Shown here: positions 1 to 64,000 of the stretch, in pieces
How the letters are laid out: each line of letters starts with the position of its first letter
How positions within the stretch are numbered: the first letter of the stretch is position 1
IMG/VR virus record: IMGVR_UViG_3300021127_000004
Location: 1 to 64,000 of that record
Origin: a virus
Direction: 5' to 3' (one strand)
Length of the DNA stretch: 64,000 nucleotides
The notes under the pieces: model-generated
Told to the model about the DNA's origin: nothing
The model's input: the letters and a program-made list of their open reading frames with translations, nothing else
The model's database searches: none
Translations under genes and position numbers: made by a program

Positions 1-240
1 CGATACAGAATGTTTGGGACAATGCTACGATACAGAATGTTTGGGACAATGCTACGATACAGAATGTTTGGGGCAATGCTACGATACAGAATGTTTGGGA
101 CAATGCTACGATACAGAATGTTTGGGACAATGCTACGATACAGAATGTTTGGGACAATGCTACGATACATAATGTTTGGGACAATGCTACGATACAGAAT
201 GTTTGGGGCAATGCTACGATACAGAATGTTTGGGACAATG
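1..240 (+). repeat. 27-bp tandem repeat CGATACAGAATGTTTGGGACAATGCTA, 8 full copies plus 1 partial, truncated by window start
   Basis: Directly visible; variants GGAC>GGGC (copies 3 and 8) and CAG>CAT (copy 7); no spacers. Confidence 0.97.
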
Positions 241-320
241 GATTGTATAAAGATTATAGAGGCATTAAGCCCAAACTATATTTAAAGAAAAATGCTTTCG
301 AAATAGTATTGATTGATTAA
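3..320 (+). CDS. 5'-truncated protein with IQNVWDNAT nonapeptide repeats (probable beta-solenoid), ending GLYKDYRGIKPKLYLKKNAFEIVLID
   Basis: Frame +3 is open to TAA at 318-320; the repeat resembles phage VxGNA-type repeats; stop sits just before the next gene. Confidence 0.75.
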   Translation: MQNVWDNATIQNVWDNATIQNVWGNATIQNVWDNATIQNVWDNATIQNVWDNATIHNVWDNATIQNVWGNATIQNVWDNGLYKDYRGIKPKLYLKKNAFEIVLID

Positions 321-332
321 ACAAACAACTTT

Positions 333-557
333 ATGACACTACAACAAAAAGAAACACGATTGAATCAGGAATTGGCAAATGAACCCGCAGCGATAATAAA
401 CGCCCGTTTCCTCTATCTTACAGACACGAATCGAAGAAACTATTGTTCCCCCACTTTATTATCTAAAAGGGTAAGTAGTGGAAAGGTAGGGAGTTTAATT
501 AAGGTTTTAGATAGGGGGTATTTTAACCAACTTACAGAGGGATATTTTGACAATTAA
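333..557 (+). CDS. hypothetical protein
   Basis: 74 aa ORF with AT-rich leader, co-oriented with neighbours. Confidence 0.65.
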   Translation: MTLQQKETRLNQELANEPAAIINARFLYLTDTNRRNYCSPTLLSKRVSSGKVGSLIKVLDRGYFNQLTEGYFDN

Positions 558-579
558 TCACACTAAAAAATAAATACAA

Positions 580-1680
580 ATGAAAAGTAATGAAATTTTA
601 AAGGCTATCGGATTGCCTAAAAGCAAGTACAATAATGCACATTGCAGTAAGTTAGCAAGTGTTTACTCCCTCTTAAAAGAAGTTAAAGGGGATATTATTA
701 GTGCTGAAATAGTAGGCAGCGAAGAACTATTTTTTGGTAGAGATACTGAAAATAGTTACGATTGGAAACGAGGCAAAGAAATAAAGGTAAATAATGAAGG
801 TCAAAGCATTAAGGCTGAAAAAATAAAAGTAGTTACTTCTTATGGTGGGGTTTATTCGTTTGCTATCCCAATTGAAAATGCTTTTTATTATTCAGTTTTA
901 GACTTGTTGGGGATTTCTTACAAAGATACTAAGGTAGAAATAACAGAATTTAAGATGGGTGTGATTTTAGTTCCCGAAATTTTGGATGACATTAAAAGGG
1001 CAGCAAAGTTCGTAAGCAAGAATGACTTAAAACCACAATTAGGATGTGTTTGTTTGGATTTTAGCGGCGAATGTGTGCAAGTGGTCGCCACCGATGCACA
1101 TAGGCTTTATTTGAGCCGCAAAAGGGGATATGAAAGGAACGATAAAACCCCGTTCAAAATACTAATTAGTGCTGAATCAGTAAAAGAACTATGCAGCGTA
1201 AAGGTTGACTACGAATCCCCTATTACTATCAAAGTAGTGGACAAAGAAACGGCTTATTTCAATGATATTAAAGTAAGCCTTTACGATGGATACCAAAAGT
1301 TCCCAGACTACAAAGCAGTAATCCCCACTTACGATACATCTATGGTATTTGATAGAAAGGCTATGATAAGCAATGTCAAAAAAGTAATGCCTTACTCTAA
1401 TAAGTCCACAATGCAAGTAAACTTTCATTTGAACGGTAAAATAGAAATGATGGCAGAAGATAGGGATTTCGAGTTTGGCACTACTGCATCTTTCCCCTAT
1501 GTATCAAAAGACTTTCAAGATACTGATATAGCCTTTAATGGTAAGTTCTTAGTTGAAACGTTGGGGGTATTCAAAAGCAGCGAAGTATCTATGTTACACA
1601 ATGGTATCCCAACTAAGCCCGCTATTTTTACTGATGGCAGCGAACGAGTGTTAGTTTGCCCCTTAATGATAAAGGACTAA
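580..1680 (+). CDS. dnaN: DNA polymerase III beta sliding-clamp-like protein with atypical N-terminal region
   Basis: Clamp motifs VATDAHRL, FPDYKAVIP, IAFNGKFL, VLVCPL in residues ~135-366. Confidence 0.8.
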   Translation: MKSNEILKAIGLPKSKYNNAHCSKLASVYSLLKEVKGDIISAEIVGSEELFFGRDTENSYDWKRGKEIKVNNEGQSIKAEKIKVVTSYGGVYSFAIPIENAFYYSVLDLLGISYKDTKVEITEFKMGVILVPEILDDIKRAAKFVSKNDLKPQLGCVCLDFSGECVQVVATDAHRLYLSRKRGYERNDKTPFKILISAESVKELCSVKVDYESPITIKVVDKETAYFNDIKVSLYDGYQKFPDYKAVIPTYDTSMVFDRKAMISNVKKVMPYSNKSTMQVNFHLNGKIEMMAEDRDFEFGTTASFPYVSKDFQDTDIAFNGKFLVETLGVFKSSEVSMLHNGIPTKPAIFTDGSERVLVCPLMIKD

Positions 1681-1708
1681 TTTTTTAAACAATTAAAATA
1701 AATAAGTT

Positions 1709-1966
1709 ATGAGTACAGAAAACAAAAGCTGGTACAAGAAAGAAACTAGCGCAGGTCAATTTTTAATCATAAATGAAAGTAACGGGGATAATGTGGCAGT
1801 TGTTTATGATAACAACAACAATTCAGCATCTTTAATAGAATCAGCCCCAAATATGTATAAAGCCCTTAATGAAGTGCTTAAATTTATGACTGTTGACACT
1901 CCCCAATCAGTAGAAGCACAAAAGAAGGTAATAGCCGCTATTCGTAAGGCAGAAGGGCTAGAATAA
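1709..1966 (+). CDS. small phage protein (NAxLIxxAPxxYxAL family)
   Basis: SASLIESAPNMYKAL resembles a common phage motif. Confidence 0.7.
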   Translation: MSTENKSWYKKETSAGQFLIINESNGDNVAVVYDNNNNSASLIESAPNMYKALNEVLKFMTVDTPQSVEAQKKVIAAIRKAEGLE

Positions 1967-2014
1967 GCAGCGAATCAAAAGGCTACAAATGTAGCACACC
2001 AGAGTAAAACGATT

Positions 2015-2185
2015 ATGATAAAAAAGATTTTGTCTATTTTCAAAAAGAAAAATTACAACAAAGAAGGGTATGGTAACTTTTTTATGTTAAGGATAGATTT
2101 AGATAAGGATAAGCGAAAATTTGACGCAGCGAATCCTAAGCCCGTTTACAAAATATCTAAAATTATTGACCCAAACAATCAGTAA
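2015..2185 (+). CDS. small hypothetical protein (56 aa, MIKKILSIFKK...)
   Basis: Hand-translated ATG-TAA ORF below the track cutoff, fills the gap. Confidence 0.55.
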   Translation: MIKKILSIFKKKNYNKEGYGNFFMLRIDLDKDKRKFDAANPKPVYKISKIIDPNNQ

Positions 2186-2218
2186 ACATATTTAATCACT
2201 TTTAAACATTTTTAAGCA

Positions 2219-2374
2219 ATGGGAATAGGATATATTAAAGGGGATATTGTAATCCTTAGAATAGTGGGAAAGATTACAGAAGTAACTTTCTCACATTATA
2301 GCGGGAAGAGAGGCAAAGGGAACTTTTTCTTTGATTTTTTAGGAAACAAATATAATCTCAACCAAATAGCGTAA
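2219..2374 (+). CDS. small hypothetical protein (51 aa, MGIGYIKGDIV...)
   Basis: Hand-translated ORF, 3 nt before next ATG. Confidence 0.55.
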   Translation: MGIGYIKGDIVILRIVGKITEVTFSHYSGKRGKGNFFFDFLGNKYNLNQIA

Positions 2375-2377
2375 CCA

Positions 2378-2608
2378 ATGGCAATATTATCAGTAGCAGA
2401 GTACACAAAGAATAAGAATATACGGTTATCACTTCCCTTTAAAATGGATAAAGAAGGGGGTAAATACTATCACAAGGGGGGATGGATAGACAAGCAGCGT
2501 TTAGACGAAATTTACCCAATAGATTTGCCTTTTGCAGAGAATAGGCGTAAGGGAGAAAACCCCGAAGTAAGCAAACGTTTTATTCATAATCAAAAAAGTT
2601 ATATGTAA
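2378..2608 (+). CDS. hypothetical protein
   Basis: 76 aa ORF, tight packing. Confidence 0.65.
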   Translation: MAILSVAEYTKNKNIRLSLPFKMDKEGGKYYHKGGWIDKQRLDEIYPIDLPFAENRRKGENPEVSKRFIHNQKSYM

Positions 2609-2760
2609 TGGACAAGTATAAGTTGCAATCAGCGATTAATAAAATTAACGATAATCTTCGGTTGGGGAAATGTAAAAACCCCTTTGCAGCAAAGAACAAA
2701 AAGAAGCAATTACAAAGGGAACTAAGGGCAATATTGCAACAAGAATTTGAAGCTAAATAA
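2608..2760 (+). CDS. small basic hypothetical protein (50 aa, MDKYKLQSAI...)
   Basis: TAATG coupling with upstream stop. Confidence 0.6.
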   Translation: MDKYKLQSAINKINDNLRLGKCKNPFAAKNKKKQLQRELRAILQQEFEAK

Positions 2761-2767
2761 ATAAATT

Positions 2768-2971
2768 ATGTACTCAATAGAAGTTCAAGAAGAACAAACA
2801 AGAAAGACTTTAATAACCTATGAAGGAACAATAACCCCACAAATAGGGGATATATACGCAGGGTCTATTTTAGGGAAAGGCTTCTCTCAAATAGTAGTAG
2901 GTAGGTTACTAATCCCCGCTTGCCCAAAAAACATTGTAGTATTTGTTAAAGATGCGTATATAAATGAGTAA
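2768..2971 (+). CDS. hypothetical protein
   Basis: 67 aa ORF, tight packing. Confidence 0.6.
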   Translation: MYSIEVQEEQTRKTLITYEGTITPQIGDIYAGSILGKGFSQIVVGRLLIPACPKNIVVFVKDAYINE

Positions 2972-3152
2972 GCAAGAAAGCCCCTTTATAAGATGTTTTA
3001 GGCTGTATTTCATAGTAGAACGGGAACAAAACAAAGTAAGAAAAGCCCTACTGAAAAGTAAAGACAATAGTGTTGTTATCCCCCTTACTAACCGTTACGA
3101 TATTTTGCAGCGAAGAAAAGATAGACTTAACCGTATTAAACTTAAATTATGA
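2964..3152 (+). CDS. hypothetical basic protein
   Basis: 62 aa ORF overlapping neighbours. Confidence 0.55.
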   Translation: MSKQESPFIRCFRLYFIVEREQNKVRKALLKSKDNSVVIPLTNRYDILQRRKDRLNRIKLKL

Positions 3153-3463
3153 CAATAAGTGACAAGGCATTAGCGTGGTGGGCGGCGTTAAGCCCAGAAG
3201 AAATAGAAGATTTATATACCATCAGTACTATTGGGGAAACTTTGCCAACCATAGACCCAGAAATATTCATTGAAGGTGTCGAAAATGGGATTTTAAAAGG
3301 TTACGATGCCCCCCTTGCAAAAAGAAACTACCAAGTAGCGGAATATCTATGGCAAGAACTATTAGGAGTAGTTATGATTAATGAAAGTGGCAGAACCCTA
3401 AGCAGCGAAGAAATAAAGTCTTGTAGGGATGCACTAGAAAAACAGCGACCCATTAAGCAGTAA
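3149..3463 (+). CDS. hypothetical protein
   Basis: 104 aa ORF, ATGA overlap, ends at terminator. Confidence 0.65.
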   Translation: MTISDKALAWWAALSPEEIEDLYTISTIGETLPTIDPEIFIEGVENGILKGYDAPLAKRNYQVAEYLWQELLGVVMINESGRTLSSEEIKSCRDALEKQRPIKQ

Positions 3464-3466
3464 AAC

Positions 3467-3497
3467 AAAAGCCCTTACGATTTGTAGGGGCTTTTTT
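3467..3497. terminator. bidirectional intrinsic terminator between convergent gene blocks
   Basis: AAAAGCCCTTAC-GATTT-GTAGGGGCTTTTTT hairpin flanked by A and T tracts. Confidence 0.8.
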
Positions 3498-3687
3498 GTT
3501 GGGTTAGAATATCCCTTTGCCATTGGATAGAAACATTATAGTGAATATAACGGGCTTCTAGTTCGTCCTTTGCCTTTTTCACTTCTTCTAGGTTATGTCT
3601 CCCCGTGATAGGTACTAGAAAAACTTGCATTAAATTACCTTTCGTTTCATAGGGGATATTATTGCTTGTGTGCTTAATTACTGCCAT
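3475..3687 (-). CDS. hypothetical protein
   Basis: 70 aa ORF. Confidence 0.55.
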   Translation of the reverse strand: MAVIKHTSNNIPYETKGNLMQVFLVPITGRHNLEEVKKAKDELEARYIHYNVSIQWQRDILTQQKSPYKS

Positions 3688-3723
3688 TAAATTTCGTTTT
3701 CGGTGTGAACATTATCCCAATCA

Positions 3724-4281
3724 TCATCTTGCCAAATTAGAAGGGGAGTAAGTGGTGTTTCTTGCATCTTGATTATTGTTTAGTGGCGTTATTGTAATTG
3801 GTTGTCCGAAAATCCCCGTAGGACGATATTTATTCAGTTCTTGTCTTAGGGTGATGTTCTTGTTTTTTAGTTCGTTGTTATCCCTTTGTAGGCGTTTGTT
3901 TACTCCTTTTAATTGGGCGTAATCCCTTACTAAGTCGTTGTACTCTTGTTCTAGTTGTTCGTATTTTTTTGGGTCTTGAACATTTAGTTCCAAGTGGGCT
4001 TTCAATAGTTCTATATCATTAAAAACAACTGCATCGCTTACCGATAATTGGTCTATTACGGTATCCCTACCGTGAATTATCGTCGTGTGGTCTCGTCCAC
4101 CGATAGCATCGCCCAAACTCATTAAAGAAAACCTATAATAAACCCTTCCAATATAGCAATAATACTGCCTTATCTTTACTAAGTCCCTAAACCTTCTTTT
4201 GCTTTTTATGCTGACATAATTGGCATTAAACAATATACATATTTTCTCTAGTAGTTGTTCAGGGGTTGTAATCAATGTCAT
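3724..4281 (-). CDS. DnaA C-terminal (domain IV)-like HTH protein with coiled coil
   Basis: R..LVKIRQ and IGGRDHTTIIHG signature, followed by heptad-rich segment; no AAA+ domain. Confidence 0.8.
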   Translation of the reverse strand: MTLITTPEQLLEKICILFNANYVSIKSKRRFRDLVKIRQYYCYIGRVYYRFSLMSLGDAIGGRDHTTIIHGRDTVIDQLSVSDAVVFNDIELLKAHLELNVQDPKKYEQLEQEYNDLVRDYAQLKGVNKRLQRDNNELKNKNITLRQELNKYRPTGIFGQPITITPLNNNQDARNTTYSPSNLAR

Positions 4282-4300
4282 AACATTAAAATTTATCTTA

Positions 4301-4651
4301 CTAAAATAACGATTGTTGTTGAAATTCCCCTACCTTATCTAAAACTTCTTTAGTGGGGAGTGATTGCGTTGCATTCTCAAAATTAGTCTGTAATGCACTA
4401 TCCTTTGGAGTAGAAACCAAAAGATATTGTGCGTAGGTACATTCGTTGTTAAACCTATCGTGGGCGGTCTTGGGTACTGTTGAAATATCCCAACCCCCAC
4501 GCCTTAATAACAAGATGCTTTGCCCTATCCTAGTATGCCCGTAAAGTTGTATTGCTTGCCAACTTGTAATTGTTTTGTACTTCATTAAGTGGGCTACTAC
4601 CTTCCCGTGCTTAGTTACCTTAGCCGATTGTGTCGGATTTTTCTTTTCCAT
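4301..4651 (-). CDS. winged helix-turn-helix protein
   Basis: HL....ITSWQAIQLYGHTRIG..I..LRRGGWDI pattern typical of small phage wHTH proteins. Confidence 0.7.
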   Translation of the reverse strand: MEKKNPTQSAKVTKHGKVVAHLMKYKTITSWQAIQLYGHTRIGQSILLLRRGGWDISTVPKTAHDRFNNECTYAQYLLVSTPKDSALQTNFENATQSLPTKEVLDKVGEFQQQSLF

Positions 4652-4814
4652 TTTCTTTTATTTTAGTATCAACAAATAGTTTTACCATATCCCAATGTTC
4701 TAGGTCAATGAAACATTTTTCATCAAAAGGGGAGTTAAAGTCGTTAGTAAATATAATGTTCCCGAACCCCACTTCAACAGAATTATGTTTATCGTATTTA
4801 AAAACTTCACTCAT
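4620..4814 (-). CDS. hypothetical protein
   Basis: 64 aa ORF in minus block. Confidence 0.55.
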   Translation of the reverse strand: MSEVFKYDKHNSVEVGFGNIIFTNDFNSPFDEKCFIDLEHWDMVKLFVDTKIKENGKEKSDTIG

Positions 4815-5023
4815 AAAATTTGTTTTTCTAGTCTCATGTAATAACCAATGTTACCACTACTAAAGTACTCTTTTTGCCCTTTTTTATGCCCCGTTTCATA
4901 TTGATAGACGTGCATTTTCTTATTCATTTTTTTGCCATCGGGGGCTATGTCACTATCCCCCACATATATTATTTTTTGCCTATCAAAAATAAATGAATCA
5001 GGGGGCTTAAATTCTTCTATCAT
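4811..5023 (-). CDS. hypothetical protein
   Basis: 70 aa ORF, ATGA overlap. Confidence 0.6.
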   Translation of the reverse strand: MIEEFKPPDSFIFDRQKIIYVGDSDIAPDGKKMNKKMHVYQYETGHKKGQKEYFSSGNIGYYMRLEKQIL

Positions 5024-5156
5024 AATTCTACTTGTTTAGTCCTATAAGGGTTCTTTTTATTGCCCCCGTATTTGTGACCGATAGGGAAGGTGTGTTTCAT
5101 AATTTCTTATATTTAATGGGTTTATAACTCCATATCATTTGGCATCTGTACCGCCG

Positions 5157-5654
5157 TCACGAATAAAGGACTTCTTCTAAGTAATCCCACATTACTTGAA
5201 GATAACCTTTGGTATAAAGCATTTCTTTAAAGTGAGCGTGTTCCTTTTGATATTTAGTAAACATACTACTACCCGTCATTCTGCTGTATTGACAATTAGC
5301 AATCCTATCGCATAGCTTTACAAATAGTGCATTAGGGGTTTCTTTAATGTCTTTATAAATCCAATCGGGCATTCTTTCAGCCCTATTTCTTCCCCTTGTT
5401 AAATTAGTGCAAACCCTTACTATTTCAGCCGTTTCATAAGATGTATTTTCAAGTACATCGTTATAACTTTGTCTAGTATCTTCAATAAGGTCGTGACACC
5501 AACACCCATTAATAACACTTTCTTGATTATCATTTGAAACTAAATGTATAAATTTTTCCCCATTCCTTACAACCATTCTTAGGTGAAACTCATAAGGTAA
5601 ATACTTGTCGTAAAAGTGATTTGTTTCAGCGTGTGCTTTAATTGCGTAATCCAT
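5157..5654 (-). CDS. HD-domain hydrolase, RelA/SpoT hydrolase (Mesh1/SAH)-like
   Basis: A..AH, PY.FH, CHDLIEDT, VKLCDRIAN motifs. Confidence 0.82.
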   Translation of the reverse strand: MDYAIKAHAETNHFYDKYLPYEFHLRMVVRNGEKFIHLVSNDNQESVINGCWCHDLIEDTRQSYNDVLENTSYETAEIVRVCTNLTRGRNRAERMPDWIYKDIKETPNALFVKLCDRIANCQYSRMTGSSMFTKYQKEHAHFKEMLYTKGYLQVMWDYLEEVLYS

Positions 5655-5769
5655 AATTTTATTTTTTAAAAGTTAATAATATCATCGTCTATGTGTTTAG
5701 CCGTCACATAGCATTTAATTGTATATGCTATCATTGTGGCAATCGTTAGTAGTAGCATGGGTAGGGGGT

Positions 5770-5955
5770 TTAACGGTTAAGTAATAATTTATCTAGTTCA
5801 TCACTTGTTATCTGTCCTGTATGTTCATAGCCTTTTGATAAGCCATATCTAAGAACTTTTAATACTTCCTCTTTAGTCATTCGCTTACCGTTATGCTCAA
5901 ATACTTTATAGCTTTTATTTATATTAGCTAAACAACCTTTTATGTCTTCATTCAT
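5770..5955 (-). CDS. hypothetical protein
   Basis: 61 aa ORF. Confidence 0.6.
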   Translation of the reverse strand: MNEDIKGCLANINKSYKVFEHNGKRMTKEEVLKVLRYGLSKGYEHTGQITSDELDKLLLNR

Positions 5956-5979
5956 TTTTATTTATTGTTTAATTGTGAA

Positions 5980-6279
5980 TTAAAATTTAACACCTCCGCT
6001 TTGTATAAAATTTTCGTAAGATTGACTAGCTGATTTATTTATTTCTTCTTGTGCTTCACTAGCAGAATTATAACTATCATCTAATACTAATCCGCCTATT
6101 AGCCTAATAAAATACTTATCACCTACTTTTAGTATAGTATAAGTTTTAGGGTCACAATAGCTAGGTAAATGCGACAAATCTATTTTTTGCTCAACAATAG
6201 GACTTACTATATTTACTTGCTCTTTTTGTCTACAACCAATTGCAACTGATGCAAAAATTATAAAGTATGCTTTTTTCAT
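5980..6279 (-). CDS. putative lipoprotein
   Basis: MKKAYFIIFASVAIG-C lipobox-like signal. Confidence 0.6.
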   Translation of the reverse strand: MKKAYFIIFASVAIGCRQKEQVNIVSPIVEQKIDLSHLPSYCDPKTYTILKVGDKYFIRLIGGLVLDDSYNSASEAQEEINKSASQSYENFIQSGGVKF

Positions 6280-6959
6280 TATTTCTCATTTAATTGTTTA
6301 TGTAATACCGCCGCCACTTCCCGTAACTTACTCCATTCTTGTTTAACCTGTTCCAATCTTTCGTTTTCATCAACTCCAGAGAACATAGGGCAACCCTTAC
6401 GGATATTTCTTTCGTGGCTGCAAGCATCTTCTAATAGGTCACGAAGGGAGTAAATAGGGTCACATTTGCTAAATATATTTTCAGTCAATTTTTCAGCCAT
6501 TCTAGTACGCTTGTCTATTTCGCTTTCTTCCTTTACTTCTATCCAAGTGCCGTTTGCAAAGTTTGATACTACCCGGTCAACAGGAATTATTGGAGGTAAA
6601 TGAATGCCAGCTATTACATACCCTTCACTTTGTTTTTTTAATTCCCAAACAGAAACACCATTTCTATATACAAACCTAACCCCCGCCCAATTTCTTTCAT
6701 CTTCCTTTTCATACAGCATACCTTGTTCTTCCGCTAGGCGTTCGATGTCCGACAATTTGAAGATGTAAAAAAAAATATTAACATAGTCCTTTGCCTCAGC
6801 TAATATGTACCCTCTTTTGTGTAACCCAAAAGAGACTAATTCATTTTCATCACATCTTAATTTTTTAATAGGGAAGGGAGACGTTGAACTACAACTAAAG
6901 CCTTCGGGTATTTTTGGCAGTTTTGTACCAGCGATTATGAAATCTACTTTCTTTTTCAT
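6279..6959 (-). CDS. hypothetical protein
   Basis: 226 aa ORF, coupled to next gene. Confidence 0.7.
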   Translation of the reverse strand: MKKKVDFIIAGTKLPKIPEGFSCSSTSPFPIKKLRCDENELVSFGLHKRGYILAEAKDYVNIFFYIFKLSDIERLAEEQGMLYEKEDERNWAGVRFVYRNGVSVWELKKQSEGYVIAGIHLPPIIPVDRVVSNFANGTWIEVKEESEIDKRTRMAEKLTENIFSKCDPIYSLRDLLEDACSHERNIRKGCPMFSGVDENERLEQVKQEWSKLREVAAVLHKQLNEK

Positions 6960-6977
6960 TTTTGTGTAGTTTAATTG

Positions 6978-7169
6978 TTAAAAAGTTATTATGATGTGGT
7001 TTAAATAAATATTGTAAGCCAAATATGATACTGCCCAAAATAGCCATAATGCACACATTACAATAAGTAAGTCATCTAATCCATTATCGTCAACTATATA
7101 TACTATCCTTATAAATAGTATTATTATTAATATTAGGGCTACCACCCACAAAGCGTTAATCGTTATCAT
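6978..7169 (-). CDS. small two-TM membrane protein
   Basis: Two hydrophobic stretches separated by DDNGLDD. Confidence 0.6.
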   Translation of the reverse strand: MITINALWVVALILIIILFIRIVYIVDDNGLDDLLIVMCALWLFWAVSYLAYNIYLNHIIITF

Positions 7170-7180
7170 TGTTAAGGGGT

Positions 7181-7435
7181 TTAATTGTTAAGTAATGAAT
7201 CTACATCAACGCCACGAGCCTTCATAACTTTTGAAAGTTCACGGTAAATAACTTGCGCCAAGTTTTCGTTTGTGCCGTTCCCGTTAATATACTTATAGTA
7301 AGTAGGGTTGCTGCACACTTTCGGCTTACCTAATTCGCCACGCTTTGTAAGATATTCAATATCACAAAGTTTTACTTTAGGCTTTAATGCTACCAATTTT
7401 CTATTGGCTAAATCTAGTTGTTCTCCTGCTATCAT
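7181..7435 (-). CDS. putative HTH-like DNA-binding protein
   Basis: S.PTYYKYING segment resembles an Xre recognition helix. Confidence 0.45.
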   Translation of the reverse strand: MIAGEQLDLANRKLVALKPKVKLCDIEYLTKRGELGKPKVCSNPTYYKYINGNGTNENLAQVIYRELSKVMKARGVDVDSLLNN

Positions 7436-7453
7436 ATTTATTTGTTTAAATTG

Positions 7454-7645
7454 TTATGCCACTACGTTTAATGATTGACTTTCTTTTATTTCAGCATTTG
7501 ACATCATACCTACAAACCTGTAATCTTTAATATTATTTTCACGCATCCAAACAAGCAAATTTGCAAAATTAGTTGCCCTTACTTTTTTCCAAGTGTTATT
7601 TACTTTAATTTCGTAAACAATTGTAGTAATTTTTTGCATATCCAT
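7454..7645 (-). CDS. hypothetical protein (start revised to ATG 7645)
   Basis: Track start lies upstream of the promoter; ATG at 7645 has an A-rich leader. Confidence 0.6.
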   Translation of the reverse strand: MDMQKITTIVYEIKVNNTWKKVRATNFANLLVWMRENNIKDYRFVGMMSNAEIKESQSLNVVA

Positions 7646-7669
7646 TTTTCTTTCATTTTTAATCTGATG

Positions 7670-7777
7670 CAAATATATAGGAATAATTTGGAATAACAAT
7701 CATTTACGTTTGTTAAATTTTATTTTAAAACTTTAACAATATTTATTTAATAGTTTCAATAAATACCCTTACTTTTG
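7670..7777. promoter_or_regulatory. divergent Bacteroidota sigma-A promoters with central palindrome
   Basis: TATATTTG on minus (7670-7677), TACTTTTG on plus (7770-7777), inverted repeat TTGTTAAA...TTTAACAA at 7710-7739. Confidence 0.75.
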
Positions 7778-7803
7778 CTGTATCAAATTAAAAAATAGAA
7801 AAA

Positions 7804-8028
7804 ATGAAAAGTACAGTAACAAGAAAAACACCGTTAGCATTTACTACTACATTAGTAGAACGTATGAAAGGTAATTGGGATGTGCAATTAAGAAAAGCAG
7901 ATGATAATAGTGGCTATTATATGTATAGCACTAAAACAGGTACTCACTTTTTACCTAGTGAAAACGGTATCTATACTGATAGAGTAGATGCACATTGGAA
8001 AGGCTTTCAACTTAATCAATCTAATTAA
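7804..8028 (+). CDS. hypothetical early protein
   Basis: 74 aa ORF directly after promoter. Confidence 0.7.
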   Translation: MKSTVTRKTPLAFTTTLVERMKGNWDVQLRKADDNSGYYMYSTKTGTHFLPSENGIYTDRVDAHWKGFQLNQSN

Positions 8029-8068
8029 TCACAACAGGGGGCTAATAACTCCCTTAAAACTTATTACA

Positions 8069-8275
8069 ATGAGACACGAGAAAGTAATTAAAAAAGAAAA
8101 TACTACTGTTATAATACAAATATATATAGATGTAAGTTGTGAAGATATTTGGGATTATCAGGTTTTTCAAAAAAGCGAAAAAAATATTTATTATTACAAT
8201 AACCCAAGTGCTGCCACCCCTGCCGAAATACTAGAGGCTAAACTAGAATTGTGGAACTTAATTAAACCTTGTTAA
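8069..8275 (+). CDS. hypothetical protein (start revised to MRHEK)
   Basis: Internal ATG with AT-rich leader avoids overlap. Confidence 0.6.
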   Translation: MRHEKVIKKENTTVIIQIYIDVSCEDIWDYQVFQKSEKNIYYYNNPSAATPAEILEAKLELWNLIKPC

Positions 8276-8277
8276 TT

Positions 8278-8445
8278 ATGACCTCTCAATCAATATACGC
8301 TTTTATCGCCGCAAGGGATAGGCTACCAACAAACGAACAGCTACGGGAATTGCAACTAGAACGCTATCAGCGAATGATGCAGACCCCGAGAAATGATAAA
8401 CATAAAAGTTTTTTAAGGAAAGAAATAAAACAGTTAAAAAAATGA
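8278..8445 (+). CDS. small hypothetical protein (55 aa, MTSQSIYAFI...)
   Basis: Hand-translated; ATGA overlap with next gene. Confidence 0.6.
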   Translation: MTSQSIYAFIAARDRLPTNEQLRELQLERYQRMMQTPRNDKHKSFLRKEIKQLKK

Positions 8446-8672
8446 ACGAGCAAATTAAGCAAGCCGCTACGGCACACTCCCAAAAGTTCGACACCGACTA
8501 TCAAGAACACGCATTTGATGATTTTGTAGACGGCGCAAATTACGTCCTCAACACTTACTACTATCCTCTAATTGAGGCAGTAGAAAAACTAAGGGATAGT
8601 AAAGAACACGATAAACATTGGGCAAGAGTGGAGACAATAATTTTAAATGGTAAAAAATTACAAAATGAATAA
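8442..8672 (+). CDS. hypothetical protein
   Basis: 76 aa, F.DGA motif common in Bacteroidota phage small proteins. Confidence 0.65.
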   Translation: MNEQIKQAATAHSQKFDTDYQEHAFDDFVDGANYVLNTYYYPLIEAVEKLRDSKEHDKHWARVETIILNGKKLQNE

Positions 8673-9000
8673 TAAAGAATTAACCCCCACAATAGCCGAG
8701 ATGAGCGAAGTAGTGGCGAAGTATATGGGATGGGAAAATCATAGAAACTATGATAAATGTTATTTTTTTGATGGTGAAAATATTATTAATTTTCATTCTT
8801 GGAAAAGGCTTCACGAAGTTTGGGAGAAGGTGAAGAAGGAAATAATATATATAAGAGAGGCAGATGAATACTACTTAGAATGTTCATATCAAATTTCGGA
8901 AGGCACTCCCTTAGAAACCCTTACAGCCCTATATGATGCAATAATATTTATTCAACAATTAAAACAAGAAAATGCAAACAATGCAAACAAAGACATTTAG
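8665..9000 (+). CDS. hypothetical protein
   Basis: VAKYMGW...FHSW..L pattern; start revised. Confidence 0.65.
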   Translation: MNNKELTPTIAEMSEVVAKYMGWENHRNYDKCYFFDGENIINFHSWKRLHEVWEKVKKEIIYIREADEYYLECSYQISEGTPLETLTALYDAIIFIQQLKQENANNANKDI

Positions 9001-9093
9001 TGTGAAGGATGGTTCTGTTATCTTTTGCATCATCTACCCCAAAGGTAAACGACCCGACTTAGGGTATCCAGTTAACAATAAAAAAGAAGAAAA

Positions 9094-9306
9094 ATGACAA
9101 TATGGTTTAGTAAAATAAATAACGGAGTAAGAAAATATTGCAGTAAGTCAATATCAATTAATTACCACCTACAACATTGGAAGTTATTTAGCATTTATAC
9201 TAATGGTGCTATAAAAGGTAATAAACAACACACTTGCTTTGATTTGAATATTCAAGTATTAGGTATATTCTTTTCATATACAAATTGGGATTATAATAAT
9301 AATTAA
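9094..9306 (+). CDS. hypothetical protein
   Basis: 70 aa ORF. Confidence 0.55.
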   Translation: MTIWFSKINNGVRKYCSKSISINYHLQHWKLFSIYTNGAIKGNKQHTCFDLNIQVLGIFFSYTNWDYNNN

Positions 9307-9318
9307 AAATTATAACAA

Positions 9319-9453
9319 ATGAACGCCCCTAACACACCTAACAAACACGCCCAACTTCCCGAAAACTTGATAGTAGTTGACAGGGGATGGTTGGAGGCTA
9401 AAATACGGGTATGGGAAGATTATTGGGAAAAAGCAGACGGCAAAAAATATTAA
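9319..9453 (+). CDS. small hypothetical protein (44 aa)
   Basis: Hand-translated MNAPNTPNKH...GKKY. Confidence 0.5.
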   Translation: MNAPNTPNKHAQLPENLIVVDRGWLEAKIRVWEDYWEKADGKKY

Positions 9454-9455
9454 TT

Positions 9456-9842
9456 ATGAGCAACTTAAATTTAATGGTAGGGGATTGGGTGAATAGACTT
9501 TGTGGTGAAAGATTTAAAGTAACCGCCGAATACTTAGTGTATATTTCTGATTACCCCGAAAGACTTCCTACTCCTATCCCTATTACGCCCGAGGTTATGG
9601 GGAAGATTGAAAGTATTTCTAAAAATGAAAATAGAGGTAGTAGATACGGTTTTTTAGATGGTTATTACAATATTGACAGAGATACTGATTTAGTTGCTAT
9701 TTTTGAAGATGATGGTTTATTATACATTTATACTTACGAATATTCACACGAGCAATTTCAATTAGTTTGTACTTTCCAATACCTCCACCAACTCCAGCAA
9801 CTAATACGATTATTTACAGGCAAAGAAATAGAAGTAAAATGA
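9456..9842 (+). CDS. conserved-type Bacteroidota phage protein
   Basis: LMVGDWV...PIPITPE...YLHQLQQL pattern; start revised. Confidence 0.7.
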   Translation: MSNLNLMVGDWVNRLCGERFKVTAEYLVYISDYPERLPTPIPITPEVMGKIESISKNENRGSRYGFLDGYYNIDRDTDLVAIFEDDGLLYIYTYEYSHEQFQLVCTFQYLHQLQQLIRLFTGKEIEVK

Positions 9843-10045
9843 TACCGTATATATATTTTAAAAGAGTAAAAAAAGGACAAAATCAGCCATATTTACTCAG
9901 GGTGTCAAGACATTTTCATCGCCTCAAACGAGTAGTGAAGGGTAGGCATTGGGTGAAATATAAACATTACCACCCAATAACGCATTACAAGAACAAGCAT
10001 CTATTTACAACTTATAGGGGTAATGTAGGGAACTACCCGTTTTAA
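9839..10045 (+). CDS. basic hypothetical protein
   Basis: ATGA overlap at 9839. Confidence 0.5.
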   Translation: MIPYIYFKRVKKGQNQPYLLRVSRHFHRLKRVVKGRHWVKYKHYHPITHYKNKHLFTTYRGNVGNYPF

Positions 10046-10057
10046 ACATAACACATT

Positions 10058-10282
10058 ATGACAATCGAACAACAAGCAGAAGCGATAGTAGATAAGTATA
10101 AAAACTTATTAAAGACATCAGATTTACAAACTTGCTACACGGGAGATTTAGATAATGAAACAAGGATAACTGCCATCCAATGCGCTATCACAGAAGTAGA
10201 GGCGATAATAGAAGCATTAGACACAGTTGGTTATTTTGGAGAAGATTATAGGGCTATTCTCGAACACTTAAAACAAATGTAA
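10058..10282 (+). CDS. hypothetical protein
   Basis: A.QCA...V..II pattern seen in Bacteroidota phage proteins. Confidence 0.65.
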   Translation: MTIEQQAEAIVDKYKNLLKTSDLQTCYTGDLDNETRITAIQCAITEVEAIIEALDTVGYFGEDYRAILEHLKQM

Positions 10283-10299
10283 AATAATAGAGTAAAATT

Positions 10300-10707
10300 A
10301 TGAAATTAAAAACAATAGCAGACGCAATAAATGAAATGTCGGATAGATTATCAAAATCTATTTGCGAAAGAAATTATTTCAATCAAAAAGATATTGCCAC
10401 TATAATTAAGATAGGGGTATCTACTGATATTGAGCAATACATTAATAGCATAAGTAATGAACTAAAAGAAGAACGTGACTTGATGGCTGCTCAATATAAT
10501 TCAGCACAAACGCCTTTGTGGAAGAGAAAAGAATTGCAAAATAAGTTACTTGAAAATAAATCTTTAGTAAAAAAATCAAACATTTTAATTGCAGATTTGC
10601 GAAAAAATAATGAATATCAAAATTTAAAATCGTACCTTAGAGAAAACGGACATTCTTATATTTTAGAACAATTTTATGAGGAAGAAAATAAAACTACAAC
10701 GCCCTGA
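10300..10707 (+). CDS. hypothetical coiled-coil protein
   Basis: 135 aa ORF. Confidence 0.65.
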   Translation: MKLKTIADAINEMSDRLSKSICERNYFNQKDIATIIKIGVSTDIEQYINSISNELKEERDLMAAQYNSAQTPLWKRKELQNKLLENKSLVKKSNILIADLRKNNEYQNLKSYLRENGHSYILEQFYEEENKTTTP

Positions 10708-10935
10708 CTATCATCTTAGGCAGCAATGTGGGGTTAAAGAATTGAAAGCAATTTCATTTTTAAATAAGATAATAAAAAATTATAAACGTATGTTAAATTT
10801 AGAAAAATTATGAGTTACAGTAAAGAAGATGCAGAAAAGTACGATGCTATGTTTTTGCAAATTAAAAAAAATGCAAGTAGAGGAAACAAATAACCCTATC
10901 GTATTTTATTTTAAAACTTATAAACAAGATTGATT

Positions 10936-11106
10936 ATGAAACGAGAAAGCGGATGGTATTGGGTGAAAAACTATTGGATGCCTCATGCCTATCCTAGATA
11001 TTATAGTGCAAATAGTAAGTTATGGTATAGTAATATAGAATTTTTACCAGATAGTTTTTGGGAGATAATATATCCCGAAAGAATTAAATCACCAGAAGAA
11101 AAGTAA
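10936..11106 (+). CDS. small Trp-rich protein (56 aa, MKRESGWYWVK...)
   Basis: Hand-translated; R..GWYWVK start typical of small phage proteins. Confidence 0.6.
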   Translation: MKRESGWYWVKNYWMPHAYPRYYSANSKLWYSNIEFLPDSFWEIIYPERIKSPEEK

Positions 11107-11212
11107 AGTTATGACATTTGCGCACGGATTTATGATAAATATTACATTGTGCTATTATAGGAAAGAATTATATGAAGCGGTAATTGTAGTTATTGATAAA
11201 ATGCTTATTAGG

Positions 11213-12016
11213 CTAAAACCCCAACTGTAAACGAGGATAATACTGTAAGATAATAGCCTTTAGTTTGTCAATTGGTATAGCCGCATCATTTGGCTTTGTG
11301 CTTGTATTGGTGCTATCATTAACTGCCAACCACGAGGCTATTTTACCACCTTTTATTTCAATCTTAAAATAGTAGTCACCTATGAATATATTATGGTACT
11401 TCTTAGGATGCGAAAGGCTTATAAGAACCCCAGTGTAAACGTGAATACTATCTATTGTAGCAGCATCATCAAGAACGCCTTTTTCAGTAAACGCCCATTG
11501 ATGCTGATTTTCAAAACCATCTTGGAAGCTAGTATTTGAGCAGAAGTACATTGTTTCTTTCGCCGCTATTGGGTCGAATGCCATAGCCTCAAAAGGTACG
11601 ATATGACCGACATTTATCTTATGTGCAGGGTTTTCTTTGTTGTAAGAATTATAATCTGTCTGAGATACTATTTGAAAGCGTTTAGGCACCAAAGGGTCTT
11701 GCGTAAATGATGCACAAGTTTTTCTATCTACTTTAGCACTTGTTTTTAAAGCGTTATAGTGCGCCGTTGTTTGCCAATAGTCGTTCAAAATCCCTTGACA
11801 AAATACCGTATCAAATTGCACCGTATAGTACTTATGGTTAAGTTGTATTGTATGTTGCCCCCACGACCATAACGTTGATGCCACCAAGATGGTAAACAGA
11901 ACCAACGACTTAGGCGTATGCTTAAACACTTTGCCTATAATTGCTTTTAATTTTATTACCTTGTTTACTCGTACGGTTACTCTTTCTGATTCTCCGTCTT
12001 TAAATAGTTTTTTCAT
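11213..12016 (-). CDS. DNA/RNA non-specific endonuclease (NucA-like) with export signal
   Basis: R...FTQDP, NVGHIVP (DRGH equivalent), ETMY..N..Q..N...W...E, V.TG, YYFK motifs; hydrophobic segment ending SWG-Q. Confidence 0.8.
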   Translation of the reverse strand: MKKLFKDGESERVTVRVNKVIKLKAIIGKVFKHTPKSLVLFTILVASTLWSWGQHTIQLNHKYYTVQFDTVFCQGILNDYWQTTAHYNALKTSAKVDRKTCASFTQDPLVPKRFQIVSQTDYNSYNKENPAHKINVGHIVPFEAMAFDPIAAKETMYFCSNTSFQDGFENQHQWAFTEKGVLDDAATIDSIHVYTGVLISLSHPKKYHNIFIGDYYFKIEIKGGKIASWLAVNDSTNTSTKPNDAAIPIDKLKAIILQYYPRLQLGF

Positions 12017-12021
12017 AATTA

Positions 12022-12040
12022 CAAAGATAGTTTATATTTG
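12022..12040. promoter_or_regulatory. back-to-back Bacteroidota -7 promoter elements
   Basis: TATCTTTG on minus (12022-12029, 5 nt before nuclease ATG) and TATATTTG on plus (12033-12040). Confidence 0.7.
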
Positions 12041-12044
12041 CCCC

Positions 12045-12172
12045 AACAGTACTTGGCAGCTTACCATTAGAACAGCTTACTGGTCAAGTCTTTTATTTAA
12101 GCCGACTTGGTTTTACCCGTTTGGTCTTATCAAGCCGCAAAAAGTCCTCTGTTTTTTAACAGGGGCTTTTTT
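12045..12172 (+). ncRNA. candidate small structured RNA
   Basis: Promoter element upstream, internal stems (GTCAAGTC/GACTTGGT), terminator at end, no ATG ORF. Confidence 0.35.
12139..12172. terminator. intrinsic terminator, possibly bidirectional
   Basis: AAAAAGTCCTCTGTT-TT-TTAACAGGGGCTTTTTT hairpin with A and T tracts. Confidence 0.7.
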
Positions 12173-12390
12173 AATTACCCATATTTATGGGGAATCCCCC
12201 ATATTATCACTTACAGCGTTTACTGTGAATATGAATAATTATAATTGCAAGAGATGTCAATTATTTTGCGCATTTTACTTGCCATATTTTAATAAGCATC
12301 TCGGATATTTTTCGAATAGTAACCATTTAATTATCAATTTTGATAGATATTTTGATAATGTATTAACAAAATTACTATTATTGGGTGATA

Positions 12391-12600
12391 TTACGGCAAC
12401 TTCATATAATTAGCAGCACGTTCTTTAGCTATCTTTTTATTGTCATCCTCAAACCACTGTTTAATCAAACTATCCTTTCTTATTCGTGACATTTTAATAG
12501 CCGTATCGTAACCTAATTCCATGCACTCCTTCATTAATTCAAGAAGCATAAACGTAGGATTATAACCTATCTTTTTTAATCGCTTTTCTGCTTTAGTCAT
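12391..12600 (-). CDS. hypothetical protein, paralog of 12614-12796 (start revised)
   Basis: MTK...PT...M.LGY.T...WF shared with neighbour. Confidence 0.65.
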   Translation of the reverse strand: MTKAEKRLKKIGYNPTFMLLELMKECMELGYDTAIKMSRIRKDSLIKQWFEDDNKKIAKERAANYMKLP

Positions 12601-12613
12601 AGTTGTATTTGTT

Positions 12614-12796
12614 TCAGTTACTAACTTTCTTCTTTTCCTCCGTAAACCAATCACGCTGCAAGTCCTCTAGTGTGGTGGTAGATATGCCCATTACAGACGT
12701 TGAATAGCCTAAACGCATAAAGTAGTCTAGTGCTGCTAGTATTTCTGGTGTTGGGGTTATATTGCGCTCGGAAAGGTATTGTTGGGATTTTGTCAT
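12614..12796 (-). CDS. hypothetical protein, paralog of 12391-12600
   Basis: 60 aa ORF; colinear similarity. Confidence 0.65.
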   Translation of the reverse strand: MTKSQQYLSERNITPTPEILAALDYFMRLGYSTSVMGISTTTLEDLQRDWFTEEKKKVSN

Positions 12797-12798
12797 AA

Positions 12799-13200
12799 TT
12801 AAAAGCTATTTAGTATTTTTAAAATTTTATCCCGACCTACTGGGTTTTTAGAGTGAACGTAGAATTTAGGTTTAGTTTCCCAATATCTAACACGATAATA
12901 TCTTCTTATCATAGAAGCACAATCTTCGCCGTTGCGTTCTATTTTAGGCTGTGCTTCTTGCCATTTTTTACTAACTTCGTAATCACTCCAATATTCTTTA
13001 GGTGTATAATGTGAATGGTGTAAATCGTGGTCGAAAGAAATAAAGTAAGGTAAACCGTTTTTAAATACCCATTCTTTCAACTCTTTATAATTTCTTACTA
13101 TTACCCATTTTCTAAATAGGTATTTTAGCTTAAAAGTATATAAAAATACATCAAAGGGTCTTCTTACATCGTCTAATAATAGGTATGTTTTTTTTGTCAT
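12799..13200 (-). CDS. cyclic-phosphate-processing receiver-like domain protein
   Basis: LLLDDVR, ISFDHDL, G.DCA, VHSKNPVG motifs. Confidence 0.75.
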   Translation of the reverse strand: MTKKTYLLLDDVRRPFDVFLYTFKLKYLFRKWVIVRNYKELKEWVFKNGLPYFISFDHDLHHSHYTPKEYWSDYEVSKKWQEAQPKIERNGEDCASMIRRYYRVRYWETKPKFYVHSKNPVGRDKILKILNSF

Positions 13201-13400
13201 AATTCATTAACTTTCTTTAATAATGTACCAATTTCAATCAATGCATAATCAGACCATAGTCCTTTAGTATCAATAGGCTCATAGTAGTAAGTGCCTAAGT
13301 CGCTTATAAATATGCCTATTGGCTTGTTATTGCTTTTTACAAAGACTTTATAAATGCCGTCTGCTAGTAGTTCTATTCTTACCGTTTGTGTTTCGGTCAT
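13197..13400 (-). CDS. hypothetical protein
   Basis: 67 aa ORF, ATGA overlap. Confidence 0.6.
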   Translation of the reverse strand: MTETQTVRIELLADGIYKVFVKSNNKPIGIFISDLGTYYYEPIDTKGLWSDYALIEIGTLLKKVNEL

Positions 13401-13403
13401 AAT

Positions 13404-14654
13404 TTACAATTTAGTCAAATCAAAAAAATAATCTTCGTGGCTTACTGTTGCCGAATGCTTATCTATCACTTGTATTGAATAGCCGCTATATGAACCGTTA
13501 TAGTTGTGGCTACTATGGAATGAAGGCGGCGCAAATGACATATAATTTCTATAATCAAACTTATTGCAACGCTTGTAGCCCAATTGGTGCAAGTCCCCTT
13601 TATCAACGTGAATAAACTTAGAATTAATGCCGTGATAGTCTATATAACTTCTAAAAAATTCTACTATCGCTGGGGTGAGGTCTAGCGATAGATTTTTAAG
13701 CCTTTGCTTTTCGTCTTTCCCGTGAGTGAGGATAAAACAATGGTCACCGTAAAAGAAATGCTCTACAAACTTATTGAGTATCTTAAAACCTATTTGCCCG
13801 TTTCCGTAAATTCTATCTAATACCATTTTGATAGTTTCATTCGCTATCCTTGCGAAGTCACCGCTATGGTTATCGTTTGACACATTACGGCATTCTATAT
13901 TGTCGGAAACATTGGCAGCAATTAGCCTTTCGATTAGGTTTAGTTTTCCTGTAACAAAAGTTTTAAAAGCATCTACGTTAGACATATTTTGTGGCAAGTC
14001 GTGACCGCCTCTAGTCGTTAACCCGTTCCAACCGTCTAATCCGTCCCCTAAGTCATCAATAAATAAAGTATCAAATTTACCAAATTGATTATGCTTTGCA
14101 ATAACAGAATTATAAACACTTTCTAAGTTTTGAAAGAATATATCCGCATTGTATTTGTAGTTGTAAATCCCGTATCCGTTGGGGTTTGGGTCTAATCCAA
14201 CGTGAGCATCCGATATAGTTACTTTAAGGGCTTTTTGGCACGTCTCATTGGGGGTTATTGGTACTGTTATTCTAGTAGTAAGCCTTTCAGTTACTATGTC
14301 CTCAATTGACTTTAAAATGTCGCTTTCTTGGGTTTGTTCGCATTTAACAAATATTGAGGCATCTTTAGTTTTCCACCAGTAATGCGTTACCCTTTCTTTT
14401 GGAATCCCAGTTGTTTCACATTCTTCTGCAAGTGCTTGGTGCTTTTCTTCTCCTCGTTTCCCTTTATTAAAATCTTCTGGCAATGGTGGTATTCCCCCCT
14501 CTTTTCTTAATGCCGACACAATATTAGACACCGTTTGTCGTGTGCTTTTGAATTTGTCCGCAATTACTTGCAAATCTTCCGACTGATGCGTTAGATAATA
14601 TTCCTTTATCTGTTCAGTCTTTGTTTTACTTTTTTCTTCGGCATTATTGGGCAT
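13404..14654 (-). CDS. calcineurin-like metallophosphoesterase with N-terminal HTH
   Basis: SDAHVG, LGDGLDG, DNH, THG, GDLH motifs; N-terminal IADKFKSTRQTVSNI helix-turn-helix. Confidence 0.8.
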   Translation of the reverse strand: MPNNAEEKSKTKTEQIKEYYLTHQSEDLQVIADKFKSTRQTVSNIVSALRKEGGIPPLPEDFNKGKRGEEKHQALAEECETTGIPKERVTHYWWKTKDASIFVKCEQTQESDILKSIEDIVTERLTTRITVPITPNETCQKALKVTISDAHVGLDPNPNGYGIYNYKYNADIFFQNLESVYNSVIAKHNQFGKFDTLFIDDLGDGLDGWNGLTTRGGHDLPQNMSNVDAFKTFVTGKLNLIERLIAANVSDNIECRNVSNDNHSGDFARIANETIKMVLDRIYGNGQIGFKILNKFVEHFFYGDHCFILTHGKDEKQRLKNLSLDLTPAIVEFFRSYIDYHGINSKFIHVDKGDLHQLGYKRCNKFDYRNYMSFAPPSFHSSHNYNGSYSGYSIQVIDKHSATVSHEDYFFDLTKL

Positions 14655-14681
14655 ACTTTTGTTTTAATTATCTTCAACGGT

Positions 14682-14780
14682 TCAAATCGTATGGGTGGGG
14701 TTGGCATTGTCGATAAGATTAGCCCATAATATTGCTACTATGAGCGTTAATGAAAATAGTATCGTGTAAACTGCTAACAT
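14682..14780 (-). CDS. 32 aa single-TM peptide after endolysin
   Basis: Hand-translated MLAVYTILFSLTLIVAILWANLIDNANPTHTI; overlaps endolysin stop. Confidence 0.4.
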   Translation of the reverse strand: MLAVYTILFSLTLIVAILWANLIDNANPTHTI

Positions 14781-15238
14781 GGTGTATTGTATAGTGTCCA
14801 TTCAGCCCTACGGCGTGTTTCTAGCCCTTTAACGGGCAAGTGGTTAGAGTATATCCATTTGTCAAATTCTAGCTGTATAGACGGGTCTTTTGGGTTTGCG
14901 TTTACTTTCTTTAGTAATGTACTTTCGGATAAGTTACCTTCACCCAAATTGTAAGCAAAAGACACCAACGCACCGAACTGATTATCGTTTAATTGTGATG
15001 TGACTAAATGACTAACGGCTACTGCTTTTTGATTGACTTCAAAGGTTAAGTATTCGATTGCTTGTTGTTCTGTAATTGCTGGTTCTCCTACTTTTACTTT
15101 GTTGCCATTGGGGTAAGTTGTTGAACCGTATCCGATTGTGTCTATCGAGGGGGCATCTATACTGTCATGATAGGCAGTTGCTGAAAACCCTTCGAAGTGT
15201 TTTATTAAATCTATTGTTTGTTTGTTTACTTGTCTCAT
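14774..15238 (-). CDS. endolysin, GH24 lysozyme
   Basis: LIKHFEG, AY.D, TIGYG, NQFGALVSFAYNLG, STLLKKVN, GL..RR.AE. Confidence 0.92.
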   Translation of the reverse strand: MRQVNKQTIDLIKHFEGFSATAYHDSIDAPSIDTIGYGSTTYPNGNKVKVGEPAITEQQAIEYLTFEVNQKAVAVSHLVTSQLNDNQFGALVSFAYNLGEGNLSESTLLKKVNANPKDPSIQLEFDKWIYSNHLPVKGLETRRRAEWTLYNTPC

Positions 15239-15242
15239 AACC

Positions 15243-15542
15243 TTACTTTTTTAAATCTTCATACCTTAACCCATTGTGATAAGAACGGTAATTTATATCG
15301 TCAAAAAATCCATTCATATCATGTTCTACTCCATCCTCTTGCCATCTTAATATTAATCCCACTTCGCACTCATTATCTATATCGTAGCGTATATCGTCAA
15401 GATTGAAGAAATACTGGCAACAAAAAGAAGCAATCCCCCCAATATCATCTCCTACCCATCCATCGAAATCTAAAACTTGCTTTCTAATGAATTTATTTAA
15501 GTATGCTATTGCTACTGATTCGTAGCGTTGTTTAAGTGTCAT
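15243..15542 (-). CDS. hypothetical Bacteroidota phage protein
   Basis: WVGDDIGG...DIRYDID pattern. Confidence 0.65.
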   Translation of the reverse strand: MTLKQRYESVAIAYLNKFIRKQVLDFDGWVGDDIGGIASFCCQYFFNLDDIRYDIDNECEVGLILRWQEDGVEHDMNGFFDDINYRSYHNGLRYEDLKK

Positions 15543-16063
15543 AACCTAGGTTTTACTATATACAATACCAACGCAATCACTATCGCTGCTAATAATAGCC
15601 AGAAATATAAGCACCATTCATTGCCTCTACTATGTTCTTTTGAAACTTGTAGTTGTTGAGTAGTGATTATTCCGTTTAATGTTGCTATCTGCTTGTTTAA
15701 ATTCTCTATTTGCGATTTGCAAAGGGATAGTTGTTGGTTGTCGATAATGGTGTCACGGTCGTGTATGTGCGTTGTATTTGTGTGGGTTATTGTAGTGGTA
15801 TCGTGTATGTAATTGCCTACTGTATCATGACAAGTAGCAATAGAGGTATCGTGCAAATAGGTTGTATCGCTCGAATGCGATATCACCTTATTATCGCAAG
15901 GGTGTAAGTTAGTGTAAACTTGCCCCACCGTATCAAATAGCGGTTCTTTAGTTAGCACTTTCTGTAACGCTGTACGGTCGGACATACAACCCGTTAAATG
16001 CCACATTATCAGTCCAAATAAAATGATAATTCCAATGTAACTATAACCTTTATCTGCTTTCAT
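15539..16063 (-). CDS. unimolecular spanin (u-spanin)
   Basis: N-terminal lipoprotein signal (LTG-C) plus C-terminal TM helix, between holins and endolysin. Confidence 0.75.
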   Translation of the reverse strand: MKADKGYSYIGIIILFGLIMWHLTGCMSDRTALQKVLTKEPLFDTVGQVYTNLHPCDNKVISHSSDTTYLHDTSIATCHDTVGNYIHDTTTITHTNTTHIHDRDTIIDNQQLSLCKSQIENLNKQIATLNGIITTQQLQVSKEHSRGNEWCLYFWLLLAAIVIALVLYIVKPRL

Positions 16064-16082
16064 TTTTTCTCTTTTTAAAAGT

Positions 16083-16114
16083 ACCCTCTATCGTTCTTGT
16101 GTTAGATAGAGGGC
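16083..16114 (-). terminator. hairpin, possible terminator/attenuator upstream of spanin
   Basis: CCCTCTATC/GATAGAGGG 9-bp stem followed on minus strand by TACTTTT. Confidence 0.5.
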
Positions 16115-16185
16115 GTTAAATGTGTCTCGGACACTAGCCCCGTATGATTTAAGGGCGAACTTGGGGCAATGTAGCCGCAATCAGT

Positions 16186-16368
16186 TTACTGTGGCGTAGT
16201 GCCTCCTGTTACGTTACCGTCTTTAGCTGCAATCAAACCTGCTGCTACTAAAATAGTAGTTATAGCTGTTGCTACATCTGTTGTCACATATTGGGGATAT
16301 AAAGTATGTGCCAACGTAGGCAATACTGCTAAAATCCCTGCTAATGTTGTCTTCCACGATTTAATCAT
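16186..16368 (-). CDS. putative holin
   Basis: KSWKTTLAG..., two TM segments, GLIAAKD motif, lysis context. Confidence 0.7.
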   Translation of the reverse strand: MIKSWKTTLAGILAVLPTLAHTLYPQYVTTDVATAITTILVAAGLIAAKDGNVTGGTTPQ

Positions 16369-16450
16369 TTCTTCTGTTTTAAATTATTATCAAATATTTT
16401 ATAACCTATATACATAGACAAAACTACATAAATAAGTTTAATTATCCACA

Positions 16451-16642
16451 TTATTTTTTACTAGCGTCTTTACGGATAGCTTGGTAGTAGTAAATTATGG
16501 CAAAAACGGATACAACACACCCTAATACAAATGAGATAATTTTCATAGTCCAATCGGCTACATTTGCCGATACTGCAAAAAAACCTAATCCCCCTATTAG
16601 TGTTGCAAATCCGTCTGCTGTCTGTTTAATGTGGTGTAACAT
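16451..16642 (-). CDS. putative holin/antiholin membrane protein
   Basis: Two hydrophobic segments and basic C-terminus. Confidence 0.55.
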   Translation of the reverse strand: MLHHIKQTADGFATLIGGLGFFAVSANVADWTMKIISFVLGCVVSVFAIIYYYQAIRKDASKK

Positions 16643-16659
16643 AGTCTCTTAATGTGATT

Positions 16660-17016
16660 TTATTTGAATGTTAATTTTAAAAACGCCGCAACGAATTGTA
16701 AAAGCATCAACGCCGAACCATCCCAAGCCGTGTATTGTGCTGATGTCAAAGTATACTGATTTGATTTAACCCTCCTGCCATCATTAGCTATTAAAACATA
16801 GCTAACAGTTACTAAGGTGTCATTTTCACTTGAATAAGACTGATTTGAGCCAGTTATCCCAATAGCTGACAAGGTGTCTTTCTGTTCGGGGAAACCTTGC
16901 CTAAAATAGACTTCGTTTATTCTTGCGGCTGTGCAGCCTGTAATAGTCGTGTCTATTGTTTGAGCCATAACACTTAACGACCCTAATACTAATAATCCTA
17001 ATAATAACTTCTTCAT
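16660..17016 (-). CDS. small fibre-associated protein with signal peptide
   Basis: MKKLLLGLLVLGSLSVMA-Q; Y.L...G.....N.......Y..W pattern. Confidence 0.7.
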   Translation of the reverse strand: MKKLLLGLLVLGSLSVMAQTIDTTITGCTAARINEVYFRQGFPEQKDTLSAIGITGSNQSYSSENDTLVTVSYVLIANDGRRVKSNQYTLTSAQYTAWDGSALMLLQFVAAFLKLTFK

Positions 17017-17027
17017 AATTGATTGAT

Positions 17028-24980: not shown

Positions 24981-27575
24981 TTAAGGGCAATTTATTGATT
25001 GTAATGCACCTACTACTGCATTTGTTACTGCCCATATAGTACCATCCCCTAATGCAACTGCTGTAATAGTGTTTGAAATAGGTATTGATGTGCCACTATC
25101 TGTATATAGTGTAACCCCACTAGCAAAAGAAGAAGTCGTATAAATGGTGGTATAAGGTTGGCTACAAACCGCCGTTGTAAGTACTGTACCTAATTGTACT
25201 ACTGTCGCTATTGATGGTGGCGTAACTAATATTGTTTGTTCTACTCCGCTTGCAGGACTTGAACAATTTTGCAATACTTGAATGTCGTAAGTAACCCCCA
25301 CCGTAACAGGAATGCTTACAGGTGTAACCAAATACCCATTGCTACCTACTGTTATTGCGGTAGAATATGTTGTATAAGGATATGCAGGGGAATGTCCACT
25401 AACACGATAAAGGACTGTTACTGTTTGTGCTGATGTAGGTATTGTGTCAAAAGCCAACTTGGTAATATTCAAATTTGTCCCCGAAATATTATATAAGAAA
25501 GAAAGTATAAGTGGGCAACTTGTTGTATTTGCACAAATAGTCGATGCTATGCAAAAATTATTCAAGAATTGTGTATCTGTGATACCTATTGCCATTATAG
25601 CCCTTGCTAATTGTATAGGGGTTGCAAACCCACAAGCATTGGCAAAAACCCCCAATATAATATCTGTTGAAGCAACGGAAGATGCAGGTGTACCAAAAAC
25701 CCCCTTGACTACATTACAATTTGTCCCTTTGTTCCCTAATGAATAAGCAACCAAAGACCCTAAAGCAGTATTTACCGCTTGTATGTAAATATCTAATTCA
25801 CCCCCTTGTGCTACTACTATATCTTGCTCTAATCCTGTTGAATTATTTAAAGCAGGAACGGTATAAGATTGGGATGTGAATACTTCGCTAGTGTCTAGTG
25901 TACAGATTTTATTGATTATATTCTGTATTACTGTTTGTGCAGGGATAGGAACATAACCCCCACTTGTCTTAGTAAATGTAGCCGCATAATTAGAACTAGC
26001 AACTGAATAGTTAAGCCCTATGATTACATTAGGATTAGTGTTAGATACTATATGAATAGTGCCATCTGCGGGGGAATCCCCACTTACTGAAAAAGTACCT
26101 ATCCCTAAAGTGTTAAGATATGTTTGTAGTGCAGGTAAGTTATTAGTATTGAAAGTAAAGTTAGTAAGGATACTTTCGCTTTGTAGTTGGAAAGAAGTCA
26201 ATATTGCATACACCCCTACCCCTGTTGGGATATTGGACAATGTGAAAGTATAGTTATTTGCTACACTACTATTGAATACGCATTTACCATCTACTATTAT
26301 ATCGAAGTTGCTGCTTTGGTTTAATTGGTTTATCAAATTGGGGTTAGCCAAAATAGCATTAACCAAATCTTGTGCAAGTACTGCTTCGTTTACTTTTAGG
26401 GTGTATGTCTTTTGGTCTCCCGAAACAGAAGTACTCCAAGAATAAGCATCTTCATTTGAAGGGTCAACTGCCACTAAGTAAGTTATATCCCCTATTGTAA
26501 GGGTTACGTTATTACCTGTTGCAGAATAAGAGCCTGTTATATCCCCACTAGGATTAAGTATGTAGTTTATCCCGTTTGATATTGCATTTTTACCCGTAAC
26601 TATACCTGACCCAATACCATAACAATTACAAGAAAATTTACCAATACGTTTTATCTTTTCAATAGTTGCAGGGACATCCACGCCCGTAAGTGGCTGCCAT
26701 AAGCCAATTACTACTTGTATAAAAAGGCTATTAATTTGCATTAATTGGTCTCTTGCGGCAGATATATCCACACAAGTACCATATCTGATAGTATCCTCTA
26801 ATTTAGTTATTTCACATACTAAAGGGGAAAGGTCAATATTACATAATGCAGCAAATGTCTTTCTTTGGAAGTAAAGTATGGTTACATAAGTATCATTACC
26901 GTATGCGTAATTGTAAATAGAGTTTTGTACAAATTCATAAGCATCTGAACTTACTGTAAGTGGGGCAGAACATACGGCATAATTATTAGCCACAAAAGGG
27001 ATTGGGCTTGTCCCTGTCCCATCCAAAGGATATTTAAGGCTTAGTGTAGATGATATTTGTGTGCCTATCAAACCATTGTAACCATAATTTGTTTGGTCTT
27101 GGAATAAAACGCTTTGTTGGCTACATTGTACCGTTGCTATTGTAGATGCCAAACCTGTCATATCCTGCGAAGCAGTAGTGTTCCCGTTTGGTCTTATTAT
27201 TGTAGCATTTTGTACTGGGGCGGTATATATATTCCCTACACTATCCTGACAAGTTACTTGGAATGTAAAAGGTACAGGAGAAAATTCTATATTACCTGCG
27301 GGCATAGGGAATCTATCGTTCAATACCGTATTAGACCAAACCCCCACAATATCAGGATTACTAATATCCCCGTTATGTATGATTGTTTGTGAAGGTGATA
27401 TTACCAAAAATGCGTATGATACATTTTGTAGGTTTGTCCCCGTACTAAGATTTTGTAGTTTTACTTTAGGGGTTGGCTGTACGTTGCCATTTGAATCAAC
27501 ATTTTGTGTCAAATCAAAAGTTACGGCTACCCTTAAAAGACCTATATCGGGAGAATTTGTTATTACTAATGACAT
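24981..27575 (-). CDS. large Cys-containing virion structural protein
   Basis: 864 aa beta-rich, CNC and paired Cys motifs, FN3-like end. Confidence 0.6.
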   Translation of the reverse strand: MSLVITNSPDIGLLRVAVTFDLTQNVDSNGNVQPTPKVKLQNLSTGTNLQNVSYAFLVISPSQTIIHNGDISNPDIVGVWSNTVLNDRFPMPAGNIEFSPVPFTFQVTCQDSVGNIYTAPVQNATIIRPNGNTTASQDMTGLASTIATVQCSQQSVLFQDQTNYGYNGLIGTQISSTLSLKYPLDGTGTSPIPFVANNYAVCSAPLTVSSDAYEFVQNSIYNYAYGNDTYVTILYFQRKTFAALCNIDLSPLVCEITKLEDTIRYGTCVDISAARDQLMQINSLFIQVVIGLWQPLTGVDVPATIEKIKRIGKFSCNCYGIGSGIVTGKNAISNGINYILNPSGDITGSYSATGNNVTLTIGDITYLVAVDPSNEDAYSWSTSVSGDQKTYTLKVNEAVLAQDLVNAILANPNLINQLNQSSNFDIIVDGKCVFNSSVANNYTFTLSNIPTGVGVYAILTSFQLQSESILTNFTFNTNNLPALQTYLNTLGIGTFSVSGDSPADGTIHIVSNTNPNVIIGLNYSVASSNYAATFTKTSGGYVPIPAQTVIQNIINKICTLDTSEVFTSQSYTVPALNNSTGLEQDIVVAQGGELDIYIQAVNTALGSLVAYSLGNKGTNCNVVKGVFGTPASSVASTDIILGVFANACGFATPIQLARAIMAIGITDTQFLNNFCIASTICANTTSCPLILSFLYNISGTNLNITKLAFDTIPTSAQTVTVLYRVSGHSPAYPYTTYSTAITVGSNGYLVTPVSIPVTVGVTYDIQVLQNCSSPASGVEQTILVTPPSIATVVQLGTVLTTAVCSQPYTTIYTTSSFASGVTLYTDSGTSIPISNTITAVALGDGTIWAVTNAVVGALQSINCP

Positions 27576-27594
27576 ATTCTAAATTTTTAAAAAC

Positions 27595-27627
27595 AAAAAG
27601 GGCGAACCGAAAATCAGCCGCCCTATT
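27595..27627 (-). terminator. intrinsic terminator after capsid gene cluster
   Basis: Minus strand AGGGCGGCTGA-TTT-TCGGTTCGCCCT-TTTTG. Confidence 0.8.
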
Positions 27628-27658
27628 ACCCACCACCCACAGCGCAATGGGCAACTAT

Positions 27659-28438
27659 TTACACGGCTGTTATTACTGTACCAAAGTTATCTCCCAAAGT
27701 AAATCCTGTTGCGAATAATGTTGAGTTAGTCGAATCAAGATACCAAGTAATTTCACCCCCGTTTGTATAATTTGCGTTTAAGTATGTCAACAATGCTGCG
27801 GGTGTAGAATATGTAGTTGGTGCTGTTGGAAGAAACACGTTATTGATAATCCCTTGTGGGAAATATTTTAAAGAACCACTTAATGTTGGCAACGCTACGG
27901 TTGTGTAATTAACCCCTGCCGCAAAGTAAGTAATAGTCCCATCATTTGTTTGATTGATACTTACTTGTGGTATAATTACTTTAGGAAATAATGTAGGGTC
28001 AACTGCAAATATTTGTCTAGGTGAATTAAATGGGTCTGTTATTTGTACAATACCTTGCATCAATATAACCGTACCCCCACTTTGGACACTAGCTGCTGCC
28101 ATCAAATCTGTCAATTCCCCAAATATGTACCAATACTTAGATGTTCTAGGTTCTTTAATCAAGAAACAAGGAAGGCTATCTACGGTAGGTGGGGTTAAGT
28201 AATATTGCCCCGTCCTTAATGTATTGTAATCAAACCCCGTAAAAACACCATTATCTGAAATAGGTACAGCCCATCTATCGTAGTTATCAAACTTTAAATC
28301 AGATGCCTTTGTTGGAACATACAATGCCTTTGGAGAACAGGATAGACCGTTTACCATATCAAGGAAGTCTATCCCGTTTTCGTTTAAGACACACGCCGCA
28401 ACGGTATTACCAAAAATATAAGGAGCAGGTGTTGACAT
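27659..28438 (-). CDS. putative auxiliary capsid/decoration protein (paralog 2)
   Basis: Shares motifs with 28458-29189; downstream of capsid gene. Confidence 0.55.
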   Translation of the reverse strand: MSTPAPYIFGNTVAACVLNENGIDFLDMVNGLSCSPKALYVPTKASDLKFDNYDRWAVPISDNGVFTGFDYNTLRTGQYYLTPPTVDSLPCFLIKEPRTSKYWYIFGELTDLMAAASVQSGGTVILMQGIVQITDPFNSPRQIFAVDPTLFPKVIIPQVSINQTNDGTITYFAAGVNYTTVALPTLSGSLKYFPQGIINNVFLPTAPTTYSTPAALLTYLNANYTNGGEITWYLDSTNSTLFATGFTLGDNFGTVITAV

Positions 28439-28457
28439 TAATTACTTTTATTTACTA

Positions 28458-29189
28458 TTAAAGTGCAGGGTTCACCGCAATCACACCACCACCAAATACT
28501 ATTGGAGTGGTAGCACTAAAGTTTGTAATCGTACCAATCAAGGTAAGGTTATCAGAACTCAAAGCCCAAGTGAAAGTAGTAGAACCGATTGTAGTCCAAT
28601 GTGCATTTGCAAATGTCAATAGGTTTGCAGGGGTTGTATAAGTTGTACCTGCTATTGATGCAGTAGGATATGCTTCTGTACCATTCACGTTTGCAAAAGG
28701 GAATAGTTGCAAGCTACCTGACAAGGTAGGCAATGCTAGGTTTACAGTTGTGTTACCGTTTACATCTGCACCATATACTGTTTGTACCCCATAAAGCGTT
28801 GCAGCCCCGTGAATGTAATAAACAGAATTGTAAGGGTTGGCTGAACCATTCAAGTATGCAGTTGTAGTTGGCAATGCAGTACCACCATTGGAAGCAGTTA
28901 CATATTGTGCAGAAGTACCTACTACTATCCAACTGTCTGAACTATTAGTCATAGACAATTTGAATACAGGGATACCCCACAATGGCAATGGCTGATTAGG
29001 GCTGTCTGCAAGGTTATAAGGGATATAGTCGTAATCGGAAACAAACCCCTCATTAACAGGAACTGCATAATAATCGCCGTCTAAGTGACCGCCCTCTAAA
29101 GGGGTAGCAATTTCTTGTAAAGAACCTATTAGTTGGGATTTCACGAAATCAATCTGATTCCCCTTTCTTAATACTAACGCTTGTATCAT
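28458..29189 (-). CDS. putative auxiliary capsid/decoration protein (paralog 1)
   Basis: Shares ALPTLSGSL etc. with neighbour; capsid cluster. Confidence 0.55.
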   Translation of the reverse strand: MIQALVLRKGNQIDFVKSQLIGSLQEIATPLEGGHLDGDYYAVPVNEGFVSDYDYIPYNLADSPNQPLPLWGIPVFKLSMTNSSDSWIVVGTSAQYVTASNGGTALPTTTAYLNGSANPYNSVYYIHGAATLYGVQTVYGADVNGNTTVNLALPTLSGSLQLFPFANVNGTEAYPTASIAGTTYTTPANLLTFANAHWTTIGSTTFTWALSSDNLTLIGTITNFSATTPIVFGGGVIAVNPAL

Positions 29190-29201
29190 AATTTATATTG
29201 T

Positions 29202-30149
29202 TTAATTTTCTGAAACTTGTTTTTCTTTTAAGTCAACCTTTGCTATCAACTCTTGATATTTAGCTGCATATTCAGGGGTTTTAAGCAATTCTGCGATTTG
29301 TTTAATCTTAGTCTTTTCGCTTAAATTTTTACCTTCGTAATTAGCCAATACCTTATTGTCGTCAACAAATGAAGCTGTATTTGCCCCTATGTTTATAACT
29401 TGCAACTCTTTTGCGTGGACAATCAATGTTGTTACATTATCATCCAAAGTGGTAATAGTATTAAGGAACGTTTCAGGGTCTGCGCTTGCCATACCTGCCA
29501 ATACTGTTAATTTTTGGGAGTATGTATCGCCACCGTAAGCATTGAACAATGATAATAATGTATCAATCTTAGTTGTTTGGTAAACGTTTTTGCCCCCTTC
29601 TTTCTTGACTAAGTTAGCAACATACCCAATAGCCTTGTTACTTACTATCCACCTGTCGTTAAATTGTTCCTCGTCTTTCAAAGGCTCAATTACTTTAAAG
29701 AACTTCTTTGATGTATCCCCATCAGGTCTGTTTGTTGCATTCTCGTTAAAGGCGCAATCCCTCATAAAAGAAAACATCCCCCTGTCACCTTCGTCTTTAA
29801 GAACTAGGATACCGTTTGGTATCTTTATTTTCTCCCCACTAGGGATATACTCCCCGTTTTCATTGGTTCTAGTTTGGATGCCCTTGGCTTGTAATTTGGT
29901 AATCTCGTTTTCATAGATTCCTTTTACATACCTAATTGGGATTTGATTCCCTTCCTCATCCCACTTGTAACTAATTGTAGGTAGGTAAATCACGCTAGGA
30001 AAAGACTTTACATCTTCTGTCTTTTGTGACATTACATTCGGGGCGATTTCCCTTCTAAATCCGCTATCCCCCTTAATCGTACTTTCAAAGATTAATACCT
30101 GTACTTCTTTCTTTTTGCTAGAAGGTTTAGCTGTGGCTACTTCTGTCAT
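29202..30149 (-). CDS. conserved protein downstream of major capsid gene
   Basis: IRY..G...I....Q, I...NG.L pattern; position as in crAss-like phages. Confidence 0.55.
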   Translation of the reverse strand: MTEVATAKPSSKKKEVQVLIFESTIKGDSGFRREIAPNVMSQKTEDVKSFPSVIYLPTISYKWDEEGNQIPIRYVKGIYENEITKLQAKGIQTRTNENGEYIPSGEKIKIPNGILVLKDEGDRGMFSFMRDCAFNENATNRPDGDTSKKFFKVIEPLKDEEQFNDRWIVSNKAIGYVANLVKKEGGKNVYQTTKIDTLLSLFNAYGGDTYSQKLTVLAGMASADPETFLNTITTLDDNVTTLIVHAKELQVINIGANTASFVDDNKVLANYEGKNLSEKTKIKQIAELLKTPEYAAKYQELIAKVDLKEKQVSEN

Positions 30150-30170
30150 TTATCTACGTTTTATTGTTTA

Positions 30171-31736
30171 TTAGTTATTTTGATAACCTTGTGCAACTGC
30201 CCAGAACTCTGCGTTATGCAAAATCATACACATTGATTCTTCACAATCAATTTCGATTGCTTCACAACCACCTGCAAGGTTACGCAAGTCACGGTAGTGT
30301 TCTGTGTAAGCACCACCCCATTGATTGCTTTGGATTTGATAGAACTCCATAGCTTTCAATTCTTTACCGTTACCGTCTGTCAAACCGCCGTGAGGCATAA
30401 AGTAAGATATGTAACGGTTGTTATCAGAACCTATTGAACGTTCATCACTCAAAGCCCCAAGTTCTTTCAATGTCACTACACGACCCTTATAAGAGTATGC
30501 AGAAAGACCAATTTTGTTTACTGCTGTTTCGGCGTCTTTTTCACCTCTTTCGTTTGCGCTTCTTTTGAAAGCCTCAAACGCAAGTGTACCTACTACGTTA
30601 CGAGTAACCATCTTATTTGTACGGTCAACTGTTTTAAGGTTGAACCCTAAGCCTCCCAAAGCAGTAAATTCTTTTGTTCTCTTAAAGCCATCATTGTAAA
30701 GCAAGAATGGTTCGTAATCACTTTCCCAATCAAATCCAATAGATGCAGAGAAAGGAATCAATGAAGCACCACCGTAGAATAATGAAGGGTTCATACCGTA
30801 GAAACCAATAGTCCAACTATCAAGACCTTGATTTGTCAAACCGCCTGTATTTTGATATACAGAGTTGAAATCGGGGCTACCGCTAAAGCAGTGAATATTC
30901 AAGAAATATCTTAGTTTCTTTCTAAGTTGTTGCATTTCGTAAGTATCGAAAGCATCAAATTCTTTACCTTCTGCATCAATGAATACTGCATAACGTGCTT
31001 GGTCTAACAACCCACGCAAAGTATCAATTTGATAAGAAGCATCTTTTCTTGCTCTTAGGAAATAGTTTTCTCTAGCCCAACCTAAAGTTTCAAAACTTTC
31101 TTTAGGGATAGCACAAGAATAACCACCTACCGCAACCGCTTCCAATACTAAGTAAGGCTTGTTGGCATACAAAGTAATAGGGGTTGTGTTTGAAGCCAAA
31201 GAACGCACTTGGATTTTATGTGCATTAGGGATACTTGAATCCTTTGCAACTACTTCATACATTGTGTTCGTTTCCTTATCCAAAATACGATACCCTGCTG
31301 ATGGCAAAGAGTAAACACCGTTTTGGCTGTGGTTTGAAGGTATGATAGTACCTGTTGCAATTTGGGTAGTAATACCGTTTACAGTTGTTGCAGTACTTGT
31401 TACAGTAGCACCAAAGTAAATATTAAAGTTTGGCTCACCTGCATACCTGTTGTAGAAACGCTTAGTGTTCACCATTGTTTCCCCTGTATTGAACAAGTCA
31501 AACATAAAGTTGTAATCTATGTTTTCCCCTTTTAGGTTAATCAATTCGTGAATGATGTTCTTTTGGAATGTAGTCCCTTGCAGGTCATTCTTATTCAAAC
31601 CTAACGCATTCTGCGCTGAACCTGTCCAAGTGATAGCCCCTATCGCTTGGTTTAAATTTGCCATTGTCAATAACCCATCAACCGTAAAAGGTTTTTGTTG
31701 GAATCTAGGCGAGTTGCTAAATGAAGGTATTGCCAT
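30171..31736 (-). CDS. major capsid protein (putative)
   Basis: 521 aa, follows portal and scaffold-like gene, followed by a terminator-bounded cluster. Confidence 0.7.
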   Translation of the reverse strand: MAIPSFSNSPRFQQKPFTVDGLLTMANLNQAIGAITWTGSAQNALGLNKNDLQGTTFQKNIIHELINLKGENIDYNFMFDLFNTGETMVNTKRFYNRYAGEPNFNIYFGATVTSTATTVNGITTQIATGTIIPSNHSQNGVYSLPSAGYRILDKETNTMYEVVAKDSSIPNAHKIQVRSLASNTTPITLYANKPYLVLEAVAVGGYSCAIPKESFETLGWARENYFLRARKDASYQIDTLRGLLDQARYAVFIDAEGKEFDAFDTYEMQQLRKKLRYFLNIHCFSGSPDFNSVYQNTGGLTNQGLDSWTIGFYGMNPSLFYGGASLIPFSASIGFDWESDYEPFLLYNDGFKRTKEFTALGGLGFNLKTVDRTNKMVTRNVVGTLAFEAFKRSANERGEKDAETAVNKIGLSAYSYKGRVVTLKELGALSDERSIGSDNNRYISYFMPHGGLTDGNGKELKAMEFYQIQSNQWGGAYTEHYRDLRNLAGGCEAIEIDCEESMCMILHNAEFWAVAQGYQNN

Positions 31737-31763
31737 ATTGTTTTATTTTATTGTTTGTTTGTT

Positions 31764-32882
31764 TTAATTATTTTCCGCACTATAATAAGCGTTTCTTTTT
31801 TCTATCCCCGTCTTTACTTCTGTACCATTGCTCAAAGCAACCCTGTCTTTCAATATCCCTTTCAACCCCCCTTTGTGCCTGATAACCCCCTTATTTACCG
31901 CATCTGACAATATGCTTGGCAAGTTTTCTACTATGATGGCATTTTTTACTATCGTAGATATTTGCTCTTTTGTAGCACCGTTTAGTATTTGCTTTCTAGC
32001 TTCTGATTCAGATAAGAAGTGTTCAATATATCCTTCTATCGCTTCACTAGCATCTACTTTTAAAGTCCAATCAACGCCTGCTATTGGCAATTCCAAACTT
32101 TTCAATTCGGTCTTTACTTCTTCTATGATAGCCTTATATGTTGGGGCTTTTGAAAGAACTTCTTTGTTTACCTTTTCTTCTTCTGATTTTTGTTTTTCAA
32201 AAGAAGTGTATTTATCTTCTAGGCTTACTATTTCGGGGAATGTACTTTCGATAATGTTTTTTGCAAGTGCATTAAGAAGTTTTTGCCCTCTCTTATACTT
32301 TGCGCTTTCTTTATCTTCGTTCAATCCAAACTTTTCGTCATATTCCGCCTTGAAATCATCTTCGTCAAATCCTTCTTCTTGTCTTGCTTCTTCAAGTTGT
32401 TGTTCATAAACTGCTTGGTGTGGGTTTGCATTTACTTTTGTAAACAATTCAAAACTTTCTGCATCAATCAGCTTGTTTTGTAACCCCCAAGCAAGGGATT
32501 CTGATTTACGTCTTGATTTTTCTGCCTTTTCATCAACTACGGGTTTAAATAAATCAGAAACATCATCACGACCCGTTTTCTTTTTAAGGTATTCTACGAC
32601 TGCTTCGTCTGTCAATTCGATTTTAGCAGGGGCATCGTCTTTTTTTTCTTCAACTATTGGGGTAACTTCTTCTTTTTGTTTTGCGCCAATCTTTAAAGGG
32701 GTTTCGTCAATAACTTCTTCTGACTTATCATCTACGTTATCAACTTTATTTGCAGGGGTTTCCAAAGAACTATAATATTCGTCTCTTTTCTTCCTAGCCT
32801 CTAGGACTGCGGCATCATCACCGCCTCCTCCTGTTATTTCTGTATCCGTGTTGAAAATGAATTTGCTGTGGGTGCGAATCAT
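31764..32882 (-). CDS. putative scaffolding protein
   Basis: Very acidic, helical, directly upstream of capsid gene. Confidence 0.55.
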   Translation of the reverse strand: MIRTHSKFIFNTDTEITGGGGDDAAVLEARKKRDEYYSSLETPANKVDNVDDKSEEVIDETPLKIGAKQKEEVTPIVEEKKDDAPAKIELTDEAVVEYLKKKTGRDDVSDLFKPVVDEKAEKSRRKSESLAWGLQNKLIDAESFELFTKVNANPHQAVYEQQLEEARQEEGFDEDDFKAEYDEKFGLNEDKESAKYKRGQKLLNALAKNIIESTFPEIVSLEDKYTSFEKQKSEEEKVNKEVLSKAPTYKAIIEEVKTELKSLELPIAGVDWTLKVDASEAIEGYIEHFLSESEARKQILNGATKEQISTIVKNAIIVENLPSILSDAVNKGVIRHKGGLKGILKDRVALSNGTEVKTGIEKRNAYYSAENN

Positions 32883-32916
32883 AAATAATTAATTACGATG
32901 TAAAATTGCACCCGAT

Positions 32917-32947
32917 TTTGTTCTTAAATAACATTCCATTACCTTTG
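32917..32947 (+). promoter_or_regulatory. Bacteroidota promoter (-33 TTTG, -7 TACCTTTG)
   Basis: TTTG 32917-32920, 19-nt spacer, TACCTTTG 32940-32947. Confidence 0.7.
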
Positions 32948-32967
32948 TAATCTTTCAAAGTGATTAT

Positions 32968-33291
32968 ATGTCAAAAAGGAATGTTGTTCAATTAAAACCC
33001 ACTAGGACTGAAAACGAGTGGAAAGCATTTGAAGAAAAAATTAAAAGGGATAACCCAAAGGTTACTATACGTTCCTATCTTAGAAAGAAAATAATAACTT
33101 TGATAAGGGATTTCAATGAATGTCCCGAATGTATAACTGAAATGGTTAGCCAAAAAAGGGTGTGGAGTAGTACTTATATATCTACTGACGAACACGAGGC
33201 ATTAAAGATAATATCCCAAAAAACAAATACCCCCATCAACACTATTATTGATAGGGGTATTATTCAACCCGTTCTGATAGAAAAAATCTAA
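32968..33291 (+). CDS. putative tandem ribbon-helix-helix regulator
   Basis: Two strand-helix-helix-like halves linked by CPEC; own promoter. Confidence 0.55.
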   Translation: MSKRNVVQLKPTRTENEWKAFEEKIKRDNPKVTIRSYLRKKIITLIRDFNECPECITEMVSQKRVWSSTYISTDEHEALKIISQKTNTPINTIIDRGIIQPVLIEKI

Positions 33292-35768
33292 TAGCTTTCT
33301 TGCTGTTGCAAATCTGCTTTATGTGTGGCTAAGTCTTTTTGGTTAGCCGTTCTTGTTTGTTGTTTTGTAGGCTCGTTTTCTATCTTTTTATCTGTAATAT
33401 CTTCTTTAGTCTTATTGTTAAGTTGTGCAACTTGTACCATAGCTTGTGCAGGGATTTGAGCCTTTTGTATTTCTGCCGCATCTTTAGCTTGTTGCATCTT
33501 AGCTTGATTAGCTTGCATTTCTTTTTCGTGGTCTTGCTGCATCTTCATTTCTTCCAACTTTTCTTTTCTCACACGCTTTCTTGCTTTCTCACGATATTGC
33601 TCTAATAATGCTAATCCTTGTCTTGGGTCTTTCTCACGGGTAATAATTCCCCACTCGTTTAATTCTATCCCACCTTTACCGTCCTGATTAGCTAATGCCA
33701 TATCTGCTGCTTGAATAACCTTTTGTCTATCCATAGCTGTAATGTAGTTGCCTACATATAATCCTAATCTATGTGCTGCTTTGTTTTTATCTGCATAGTC
33801 TTTTAGGGTTTTCAAGTTGTTGAACTGTAATTCCCCTATTATTGACCTAATCCAATCGCAAGCCAAACTATCTTCAAAAGCTAAAGCATCTTGGGTTGTG
33901 TTTAGTATCCTAGTACATATACGTTCTTTTACATACTGTATTATCCTAAATATATACCCTGTGCTTTTTTCGCTTTGGGTTGTTTCCATTTCGGAAGCCT
34001 TGAAGCCTTTTCGTGCATTTTGCACTTGTCCTAATCTTACATCATTAAGACCTACCATTTGGGCAATGTTTTCAATAGCTGTCTTTTCTATTGATTCTAT
34101 CCACATTGATTGTAGGTCACGGGGTTGCTGTACTTCTATCCTATGGTAGTCTTGGGTTTTTCTGCCATCTATTCTAGGTCTTACCCTAATCCTAACGTGG
34201 GATTGTTTTTGTACTTTTACTATATCCTCTAAAATATTCCCTACTGAAAAGTTGGGGGAATCTTCGTTGTCTTGTTGATACTCCCTTTTGAATAGTTGAG
34301 CCAACTCCATTACCTCGTCCCAATCGTAATCTTCTTTGTTAGGCTGTACTTTTGATAGCAACCATAATATCCTATAAGCAGCTTGGTTTGCCTTGAAAAT
34401 ATCCGTCTTAGATATATCTACTGCGCTTGCACCTTCTTTACGGTAAACTATCATATTGCCACAAGAATATTCATCATTTACCCCTTGTGTATCTTGATAG
34501 ATTACTTTACCGAAATTATATATCCATTGGGATATGCTTGTAGTCGGTAAAAAGTAACTATAATAAAATTGCTCGTTAGTGATATTTTCTACAACATACC
34601 CTTCTGTAACTTCTTTGTCGTCTAAGTCATAACCATAAGGGACAATCTTGCCTACTTCTATTTCTTTCCCGTTCTTATCTTTTTTTGATAGGTATGACTT
34701 TGTGGCATCTATTGAGCAAAACTCAATATACCCAACTTGAACATTATAGGTATAGGCTTGTTCCCAAGAAAGGAATTTGCCCCCAAACTCCCCACTATAA
34801 CCTTGCGCTTGTGAGAAATAGTCTTTATCGCTTTCGTAATTTGGGTGATGTTTCCCGTTGTATTCCCTATTGCCCTGTGTAAAACCAGTGTAGGTGCTGT
34901 TGTTGCTGAAATTTAAAGCCCATAGTAATTGATACCAATCCCGTTCAAAGTCGAAATCCTGACCTGCCATTGCGATAAAATCCCTTAATGGGACATTCTG
35001 CACCCACCCGTTACAAATATCCCTAGAGCCATCACGTTTATTGCCAAATATGCCATATACTTCTTCGGGGAATATCCTTTGTATCTTTTGTTCCCCCGTT
35101 GTTTGGCTAACATATTTATGTACTGTACAAGTATTGGTGCTAAGAATGTCTATAACGTTGTCCTCTAATATTTCTTTGTCGTAGTTGTTTACATTTAGTA
35201 CTGCACTTATTACTTTGTTAGCGGCGATTTCTTGCTTTAATCGGATAAAGTCATTCCTATGAAAGAAGTCTATATCTTCTTTGTCATTGGGGTCTAACCC
35301 GTATAAAAGCATTTCTTTTATGTTGGTCTTAAACTTTGTATCGTCTGCTGGCAAAGGGGGTAATCCTACCCTTGAATTTAATTCAGATACTGCTTTTTGA
35401 TGTTGGGTAAAAGTAGACAATCTTTTAATATCTGCTTGCTTATCCATCATTGCTGATTCATCATTTGCCCTTACTGTTATTTCGGGGGGGTCGCTTCGCA
35501 ATTCTTCCAAGATGATATTGAATATACGCCCCCAAATCCCCAAAGGAACGAAATCGGTATTTTCTAAAAACTCTTTATCGCTAAAAAAAGCCTTTACATT
35601 GTCCATTGGTTGCTGTGAAAATAGTATCTGTCTATTTTCAATAGCACGTTCACGATTGACTAACTGTACCCAATCTCGTCTGAATATAGTTATTACATCG
35701 TTAAACCATTTTGCATCTTTTTTATTTGGATTAAGCTGTTTGTAACACTCCGAAGCAAATAAGTCCAT
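33288..35768 (-). CDS. portal protein (putative)
   Basis: 826 aa, I.V.A.D, GLN..RLGQ, Gln-rich coiled-coil C-terminal barrel; position before scaffold and capsid. Confidence 0.78.
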   Translation of the reverse strand: MDLFASECYKQLNPNKKDAKWFNDVITIFRRDWVQLVNRERAIENRQILFSQQPMDNVKAFFSDKEFLENTDFVPLGIWGRIFNIILEELRSDPPEITVRANDESAMMDKQADIKRLSTFTQHQKAVSELNSRVGLPPLPADDTKFKTNIKEMLLYGLDPNDKEDIDFFHRNDFIRLKQEIAANKVISAVLNVNNYDKEILEDNVIDILSTNTCTVHKYVSQTTGEQKIQRIFPEEVYGIFGNKRDGSRDICNGWVQNVPLRDFIAMAGQDFDFERDWYQLLWALNFSNNSTYTGFTQGNREYNGKHHPNYESDKDYFSQAQGYSGEFGGKFLSWEQAYTYNVQVGYIEFCSIDATKSYLSKKDKNGKEIEVGKIVPYGYDLDDKEVTEGYVVENITNEQFYYSYFLPTTSISQWIYNFGKVIYQDTQGVNDEYSCGNMIVYRKEGASAVDISKTDIFKANQAAYRILWLLSKVQPNKEDYDWDEVMELAQLFKREYQQDNEDSPNFSVGNILEDIVKVQKQSHVRIRVRPRIDGRKTQDYHRIEVQQPRDLQSMWIESIEKTAIENIAQMVGLNDVRLGQVQNARKGFKASEMETTQSEKSTGYIFRIIQYVKERICTRILNTTQDALAFEDSLACDWIRSIIGELQFNNLKTLKDYADKNKAAHRLGLYVGNYITAMDRQKVIQAADMALANQDGKGGIELNEWGIITREKDPRQGLALLEQYREKARKRVRKEKLEEMKMQQDHEKEMQANQAKMQQAKDAAEIQKAQIPAQAMVQVAQLNNKTKEDITDKKIENEPTKQQTRTANQKDLATHKADLQQQESY

Positions 35769-35795
35769 AAATTATAATTATTGTGTAAAAGTACA

Positions 35796-35803
35796 TAAAT
35801 TTG
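35796..35803 (+). promoter_or_regulatory. Bacteroidota -7 element TAAATTTG
   Basis: 24 nt upstream of ATG 35828; contains the TTG the ORF track used as start. Confidence 0.6.
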
Positions 35804-35827
35804 CACGAATTAATTAAACTAGAAAAA

Positions 35828-36601
35828 ATGAGCAATAAATACATCGCCATATCCCCTAATATAATAGTTAGAGTTTCAAAGGAATCCTTAGTTAAAAACC
35901 GTGAAGGTGAAGAAATATACCACCACCAATCTTTTGTATGGTACACCCGTAATCTTCAATGTGGTGAGATAGTTTCTATTTCTGATATTGCTAAAAAACA
36001 ACTGCCACTTGCTGAAATAGGGGATTTACTAATTTACCACCACTTCATAGAAGCATCTGCTTCATTAAGTGAAACTAAAAGCCACTACTTAGTAGATGAA
36101 ACAGAAACAGATTTTTATTTCAATGTATTGGCTAAAGAAGTTGCAGGGGAATTTATACAAACCTACGGCATCTTAAAAGACAATGAAATAATCCCACACC
36201 CCTTCTATACTTTTTTACACCAAGAAGAAATATGCTTGAATGAAGATAGTTTGGCTGCTTATCGTTTAAGTCGTGACGAAAAGATAAGGAAGCTAAACCA
36301 AGCAAAACAAGATAACCTCTACAAGATGCACAACTCCCCTGCTAATTGGGATTTGCGTACAGAAATAAGACGTAAAGAAAAAGAAAGCCTTGAAACGACC
36401 AAAGAACTAAGTAAAAGAAAAACCATTGCTTTCAAAGTAGCTTACGTTACAAATGAAAAGCCATATAAAAAAGAAGATATTATCTCTATCCCTAGCTTTG
36501 CAGCCAACACAATAGTTTCCGTTAATGGGAATGATTACCGTGTGGTGGAATCAAAATATATATCATCTGTTATTCCCGAAGTTGCCCCTTCTCTAATATA
36601 G
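35828..36601 (+). CDS. double-domain GroES-like co-chaperonin (putative)
   Basis: GEIVSIS...EIGDLLIYHH and KKEDII......NTIVSVNGNDYRVVESKYISSVI both resemble GroES. Confidence 0.6.
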   Translation: MSNKYIAISPNIIVRVSKESLVKNREGEEIYHHQSFVWYTRNLQCGEIVSISDIAKKQLPLAEIGDLLIYHHFIEASASLSETKSHYLVDETETDFYFNVLAKEVAGEFIQTYGILKDNEIIPHPFYTFLHQEEICLNEDSLAAYRLSRDEKIRKLNQAKQDNLYKMHNSPANWDLRTEIRRKEKESLETTKELSKRKTIAFKVAYVTNEKPYKKEDIISIPSFAANTIVSVNGNDYRVVESKYISSVIPEVAPSLI

Positions 36602-39600
36602 GGTCACGCTTTGAATCAAACATTGTCACTTCACTACCAAAGTACTCCATGTAATTGTTGGCAGTACTACTATCTGTTATTAACCTTATTTGTATCCATT
36701 GACCGTATAATGGGTTACCCTCTTGACCGATATTGCCAAGTACTGTTGGGGTTGTGTTGGAATCAGTAGGGGTATTCATATCCCGTAAGAATCCTGCCGA
36801 ACTAAAGAATTGACCCCATTGAAAGTTGTTTAATAACAAATAAGACTTTTGACCCGTTTGTGTTATTATCCTATCTGCAAATAAAAGATTTTGCTTACAG
36901 TAATTTGATAGTGCTTGGAAGAACACTTGTGACAATGCTTGTGTGGCACAAACTATTTCAATAACACTTTCGCATTGCACTCCATAAAACACATTGAACG
37001 AATTATTTGTATTTATGTTATGGTGGGAATATATTGCACCGTTGTTAAATGTGAACAACTGCTTATTCAATAAGTCACCATCAATACTTGCATACATTTC
37101 GGGAGTAAAAGATACATCCCCCGTAACATTGGTAGTATTAATATCAAATGTTGTTGTATTGTTGTCTAGTGGGGTATAATTCCTGCTTTGGTTTATGTAA
37201 CTGATATTACTTAAAGAGAAGTCGGTCAATAGATATTTGTTTTCAAGTGGGTCTATTCCCCCTACAAAAAACTTAGTGCCATCTGCTGCAATAGCCTTTA
37301 ATTTAGCCCTAAAAGAACTATCTATTTTGCCTTTTATCACATTAGGCAGTATCTCATTTTCATCACTAATCATTGATTTGAAAGAAGAAAAATTAAACTG
37401 CAAAACATCACATTGCTGCCTATCAACAAACATAGTCAATTTACCTAAAGTCTGTATGCTACACTTGTCTATTAGTTGGCATCCGTAAACATCCCCTATT
37501 TCTCTTTCGGGATTTCCCCACACATTACTTGCAGAAGCAACACTTACCGTCCCTGCTGAATCTACCCTTAATAAGTTGTCATTATACCCTACTTTAAAGT
37601 TGCTGAATTGTGTCAAGAACCAAACAACACCAGTATCGAATACTGCCCCAGAAATGCCAAATGTATTTTTAATGTCGAAATCTTGTATTAAATTATCTGA
37701 AAAATATTGAAGATAATTCAATGCCCCATTCATAGATAAAGTCCCCGTCAATATAACTGAATTTATCTTATGTAAAACTTGTTCGTAAAGGTTATTTGTA
37801 TATGCCCTACCTTGATTGTTTATATTTAACCCCCAAGTATTGCTAGGGGATTTGCTTTCAAATCTAAACCCAAAATTATTTAACGAAACTATTGAATTAC
37901 TACTATCGAAGGTCTGCACTTGCGCCGTTACTATACTTCCAGATGTGTCAGTATTGGTTATTGTTGTGACCAAAGGCGTTTGTGATAATAAAGTTGGGAC
38001 TGGTATTTGCCTACTCAAAAAATAAGTGTCGTAAACATTTAGTTTAATTGATGTCTTTTGTGGCACTCCATCAACTAAATCAATCCTACTATTTGGTATT
38101 TCAAAGTAAGATATTTGCTCTAAATTATTTACTGATTTTGGTCTATATATCCTAATTATTGCATTTGGCAAAAGTCCCTTTAATTCCCCTGAATAATCAA
38201 TAAGAAAGTACTGCCCTGTTGTATCATATTTTACTACCGAAGATATATTTTTAGAAAAAAAAGTATTATCCCCATTTATCATAAACAAAACCCTGTCCCC
38301 TACTACGGGCGTATTTTTACCCTCTGCGATAAAAGACCAATTGCAAGTGGTATTGTAATTATTATTTGCGTTAAACTTATTTAGACTAGCATACCATATC
38401 CTTATTTGAGAAGGAGAATATATATTAATAGCCCCCGTATTATCAATAAAATCAGCCTTATCTACTATCCAAGTTACATAGTCTGATATAGACAATTCAG
38501 CCCCCATTGCCACTGTAAGATACTTTAAGTTTTTAGGGAATGTAGTCCCGTTTGTTATATCCAATTGTGGCGACCAAGCGTTTACCGATTGAGATTGAAT
38601 TAAAGATGGGACATTTAATACCCTTAAAGGCTCTGCGTATGTAACTCTTTTTCCATCGTGACCAATAAGTGAAAAAGGATATTTTCCCCCACTAAGCAAT
38701 GACTTAAATGATTTATATTCTAATATAACTACACCAATGTCATATATTCTTTCCCCACAAGCACCAACGCAAGCATCTATTGTTAGTGGTATAGTTGAAA
38801 TACAAGTATCCCCCACGCCCGTAAATGAACACGCCCCCCCGCTTATAATCAATGAATCGTATCGAACACTGCCATTGTAAACGTCATCGTGAGCAATCAA
38901 AGAAAAAGAACCATCATCATCCGTTGTTGTATGCCCACCCCTTGTTAATGTTATAGGCAAGTTCGGTATCCCTTCATCTGTGCCATTCAGTATTATTTTA
39001 CCCTGTATTATCACCCTATTACATGGCAAGTTATACATTTGTTCCCAAGCAGGGTTCTTTGTGTTTATGGTGAAATTAGAAAAACTCATCATCCCCCTGT
39101 TCCCCTTGCCTGTATTCCAACTCGCTTCTTGACAATTATAGTAAAAATTGTAATAATAAGTTCTAGGCGATGTAGATGTAACAAATTTATAATAAAACCC
39201 ATTATGGTCTGTTATCCCGCTAGTAAACCTGCCATCTATCCTCATCAACTCCATTGGGTTTTGTGGAAACCCATTCTGATTTGTTTCGTATATATAACCA
39301 CAAGTGGCATAGTTATCTTGCGATGTAAATTCTGCGATAGTAAGAATCCTTACGCTGTCTAGTGTATTATAGTCTAAATCACAAGCGTTTATAACTAATT
39401 CTTTTGTGGTTGGGTCGCCGTTACTGAAATTAAGTATCCCTGCCTTTATATCGTCTGGGTTAATAGTGTTTAAGCCATATACGGTTGTACTTGTAGACTG
39501 AAAATCACCCCCACTTGCTGGGTCGTATAAGTGAGATGCTAGTCTAAATATTTTAACCCCTGCCGTAACCCCTGTAAAAGTAAATCGTTGCAAGGAATTA

Positions 39601-41057
39601 CCTGTGTGTGAAAAATCTTCATCAACTTGCCAAGTGCCTCCGTCCCAATATACTTGTTCACTTACTGCAATGCTGCCATCGTTTAGATAACCAATAAAAC
39701 CGCTTTGGTAAATATTAGTAAAGTATTGACTGAAATTTCTTGCCAAGTCTGAATTTCCCCAAACATACCCCGTTGAACCTTTCTTAGTAACTCCACCAAT
39801 AGAACCATTAAGTACGCTTTGTATGGCAACGTATATCGTTATATTCCTTGTTTCCCCTATGCTTACGGGGGTTGAATTTAAAGATAACTTGCAATTATCT
39901 GTTATACTACTGCCAAACGGCGAGAACCCTTGCAAGAAATTGGCATAAGCAAGTTTTTGATTTAATTCAAATAAAACCTGTGGCTTTTGGGGAACGGGGT
40001 TTTCTATCCTGTTTGTTTCATCTTGGGAAACAGGCGTTTGTTGCCCATTATTGCAGAATGTATATGTTATTTGATTAGTTGAAGGGTTATATGTAACGTT
40101 GGGGTTTCTTTGCCTAGTCCACCATTCCCCTACTGTACTGCCTTTATAAAGTAGCAATGTGGAATCAACATACCATTGGTCACTATTTCCTATCCTATAT
40201 TCTACATCTATTGAATTGTTGAATGGATTACCCGCATCAAATGTCAATGACAAGCAACGTGGGCTAGTACTGCTTGATACCATACAATCATTGACCCCAC
40301 TAAAATATAGGTCACTGATTATCCCATGTTCAGAGGGTACGCCAAATACGTTTGTGTTTTTTATCCTAAATTGAAATCCTTGATACAATAAATCATTAGG
40401 TATAGCTAAATCTGCTGTTGTTGCGGGAATTTCTGCTATTAATATTTCAGAATCAGGCGTATCAAATCCAGTCCTTATTAATGTACAAGGGTCGTAATTA
40501 CCTTTAAAATAAGGGTAAATAGTACTATTAAAGCCTTGTGAAGATATTGCATCGTCAACTCTTAAATATCCGCCGTCATTAAATCCATCAGCCCAATACA
40601 AATCCCTTTTTAATACTGTAACCCCCGTGTCAGGGTCAGTTAGTGTAATAGGCAATAATACTATCGAAGCAATAAAGTATTGTGGCAACAACTGAAAATT
40701 AAGGCAAGCATTTTGATAAACTAAATCAGCCGTCCTATTACTTGCACTTACTCTATAAATTGAATGATTCCCATTACTGTTATATATGAAACAATAAACT
40801 TCATTTGTAACTGCAAAGCCTTTAGCACCTATGCAATAGTTATTCCCACTTGGGAGATTAAAAGGCACATACAACTCATTGCTTTGCAATTTTTTCAATG
40901 ATGCAGCATTATTCCCCTCTTTTATGTCACCATACTCATTGGTAGTACTTTCGTATGAAGTAACGTTTTTTAGATACCTAGCGGTAAATTCGTCAAAATA
41001 CGATGCGCTAAGGTCTGTGTTTATCTTTAGGGGCAATATCTTTTTTGTGTGTTGCAT
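36570..41057 (-). CDS. tail stabilisation/muzzle-like protein
   Basis: 1495 aa; propeller-like N-terminus (LYWADG), L.YANF, YGC, F.D, C-terminal N.FYG and G.W..I.L motifs. Confidence 0.65.
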   Translation of the reverse strand: MQHTKKILPLKINTDLSASYFDEFTARYLKNVTSYESTTNEYGDIKEGNNAASLKKLQSNELYVPFNLPSGNNYCIGAKGFAVTNEVYCFIYNSNGNHSIYRVSASNRTADLVYQNACLNFQLLPQYFIASIVLLPITLTDPDTGVTVLKRDLYWADGFNDGGYLRVDDAISSQGFNSTIYPYFKGNYDPCTLIRTGFDTPDSEILIAEIPATTADLAIPNDLLYQGFQFRIKNTNVFGVPSEHGIISDLYFSGVNDCMVSSSTSPRCLSLTFDAGNPFNNSIDVEYRIGNSDQWYVDSTLLLYKGSTVGEWWTRQRNPNVTYNPSTNQITYTFCNNGQQTPVSQDETNRIENPVPQKPQVLFELNQKLAYANFLQGFSPFGSSITDNCKLSLNSTPVSIGETRNITIYVAIQSVLNGSIGGVTKKGSTGYVWGNSDLARNFSQYFTNIYQSGFIGYLNDGSIAVSEQVYWDGGTWQVDEDFSHTGNSLQRFTFTGVTAGVKIFRLASHLYDPASGGDFQSTSTTVYGLNTINPDDIKAGILNFSNGDPTTKELVINACDLDYNTLDSVRILTIAEFTSQDNYATCGYIYETNQNGFPQNPMELMRIDGRFTSGITDHNGFYYKFVTSTSPRTYYYNFYYNCQEASWNTGKGNRGMMSFSNFTINTKNPAWEQMYNLPCNRVIIQGKIILNGTDEGIPNLPITLTRGGHTTTDDDGSFSLIAHDDVYNGSVRYDSLIISGGACSFTGVGDTCISTIPLTIDACVGACGERIYDIGVVILEYKSFKSLLSGGKYPFSLIGHDGKRVTYAEPLRVLNVPSLIQSQSVNAWSPQLDITNGTTFPKNLKYLTVAMGAELSISDYVTWIVDKADFIDNTGAINIYSPSQIRIWYASLNKFNANNNYNTTCNWSFIAEGKNTPVVGDRVLFMINGDNTFFSKNISSVVKYDTTGQYFLIDYSGELKGLLPNAIIRIYRPKSVNNLEQISYFEIPNSRIDLVDGVPQKTSIKLNVYDTYFLSRQIPVPTLLSQTPLVTTITNTDTSGSIVTAQVQTFDSSNSIVSLNNFGFRFESKSPSNTWGLNINNQGRAYTNNLYEQVLHKINSVILTGTLSMNGALNYLQYFSDNLIQDFDIKNTFGISGAVFDTGVVWFLTQFSNFKVGYNDNLLRVDSAGTVSVASASNVWGNPEREIGDVYGCQLIDKCSIQTLGKLTMFVDRQQCDVLQFNFSSFKSMISDENEILPNVIKGKIDSSFRAKLKAIAADGTKFFVGGIDPLENKYLLTDFSLSNISYINQSRNYTPLDNNTTTFDINTTNVTGDVSFTPEMYASIDGDLLNKQLFTFNNGAIYSHHNINTNNSFNVFYGVQCESVIEIVCATQALSQVFFQALSNYCKQNLLFADRIITQTGQKSYLLLNNFQWGQFFSSAGFLRDMNTPTDSNTTPTVLGNIGQEGNPLYGQWIQIRLITDSSTANNYMEYFGSEVTMFDSKRDPILEKGQLRE

Positions 41058-41061
41058 TATG

Positions 41062-41069
41062 CAAAATTA
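41062..41069 (-). promoter_or_regulatory. -7 element TAATTTTG, probably leaderless transcript
   Basis: 4 nt upstream of ATG 41057. Confidence 0.5.
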
Positions 41070-41074
41070 GTGTT

Positions 41075-43411
41075 TTAGGCGACTTGTTTTGGTTTTGAAT
41101 ATTTACCATTTAAAGCACCTAAGAAATTACCGAAAAACTGACTATCTTCCACATAGTTTTGTCGCCCCAAAATGGTAGCCATATAAATATCGTGCGCCAA
41201 TACCAAATATCCAAACATCATTACCAAATCCGAAGGTTTTGTCATTTCGGGGTCAAAATCCAAGAACTGTCTAAGTAATGGAATAAAGTGTATTGTTTCG
41301 ACATAATTAGGTTCATCTTTACCTACATAAAGGTAGTCCTTAGCACTTCTTATTATTGTTTCTAATAGTACGTTTTGGTGGGCGTTTCTTGTCCTTACTA
41401 TAAAGTTAAAATCAGCCCCTAATTGCATCCACGGTTCGTATGTTATAAGGGTAAATGTAGGGGCTTTGACATCTTTGAAAATCATATAGTACCCTAATCC
41501 CTCTTGCAACATCATATTTGCATAAGTGGGTTCGTTTGCTTCTACTATGCTTATCTTAGAAAAGAATATTGTTTCTTTTACTAATTGTTCGTATGATTCA
41601 CGGGGGTTATCTGGGCGTGCAAAGTAAACTGAAATCAATCGCTTAGATGCTATCTTTCTTTCACGGCTATCCCTGATTGGGTCGTAAATACTCATAGTTC
41701 CATAAGCACATTTAGAACCTTCGTTTATTGCTTCTGCCCATTTAACGGTATCTGCACCGCCTACGTTGTTAAATCTTTTTGGGGGCAATAAAGAACCGTT
41801 TGTATCGTACCCCCTTAATAAACTTTCGTTGAAAGTGCCTCTATAAAATTCTTCCTTATCTATCCAAAATTCGGGTTCAAATCCGTTTTGCACATCTTCT
41901 TCTGAAAGGGGAATACATCTTACTTTAGTAAACTTACCTTTGGGGCGTTTATCTTTTTTACCCATTTCCCAAGCTGCATTATCCCATATCAAACGTGCAG
42001 GTATCATTCCGTGTACCCCGTTTGCATTATCTTCTAATTCACTATCTATTTGGGCTATTATCGGTAGGGGATTGAATGTAGAACTTTCTCCACCTATTTC
42101 CCAAGCCTCTTTTTCAGTACGGGCTAACTGCCTTTTTACTGAAAGGTATCTTTTAGGGTCGGTCTTAACTTTTTCTAAGGCTTCCTCGATACTATCATTC
42201 GCCGCCACTTCGTCACATTCCCCGTACTTATCAATCAAACTAAGGAATGAATAAAGAGAAGAAACGTGGTAGCATATCAATTCACTAAGGGTTCTTTTAC
42301 TCCCTCTTTTTGTGTGTAATTTACTGCCAAAGAAAATATCCCTTGCTTCTGTAACCCCCACGTCATTTTGTTCTGAAACGTACCCAAATAACCACATTTT
42401 GCCTTCGATGTCATTTTGCATCTTAACGGTGGCATTGTTTGTTTCAAATATTTCTTTTGGGTGTTGGTTACTTTTGGCAAGGGTTTTATTAAACTCATCC
42501 AAAACAACGTCTGTCATTTTAGGGCTATCAAATCCTTTAGGGTCTGTGGGGGCTACGAATATTCTTGAATTAAGTGCCTTTTCTTGCATCATTGTGTTTA
42601 ATGCCGACTTATGTGAAGAAGTCCCACTAAATGATTTTGCCCCAAATATTGTATGACCTTCACTTCTTGCATCTGTTTTAGTAGAGGGTTTGAATATGTT
42701 TGGCAATCCATCAAAAGCATGATAAAAGTACATCATGTTACTTGTTATGGCAACATCTTTACTCATACTCATTACACCTACTTGTTGCCCTTTGTAAAGG
42801 GTTGTTTTGTTTAGTAGGTAACAAGAAAAAAGGAAAGTAACCCCTGTTTTTTTAGCCTTAGAAATGAAAGCCCCAAGTATATTTTCATCCTTATTAACCA
42901 AGTCTATCAAATAGAAAATATCTTGTTGGTATTTATAGAAATAACCATATTCTGCATAAACCCTAAGAAAATAATCTTTTGGCACACTATCCCCAAATGT
43001 GGCTACATACTTTTCATACCTAGCACTTTTACCATAACAACGGCAATGCTGCATAGTGAAGTAATGATGCCCCGTAATGTATTCTATTTCATTTTTGTTA
43101 CGGAAGAAAACCCCGTGTTCACGCCTATATAATTCTTTCGATACTGTTTCTATGAATAGTTGGCTATCTGCTGAATTAAAAGACTTGTAAAGCCCACTTT
43201 CATCTTGTAGTGTAGCATCTGCATCTAGTTCTGTATAATTAGGGACGAAATTATAAAACACACTAGGTAACTCTAATCTTCTCCAATAGGCGTTTTCGGG
43301 CTTTTCATTGTACCATAGTATTTCATCCGTGTTTTTAGGCAACGGGGGTTTGGTATAATGATGTTCCCCAATGATTGCAGTAGTTTTATATGTTACCCCT
43401 TTTTTTAGCAT
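41075..43411 (-). CDS. terL: terminase large subunit
   Basis: YITG.HYF, KAKKTGVT (Walker A-like), VVLDEFNK (Walker B), GGAD, Y.ARP, EAN, D.V nuclease motifs. Confidence 0.88.
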   Translation of the reverse strand: MLKKGVTYKTTAIIGEHHYTKPPLPKNTDEILWYNEKPENAYWRRLELPSVFYNFVPNYTELDADATLQDESGLYKSFNSADSQLFIETVSKELYRREHGVFFRNKNEIEYITGHHYFTMQHCRCYGKSARYEKYVATFGDSVPKDYFLRVYAEYGYFYKYQQDIFYLIDLVNKDENILGAFISKAKKTGVTFLFSCYLLNKTTLYKGQQVGVMSMSKDVAITSNMMYFYHAFDGLPNIFKPSTKTDARSEGHTIFGAKSFSGTSSHKSALNTMMQEKALNSRIFVAPTDPKGFDSPKMTDVVLDEFNKTLAKSNQHPKEIFETNNATVKMQNDIEGKMWLFGYVSEQNDVGVTEARDIFFGSKLHTKRGSKRTLSELICYHVSSLYSFLSLIDKYGECDEVAANDSIEEALEKVKTDPKRYLSVKRQLARTEKEAWEIGGESSTFNPLPIIAQIDSELEDNANGVHGMIPARLIWDNAAWEMGKKDKRPKGKFTKVRCIPLSEEDVQNGFEPEFWIDKEEFYRGTFNESLLRGYDTNGSLLPPKRFNNVGGADTVKWAEAINEGSKCAYGTMSIYDPIRDSRERKIASKRLISVYFARPDNPRESYEQLVKETIFFSKISIVEANEPTYANMMLQEGLGYYMIFKDVKAPTFTLITYEPWMQLGADFNFIVRTRNAHQNVLLETIIRSAKDYLYVGKDEPNYVETIHFIPLLRQFLDFDPEMTKPSDLVMMFGYLVLAHDIYMATILGRQNYVEDSQFFGNFLGALNGKYSKPKQVA

Positions 43412-44058
43412 TATTTATTCCTATTTATAAAGTCCTCTATTGAAGCAGTATTTTTTTGCATTGACATTTCGTTTGCAGCCCCAACGCTTACTTTTAGTTT
43501 TGCATGGTTTTGAATAAAAGACGACTTAGCTTCATTCATCATATTCATTAATTCCCTTGCGTTTTCTGCTGCTGCCATTTTGCCATCTACTATTGATTTT
43601 ATCTTAGCATAAGCATCCAAATCGGTAGTGCCATCATCATTTTTAATCTTAGGTTCGGGTAAAGACATTATTGAAAGGAATTGTGACCTTAACCCCCTGT
43701 ATGCAACATATTGGGCAAAGTTATCATCATTCTGTAACTTAATCCACCTATCAATACTTAGCCTTAAATTATCATTTCTTAGCTTTGCAACTTCATCATA
43801 ATATACTTCGGGCAATCCTACTTTTGTAAATATCCTTCTAGCTAAGTTATCCCAAGAAATCCCCCCTGTATTAAGCATTTCACTTTCCAAAGAAAACCCG
43901 TATAAGATAAACTTAACTACCCCTACAAAAACTTCTGCAACGGGGAAATCTTCTGATAACGGTTTAAATATTTCCCACAAATACCTATTTCTAAGAAATT
44001 GCTCGAAGTAATCATCCCCCTCATCGTAAGATATAATTTCGCTGTAATTATTTATCAT
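43411..44058 (-). CDS. putative terminase small subunit
   Basis: Helical 215 aa, translationally coupled upstream of terL. Confidence 0.4.
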   Translation of the reverse strand: MINNYSEIISYDEGDDYFEQFLRNRYLWEIFKPLSEDFPVAEVFVGVVKFILYGFSLESEMLNTGGISWDNLARRIFTKVGLPEVYYDEVAKLRNDNLRLSIDRWIKLQNDDNFAQYVAYRGLRSQFLSIMSLPEPKIKNDDGTTDLDAYAKIKSIVDGKMAAAENARELMNMMNEAKSSFIQNHAKLKVSVGAANEMSMQKNTASIEDFINRNK

Positions 44059-44059
44059 C

Positions 44060-45331
44060 CTAAAATAAGTTTATCCCGTACTTCTTTAAATTGCCAATAA
44101 CAACTTCTGCTTCATCTAGTGCAGATAATTCTATTTTTAATTCAAATCCCTTTACTTCTTTTGCTATTTTTATGCAACCTTCTTTTGCTGCCTTTAAAGT
44201 ATCTGCATAAAAAACAACTGCACCTATTTCTGTCATATCTGTGTTCTGTGGAACAAATATCGAAGTGCCATTTTCATCAATATGTAAACTTTTTATCTTT
44301 ACAAATTCTTTGTATTTTTTTGGGAAATAAACTCTTTGCGGGTGTTCTTTAGCCCTATATGACTTTATAATTAACTGTACGCCGTACTTTGCTTTTGCTT
44401 CTACATTGGGGATGATACCATTTGCAACTTCCCAACAATAAACAGGATAATCTTTAAACATTTCACAAGCCAATGAAGTAGGGGGTTCTCCCAAACGTGC
44501 GGTCATATCTAGGTAATAGCTAAAGTCTTTTTTAGTACACCTTTCTTCACTACTATACCATCCTTTATACTCGTTATCTTTGAAAGTTTGGGACATTTTT
44601 TCATTTGCTTCACGGGTTGTTTTGGGCAACTTATCATAGTCTGTAAATACGGCACAATAAGAAGCATCTTTCACTTCGCATCCAAACAAAGTTTTAGAAG
44701 TAAATTTCCCGTCAATCGTAAACCCATCAAACCCGTACTCCAAAGCATCTTTAATGGATTCCTCGATAATAAAATCTTCATTTTCTTTATTAATACCTAA
44801 GTCTCGTTCTAAATCCATTAAAGCATCTATGCCACATTCATCATCTTGATATTTGAACGTTTCACAATCGCCACGAAAAAAGCTAGCCTTAACCCAAACA
44901 TCTTTTTTCCCTTTCAACTTTTCACGAAGTTCCGTTATCCCGTGTGCTACTTCATATTTATTTACAGGCATATCTAGTTGTTCTAAGAACTTTTTTAGCT
45001 GCAACCGATATAATTCATAATCTTGTATTTTACCTGACCCAAATACAGCTTTACCTTCATTTCTTAGCCTGTTTTGCCTTGCCCCTTTATGTAAGTCTGT
45101 GAAAAAGAATAAATCTATTTCATGCTCGTAGTCATCTACATTATCTATCCTTGTTACATTAGGTATCCCCGTTCCAACTATAAAAGGTTGGCTTCTAGCA
45201 AACTCACTCTCATAGGGGGAGTAGTAAAGTACCGTACCGAAATATCTTGCAAATACTTCTACTAAATAAGTAAACCCCCCGTAATCTTCGATAAGTACAA
45301 CCTTATCTTTTAAATTATATTTATCCATCAT
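44060..45331 (-). CDS. ATP-grasp ligase, PurD/GARS-like
   Basis: VFG....ELYR..K, WVK, IIEE.I...EYG.DG, E.K, D.TARLGEP motifs. Confidence 0.78.
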   Translation of the reverse strand: MMDKYNLKDKVVLIEDYGGFTYLVEVFARYFGTVLYYSPYESEFARSQPFIVGTGIPNVTRIDNVDDYEHEIDLFFFTDLHKGARQNRLRNEGKAVFGSGKIQDYELYRLQLKKFLEQLDMPVNKYEVAHGITELREKLKGKKDVWVKASFFRGDCETFKYQDDECGIDALMDLERDLGINKENEDFIIEESIKDALEYGFDGFTIDGKFTSKTLFGCEVKDASYCAVFTDYDKLPKTTREANEKMSQTFKDNEYKGWYSSEERCTKKDFSYYLDMTARLGEPPTSLACEMFKDYPVYCWEVANGIIPNVEAKAKYGVQLIIKSYRAKEHPQRVYFPKKYKEFVKIKSLHIDENGTSIFVPQNTDMTEIGAVVFYADTLKAAKEGCIKIAKEVKGFELKIELSALDEAEVVIGNLKKYGINLF

Positions 45332-45720
45332 AAATTATTTATCAAATTTTCGTATTCAGCCCAATCAACACCAAGTTCTGCTGCCAAAAGTAACTCTATC
45401 CCCGTACTTTGCGTATGTTGTTTGCGGTAAGGCGCATCGTGCCTAAAACCATTTTCAATATCATCATTCATTGTCCCTATTTCTTTTGCTTTTTCACAAT
45501 AAGCATCCCAATCGGTTATTTCTTTTTCGCTGACCCCATTGGCTTCGGTTGTTAGCACCTCCCATAATTCGTGCATAACAATTAATGATTCTTTCTTTTT
45601 GTCCCCCAACTCTGCAACTAATATATTTAAAACACCATTTGCATCATAGAAATAATCCCCAACATCATTGTTTCTTATTTTGCTTCTATCTACTGACTTT
45701 ATATGTATCTCTAATGACAT
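45328..45720 (-). CDS. HExxE protein, putative zincin-like metallohydrolase
   Basis: VGDY, HELWE, APY..QH....IE, LGVDW..Y; ATGA overlap with ATP-grasp gene. Confidence 0.55.
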   Translation of the reverse strand: MSLEIHIKSVDRSKIRNNDVGDYFYDANGVLNILVAELGDKKKESLIVMHELWEVLTTEANGVSEKEITDWDAYCEKAKEIGTMNDDIENGFRHDAPYRKQHTQSTGIELLLAAELGVDWAEYENLINNL

Positions 45721-46019
45721 TCGCTTGTTTTAAACAGTTCATTATTAACTCGTTCAACTTCCTTGTAAATATCTTTCCTTAGTTTTGCATCGTACATCTT
45801 ACAAATACGGGAATGTGGTAAATGCCTCTTTACTTCTTTTACATTATCTTCATCACTTAGTAATTCAACCCAATGATAACCGAATTTATTAAAAGAAGTC
45901 CCGCCCAATCCAACCATTTTTCTAGTGGTAAAGTATCCATATATTTTCCCATCAAAAGGAACTATATCAATATTGTAACTAGCCTTAAATTGTTTTATAA
46001 CTTCTATTTTTAATGGCAT
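45711..46019 (-). CDS. hypothetical protein (start revised to MPLKIEV)
   Basis: ATG 1 nt after upstream stop. Confidence 0.6.
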   Translation of the reverse strand: MPLKIEVIKQFKASYNIDIVPFDGKIYGYFTTRKMVGLGGTSFNKFGYHWVELLSDEDNVKEVKRHLPHSRICKMYDAKLRKDIYKEVERVNNELFKTSECH

Positions 46020-46020
46020 T

Positions 46021-46158
46021 TTATTTCTTTTTACCTTTTGCTTTTTTTTGAACACTATAAGCTATTGCTACTGCTTGTTTTTGGGGTTTCCCCGCTTTTA
46101 CTTCCTTCTTTACATTTTCAGAAAATGCTTTCTTACTTGTTGACTTTTTTAAAGGCAT
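46021..46158 (-). CDS. 45 aa Lys-rich phage protein MPLKKSTSKKAFSENVKKEVKAGKPQKQAVAIAYSVQKKAKGKKK
   Basis: Hand-translated; resembles a widespread small phage family (MPLKK...S.N...G.P.KQAVAIA). Confidence 0.8.
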   Translation of the reverse strand: MPLKKSTSKKAFSENVKKEVKAGKPQKQAVAIAYSVQKKAKGKKK

Positions 46159-46168
46159 AAAATATGTT

Positions 46169-46357
46169 TTAAATTTGTATCCCTATAAAAACTGTTGAAA
46201 ACTCCATTAGTCTTTCGAGTGCCTTTTGCGACTTACCTTCTTCGTAACCTTCATAAGTAAGTGTGTCATATTCTTTGCCTTCGTTATCTATTACATTTAA
46301 GTGTAAACACCTTATTTCTGAATTATTCCTTATTACGCTTTTTACTATTTGTGGCAT
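46169..46357 (-). CDS. hypothetical protein
   Basis: 62 aa ORF, tight packing. Confidence 0.55.
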   Translation of the reverse strand: MPQIVKSVIRNNSEIRCLHLNVIDNEGKEYDTLTYEGYEEGKSQKALERLMEFSTVFIGIQI

Positions 46358-46370
46358 AATTGTTTATTTT

Positions 46371-49300
46371 TTATTTACTATACCCTGTTGCTTCTGCTTT
46401 CTTTTCATCAGTAGGGGCTAGCTTTCTCAATCCAACACCAGCCTCAACCTGTGAAATAACACCTTTGTCAATAGGTCTTAGATTTCCGTTACTATCTTTA
46501 TCAAACCATTCACTAACATTTTCCATAATAGGTACAGATAAGGCACTAAGCGCAATTTCAGACGGATGCAAGATACTCTTATATGGCAATCTTTCTGAAA
46601 CTTCATTTACATCAGACCAAAATGTATTTGATGCTGAATCCAACGCCCCTTTAAGTTTCTTTTTACCTGTCTTACCTGCATAATCATGTTCAAAGGTATA
46701 TACTTGCATAGAATTAACCAATAATGCAACTGAAAGAAATTCGGGTAAGTGATTTAATACTGAACTACCAAACTTGCCAAACCTATGACCATCTATTTCC
46801 CATTGACCAAACTCTAACGGTGTTCCATCTTCGCCGTAAACAACTCGTTTTTTGCCATCTTCATATTGACCACCATATCTTAATTTACCATTAGCATACA
46901 TCGCTCCTGCCGTTAAAAATAACGCTGCCCCAAACAATCCCCTAGACATAATTTTATTTATGTATGCTTTTTTAGCTTCGGGAATATTGTCTGCTGCCGA
47001 TTTGAACTTGTCCCAAACATCATTATACTCTTTCCCTTCTTTCTCATTCAGGTTCATTTGTTTACCTACTTCCCTAAAATAGCTTACCCACCCTTCTGCC
47101 CCTAATGTTGATACATCTATACCATGCTTAACTATATTAACTCCAATTTTAGCTGCTGGTAAAGCAAATTTAAGGAATCCTGAAATAATACGTTTTACAC
47201 GACTATTTTGCGGCTTAGACCATCCTTCTTTTAATTCATTTACCGCCTCTACTAATTGCGTTTTGTCATTAAACTTACCTGAATTATATTCTACATAAGC
47301 CTTATTTAAAGCCCTTTGTCTTGTTACTCCATCTAAATCTTCTCCACGATTTTGATAGTCCTCTAAATACTTATTATAGCTTTCAATTAACGCTCTCCTA
47401 GATGAAGGTGCTTTTAATGCTCCGTGTGTTCTATTCAGGGAACTAAGATAATAGTGTGCCTTATCCGCTCCGTTTACGTCAACAGAACCTATTCTTATAT
47501 TCCCACCCATCATTTCATCAAATTCAGTAGAACCAAATCGTGCTAATTCAATCATATCTATTCCTACATTACCGTGAATAAAACGATATATATTAGCACT
47601 TGCGTTTTCTAATTCTGCTTTTTTGTAATTAAATATTGCATCTTGATATTCTTTTGATGCCTTATACTTACTATATTCATCAGAGTATTTGCCATATTTA
47701 GACTTAATAGCATCTAAATTATCTGAAACCTTTTTAGTGTTTTTTATAGCATCTTCAAAAACAGCCTTTTTGCTATCAGCAAACTTAATGGCTTCTTTAT
47801 CTGACTTAAATTCTATTAGCCCCTTAAACCCTTTGCCTGTTTGAGAAATAGATGTCCTTTCTGATTTCATGCCCGGCAAGAATTTAATTGGATAACCAAA
47901 TATTCTAGTAACAATAAGTGGGTCAACTATCAATTTGCTTAATCCTGAAATACCTACACGACCTTCTGTCTTTAACCCGCCCGTCAAAAATGTGTTCCTC
48001 CACTTTATAAACTTTTGCCATCCTGTTTCATTCTCTAATTCTGCCTTTCTAGTTAAAAATTTAAGACGACCCTTTATCTTTGTTTTCTCTATTTGAGAAT
48101 TAGTCAATAAATTATCTTTCTTATAACTATAAGGGGTTGTTGGTATATCTGTATAGTTTCCAGATTTTATTTTTCTTTGAGTATTCTTTATTTCATTATC
48201 ATATTGCTTTTGAAGCCTTTTTTTAGAAATAGCATCTGCACTTTTTTGCCAATTATCTTCCAAATTAAGCCTTATCTCTTTCAGTTTTTTAGCCAAAGAT
48301 TTATCGCCTACACTATTTTCTAGTTTTTGAATAATGCCATGCGCTTTTTTTGCCGCTTCCCCTAAATCTTGTCCATTATCAATAAGGCTATTATGCAATA
48401 ACCCCAACTCTCTATTTAGATTGTTAAGTAGCATTACATTTTCAAAATCTCCTTTTTCTGCACTTTCAAGTGCTTCATGGGTAATGTCCCCTTGAAACTT
48501 ATTTAAGTCGTCCGAAATACTGCCAATAACAGCCCTTTTAGCATCCACACTATCTTTATCCCCACGCTCACGCTTTAATCCCCTATCAATGTATGATTGG
48601 TTTAAATCTTCCCTTGCTTTATTAAGTTCTTCTATTGAAGCCGACTTTTGTTTTATCTCTTTCCTGAAAATAGTTCCTTCATTATTGACGTGTTCAATTT
48701 CATCATTTATGGCATCTAACTTTTCTTGCCTACGTTGTTTTTCCGCATCCTGCTTCTCTTTTATTTTATCTAAATCAGGCGCAACCTTATCTAACAAATC
48801 CTGCTTTGCTTGCTTTATTTCACGAAGTGTTTTAGTTCGTTCAGAATCTTCTACACTTGCTGTTTTATTATCAATCTTTCTTTGACCTGCATTTATTTGG
48901 TCATTAAGGGAACTAATCTCATTTACCAACGATTGGTTGCGTTTCTTTAATTCCTTTTCATTTGCCCATTGGTCTATTGGTAGTGGGATATACTTATTTT
49001 CTAAATCCAACAAAGATTTTTCAACTTCTTTTAACCTGCTTAATTCAACATCATCCAATGGCTTTTTTTGTTCTTCTAATGCTCTTTTCTTTGCAAGTAT
49101 TTCATTCCTTATTTTCTCAATTGATTTTTTAACCGCATCCTTTGCTGCCTTTAATCGGTCGTAAGGTTGTTTCCTGTCGCTTTCTTCTATTTCTCTTTCT
49201 GCTTGCCTGCGCTCTTTAGTCAAATCGGACAATCTATTATCTAACCCTTTTTCGTATTCTGATTTTATTAATGATTTTTTTGTTTCATCCGTTTCCTCGT

Positions 49301-52300
49301 GCCATTCAACACCTTTCTCTAGTGCCGAAACCTTTAACTCTTTTGATGCAATACGTTTTACTTCTTTTCTTTTTGAAGTAACGTCACTGTCTAGTTTACT
49401 CTTTTTTTCTTTAGCAAATTCACCATCACCCAAATACGCTTCGTTCAGTTGTTGGCGTGTCAAAGAAGGTAACTCCTTTTTCAATTCATTGTAAGCATCG
49501 GACATGACTTTATCGCCATTAGTCCTGCCATCATGTATTATATCTTCTACATAGTCTTTAATCAATCCACTATCAACCATTTCTTTTGTAATGGTATCTG
49601 CGTTTAAAGTTTCTTTAATCGCTTGCAATTTCTTTAATGTTTCTTCTTTCGATGGAAGTTGCGTTTTAGATATTGCACTATTAATCAACTTCATAAAATC
49701 AGCTTCATCAAAATTCTCTTTGAAGTCTTTTTTATATGAATCTATTTTGTCTTTTATAAGTTTAGCCAATTCTTCGCCCTTATCTAATCCATCTGCAATG
49801 TGTTCTAACATATCCGCCAAATGTTCTTTGACGTTAAATCCACTTACTCCTGCCTTATAAGCATCGGGGGCAGCCGACTTACCTAACCCTAGTTTATCTA
49901 AAGTTTCACTTTCCCTAACCTTCTTTGCGAAATCCCTTATACTATCAGTTTTCTTTTTGTTTGCAATCGACTTCTTTTCTGCCGTACCCTCTTTCTTTCC
50001 TTTCTCAAATGCTTCTTTTATTTTTTGTTGCACTTCTTTGTCAGAAAGTTCCGTAATTTCAGTTTTATCTTTTGCAATACGTTCATCTAATTGCTTTTGC
50101 AATTTCTCCATTTCTTTTACATACGGTTCTATCCTTTTTGCATTGTACTTTGATATTTTCTTATCTTTAATTAATTGCTCTAAATCTGAACTAGATTTTG
50201 GTATATCAAAACCAAACATACCACTTTGGATAACTCTGTAAATATCTACTTGCCCCTTTTCATCTTTACTGAAAATACCACCAAACAGTCCTAGTGTTCT
50301 ACCTGCCTTACTGCCCAATGTATTTAGTACTTCTAATGTATCATCTTGCTGTTGCAGTAAATCAGCCATTATTGCTGCCGCATCCGTAATCTCTTTATCC
50401 GTTTCGTGCTTACCGTCTTTTATTGAATCTATTTGTTCGTCTAAATTCATCAAGTGTAATGCCGCCGTAACAACCTTATGTTCATTAAAAGCTAAAGTAC
50501 CTTCTTTTAAGTCTTTATACATTTGGTCAACTTCACTACGAGCAACATCATTAATAGTATTACCTCGCCTACTTGCCGTATCTGCAAGGCTACTTAATGT
50601 TTGCTTTGCTAATTCACCCCACCCTATCTTAATCTTTGCAAACTTTTTACCATACTTTTCAAAAACGCTCGCTTTGTCTATTCGTGTTCCACGTCCGTCT
50701 GCATTTCCTGTTTCTTTGTTGTCAGTGTCATTAGTAGGAGGTACACCACCTTCACTAGATGATGTACCGTCCCCACCAATTACATTGCTTTCTTCATCGC
50801 CTTCTTGGCTACCTTTTTGGCTATCGCCTTTTTGGCGACCTTTTTTACCTCTTTCTTTGCTGCTGCTTTCATCTGTTGATGTTTTTGTTGTTGTGCTGCC
50901 GATATTGGCATTATATTCTGTTGGGGTTTGTTCCCCTACTGTTTCTTCTTTCGGCTCAACGTTAATATTGCCGCTTTTTTCTGTAAATCCGTTAGTGGCT
51001 GCGTACTGTTCCCAATATTCTTTTTCAAGCTGTTCGATTGTATCAAACTGTTGTTCTGCAAGTTTTTGTTGCCCTTCTGTGAGTTTTCTAAATTCATTTT
51101 CTATCGCTTTTGTGGCTATCTCATTGTTTAATGGAAGCCCTGTTAATTTTTCAAATTTGTCTTTTGCACTTTGTGCAACGCTATTTTCTGATTCTTTTAA
51201 TGCGCTACTTTCGCCTTTAGGGAATTTGGTAATAAAGTCAACAATATCTTGTGGGGTTATTTCAGTTCCATAATGGTCGGACATTTCTTTTGCAACCTCG
51301 TCTATACTTCTTGCTTCTTCGCCTTTTTTGCCTTTAAAATAACTATTTATAATGTCGGAATCAATATTATTCCTATCCCCAAAACTTTTAAAGCTATCTT
51401 GAGATATTTTACCAAGACCATATTCTGCTATTTGTCTTTCTTTCGTGTCAATAACTTCCCCTTCGGGCTGTTGCCTAATATAAGTTTCTGCAATTTCTAG
51501 TGGATTATTTGAATTGTCAATTACATATTGGTCTGCTTCTTTCTCGTCTTTAAAAGAAATCCCTTTAGGTTCTTTTGAAACTTCTCCCACATTAAAATTA
51601 TAATTATCTGCCGCCTCGTTTATAACCTTTTTAGATGTTTTTTTACTTACTTCTTTACCCGTATTAATATCAACCACTTTGGCAAACCCGTTCTCGTCAT
51701 AAACTAATTTATTTCTGCCACTTTTTGAAATATACTCTTTTGGTTCTGCAACTTGGCTCTTTTCTTCACTAGGTACAGATAATTCTTCTTTAGTAGGGGT
51801 AGGGGCTTTTTCGGGTACTTCAAGCATACCTTCGGGTATATCTTCTGATTGACTAAATCCTAGTTTATCTTGTGCTTCACTTCTAGGTATTAATTCCCCA
51901 CTATCTGTTTTAAATTGCCCGTTTTCTGTTCTCCATTTTTTACCTTCTGCTGTATCGGGGCTTGGTATTTTTTGACCGTCTGCAATAGCAGCTTCCATTG
52001 CTTCCCCGTGATTAGCACCATAGTATTCTTTCCCATATACTACTATTGTAGGGGTTACTTTACCTTCGGGTATTTCAACTTCTGCACCTTTACCGTTGGT
52101 GGGTGTGACTTTCTCACTTTCGGTTTCTTCGATTGGGGTTTCCTCATTTACTCTTTGTTTTTGTTTTACTAAATAGTTATCGTTTAAAAAATCAACTTTA
52201 GCTTTTTTAGCTGCTAATTGTTCATCGGTTATTTTCCCATTTGAATGTTCTTGTACTGCTTCTTCAAAATCTTTTTTAGCTTGAAACAAATCATTTAAAG

Positions 52301-54878
52301 GCTCTAATGTGTCATTAAATTTTAACCCTTTTTGTATCTTATCATTTTGTTCATTTAAGGCATCAATTCTTTTTTGAATGTCGTTCTTTTCTGCCTCGTT
52401 CTTTGCACTTTCAAGTTTATCTGTTAATACGGATACGGCTGTTTTGTTTGCAACCCAAACTTTCTTTTGCTTATCATCAATAACAAGTCCATCTTCATTA
52501 ATAGCAGCATCTAAAGCCCCCTTAGAAGCCCTTGCCGTATTAAGTATTTTCATTTTTTCATTATAGCCTTGTTCAGTATCTAACCCTTTTTCTAAATTGG
52601 TTTTAAAAACATCTTGCCAACTATCGTGATTAAGTGCTAGGTCGTAAGTGAATGCTTTGAAGGATGAATTTTTAGCTTCTTGGTGTTCTCCAATAGTTTT
52701 TACACCCCCTAATAAAGCCATGCCTATCATTCCATCTACAAAAGACTTTCCTGCTTGGCTTACAATTTTATCAGAAGTCATAGACTTATCCCCCGCTACC
52801 ATTTTAAGCAAGTTGTCTGCTGCCCCAAAAGATGCCATAGTAACAGCCCCTTTAGCTACGTTTGTAGCATACTTGCCAACAAACTTAACTAAGTCTTTTT
52901 TACTACCTTGCAATAACTCATTGGCAACATCTTTAGACATCGTATTGTTAGATAATCCTTCTGCTATTTTAGCAAACTTATCAGTTACTGTTGATGGCAG
53001 TTTTACATAGTGGTCTAGTTCTAAGTATTTGCCTATTTCAGCATTAGTTACAGCCCCTAAAGCAGCATATAAGTGTCTCCCTGCATCATTATCTATAATG
53101 TCATAGCTTTCCTTTAAATGTGGGTCGTAAGAAGGTAACCCAAAAGACAAATAATTACCAACTCTTTCTGTTGCTTGTTTTGACAATCCTGCTGCTTCCG
53201 AAAATTCGCCCCCAACCGATGAAAGCGCAACCATACCTGCAACATTAGCAGTAGTATTTAATATAGTCTTTGGGACTGTAAAAAACCAATTAGCCTTATC
53301 TTTATTTGTTATTTCTGTTTGTGATGGATATAATTCATCTGCCATCTTGCTTGCAGTAATATCTTGTTTTGACCTAAACCCTGTAATATCTCCTAAAGAA
53401 AAACCTAAATTTTTAAAAGGGTCTATAAGAGAACGAAAAGTACTAGCTAGTAAACTATTATCTGCAAAAGATAATTCTTTATCAGTTAATGATTGTGCTA
53501 TATCTTTTGTTTTGGGGTTATCTAAAAAACCTAATTCCCCCATTATTCTTTCCAAATCCCCACTTTGAATACCTAATATTTTCTCTCTAATAGACTTAGT
53601 ATCCGCATCTTTATCTAAACCTTGTTCACTTAGTATCTTAGCATTAACTGCATTTATTATTTTTGATTTTACTAATGCTGGATATTTATAAATTGCATCA
53701 TCATCAACCAAATTATATTTTGCTTGTGCGGCATCAAATTTAATCTTGTCGCCACTTTCATAGGCATCAGACATTTCATCTAGTGCAGACTGCTTCTTAA
53801 CTTTATTATAATCTAATTCTGCATATCCTTTGACACTATTTAAAACTGTTGCGTTATTCTTATCGTTCCCTACTACTTTGTTATAAAGTTGCCCCATAGC
53901 TTCTATCCCACCTAAAACACCAATTGAATGTATTTCGGGGGCGAGTGCTTTTTGAACCATTTGATAACCCGTAGGATTAGTCCTTTGTGCTATTTTTTGT
54001 AATGTAACATCTTTAGGGACACCACTTGCTTCATCTTCTGTAATAGTTTGCTTAACAACGTGGTCTGATATTAATGCTTGATACTGTTTTGATTTAGTCA
54101 AAAAGTCACTTATATCATTTAATATTGGGTCATTAAAATTAGTTGGGACATCTTTAACGGAGGCTTCGTAATCCCATTTAGTATGTGCAATCGTTAAATC
54201 TTTTTTCTTTTTATTTTCCCCCGTCTTTAATGCTTCTAAAAATTGTGCAGACTTTTCAGCACTACTCAACACTTCATCTGTATTGAACGTAGTGCCAAAT
54301 TGTTTATTGTAATCTGAAATAGTGTTATCTAAATCAGACTTTATCTTCTTTCTGTTTTCTTGGTTTTCTAATAATACTCCTGCTTGATTCCCTTTTTTAA
54401 TATAGGCATCAATAACTTTAGGGGATTTCCCCGAACTTGAAGCTAAATGATTAATATCTTCATCATTAACAGTACCATCCATTACTCTCTTTTGTAACCC
54501 CTCAATAGCAGTAGGGTCGTTTGAATAAGGTACTTTATCGGTAGGTATTTCTAATCCACCACTTGTCTTAACTTTTTGTTTTGGGCTAACCCCGTAAAGT
54601 TCGCTCGTAGGTAATTGTGATTGACCATCCGTTGTTGGTTTTTGACCTTGTGAACTTGAAACGTCTGTACCATCTTTTTTTTTTACCGTACTAAATTCAT
54701 CAAAGCTGTAAGCCTTATCGCTAATCATTTTACTTTTTGTAGCGTTAGGCTTAACAGGGTTATTAATGGGTTTATTTGAGGCAATATTGGACTTATCGGA
54801 ACTTCCTTTTTGAAATTCATCGAAGCTATACGCATCGTCACTAATCATTCGCCCGTTACTACTTTTTGATGTTGCCAT
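46371..54878 (-). CDS. giant internal virion/ejection (large polyvalent-like) protein
   Basis: 2835 aa, long coiled coils, Gly/Ala hydrophobic patches, third of three cargo-like genes. Confidence 0.65.
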   Translation of the reverse strand: MATSKSSNGRMISDDAYSFDEFQKGSSDKSNIASNKPINNPVKPNATKSKMISDKAYSFDEFSTVKKKDGTDVSSSQGQKPTTDGQSQLPTSELYGVSPKQKVKTSGGLEIPTDKVPYSNDPTAIEGLQKRVMDGTVNDEDINHLASSSGKSPKVIDAYIKKGNQAGVLLENQENRKKIKSDLDNTISDYNKQFGTTFNTDEVLSSAEKSAQFLEALKTGENKKKKDLTIAHTKWDYEASVKDVPTNFNDPILNDISDFLTKSKQYQALISDHVVKQTITEDEASGVPKDVTLQKIAQRTNPTGYQMVQKALAPEIHSIGVLGGIEAMGQLYNKVVGNDKNNATVLNSVKGYAELDYNKVKKQSALDEMSDAYESGDKIKFDAAQAKYNLVDDDAIYKYPALVKSKIINAVNAKILSEQGLDKDADTKSIREKILGIQSGDLERIMGELGFLDNPKTKDIAQSLTDKELSFADNSLLASTFRSLIDPFKNLGFSLGDITGFRSKQDITASKMADELYPSQTEITNKDKANWFFTVPKTILNTTANVAGMVALSSVGGEFSEAAGLSKQATERVGNYLSFGLPSYDPHLKESYDIIDNDAGRHLYAALGAVTNAEIGKYLELDHYVKLPSTVTDKFAKIAEGLSNNTMSKDVANELLQGSKKDLVKFVGKYATNVAKGAVTMASFGAADNLLKMVAGDKSMTSDKIVSQAGKSFVDGMIGMALLGGVKTIGEHQEAKNSSFKAFTYDLALNHDSWQDVFKTNLEKGLDTEQGYNEKMKILNTARASKGALDAAINEDGLVIDDKQKKVWVANKTAVSVLTDKLESAKNEAEKNDIQKRIDALNEQNDKIQKGLKFNDTLEPLNDLFQAKKDFEEAVQEHSNGKITDEQLAAKKAKVDFLNDNYLVKQKQRVNEETPIEETESEKVTPTNGKGAEVEIPEGKVTPTIVVYGKEYYGANHGEAMEAAIADGQKIPSPDTAEGKKWRTENGQFKTDSGELIPRSEAQDKLGFSQSEDIPEGMLEVPEKAPTPTKEELSVPSEEKSQVAEPKEYISKSGRNKLVYDENGFAKVVDINTGKEVSKKTSKKVINEAADNYNFNVGEVSKEPKGISFKDEKEADQYVIDNSNNPLEIAETYIRQQPEGEVIDTKERQIAEYGLGKISQDSFKSFGDRNNIDSDIINSYFKGKKGEEARSIDEVAKEMSDHYGTEITPQDIVDFITKFPKGESSALKESENSVAQSAKDKFEKLTGLPLNNEIATKAIENEFRKLTEGQQKLAEQQFDTIEQLEKEYWEQYAATNGFTEKSGNINVEPKEETVGEQTPTEYNANIGSTTTKTSTDESSSKERGKKGRQKGDSQKGSQEGDEESNVIGGDGTSSSEGGVPPTNDTDNKETGNADGRGTRIDKASVFEKYGKKFAKIKIGWGELAKQTLSSLADTASRRGNTINDVARSEVDQMYKDLKEGTLAFNEHKVVTAALHLMNLDEQIDSIKDGKHETDKEITDAAAIMADLLQQQDDTLEVLNTLGSKAGRTLGLFGGIFSKDEKGQVDIYRVIQSGMFGFDIPKSSSDLEQLIKDKKISKYNAKRIEPYVKEMEKLQKQLDERIAKDKTEITELSDKEVQQKIKEAFEKGKKEGTAEKKSIANKKKTDSIRDFAKKVRESETLDKLGLGKSAAPDAYKAGVSGFNVKEHLADMLEHIADGLDKGEELAKLIKDKIDSYKKDFKENFDEADFMKLINSAISKTQLPSKEETLKKLQAIKETLNADTITKEMVDSGLIKDYVEDIIHDGRTNGDKVMSDAYNELKKELPSLTRQQLNEAYLGDGEFAKEKKSKLDSDVTSKRKEVKRIASKELKVSALEKGVEWHEETDETKKSLIKSEYEKGLDNRLSDLTKERRQAEREIEESDRKQPYDRLKAAKDAVKKSIEKIRNEILAKKRALEEQKKPLDDVELSRLKEVEKSLLDLENKYIPLPIDQWANEKELKKRNQSLVNEISSLNDQINAGQRKIDNKTASVEDSERTKTLREIKQAKQDLLDKVAPDLDKIKEKQDAEKQRRQEKLDAINDEIEHVNNEGTIFRKEIKQKSASIEELNKAREDLNQSYIDRGLKRERGDKDSVDAKRAVIGSISDDLNKFQGDITHEALESAEKGDFENVMLLNNLNRELGLLHNSLIDNGQDLGEAAKKAHGIIQKLENSVGDKSLAKKLKEIRLNLEDNWQKSADAISKKRLQKQYDNEIKNTQRKIKSGNYTDIPTTPYSYKKDNLLTNSQIEKTKIKGRLKFLTRKAELENETGWQKFIKWRNTFLTGGLKTEGRVGISGLSKLIVDPLIVTRIFGYPIKFLPGMKSERTSISQTGKGFKGLIEFKSDKEAIKFADSKKAVFEDAIKNTKKVSDNLDAIKSKYGKYSDEYSKYKASKEYQDAIFNYKKAELENASANIYRFIHGNVGIDMIELARFGSTEFDEMMGGNIRIGSVDVNGADKAHYYLSSLNRTHGALKAPSSRRALIESYNKYLEDYQNRGEDLDGVTRQRALNKAYVEYNSGKFNDKTQLVEAVNELKEGWSKPQNSRVKRIISGFLKFALPAAKIGVNIVKHGIDVSTLGAEGWVSYFREVGKQMNLNEKEGKEYNDVWDKFKSAADNIPEAKKAYINKIMSRGLFGAALFLTAGAMYANGKLRYGGQYEDGKKRVVYGEDGTPLEFGQWEIDGHRFGKFGSSVLNHLPEFLSVALLVNSMQVYTFEHDYAGKTGKKKLKGALDSASNTFWSDVNEVSERLPYKSILHPSEIALSALSVPIMENVSEWFDKDSNGNLRPIDKGVISQVEAGVGLRKLAPTDEKKAEATGYSK

Positions 54879-54891
54879 TTTTTATTTTAAT

Positions 54892-56943
54892 TTATGGATG
54901 CGCATCCACATCTACATTATCGTTTCCGTCAGATTGTTCTTCACTACTACCACCTTTGTCAATACCACCTCCTATTGCACTTTCGTGTTTTTCATGATTA
55001 TTTAATAAAACAGAACTTGCAAACATAGAACCCATGTTAGCATATACCTTGTTTCCTGCTTTATCCCTGCCTTCAAATACGGGTTCTATTCCGCTATCTT
55101 CGTTTAGTAAAATTTTCTCTTTTACAAATGTATTATAATCCCCGTCATATTTAGGTATTTTTTTGCCATTTGCCCCAATTCCGATTTTGGCATTATCATA
55201 CATTTTATGGAATCGTTCATCATTCCAATCTATTTCTTGACCACTTCTTTTGCTAATTACCTTAAAACCATATTGCGGACCTGCTTTTGTAGTAGCTATT
55301 GGTAAAAATGGAGAAGCTATCGGTTTAGTTCCCATAGTTTCGGTAACAGATTTATCCGCATTTGTCTTTTTAATAACGGGGTAAACTATACCACCTATAT
55401 TTTTATACCCCTCTGGAATACCTGCCGCATCAACCATCATTATGGTACGTTTTGAAGTAGTACCATCAGGCTTAGTAGTTGTTTCAAGAATAGGGTTAAC
55501 ATTATTTACATAGTTAGCTACAATATCACTAACATCTGTTTTTGCCTTACGTTCTGCTTCTGTGTGTTTTTCTTTATCCCAACCTAATCTATCTTCTGCT
55601 TCTTTATGTCTTAAACTTGCAATATAACGCTTAGTAGCATCATCCATATCTTCCTTTCTTCTCTTTTCTGCATCTTCTGTTGCTTTTTCATCAAATACAT
55701 AACCACCTGTTTTAAAGGCTTTTTGTTTTGCTAAAACTTGAAGTGCAGCATATTCGGGTGCAGATACATTAAGATGATATTTACCGTTTGCATCTTTGGT
55801 AGCAAGTATAGGTTTAGGTTTAACACCCGATGCCATTTGCTCTTTAGTCAAAGGAGGCGGTGGATTATTTACATCATAAATATCATAATCTAATTTTCTA
55901 GCACCCTCTACTCCTTGTGTTTCTTGATTATACCTATTAATTGCGCTATAAATATCTGCTACTACTCCTTCTTGTAAATAAGGTGGTATATTTTCAAACA
56001 TTTTTACCCCATCATCAAATTGCTCGTGGTCATTACTTTTAGGGTCTGAATATATTTGTGCTGCCTTATCTATAACAGAATTGTAATCAAATATCTTTTC
56101 GGGTTCTTTTCTGAAAACCCTTCCTGTTTGTGGGTCTGTCTTGTAATCGCTTTCTGTTGAAACTACGGGTTGTCCTACCCCTGATTGAGTTTTTGTTGAA
56201 ATAGTTTTTTTGCCTTTATTATCAACGGTTACTGTTTGGGTTTGTTTGCCTTGTGGTGTTGCCGTTGGGGCTACTTCACCTGTCGGTGTAGTAGTAGTTC
56301 CTTGTGCTTTAGCTGTTATTGTAGGGCTAGTCCAAAAAGAAGCCTCGCTACCACCTAATTTATCTTCTGCATAATTAGGGTTAAAATCTAATGCTTTTTG
56401 ATAAGGGTCAATATTATAACCAAACCCCTTAGACATTTGTTTATCTAAGTGTGCTTGCATTTCTGCTTTTTTAGCGGCATTAGGTTCGTCTGCAATAGCT
56501 TGTTTTTGTTCGTGTATTGTACTGTATCTACTTTGTGCTTCTGTTACTATGTCCGAATATTTAGTATGTGCATTTTGATATTCTTGTAAAGCCTTAGTAT
56601 CGCTAGGCGGGGCGTTTACAAATTTCTCATAAGCATCATTTACTTCTTTTTGAGCCTTTGTTATTATAGGGTTATCGCTATCTAAATGAGTGCCTACTTT
56701 TATTTGCCCTTCTTCAAATAGCTTTCTTTTGTAATCCCTATCCTTTATTTTTTGGTCGAAAATATTTTTATTGGCGTTTACTTGTTGTAAAGCCCACAAC
56801 TCCCCTGCACGATTTATATTTTCAAAATCAGACTTTTGGGGTAATACATTCCCACTCCCCCCTGCACCTAATGCAGCATTACCTTGATATGATTGTAATT
56901 CAGCTAATGAAGCCATTTTGTTTATTATATTATTGACCTCCAA
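54892..56943 (-). CDS. putative internal virion/ejection protein
   Basis: 683 aa hydrophilic helical, between pilot-like and giant genes. Confidence 0.55.
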   Translation of the reverse strand: MEVNNIINKMASLAELQSYQGNAALGAGGSGNVLPQKSDFENINRAGELWALQQVNANKNIFDQKIKDRDYKRKLFEEGQIKVGTHLDSDNPIITKAQKEVNDAYEKFVNAPPSDTKALQEYQNAHTKYSDIVTEAQSRYSTIHEQKQAIADEPNAAKKAEMQAHLDKQMSKGFGYNIDPYQKALDFNPNYAEDKLGGSEASFWTSPTITAKAQGTTTTPTGEVAPTATPQGKQTQTVTVDNKGKKTISTKTQSGVGQPVVSTESDYKTDPQTGRVFRKEPEKIFDYNSVIDKAAQIYSDPKSNDHEQFDDGVKMFENIPPYLQEGVVADIYSAINRYNQETQGVEGARKLDYDIYDVNNPPPPLTKEQMASGVKPKPILATKDANGKYHLNVSAPEYAALQVLAKQKAFKTGGYVFDEKATEDAEKRRKEDMDDATKRYIASLRHKEAEDRLGWDKEKHTEAERKAKTDVSDIVANYVNNVNPILETTTKPDGTTSKRTIMMVDAAGIPEGYKNIGGIVYPVIKKTNADKSVTETMGTKPIASPFLPIATTKAGPQYGFKVISKRSGQEIDWNDERFHKMYDNAKIGIGANGKKIPKYDGDYNTFVKEKILLNEDSGIEPVFEGRDKAGNKVYANMGSMFASSVLLNNHEKHESAIGGGIDKGGSSEEQSDGNDNVDVDAHP

Positions 56944-57718
56944 ACCCTGCTACTTGTACAGGGTCTAAATTAAAATTGTTTGGGGCATAAACGTCACCAC
57001 CGCCTTGACTTTTCCAATCCATAGAATCCGAAACTAATGGTCTACTAGAGGCTACGGGTGTTGTAGGGGCTTGTGCAGGTTGTAAATACTTATTGTAAGA
57101 ATCACTTATTGATTTGCCCCCAAACGCATTTGATAATGCACTACCATAAGTATCTATCCCACTCATTATTAATGCACTATTCTTTTCCCTTGCGGCTGTA
57201 TTAGCCGTCTTTTCGTCTTTCCAAGGGTTTTCTTTATTGATAGCCCATTGCTTGTCTAATTGGTCGTTGTAATATTGGTGGGATTGTACTAAATTATTTA
57301 TCTTAGCCATACGATTGCTTTCCTTTAGCATAGCCAAGTTTTTTAACCCTTCTTCTGCATTACCAAATACACCAGAAACAGTATTAGGTGTTCCGCCACC
57401 TTTTAGTATTGCTGAAAGTGATGCTGCAAAATTCTTATCAACCCCCTCTTTATATGCTTGATTAGCTTCTGCACCCATACCGTTAGATAGGTTACTTTCT
57501 GCCAATGATACGTCTTGACCTGCATAAGGGGAAATGTTATACATAGGTCTCCTTGCATCAATAGCTGCTGCTTGTTTCTTTAGCTTTTTTGCATTTATTA
57601 ATCCATAAATAGCTTCCCCTGCACCAACTACTTGTTGCACTCCTGCACCTGCCGCTTTGCCTATTGCATCGTAAGGCATTGCATCGTATTGTAATATGGG
57701 TAAATAATTATTTTTCAT
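56930..57718 (-). CDS. putative DNA pilot/ejection protein
   Basis: Gly/Ala-rich amphipathic N-terminus then KKLKKQAA..RP.Y; start may be 57679. Confidence 0.55.
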   Translation of the reverse strand: MKNNYLPILQYDAMPYDAIGKAAGAGVQQVVGAGEAIYGLINAKKLKKQAAAIDARRPMYNISPYAGQDVSLAESNLSNGMGAEANQAYKEGVDKNFAASLSAILKGGGTPNTVSGVFGNAEEGLKNLAMLKESNRMAKINNLVQSHQYYNDQLDKQWAINKENPWKDEKTANTAAREKNSALIMSGIDTYGSALSNAFGGKSISDSYNKYLQPAQAPTTPVASSRPLVSDSMDWKSQGGGDVYAPNNFNLDPVQVAGFGGQ

Positions 57719-57721
57719 ATA

Positions 57722-58786
57722 TTACCAATAGTTCTTTGTATCTTGTATCTTCCCAATAGAAGTTATACTTAATGGGTTTAAATATTGTATTATTTTCTTA
57801 CATTCTTTTAAATAGTTTGGTTCAGTTGCTTGCTTCATTTTAATATCTGAAAGCCTATATTCTATTCCTGCCCAAATTGCTTCTACTGAATATTCGGGGA
57901 CTTCTACTATTTTACCGCACCCTACGCCATTCGTCTGATAATTAACCAACAATCTAGTCGGGATTTTGCCACCCCTGCAATCGTTGTGGTGTGGTTTATA
58001 TCTTAGTTGTGTTCCACATTGTGATAACTTAACACCCCCCTTGTCATTCCCATCTACATCTGAATAAACTTGATTTTGGTTTATTTGTCTATCCCAATAT
58101 CTTTTATAACATCCACAATGATTGTTTAATAATTCAATGTTTTGTGGAGTATTGTCGGGGCATCCACAAGGCTTCAATGTAAGATTACAAAGAATAGTAT
58201 TGGTTTCTTTGATTGCTATTTCTAAGTCGGACGTATCGTTTACCAATAAGTAATCATCGTTATAATCATCCGTATAATCCCCCGTATTATCCCCATTTAG
58301 TGTATTGTATTTTTTATAAGGTAGTTGAACCCATTGTTGAATATCCCCATTAGGTAACATCCTTATCCAAGTATAGGAATAGTAATCAACACCACCATAA
58401 GTAAAAACATATTCAGAAGTCTTTACCCAATCCGTTTCAGTACTTGGCAAACCACCGCAAACACCACCACATTTAGTATTAGGTTTAGGGGTTACATTTA
58501 ATCTTTGGTTGTAGAATATTGGTTCTATTTCACCGTGTTTGTTTACAACCGCCGCCCCGAAAACCCTTTGTGCATCTTTTGGGATATTCACAAACAATCC
58601 ATCATTATCTTGTAAAACAGTTTGCCATACGCTTTGTTGGGACATTATTGTGTTCTTGAAAATATCTTTCCAAGTCCATTCTGCTGCCAATAAATAAGCA
58701 TCATAGTACTTCTTCTTATCAACTTGTTTTATGATAAAAAGTTGGTCTACAACTTCATCGAGTGAATATGTTTGTGCTGCTGCCAA
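57722..58786 (-). CDS. putative tail/neck structural protein, Cys-rich
   Basis: V.IP.D, CGG.CG, PCGCP, L.NYQ..G, VP.Y..EAI..GI.Y. Confidence 0.55.
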   Translation of the reverse strand: MAAAQTYSLDEVVDQLFIIKQVDKKKYYDAYLLAAEWTWKDIFKNTIMSQQSVWQTVLQDNDGLFVNIPKDAQRVFGAAVVNKHGEIEPIFYNQRLNVTPKPNTKCGGVCGGLPSTETDWVKTSEYVFTYGGVDYYSYTWIRMLPNGDIQQWVQLPYKKYNTLNGDNTGDYTDDYNDDYLLVNDTSDLEIAIKETNTILCNLTLKPCGCPDNTPQNIELLNNHCGCYKRYWDRQINQNQVYSDVDGNDKGGVKLSQCGTQLRYKPHHNDCRGGKIPTRLLVNYQTNGVGCGKIVEVPEYSVEAIWAGIEYRLSDIKMKQATEPNYLKECKKIIQYLNPLSITSIGKIQDTKNYW

Positions 58787-58978
58787 TTATTTGCGTTTGT
58801 TTGGTGTGCCTACTATTGCTTTGTGTGTTTGCTGAACGTGCTTTGTAACGTCACGCATAAGGCTTTTGTCGTTCCTTATTTCGTCTGCACGTTTCAATGT
58901 GTTTACAGCATTTTCAACTTGCCATTTCTTTTCTTGTTGTGCTTGCATCGCTCTAGCACTAATTTTAGGTATTGCCAT
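58787..58978 (-). CDS. small conserved-type phage protein
   Basis: KWQVE....TL.RA.EI..D pattern. Confidence 0.65.
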   Translation of the reverse strand: MAIPKISARAMQAQQEKKWQVENAVNTLKRADEIRNDKSLMRDVTKHVQQTHKAIVGTPNKRK

Positions 58979-58980
58979 TG

Positions 58981-59655
58981 CTATTGTTTTAAACTTTGTT
59001 TGTTAATTTCCCCCTCGGGTATTTTATTCTTATTATTATCTATGCTTTCTTTGATAACAACCCCTTTAGCCATTTCTTTAAACATCATTACGGTCTTTGT
59101 TATTACATCTGCTACTATCCCATCAGGGACTTCCATTGTGGGGCTTGCTTTAGGAACGTAATAAACCCTAATCTTATTTAAAGAAAAATCGCCCAAACAT
59201 TGAAAATATATTCCCGTGTTGTCGGTGTAGAATAAAATCTTATTCACCTTTGGCATATATTTTTTGTTCAAGCGTTTAGAGAAAGTTATCCTTTCTATTC
59301 CTGCATCGCACTTGGGGGAAAGTATCGCAATATCTTGTATCCCTACATCTTGGTTTGAATACATAAAGTGCATTACATCATCCCCAAATAAAACAAACTT
59401 ATCCCCTAACTTTTCATCTTTAACTTCTAAGTCGGAACTTGCTAAAATCCCATCCTCAAACCCAACTATTTCATCTTTACCCTCTTTCTTTAATTCTGCA
59501 TAAACCTGCCTATACGTTTGTTCGTATATTTGAGTTACTGCATCCCCTGCATTTCTAACAAAGTCCTCTATTTCAAAGAAGTCTGTCATAGACTTATATT
59601 CTTGAAAGAACAAGTCCATTGATTGTTGGGCAATATAACGTAGTGGCTTACTCAA
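58981..59655 (-). CDS. putative tail ring protein
   Basis: TTG start, 224 aa, ends ..DNN; structural context. Confidence 0.45.
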   Translation of the reverse strand: MSKPLRYIAQQSMDLFFQEYKSMTDFFEIEDFVRNAGDAVTQIYEQTYRQVYAELKKEGKDEIVGFEDGILASSDLEVKDEKLGDKFVLFGDDVMHFMYSNQDVGIQDIAILSPKCDAGIERITFSKRLNKKYMPKVNKILFYTDNTGIYFQCLGDFSLNKIRVYYVPKASPTMEVPDGIVADVITKTVMMFKEMAKGVVIKESIDNNKNKIPEGEINKQSLKQ

Positions 59656-59835
59656 TTAGATACGTCTTGTTTTTATTGTTATTCCCCCTACATTAATTGG
59701 CATCTGATTAGCATTAATCAATTTTGCTTTTGCTTGCTCGTATGTATTAGCATTGCCTACTGTTTGCTGTGGGGTTGTATTAAATTCGTTTTTTTGCCTA
59801 TCAGGGCAATTTTTAACACTCGGAGGACACGCCAT
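59656..59835 (-). CDS. small protein (59 aa, MACPPSVKNCP...)
   Basis: Hand-translated, fills gap exactly. Confidence 0.6.
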   Translation of the reverse strand: MACPPSVKNCPDRQKNEFNTTPQQTVGNANTYEQAKAKLINANQMPINVGGITIKTRRI

Positions 59836-59837
59836 AA

Positions 59838-60386
59838 CTAAAAATATTTAACTATTAAATTTATTAAGAACGACAAAACTACGACAAATATACACCAAAA
59901 AAACAAAATCCCGATAATAGGGTAATTTGCCCACAAAAATAGGTCTTTTATCAATAAGCAAGAAAAAAAATAAATAACACTACCATATACACTAGACATA
60001 CAAGTAGGACACTCTGAAATTGGGTTTCTAATCCATTCGGGGAAACGATAAATTGGTTCTTCTAAATAAAAAAATATCTCATCATCTGTAACTTCTATTT
60101 TGCATCCTATTTGTTCTTCTATTTCGGGAATTTTATTAATATCCCAAATGGGTTTTATTGCTTCTACCAATGCTTTCTCTGCATCCCCCTCGTAATAAAC
60201 TTTTTCAATCCCTATTTGTTTTTGCCAATAAGCAGACCACCCACTTACTATAAAACCTATACGCTTTACTCTTCCGTTTGGTTGTACTTCTAAACTATGT
60301 CTAGTCAAATAATGCCATTGATAAACTAAAAAGCTACCCAACACTAAAAGTATCGAGTAGCTTAATATGAAATTCAAAAAAGTCAT
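59838..60386 (-). CDS. membrane protein with CPxCxS motif (DUF1360-like)
   Basis: Three TM segments, P.SECPTCMSSVYG. Confidence 0.6.
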   Translation of the reverse strand: MTFLNFILSYSILLVLGSFLVYQWHYLTRHSLEVQPNGRVKRIGFIVSGWSAYWQKQIGIEKVYYEGDAEKALVEAIKPIWDINKIPEIEEQIGCKIEVTDDEIFFYLEEPIYRFPEWIRNPISECPTCMSSVYGSVIYFFSCLLIKDLFLWANYPIIGILFFWCIFVVVLSFLINLIVKYF

Positions 60387-62062
60387 TATCTAGCTAATTG
60401 ATTGTTATAAGCTAATTGTATATCTTCTTGTACTACAACACACTTACAAGTAAGTAAAGTACTAGCTACACTAGCTGCATTTTGTAATGCACACCTAAAG
60501 GCTTTTGCAGCATCAATAACCCCACTTTCTACTAAATTTTCGTACTTATCTATTTTGAAATTATAACCACCGTTTAATGGAAGTGCTTTAATAGCAGATA
60601 TGTCGGCGTTTTTAACTAGTGAATCATTTGTTTGGAATAACTTAGCCAACCCTTTTTTATCTTCAAACCCTGCATTTGCCCTCATTTGAAGGTACGGTGC
60701 TTCCAATGCTTTTGCAATGATTGATATGCCTAATTTTTCATCTTTGTTGTCATAAGGGATTTTTTCTAATGTGGGGATACATCTAATCCCCGTAACACCA
60801 CCACCTGCTACTATACCTTCTAATAGTGCCGCTTGTGAAGAACGAATAGAATCATCTACACGGTCTTTCTTTTCTTTTAATTCGCTTTCGGAGGTTGCCC
60901 CAACATAAATAACACCAACTTTACCTTCAAGCCTTGCAAGTCTTTGTTCTTTAGCTTTTTTATCAAAGTCGTTTGTTGAATTAGCTAAGTCTTTTCTTAC
61001 AAATTCTATCCTGTCGGAAACTAATTTTTTATCCCCACCGCCACCAAGTATAGTCGTGTTGGTTGAAGTAACAAGGATTTTATCGCAAGTGCCAAAATAA
61101 TCAACCTTAGTATCAATAGCCCTTATGCTATTTACATCGCTTATTAATTTACCACCAAGTACTGATTGTAAATCTTCTAGTATATCTTTTTGTGTTTCCC
61201 CGTATCCATCTGCTTTAATAATACAAATAGGTAATCCCCTTTGAGTACGATTAGCTAAGAAGAACATTAAAGGTTCATCTTCTATCATTGGGGTAATCAA
61301 TATGATAGGGGGATTTGTTTGTGTCTTATTTGCAATATCCAACCTAACACTAAGTATCTTTTTGGCTTCTTCCAAAGTACTTATTTTTTCGGTAGAAAGA
61401 AGTATTAATGGGTTTTCATATTGAACCGAAAAAGTATCTTGATTTGTGATATACAACTTATTAGTCCAACCCGTATTTAATTCAAGCCCCTCTACTAACT
61501 TAATGTATGTTTCCCCGTTTTGGCTTTCATCAATTCTTGCTGCACCGTTAGCCCCTGTTTGACTAATCAACTTTGCAACGTGCTTACCTATTTCTAAGTC
61601 ATTATTTGCTGAAATGGTTGCTATTTGTAGCAGTTGTTCACTATTGGGCTTTATTGGTAAAGCAATGTCTTTTACTTTTGCTACTACTGCATCTACTGCT
61701 TTGTTTATACCTTTAGTTATGGATATGGGGTTTGAACCGTTTTTTATAAGCCTAAACCCTTCGTTTATAATAGCTTGTGCTAAAACCATTGCAGTAGTGG
61801 TATTGTCCCCTGCTTCATCAACAGTATTACTGGCTACTTCTTTAATAACATTTGCTGCCCACGCCTCTCTTGGGTCACTAAGGTTTACATACTTTGAAAT
61901 GGTATAACCATCTTTTGTCAGGTCGTGGTAACTGTTAGTCCCCATAGCAACGGTGTTACCTTTTACCCCTAAGCTTACCTTTACTGCATCACAAATTTTG
62001 TTTACCCCTGCTAGGATTGCGTTTGTTGCATCTTCCCCAAATAAAATTTCCTTTGTTTTCAT
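60386..62062 (-). CDS. groEL: phage-encoded chaperonin GroEL
   Basis: TKDG, IATISAN, RLARL.G.V.VI.VG..E.E.KEKKDRVDD, EGIVAGGG, GVID, ALQNAASVA. Confidence 0.95.
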   Translation of the reverse strand: MKTKEILFGEDATNAILAGVNKICDAVKVSLGVKGNTVAMGTNSYHDLTKDGYTISKYVNLSDPREAWAANVIKEVASNTVDEAGDNTTTAMVLAQAIINEGFRLIKNGSNPISITKGINKAVDAVVAKVKDIALPIKPNSEQLLQIATISANNDLEIGKHVAKLISQTGANGAARIDESQNGETYIKLVEGLELNTGWTNKLYITNQDTFSVQYENPLILLSTEKISTLEEAKKILSVRLDIANKTQTNPPIILITPMIEDEPLMFFLANRTQRGLPICIIKADGYGETQKDILEDLQSVLGGKLISDVNSIRAIDTKVDYFGTCDKILVTSTNTTILGGGGDKKLVSDRIEFVRKDLANSTNDFDKKAKEQRLARLEGKVGVIYVGATSESELKEKKDRVDDSIRSSQAALLEGIVAGGGVTGIRCIPTLEKIPYDNKDEKLGISIIAKALEAPYLQMRANAGFEDKKGLAKLFQTNDSLVKNADISAIKALPLNGGYNFKIDKYENLVESGVIDAAKAFRCALQNAASVASTLLTCKCVVVQEDIQLAYNNQLAR

Positions 62063-62071
62063 TTTTTTAAT

Positions 62072-62371
62072 TTAAAGTTTACAAATTATATGTCTTTCGT
62101 ATGCTTCGACATAATCAATATTGTCGTATGTGGCGTTTGATACCATCCTTTCTTCATACTTTACCCTATCCCCTACTTTTACCGTTACGGGGATATGCAA
62201 CACAAACGGTCTGCCATCATCCCCCGAAAAAGCATAGATGCCATCCCCCACTGAAACTACTTCCCCCGTATTGGCTTTTTTCTTTTCTAAACCAATCATA
62301 TCATCGTTACTGCTTTCTACTTCATCGGGCTTTATTAATACCCTGTCATGTAACATTTTTGGTAAACTCAT
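62072..62371 (-). CDS. groES: co-chaperonin GroES
   Basis: LHDRVLIKP, GEVVSVGDG, VKVGDRV; upstream of groEL. Confidence 0.92.
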   Translation of the reverse strand: MSLPKMLHDRVLIKPDEVESSNDDMIGLEKKKANTGEVVSVGDGIYAFSGDDGRPFVLHIPVTVKVGDRVKYEERMVSNATYDNIDYVEAYERHIICKL

Positions 62372-63195
62372 TAACTAAAATTTTTTGATTTGATAACGTA
62401 ATTTATAAATTCTTGAACTTTTGCTATCCCTTTCCCGTTTATTGTAAATTTAGGAACGGTTGCATAAGCATATTCATTTAGGTATCCATTATTCATTAAG
62501 TACCTTATAGAGTTGGATATTTTTTGTTTTTGCCAAACCCCATCAAGCAACCCGTAAATACCTTCTTTAGTAAAAAACTTTGTCCTATTGACATATAATT
62601 TTAAAAGCAATTGTAAATCTATCTGCCTTAAACCAACAACGTCCTTGATAAACATTGTGCCAATACTAGCATTCGTTATTGTTTCTGCCACTAAGTCTGC
62701 ATTCTCTATTGAATCAAGTAATTCTAACTGTTCGGGGCTATCTAACCTTTTACTCCATTCTTTAGTGACATTCCCAACTTTATTAAAGTCCAACTGCCTT
62801 AAAACGCTTTCTTGATTACTTGCGTTACCCATTATATTGTAAAGGTGGATTATTTCTTTATCTGTTGTTGCATATACATTAAGGGATATTTGTTTTTTCT
62901 TAGCTTCGTGTATTTCCCCCTTGTTGTAACTTTTTATAAAGTCGTGTATCTGAACACCGTTATACAATTCAGAAGGGAAAAAAGAAATACTGAACCTTAC
63001 CCCTATCATAGCTAAAAAAGACATCCTTTCATCCATACTAGCACGGTCACAAAAGTTTTTAGTCTTAACTTCTGATTGTACCATACGCCTATACTTAATT
63101 GGTAAGTTATCCTTAACCTCTTTTTTTAGGTTATAGATAAAATCATAAGTGATTGCGTTTAAAATTGGTAGCCTTATAGTGTCGTGTTTAGCCAA
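62371..63195 (-). CDS. putative DNA-binding protein with C-terminal winged helix
   Basis: L...DLQLLL.LY...SIRYL..NGYL...FTI..KG MarR-like pattern. Confidence 0.55.
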   Translation of the reverse strand: MAKHDTIRLPILNAITYDFIYNLKKEVKDNLPIKYRRMVQSEVKTKNFCDRASMDERMSFLAMIGVRFSISFFPSELYNGVQIHDFIKSYNKGEIHEAKKKQISLNVYATTDKEIIHLYNIMGNASNQESVLRQLDFNKVGNVTKEWSKRLDSPEQLELLDSIENADLVAETITNASIGTMFIKDVVGLRQIDLQLLLKLYVNRTKFFTKEGIYGLLDGVWQKQKISNSIRYLMNNGYLNEYAYATVPKFTINGKGIAKVQEFINYVIKSKNFS

Positions 63196-63212
63196 ATGAG
63201 AATTTTTTTTGT

Positions 63213-63232
63213 TACTTTTGCTGTCAAAGATA
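63213..63232. promoter_or_regulatory. face-to-face overlapping -7 promoter elements
   Basis: TACTTTTG on plus (63213-63220) and TATCTTTG on minus (63225-63232). Confidence 0.7.
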
Positions 63233-63238
63233 TGACTT

Positions 63239-63439
63239 ATGATTGAATTAGAAAAAACAAATGAAAAATCTGCCGAAAAAATGGAGGTATATAGGAAAGA
63301 ACACGGGGTATCTTACACTTTTATAGCCAATAGAACCAATTACGCCCCATCTTATGTTAGAAGATGCCTACTTAAAAAGAATATACTTTCAGAAAATTTG
63401 CGTAAAAAAATAAATGAATTGTGGGGGACTGATTTCTAA
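63239..63439 (+). CDS. Xre/Cro-like HTH regulator
   Basis: GVSYTFIANRTNYAPSYVRRCL helix-turn-helix. Confidence 0.72.
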   Translation: MIELEKTNEKSAEKMEVYRKEHGVSYTFIANRTNYAPSYVRRCLLKKNILSENLRKKINELWGTDF

Positions 63440-63999
63440 GTCCCATATAATATTTTCCCTGCAAGAAAGTGGTCTAATAACCTATCTTGACTATAATTAA
63501 AAGAATATCCCTCTAGTTGTTTACATACATAAGGTTGGCATATCCTAAACTTATGTGTATCTATAAATTCATTTAAGTAGACATCTATGTTTTTAAGTTC
63601 ACCTTCGGGGGCTGCAAGTAATATATCATAAAGTGATTCTTTGATAATATAAAGGGTAGTACTATAAAATGCGTGTTGAACTACGTTGGTGGGGTAAGTT
63701 AATGTTGAATAAGAAACCCCCATATAAAAATCGAAGTCGGTTGGCATTTTCTCTAAAAAGTACGACCAAGCCCCCTTTGATGAAAACACTATATCATCTT
63801 CTGCTATTGCCACTTGCTTTAAACCTTTCTCTTTTGCATCCCTTACTATTGCTTTATGGCTTAAACAACATCCAAGCCCAATTACATCTGGTATATACTT
63901 AGCATCCCAAACTTTGTAGGCAATCCCCTGTTCTGCCATTTCCCAAATAAAAGACTTTTCACGCCTTACTGATTCTTTGTATTGGGGGCTATCTATTTG
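63436..63999 (-). CDS. glycosyltransferase family 25-like, 5'-truncated by window end
   Basis: GCCLSH, IAEDD, ID; frame stays open to the window edge (QIDSPQYKESVRREKSF...). Confidence 0.8.
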   Translation of the reverse strand, partial: QIDSPQYKESVRREKSFIWEMAEQGIAYKVWDAKYIPDVIGLGCCLSHKAIVRDAKEKGLKQVAIAEDDIVFSSKGAWSYFLEKMPTDFDFYMGVSYSTLTYPTNVVQHAFYSTTLYIIKESLYDILLAAPEGELKNIDVYLNEFIDTHKFRICQPYVCKQLEGYSFNYSQDRLLDHFLAGKILYGT

Positions 64000-64000
64000 G

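Follow-up and report, generated by a model that had tools for sequence, protein, structure and literature searches.

A co-oriented octamer under selection marks a single clamp-bearing operon in a group of uncultured freshwater phages

The viral contig analysed here begins within an operon whose anchor gene encodes a sliding clamp and which also includes several small genes of the kind generally termed ORFans. In what follows, the window denotes the whole 64,000-nt stretch of DNA that was analysed, whereas the complete contig measures 78,699 bp. The contig ends at window base 1, within a tandem repeat. The principal features of the operon are as follows:

1-240, no strand assigned: tandem repeat (27 bp x 8.9) inside an ORF of the same operon, cut at the contig start
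333-557, plus strand: 74-aa ORFan, a candidate reader of the word described below; every relative with a word cluster has one (53-85% identity)
580-1680, plus strand: sliding clamp gene (beta-clamp type; phrog_947, E 8e-25; Pfam DNA_pol3_beta domains), the anchor gene
2378-2608, plus strand: 76-aa ORFan, a candidate reader or candidate binder of host machinery
2608-2760, plus strand: 50-aa ORFan, likewise co-occurring with the word (relatives L094/L097: 64% identity)
2964-3152, plus strand: basic protein of 62 aa with the same co-occurrence (L094/L097: 55-56% identity)
3464-3497, plus strand: intrinsic terminator between convergent operons, the 3' limit of the word cluster

Seven exact copies of the octamer GCAGCGAA are distributed over this operon between 716 and 3409, all of them on the plus strand and accompanied by three further occurrences of the hexamer core GCAGCG:

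387-392, plus strand: core GCAGCG (GCAGCGAT), 74-aa ORF; L090/L091 have the full GCAGCGAA at this position
716-723, plus strand: GCAGCGAA copy 1, clamp gene, phase 1 (GGC AGC GAA)
1193-1198, plus strand: core GCAGCG (GCAGCGTA), clamp gene
1577-1584, plus strand: copy 2, 3' part of the clamp gene, phase 1; common to L090/L091 only
1637-1644, plus strand: copy 3, 3' end of the clamp gene, phase 1; this phage only
1967-1974, plus strand: copy 4, non-coding, 1 nt past the stop of ORF 1709-1966
2126-2133, plus strand: copy 5, 56-aa ORF (2015-2185), phase 0
2494-2499, plus strand: core GCAGCG (GCAGCGTT), 76-aa ORF
3107-3114, plus strand: copy 6, 62-aa ORF (2964-3152), phase 2
3402-3409, plus strand: copy 7, last ORF (3149-3463), phase 1, about 60 nt ahead of the terminator hairpin

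All of these octamer and core positions had been given in a preliminary description of the sequence and are confirmed here, as is its remark that no exact copy occurs elsewhere in the window; indeed, there is none on either strand of the window or of the whole contig. That description had also placed the cluster in the first gene block and had proposed protection or pulling of first-injected DNA among its possible roles. Neither view finds support here. Since the contig ends inside a tandem repeat at window base 1, the cluster is truncated, and an identical metagenome contig (L089) holds one more GCAGCGAA about 158 bp to the left of that base. At the contig start, the assembly broke within a repeat, which leaves the notion of first-injected DNA baseless; the contig ends in general reflect such breaks of the assembly, either within repeats or within an inverted region. 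In L089, the same tandem array lies within a 191-aa ORF at 734-1309, and arrays of 60 bp x 5 or 24 bp x 7 are present at that place in relatives. The origin-like 27-bp repeats do not contain the octamer.

The seven copies make use of all three codon phases plus one spacer (1, 1, 1, spacer, 0, 2 and 1, in order), as had been described, although 4/7 share the frame xGC-AGC-GAA. This common frame speaks for one explanation of the word, namely that it serves no function and is a by-product of composition, mutation bias or repeated peptide motifs. We consider this highly improbable based upon several observations: 1) dinucleotide shuffles of the window contain a mean of 0.68 copies of GCAGCGAA and a maximum of 4, compared to the 7 observed, while an order-3 Markov model predicts just 0.34 per strand of the contig, in agreement with the low chance expectation asserted earlier; by the same model, GCAGCGAA is the most over-represented 8-mer of the genome, 2) shuffling of synonymous codons within the block predicts 0.49 genic copies versus 6 observed, a number reached by 0/5000 shuffles, which bears out the claim that protein coding fails to explain the copies, 3) a genome-wide scan by strand and position yields 7:0 in a single block, beyond both the Markov and the codon background, and the hexamer core is found 10 times on the plus strand and never on the minus strand within the block, versus 0 and 5 times, respectively, over the 75 kb outside, and 4) the antisense strand is without the octamer and, within the block, no other word of comparable composition shows enrichment. 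We found no use of the octamer GCAGCGAA in the literature.

No nucleotide match to the phage exists among 50,697 deposited phages, and no close relative of its clamp was found in IMG/VR. Relatives were taken from JGI/ENA metagenome contigs, and the word-bearing phages constitute a small group of uncultured freshwater phages. Clusters analogous to that of the window are present in five of these relatives (clamp 47-75% identical), each of which has 5-10 copies of GCAGCGAA and never one on the other strand (sense:antisense counts of 10:0, 6:0, 6:0 and 5:0, as counted in the retrieved stretches). In four genomes, synonymous-codon shuffles account for only 0.24-0.69 genic copies, whereas 4-9 are observed. 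Altogether, the word occurs in 25 independent sequence contexts, which include phases 0, 1 and 2 as well as spacer and 3' UTR. No position within +/-70 nt of it is conserved, except for an A/T at -2 (25/25 contexts), and a second element of the promoter type was rejected for this reason.

When the individual sites are compared, turnover is evident. Only 2/7 window sites (716 and 3107) coincide with word-bearing positions in the L094/L096/L097 lineage, and most copies are lineage-specific gains, including independent gains in lineages whose clamp is 47% identical, which is difficult to reconcile with a lack of function, as is the use of every phase and of non-coding sites. Sites appear and vanish through synonymous changes. 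For example, GCAGCGAA is present at the position homologous to copy 1 in L093, L096 and L097, and it has been lost from L091 through a synonymous GGC>GGA; in sister phages lacking the word, different codons specify these same residues (KKAAKF). At the position of copy 3, both L091 and L093 read GGC AGC GAT, and the word of copy 6 is also found at its position in the L094/L097 lineage. When the window is compared with L091, to which its nucleotide identity is 92-94%, 5/9 site positions are kept, which is about the 0.93^8 expectation. Single sites thus show no visible extra constraint over the surrounding coding DNA, and the closest relatives conserve them no better than their surroundings, the other point that a functionless origin has in its favor. 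Since site conservation matches this expectation, the case for selection rests on the maintained copy number. In a diverged variant (Logan contigs from four freshwater runs), none of the differences listed falls inside a copy; these contigs revealed neither termini nor informative joints.

As a control, IMG/VR was scanned for pairs of the octamer. At least 119 stretches were returned, mostly chance pairs and tandem repeats, and among the matches listed there were several dispersed one-strand clusters in phages of about 50% GC. In three such clusters that were examined, 13/14 copies in sense ORFs are in phase 0 (Ala-Ala-Lys/Asn); these are codon-driven, unlike the cluster of the clamp operon. 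The distant relatives L117/L118 have a word, TAACCACTT, that was set aside as a different entity, as it is intergenic and located 10-25 nt before start codons. We conclude that GCAGCGAA is a real signal under selection, carried only by the coding strand of one early gene block. The operon is presumably early, as suggested by its host-type promoter and its content of small ORFan genes. The earlier proposal of a polar DNA or RNA signal that marks one region is likewise supported: the word is selected at the nucleic-acid level, and relatives with a clamp 47-49% identical bear it at mostly independent sites.

One of the key features of the word is that it occupies one transcription unit and no other, the unit being bounded by a Bacteroidota-type promoter and a convergent terminator. 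In L091, the copies are located at 1745-8249 of an operon extending from a TAnnTTTG promoter at ~792 to a terminator at ~8320, and L094 has the same layout. The limits of the cluster are the promoter and the terminator in L091, L094 and L097, even though their operons differ in length and in end gene. The ~0.8 kb of non-coding DNA upstream of the operon and the other plus-strand operons contain no copies. Within the unit, the first copy appears 0.95-1.2 kb past the promoter, and the 6-10 copies become denser towards the 3' end, with irregular, dispersed spacings of 55-2100 bp. This amounts to one octamer per 0.45-1.0 kb and one hexamer core per ~0.35-0.4 kb, the latter with sense versus antisense counts of 19:2, 16:0, 10:0 and 9:0 in four genomes. 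A word copy is always situated ~10-90 nt upstream of the terminator hairpin; in L097, one lies between the last stop codon and this hairpin, and L094 has a 7/8 match at the same position. In the window, a U run follows the hairpin at 3470-3492 (-17.9 kcal/mol, z = -3.7), and the cluster does stop at a genuine terminator, as had been noted. A second hairpin, GCTACAAATGTAGC (1982-1995), starts 7 nt past copy 4. Since a single syntenic operon is found in all relatives, sense strand and fixed DNA orientation are not separated by any inversion.

This confinement is central to the question of whether the word might instead be Chi-like, in which case GCAGCGAA or its complement TTCGCTGC would be a hotspot for a host AddAB/RecBCD-type enzyme, and the one-orientation cluster would stop the degradation of a linear end or rolling-circle tail and load RecA. 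The resemblance is considerable. Chi octamers are clustered and co-oriented in the phages LLS (E. coli), MD8 (P. aeruginosa) and P1 (Genome Res 2025, PMC12315714), and as in such Chi-rich phages, the word is an asymmetric stand-alone 8-mer that is the most over-represented, has nearly all of its copies in one orientation, is locally concentrated, and is gained and lost. Furthermore, promoter motifs suggest a Bacteroidota host, and Bacteroides uses AddAB with a Chi sequence that was unknown in 2010 (PMC2887965). A GroEL scan of a collection of genome contigs gave matches to non-Bacteroidota only, at <=39% identity. It is also consistent with a Chi-like role that two contigs, L091 and G000 (at its right end), are broken within the non-coding DNA that precedes the operon. 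However, the ~0.8 kb of adjacent non-coding DNA is free of copies, though they would cost nothing there, and the other 75 kb has none either; the placement by DNA ends and the free use of non-coding DNA that characterize Chi are thus not seen. Moreover, the limits of the cluster coincide with promoter and terminator despite the differences between operons, the other side of the divergent region has no mirrored cluster, and the word is restricted to one phage group, where it tracks phage ORFans. Its density also exceeds that of Chi in LLS (one per 1.9 kb). Lastly, the phage has an exonuclease-family protein of its own (phrog_284, phrog_22398), and among lambdoid phages, possession of a recombination module goes with few Chi sites (PMC12315714). 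A Chi-like role is therefore unlikely in our view, and the confinement to one unit next to copy-free non-coding DNA better fits a transcription-linked signal than the protection of ends.

A role in replication, packaging or DNA entry, whereby polar sites guide or arrest a DNA motor, primase or fork near an iteron-type origin, appears more doubtful still. It would accommodate the presence of the clamp gene in the operon and the fact that the cluster surrounds origin-iteron-like tandem arrays in every relative, and 8-base polar words such as KOPS/SRS are the usual format for guiding motors. Nevertheless, copies are found to either side of the iterons, all pointing one way (L091: 1745 and 2695 versus 4808-8249; L096: 344 and 519 versus 1181), which is unsuited to a bidirectional origin. 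The other replication module (70.8-76.8 kb), whose primase-helicase-like and SSB-like ORFs were named from their sequences alone, is without the word, and the terminase is 38 kb away. KOPS/SRS octamers, which are read by FtsK/SpoIIIE, are similarly polar words of 8 bases, but they are found throughout the chromosome and reverse their orientation where replication terminates, unlike the single local cluster of 3-7.5 kb described here. The place of origin iterons or DnaA boxes is filled by the 27-bp array and, in relatives, by the 60-bp arrays, all of which lack the octamer.

The co-orientation with transcription raises a third alternative, in which a phage protein bound to the double-stranded word would form a roadblock to elongating RNA polymerase and shut the operon off. 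The obvious parallel is with the stoperators of Cluster A mycobacteriophages, which are recognized by the L5 gp71 repressor and act on elongation rather than initiation. Both are asymmetric sites, present in many copies inside transcription units and all co-oriented with transcription. The -7 promoter box of L094 is directly adjoined by a near-copy, AGCAGCGTT, which would fit such a mechanism, as would the small uncharacterized proteins that co-occur with the word and the HTH proteins adjoining the operon in the closest relatives. Stoperators, however, have a 13-14 bp consensus, are spread genome-wide, and are joined by an operator at the early promoter. By comparison, only 6-8 bp are specified here with no flanking consensus, a single operon is marked, most copies are within ORFs, and the L091 promoter has no copy. 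The preliminary description had named nearby DnaA-IV and HTH proteins as possible readers. These are present only in the closest relatives, L090/L091; neither DnaA-IV nor winged-helix neighbors were found in the available sequence of L094 (~9 kb downstream) or L097 (~1 kb downstream), and since both bear the word, such proteins are poor reader candidates. None of the modelled candidate readers has an HTH or RHH fold. A roadblock of this kind is therefore improbable, to about the same degree as a Chi-like role.

Our preferred explanation, to which we assign a probability of roughly 0.4, is that the word is an operon-specific cis signal and that a factor confined to this phage group recognizes it, either in the mRNA or while transcription is under way. 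Selection keeps GCAGCG(AA) on the sense strand of the one early-type, clamp-bearing operon transcribed by the host RNA polymerase, and the factor would read it in the mRNA or, as transcription proceeds, on the non-template strand. The reader may then set the fate of the operon mRNA, through timed cleavage and decay or through protection. As a copy is always present ~10-90 nt upstream of the terminator hairpin, that copy might be an entry site for removal of the protective 3' hairpin or an adjoining protection site. We infer that RNA rather than DNA is what is read. In this respect, the word recalls the targets of the T4 endoribonuclease RegB, which recognizes GGAG in early mRNAs. There, a short sense-strand word lets a phage factor single out one temporal class of mRNA, as the present word would for the presumed early transcripts. 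The RegB word, however, is 4 nt long and mostly in translation initiation regions, whereas this one is 6-8 nt, mostly inside ORFs and before the terminator, and family searches found no RegB-like match in the operon. With 6-10 copies, the first of them 0.95-1.2 kb past the promoter, the word also differs from ops and nut-boxA elements, of which 1-2 copies lie in a 5' leader. In the transcripts, the word is predicted to be unpaired more often than GC-matched 8-mers (median 0.085 vs 0.017; Mann-Whitney p = 1e-5), a test that counted related sites as independent and that may only reflect A/T-rich flanks. We rejected pairing with an antisense RNA or sRNA, since TTCGCTGC is absent from the plus strand of the contig and plus-strand transcripts therefore cannot carry it. 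The one-mismatch variants of the octamer within the block do not follow G:U tolerance.

For a signal read on the transcript or during transcription, the best reader candidates would be the ORFan proteins of 74, 76, 50 and 62 aa from the same operon. The range of the word is the range of these four ORFans; sister lineages have a homologous clamp, and they lack all four, the 74-aa ORFan included, as well as the word. The 74-aa protein is predicted to be a six-helix bundle (AlphaFold model, pLDDT 89) and matches 9 representative clusters (E<=0.001) among 1.84 billion proteins, with 8/9 being similarly small (72-80 aa). The 76-aa ORFan shares 87% identity with its counterparts in L094/L097, as against 47-49% for the clamp; family and fold searches, including a protein atlas, gave no assignment for it. 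The 62-aa protein is modelled as a helical hairpin. Fold searches with the 74-aa model gave no convincing PDB match (the best being generic helical, with a death-fold-like hit at Z 5.5) and those with the 62-aa model only generic helical hairpins with Z under 10, all below the meaningful level for helical proteins. Family and fold searches revealed no recognizable RNA- or DNA-binding fold or family among the candidate readers.

Few DNA signals work by way of many dispersed copies. Chi, KOPS and stoperators, all short polar words, belong to them, and the decoding of each has revealed a new machine. The present word is maintained within a single operon, at one copy per 0.35-1 kb, by repeated independent gain. 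We know of no Chi sequence for the Bacteroidota and of no account of how their phages regulate early genes. If the reader is a phage protein, the operon would harbor a compact, novel means of recognizing specific RNA or DNA sequences, whereas if it is host AddAB, GCAGCGAA would, as far as we know, be the first Chi sequence put forward for a Bacteroidota lineage. It is conceivable, albeit tentative, that the word represents an undescribed type of cis signal, an "address word" running through the coding sequence of an operon on its sense strand and read by a small lineage-specific ORFan protein of that same operon, such that its early transcript is given a separate fate, for instance timed decay or protection. 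Should this prove true, it may point to a general and overlooked layer of temporal control in phages.

Seven copies of the octamer GCAGCGAA are present in the window (positions 716, 1577, 1637, 1967, 2126, 3107 and 3402), always on the plus strand, and the whole 78,699-bp IMG/VR phage contig, of which the window forms bases 1-64000, still contains only these seven copies, with none on the opposite strand. An order-3 Markov model predicts 0.34 copies per strand and dinucleotide shuffles of the window yield 0.68 ± 0.82; the octamer is the most over-represented 8-mer in the genome and, among 6-, 7- and 8-mers, by far the most specific to the block of genes at its left end. The GCAGCG core behaves similarly, with 10 plus-strand and 0 minus-strand occurrences within 241-3497, compared with 0 and 5, respectively, in the other 75 kb. 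In order of position, the seven copies fall in codon phases 1, 1, 1, an intergenic spacer, 0, 2 and 1. When synonymous codons were permuted within the block, leaving its proteins and its own codon usage unchanged, 0.49 genic copies were expected versus the 6 observed, and six or more were obtained in none of 5000 permutations. Together with the real terminator at the end of the cluster, these results confirm the preliminary description, which had reported the plus-strand copies, the additional cores, the use of all three phases plus one intergenic site, an expectation by chance far below the count, and a cluster that stops at a terminator and is not accounted for by coding. The enrichment of the word and the selection upon it are solid, and it is very improbable that the cluster arose as a side effect of composition or codon use.

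The block itself comprises the plus-strand genes at 333-3463. One encodes the sliding clamp of the phage (phrog_947, with beta-clamp domains in Pfam), and the nine others are ORFs for proteins of 50-104 aa, of which eight could not be assigned to any family and one matches only phrog_1273, a PHROG family of unknown function (E 1.5e-7). Outside the block, the contig encodes a portal protein, a large terminase and GroEL, and a separate plus-strand module at 70.8-76.8 kb contains ORFs that, by the appearance of their sequences, resemble genes for a primase-helicase and an SSB. Other operons in the contig have upstream promoter-like sites of the form typical of Bacteroidota (TTG-N17-21-TAnnTTTG), and this motif type suggests a Bacteroidota host. 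A near-identical pair of such sites, TTG-N19/21-CTATATATTTGCATC, lies at 7670-7699 of the window (minus strand) and at 70548-70579 of the whole contig (plus strand), where they head a minus-strand operon and the distant plus-strand replication module, respectively; both match the Bacteroidota -33/-7 promoter type.

There was no close match to this phage among deposited phages or IMG/VR contigs. Its relatives are freshwater metagenome contigs (Ga0208507_1000096 and Ga0214206_1000005 among them) retrieved with a profile of clamp homologues, and the analogous clusters sought among them were found in five:

Copies of GCAGCGAA in word-bearing relatives
L090: clamp identity 75%; 9 on the plus strand, 0 on the minus strand
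L091: clamp identity 75%; 10 on the plus strand, 0 on the minus strand
L094: clamp identity 49%; 6 on the plus strand, 0 on the minus strand
L096: clamp identity 48%; 5 on the plus strand, 0 on the minus strand
L097: clamp identity 47%; 6 on the plus strand, 0 on the minus strand

Codon-preserving shuffles reproduced the count of no tested genome (observed versus expected in relatives: 9 vs 0.69, 6 vs 0.42 and 4 vs 0.24), and the core, present at roughly double the frequency of the octamer, is just as strongly biased to one strand (19:2, 16:0, 10:0 and 9:0). A near-identical 62.7-kb phage fragment that lacks the block region (G001) has 0 copies. Dispersed clusters on one strand can also arise otherwise, as was evident from three examined as controls among the matches listed in an octamer scan of IMG/VR. 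These belong to unrelated phages of ~50% GC (L353, L324 and L254, the last being the 31-kb IMG/VR record G002 with direct terminal repeats) and contain 5-11 copies each. Of the 14 copies inside their sense-strand ORFs, 13 are in phase 0 (Ala-Ala-Lys/Asn), so these clusters are largely codon-driven, whereas that of the window is independent of phase.

Across 25 independent contexts of the word, conservation is confined to the eight octamer bases and an A or T at position -2 (25 of 25), with no further information content within +/-70 nt, which rules out a composite promoter or operator. All three codon phases (0, 1 and 2) are used, and further sites lie in a spacer between genes (window 1967) and in the 3' UTR of the L097 operon (4113). 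In the clamp gene, they occupy about six alignment positions, with different ones used by each lineage, and are lost through synonymous changes (GGC>GGA, GCG>GCA); wordless sister phages encode the identical residues KKAAKF using GCT GCA AAA. Only two of the seven window positions also bear the word in the L094/L096/L097 lineage, namely 3107 in the 62-aa gene (common to L094/L097) and 716 in the clamp gene (common to L096/L097). Most copies therefore originated independently, and no other finding argues as strongly that the word itself is under ongoing selection. L091, at 92-94% nucleotide identity to the window, shares five of nine site positions with it, roughly the neutral expectation, and thus selection appears to act upon the number or density of copies rather than upon individual sites.

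Other words were encountered as well. TTACGAT is present six times on the plus strand of the block (756, 1281, 1329, 3095, 3301 and 3475; the remainder of the genome predicts 0.21), but it is less enriched in L091 and not at all in L096, and TACGAT forms part of the 27-bp repeat unit at the left end of the window. TAAGCCC (four copies) is comparable, and both may be secondary words or chance. In the distant contigs L117 and L118 (clamp 34% identical), a different word, TAACCACTT, was considered as an analogue of the octamer and rejected, since it sits 10-25 nt ahead of start codons; within the homologous operon (L117 1919-6280, L118 1459-5309), TTTAACCACTT(A/T)AAAAA stands at this distance ahead of many start codons. 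It is a lineage-specific gene-start motif, serving as a promoter or translation initiation signal.

The limits of the cluster were mapped in two relatives. The L091 operon follows a TAnnTTTG box (792) ahead of its first ATG and continues to the terminator at ~8320, with copies spanning 1745-8249. The counterpart of this box in L094 is at 984, with copies spanning 2158-6846. The GT-rich non-coding stretch (~0.8 kb) ahead of the L091 operon contains no copy, nor do the convergent minus-strand genes and next plus-strand operons. The operons of the two lineages end in different genes, each with a copy ~10-90 nt from the terminator hairpin. The L097 copy at 4113 is only 3 nt ahead of its hairpin, and L094 has a 7/8 match at the same place. 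Bounded by promoter box and terminator despite differing end genes, the word thus fills a single transcription unit on its sense strand. In predicted folds, it is unpaired more often than 8-mers of matched GC content taken from these transcripts (median 0.085 vs 0.017, p = 1e-5), although this test counted related sites as independent and the effect may stem solely from A/T-rich flanks. A perfect hairpin, GCTACAAATGTAGC, lies at 1982-1995, 7 nt after the non-coding copy in the window; its L094/L097 version, GCTACATTTGTAGC, contains a TAnnTTTG box.

These limits bear upon two alternatives. A Chi-like signal, consisting of the word or its complement TTCGCTGC, has the best published precedent, as Chi octamers are clustered and co-oriented in phages LLS, MD8 and P1 (PMC12315714), and the Chi sequence of Bacteroides AddAB was not known as of 2010 (PMC2887965). 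Yet it explains neither the operon-exact limits, nor the absence from non-coding DNA, nor the restriction to one clade, and we consider it unlikely. Similarly doubtful is a stoperator-like roadblock on double-stranded DNA, for which the orientation rule fits, but neither a site of only 6-8 bp nor a range restricted to one operon does.

A replication, packaging or entry signal can be assessed from the tandem arrays, which lie upstream of the clamp gene at an equivalent place in every relative:

Tandem arrays
Window 1-240 and L089 990-1229: 27 bp x 8.9
L090 1983-2282 and L096 673-860: 60 bp x 5 (L090, L091 and L096)
L102 2766-2965: 24 bp x 7

The repeat unit differs among lineages, and in L089, L090/L091 and L096 the array lies within an ORF of the clamp operon; by analogy with lambda O, the arrays look like an iteron-type origin embedded in an initiator gene. 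With copies in one orientation on both sides of the array, such a signal fits poorly and is quite improbable. The proposed link to first-injected DNA is unsupported: the contig stops at window base 1, within the 27-bp repeat, so that the genome does not end at this point and the cluster is cut short. The near-identical contig L089 (99.5% identity) reaches ~1 kb further left than the window and carries an extra copy at 831, ~158 bp left of window base 1. When inverted, the last bases of the contig (78601-78699) show homology to L091 1-800, the GT-rich non-coding stretch ahead of its clamp operon. The two ends of the contig would thus face each other, and the gap between them probably consists of a divergent control region of ~1.5 kb, whose CA-rich and GT-rich arms mirror one another, and of ~4 kb from the start of the operon. 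Hence, the genome may be ~85 kb and nearly complete, versus the CheckV estimate of 57%.

Several proteins were considered as potential readers of the word:

333-557, plus strand: 74-aa gene; 53-85% identity across all word-bearing relatives
2378-2608, plus strand: 76-aa gene; 87% identity where the clamp has 47-49%
2608-2760, plus strand: 50-aa gene; range equals that of the word
2964-3152, plus strand: 62-aa gene; range equals that of the word
3724-4281, minus strand: DnaA-domain-IV/coiled-coil protein; 185 aa, Bac_DnaA_C E 5e-14 plus a ZapB/YabA-like coiled coil
4301-4651, minus strand: winged-helix protein (HTH_39), adjoining the former

The latter two, convergent with the clamp operon, had been proposed as readers. 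Among relatives, they are found only in L090/L091, and were missing from the ~9 kb downstream of the operon in L094 and ~1 kb in L097 despite the presence of the word, which speaks against this role; they might instead bind the iterons. The distribution of the four small operon genes coincides with that of the word, and sister lineages with a homologous clamp that lack all four (L098-L107) have no enriched polar word of this kind. Confident models predict a six-helix bundle for the 74-aa protein and a helical hairpin for the 62-aa protein, with no informative match to either in structure searches. The 74-aa family forms only nine representative clusters among 1.84 billion proteins, and the 76-aa family comprises four clusters. 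The 76-aa protein, which could be assigned no family or fold, combines 87% protein identity with only ~77% nucleotide identity, a pattern indicative of unusually strong constraint.

Considering the confinement to one transcription unit including its 3' UTR, the lack of copies in neighboring non-coding DNA, the strict sense-strand placement, and a range that tracks phage ORFans, we tentatively favor (probability roughly 0.4) a signal that is linked to transcription or to its product and is recognized by a factor particular to this group of phages. In its most concrete version, the early operon mRNA would be cleaved on schedule, or protected; a cut just before the terminator hairpin would open the whole mRNA to 3' exonucleases. 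Dispersed polar words are a known kind of signal, but we know of no published system with an operon-exact, sense-strand word of clade-specific range. If its reader is indeed a phage protein, the word would represent a new phage recognition system, whereas if it is Chi-like, it would be, as far as we know, the first Chi candidate for a Bacteroidota lineage.
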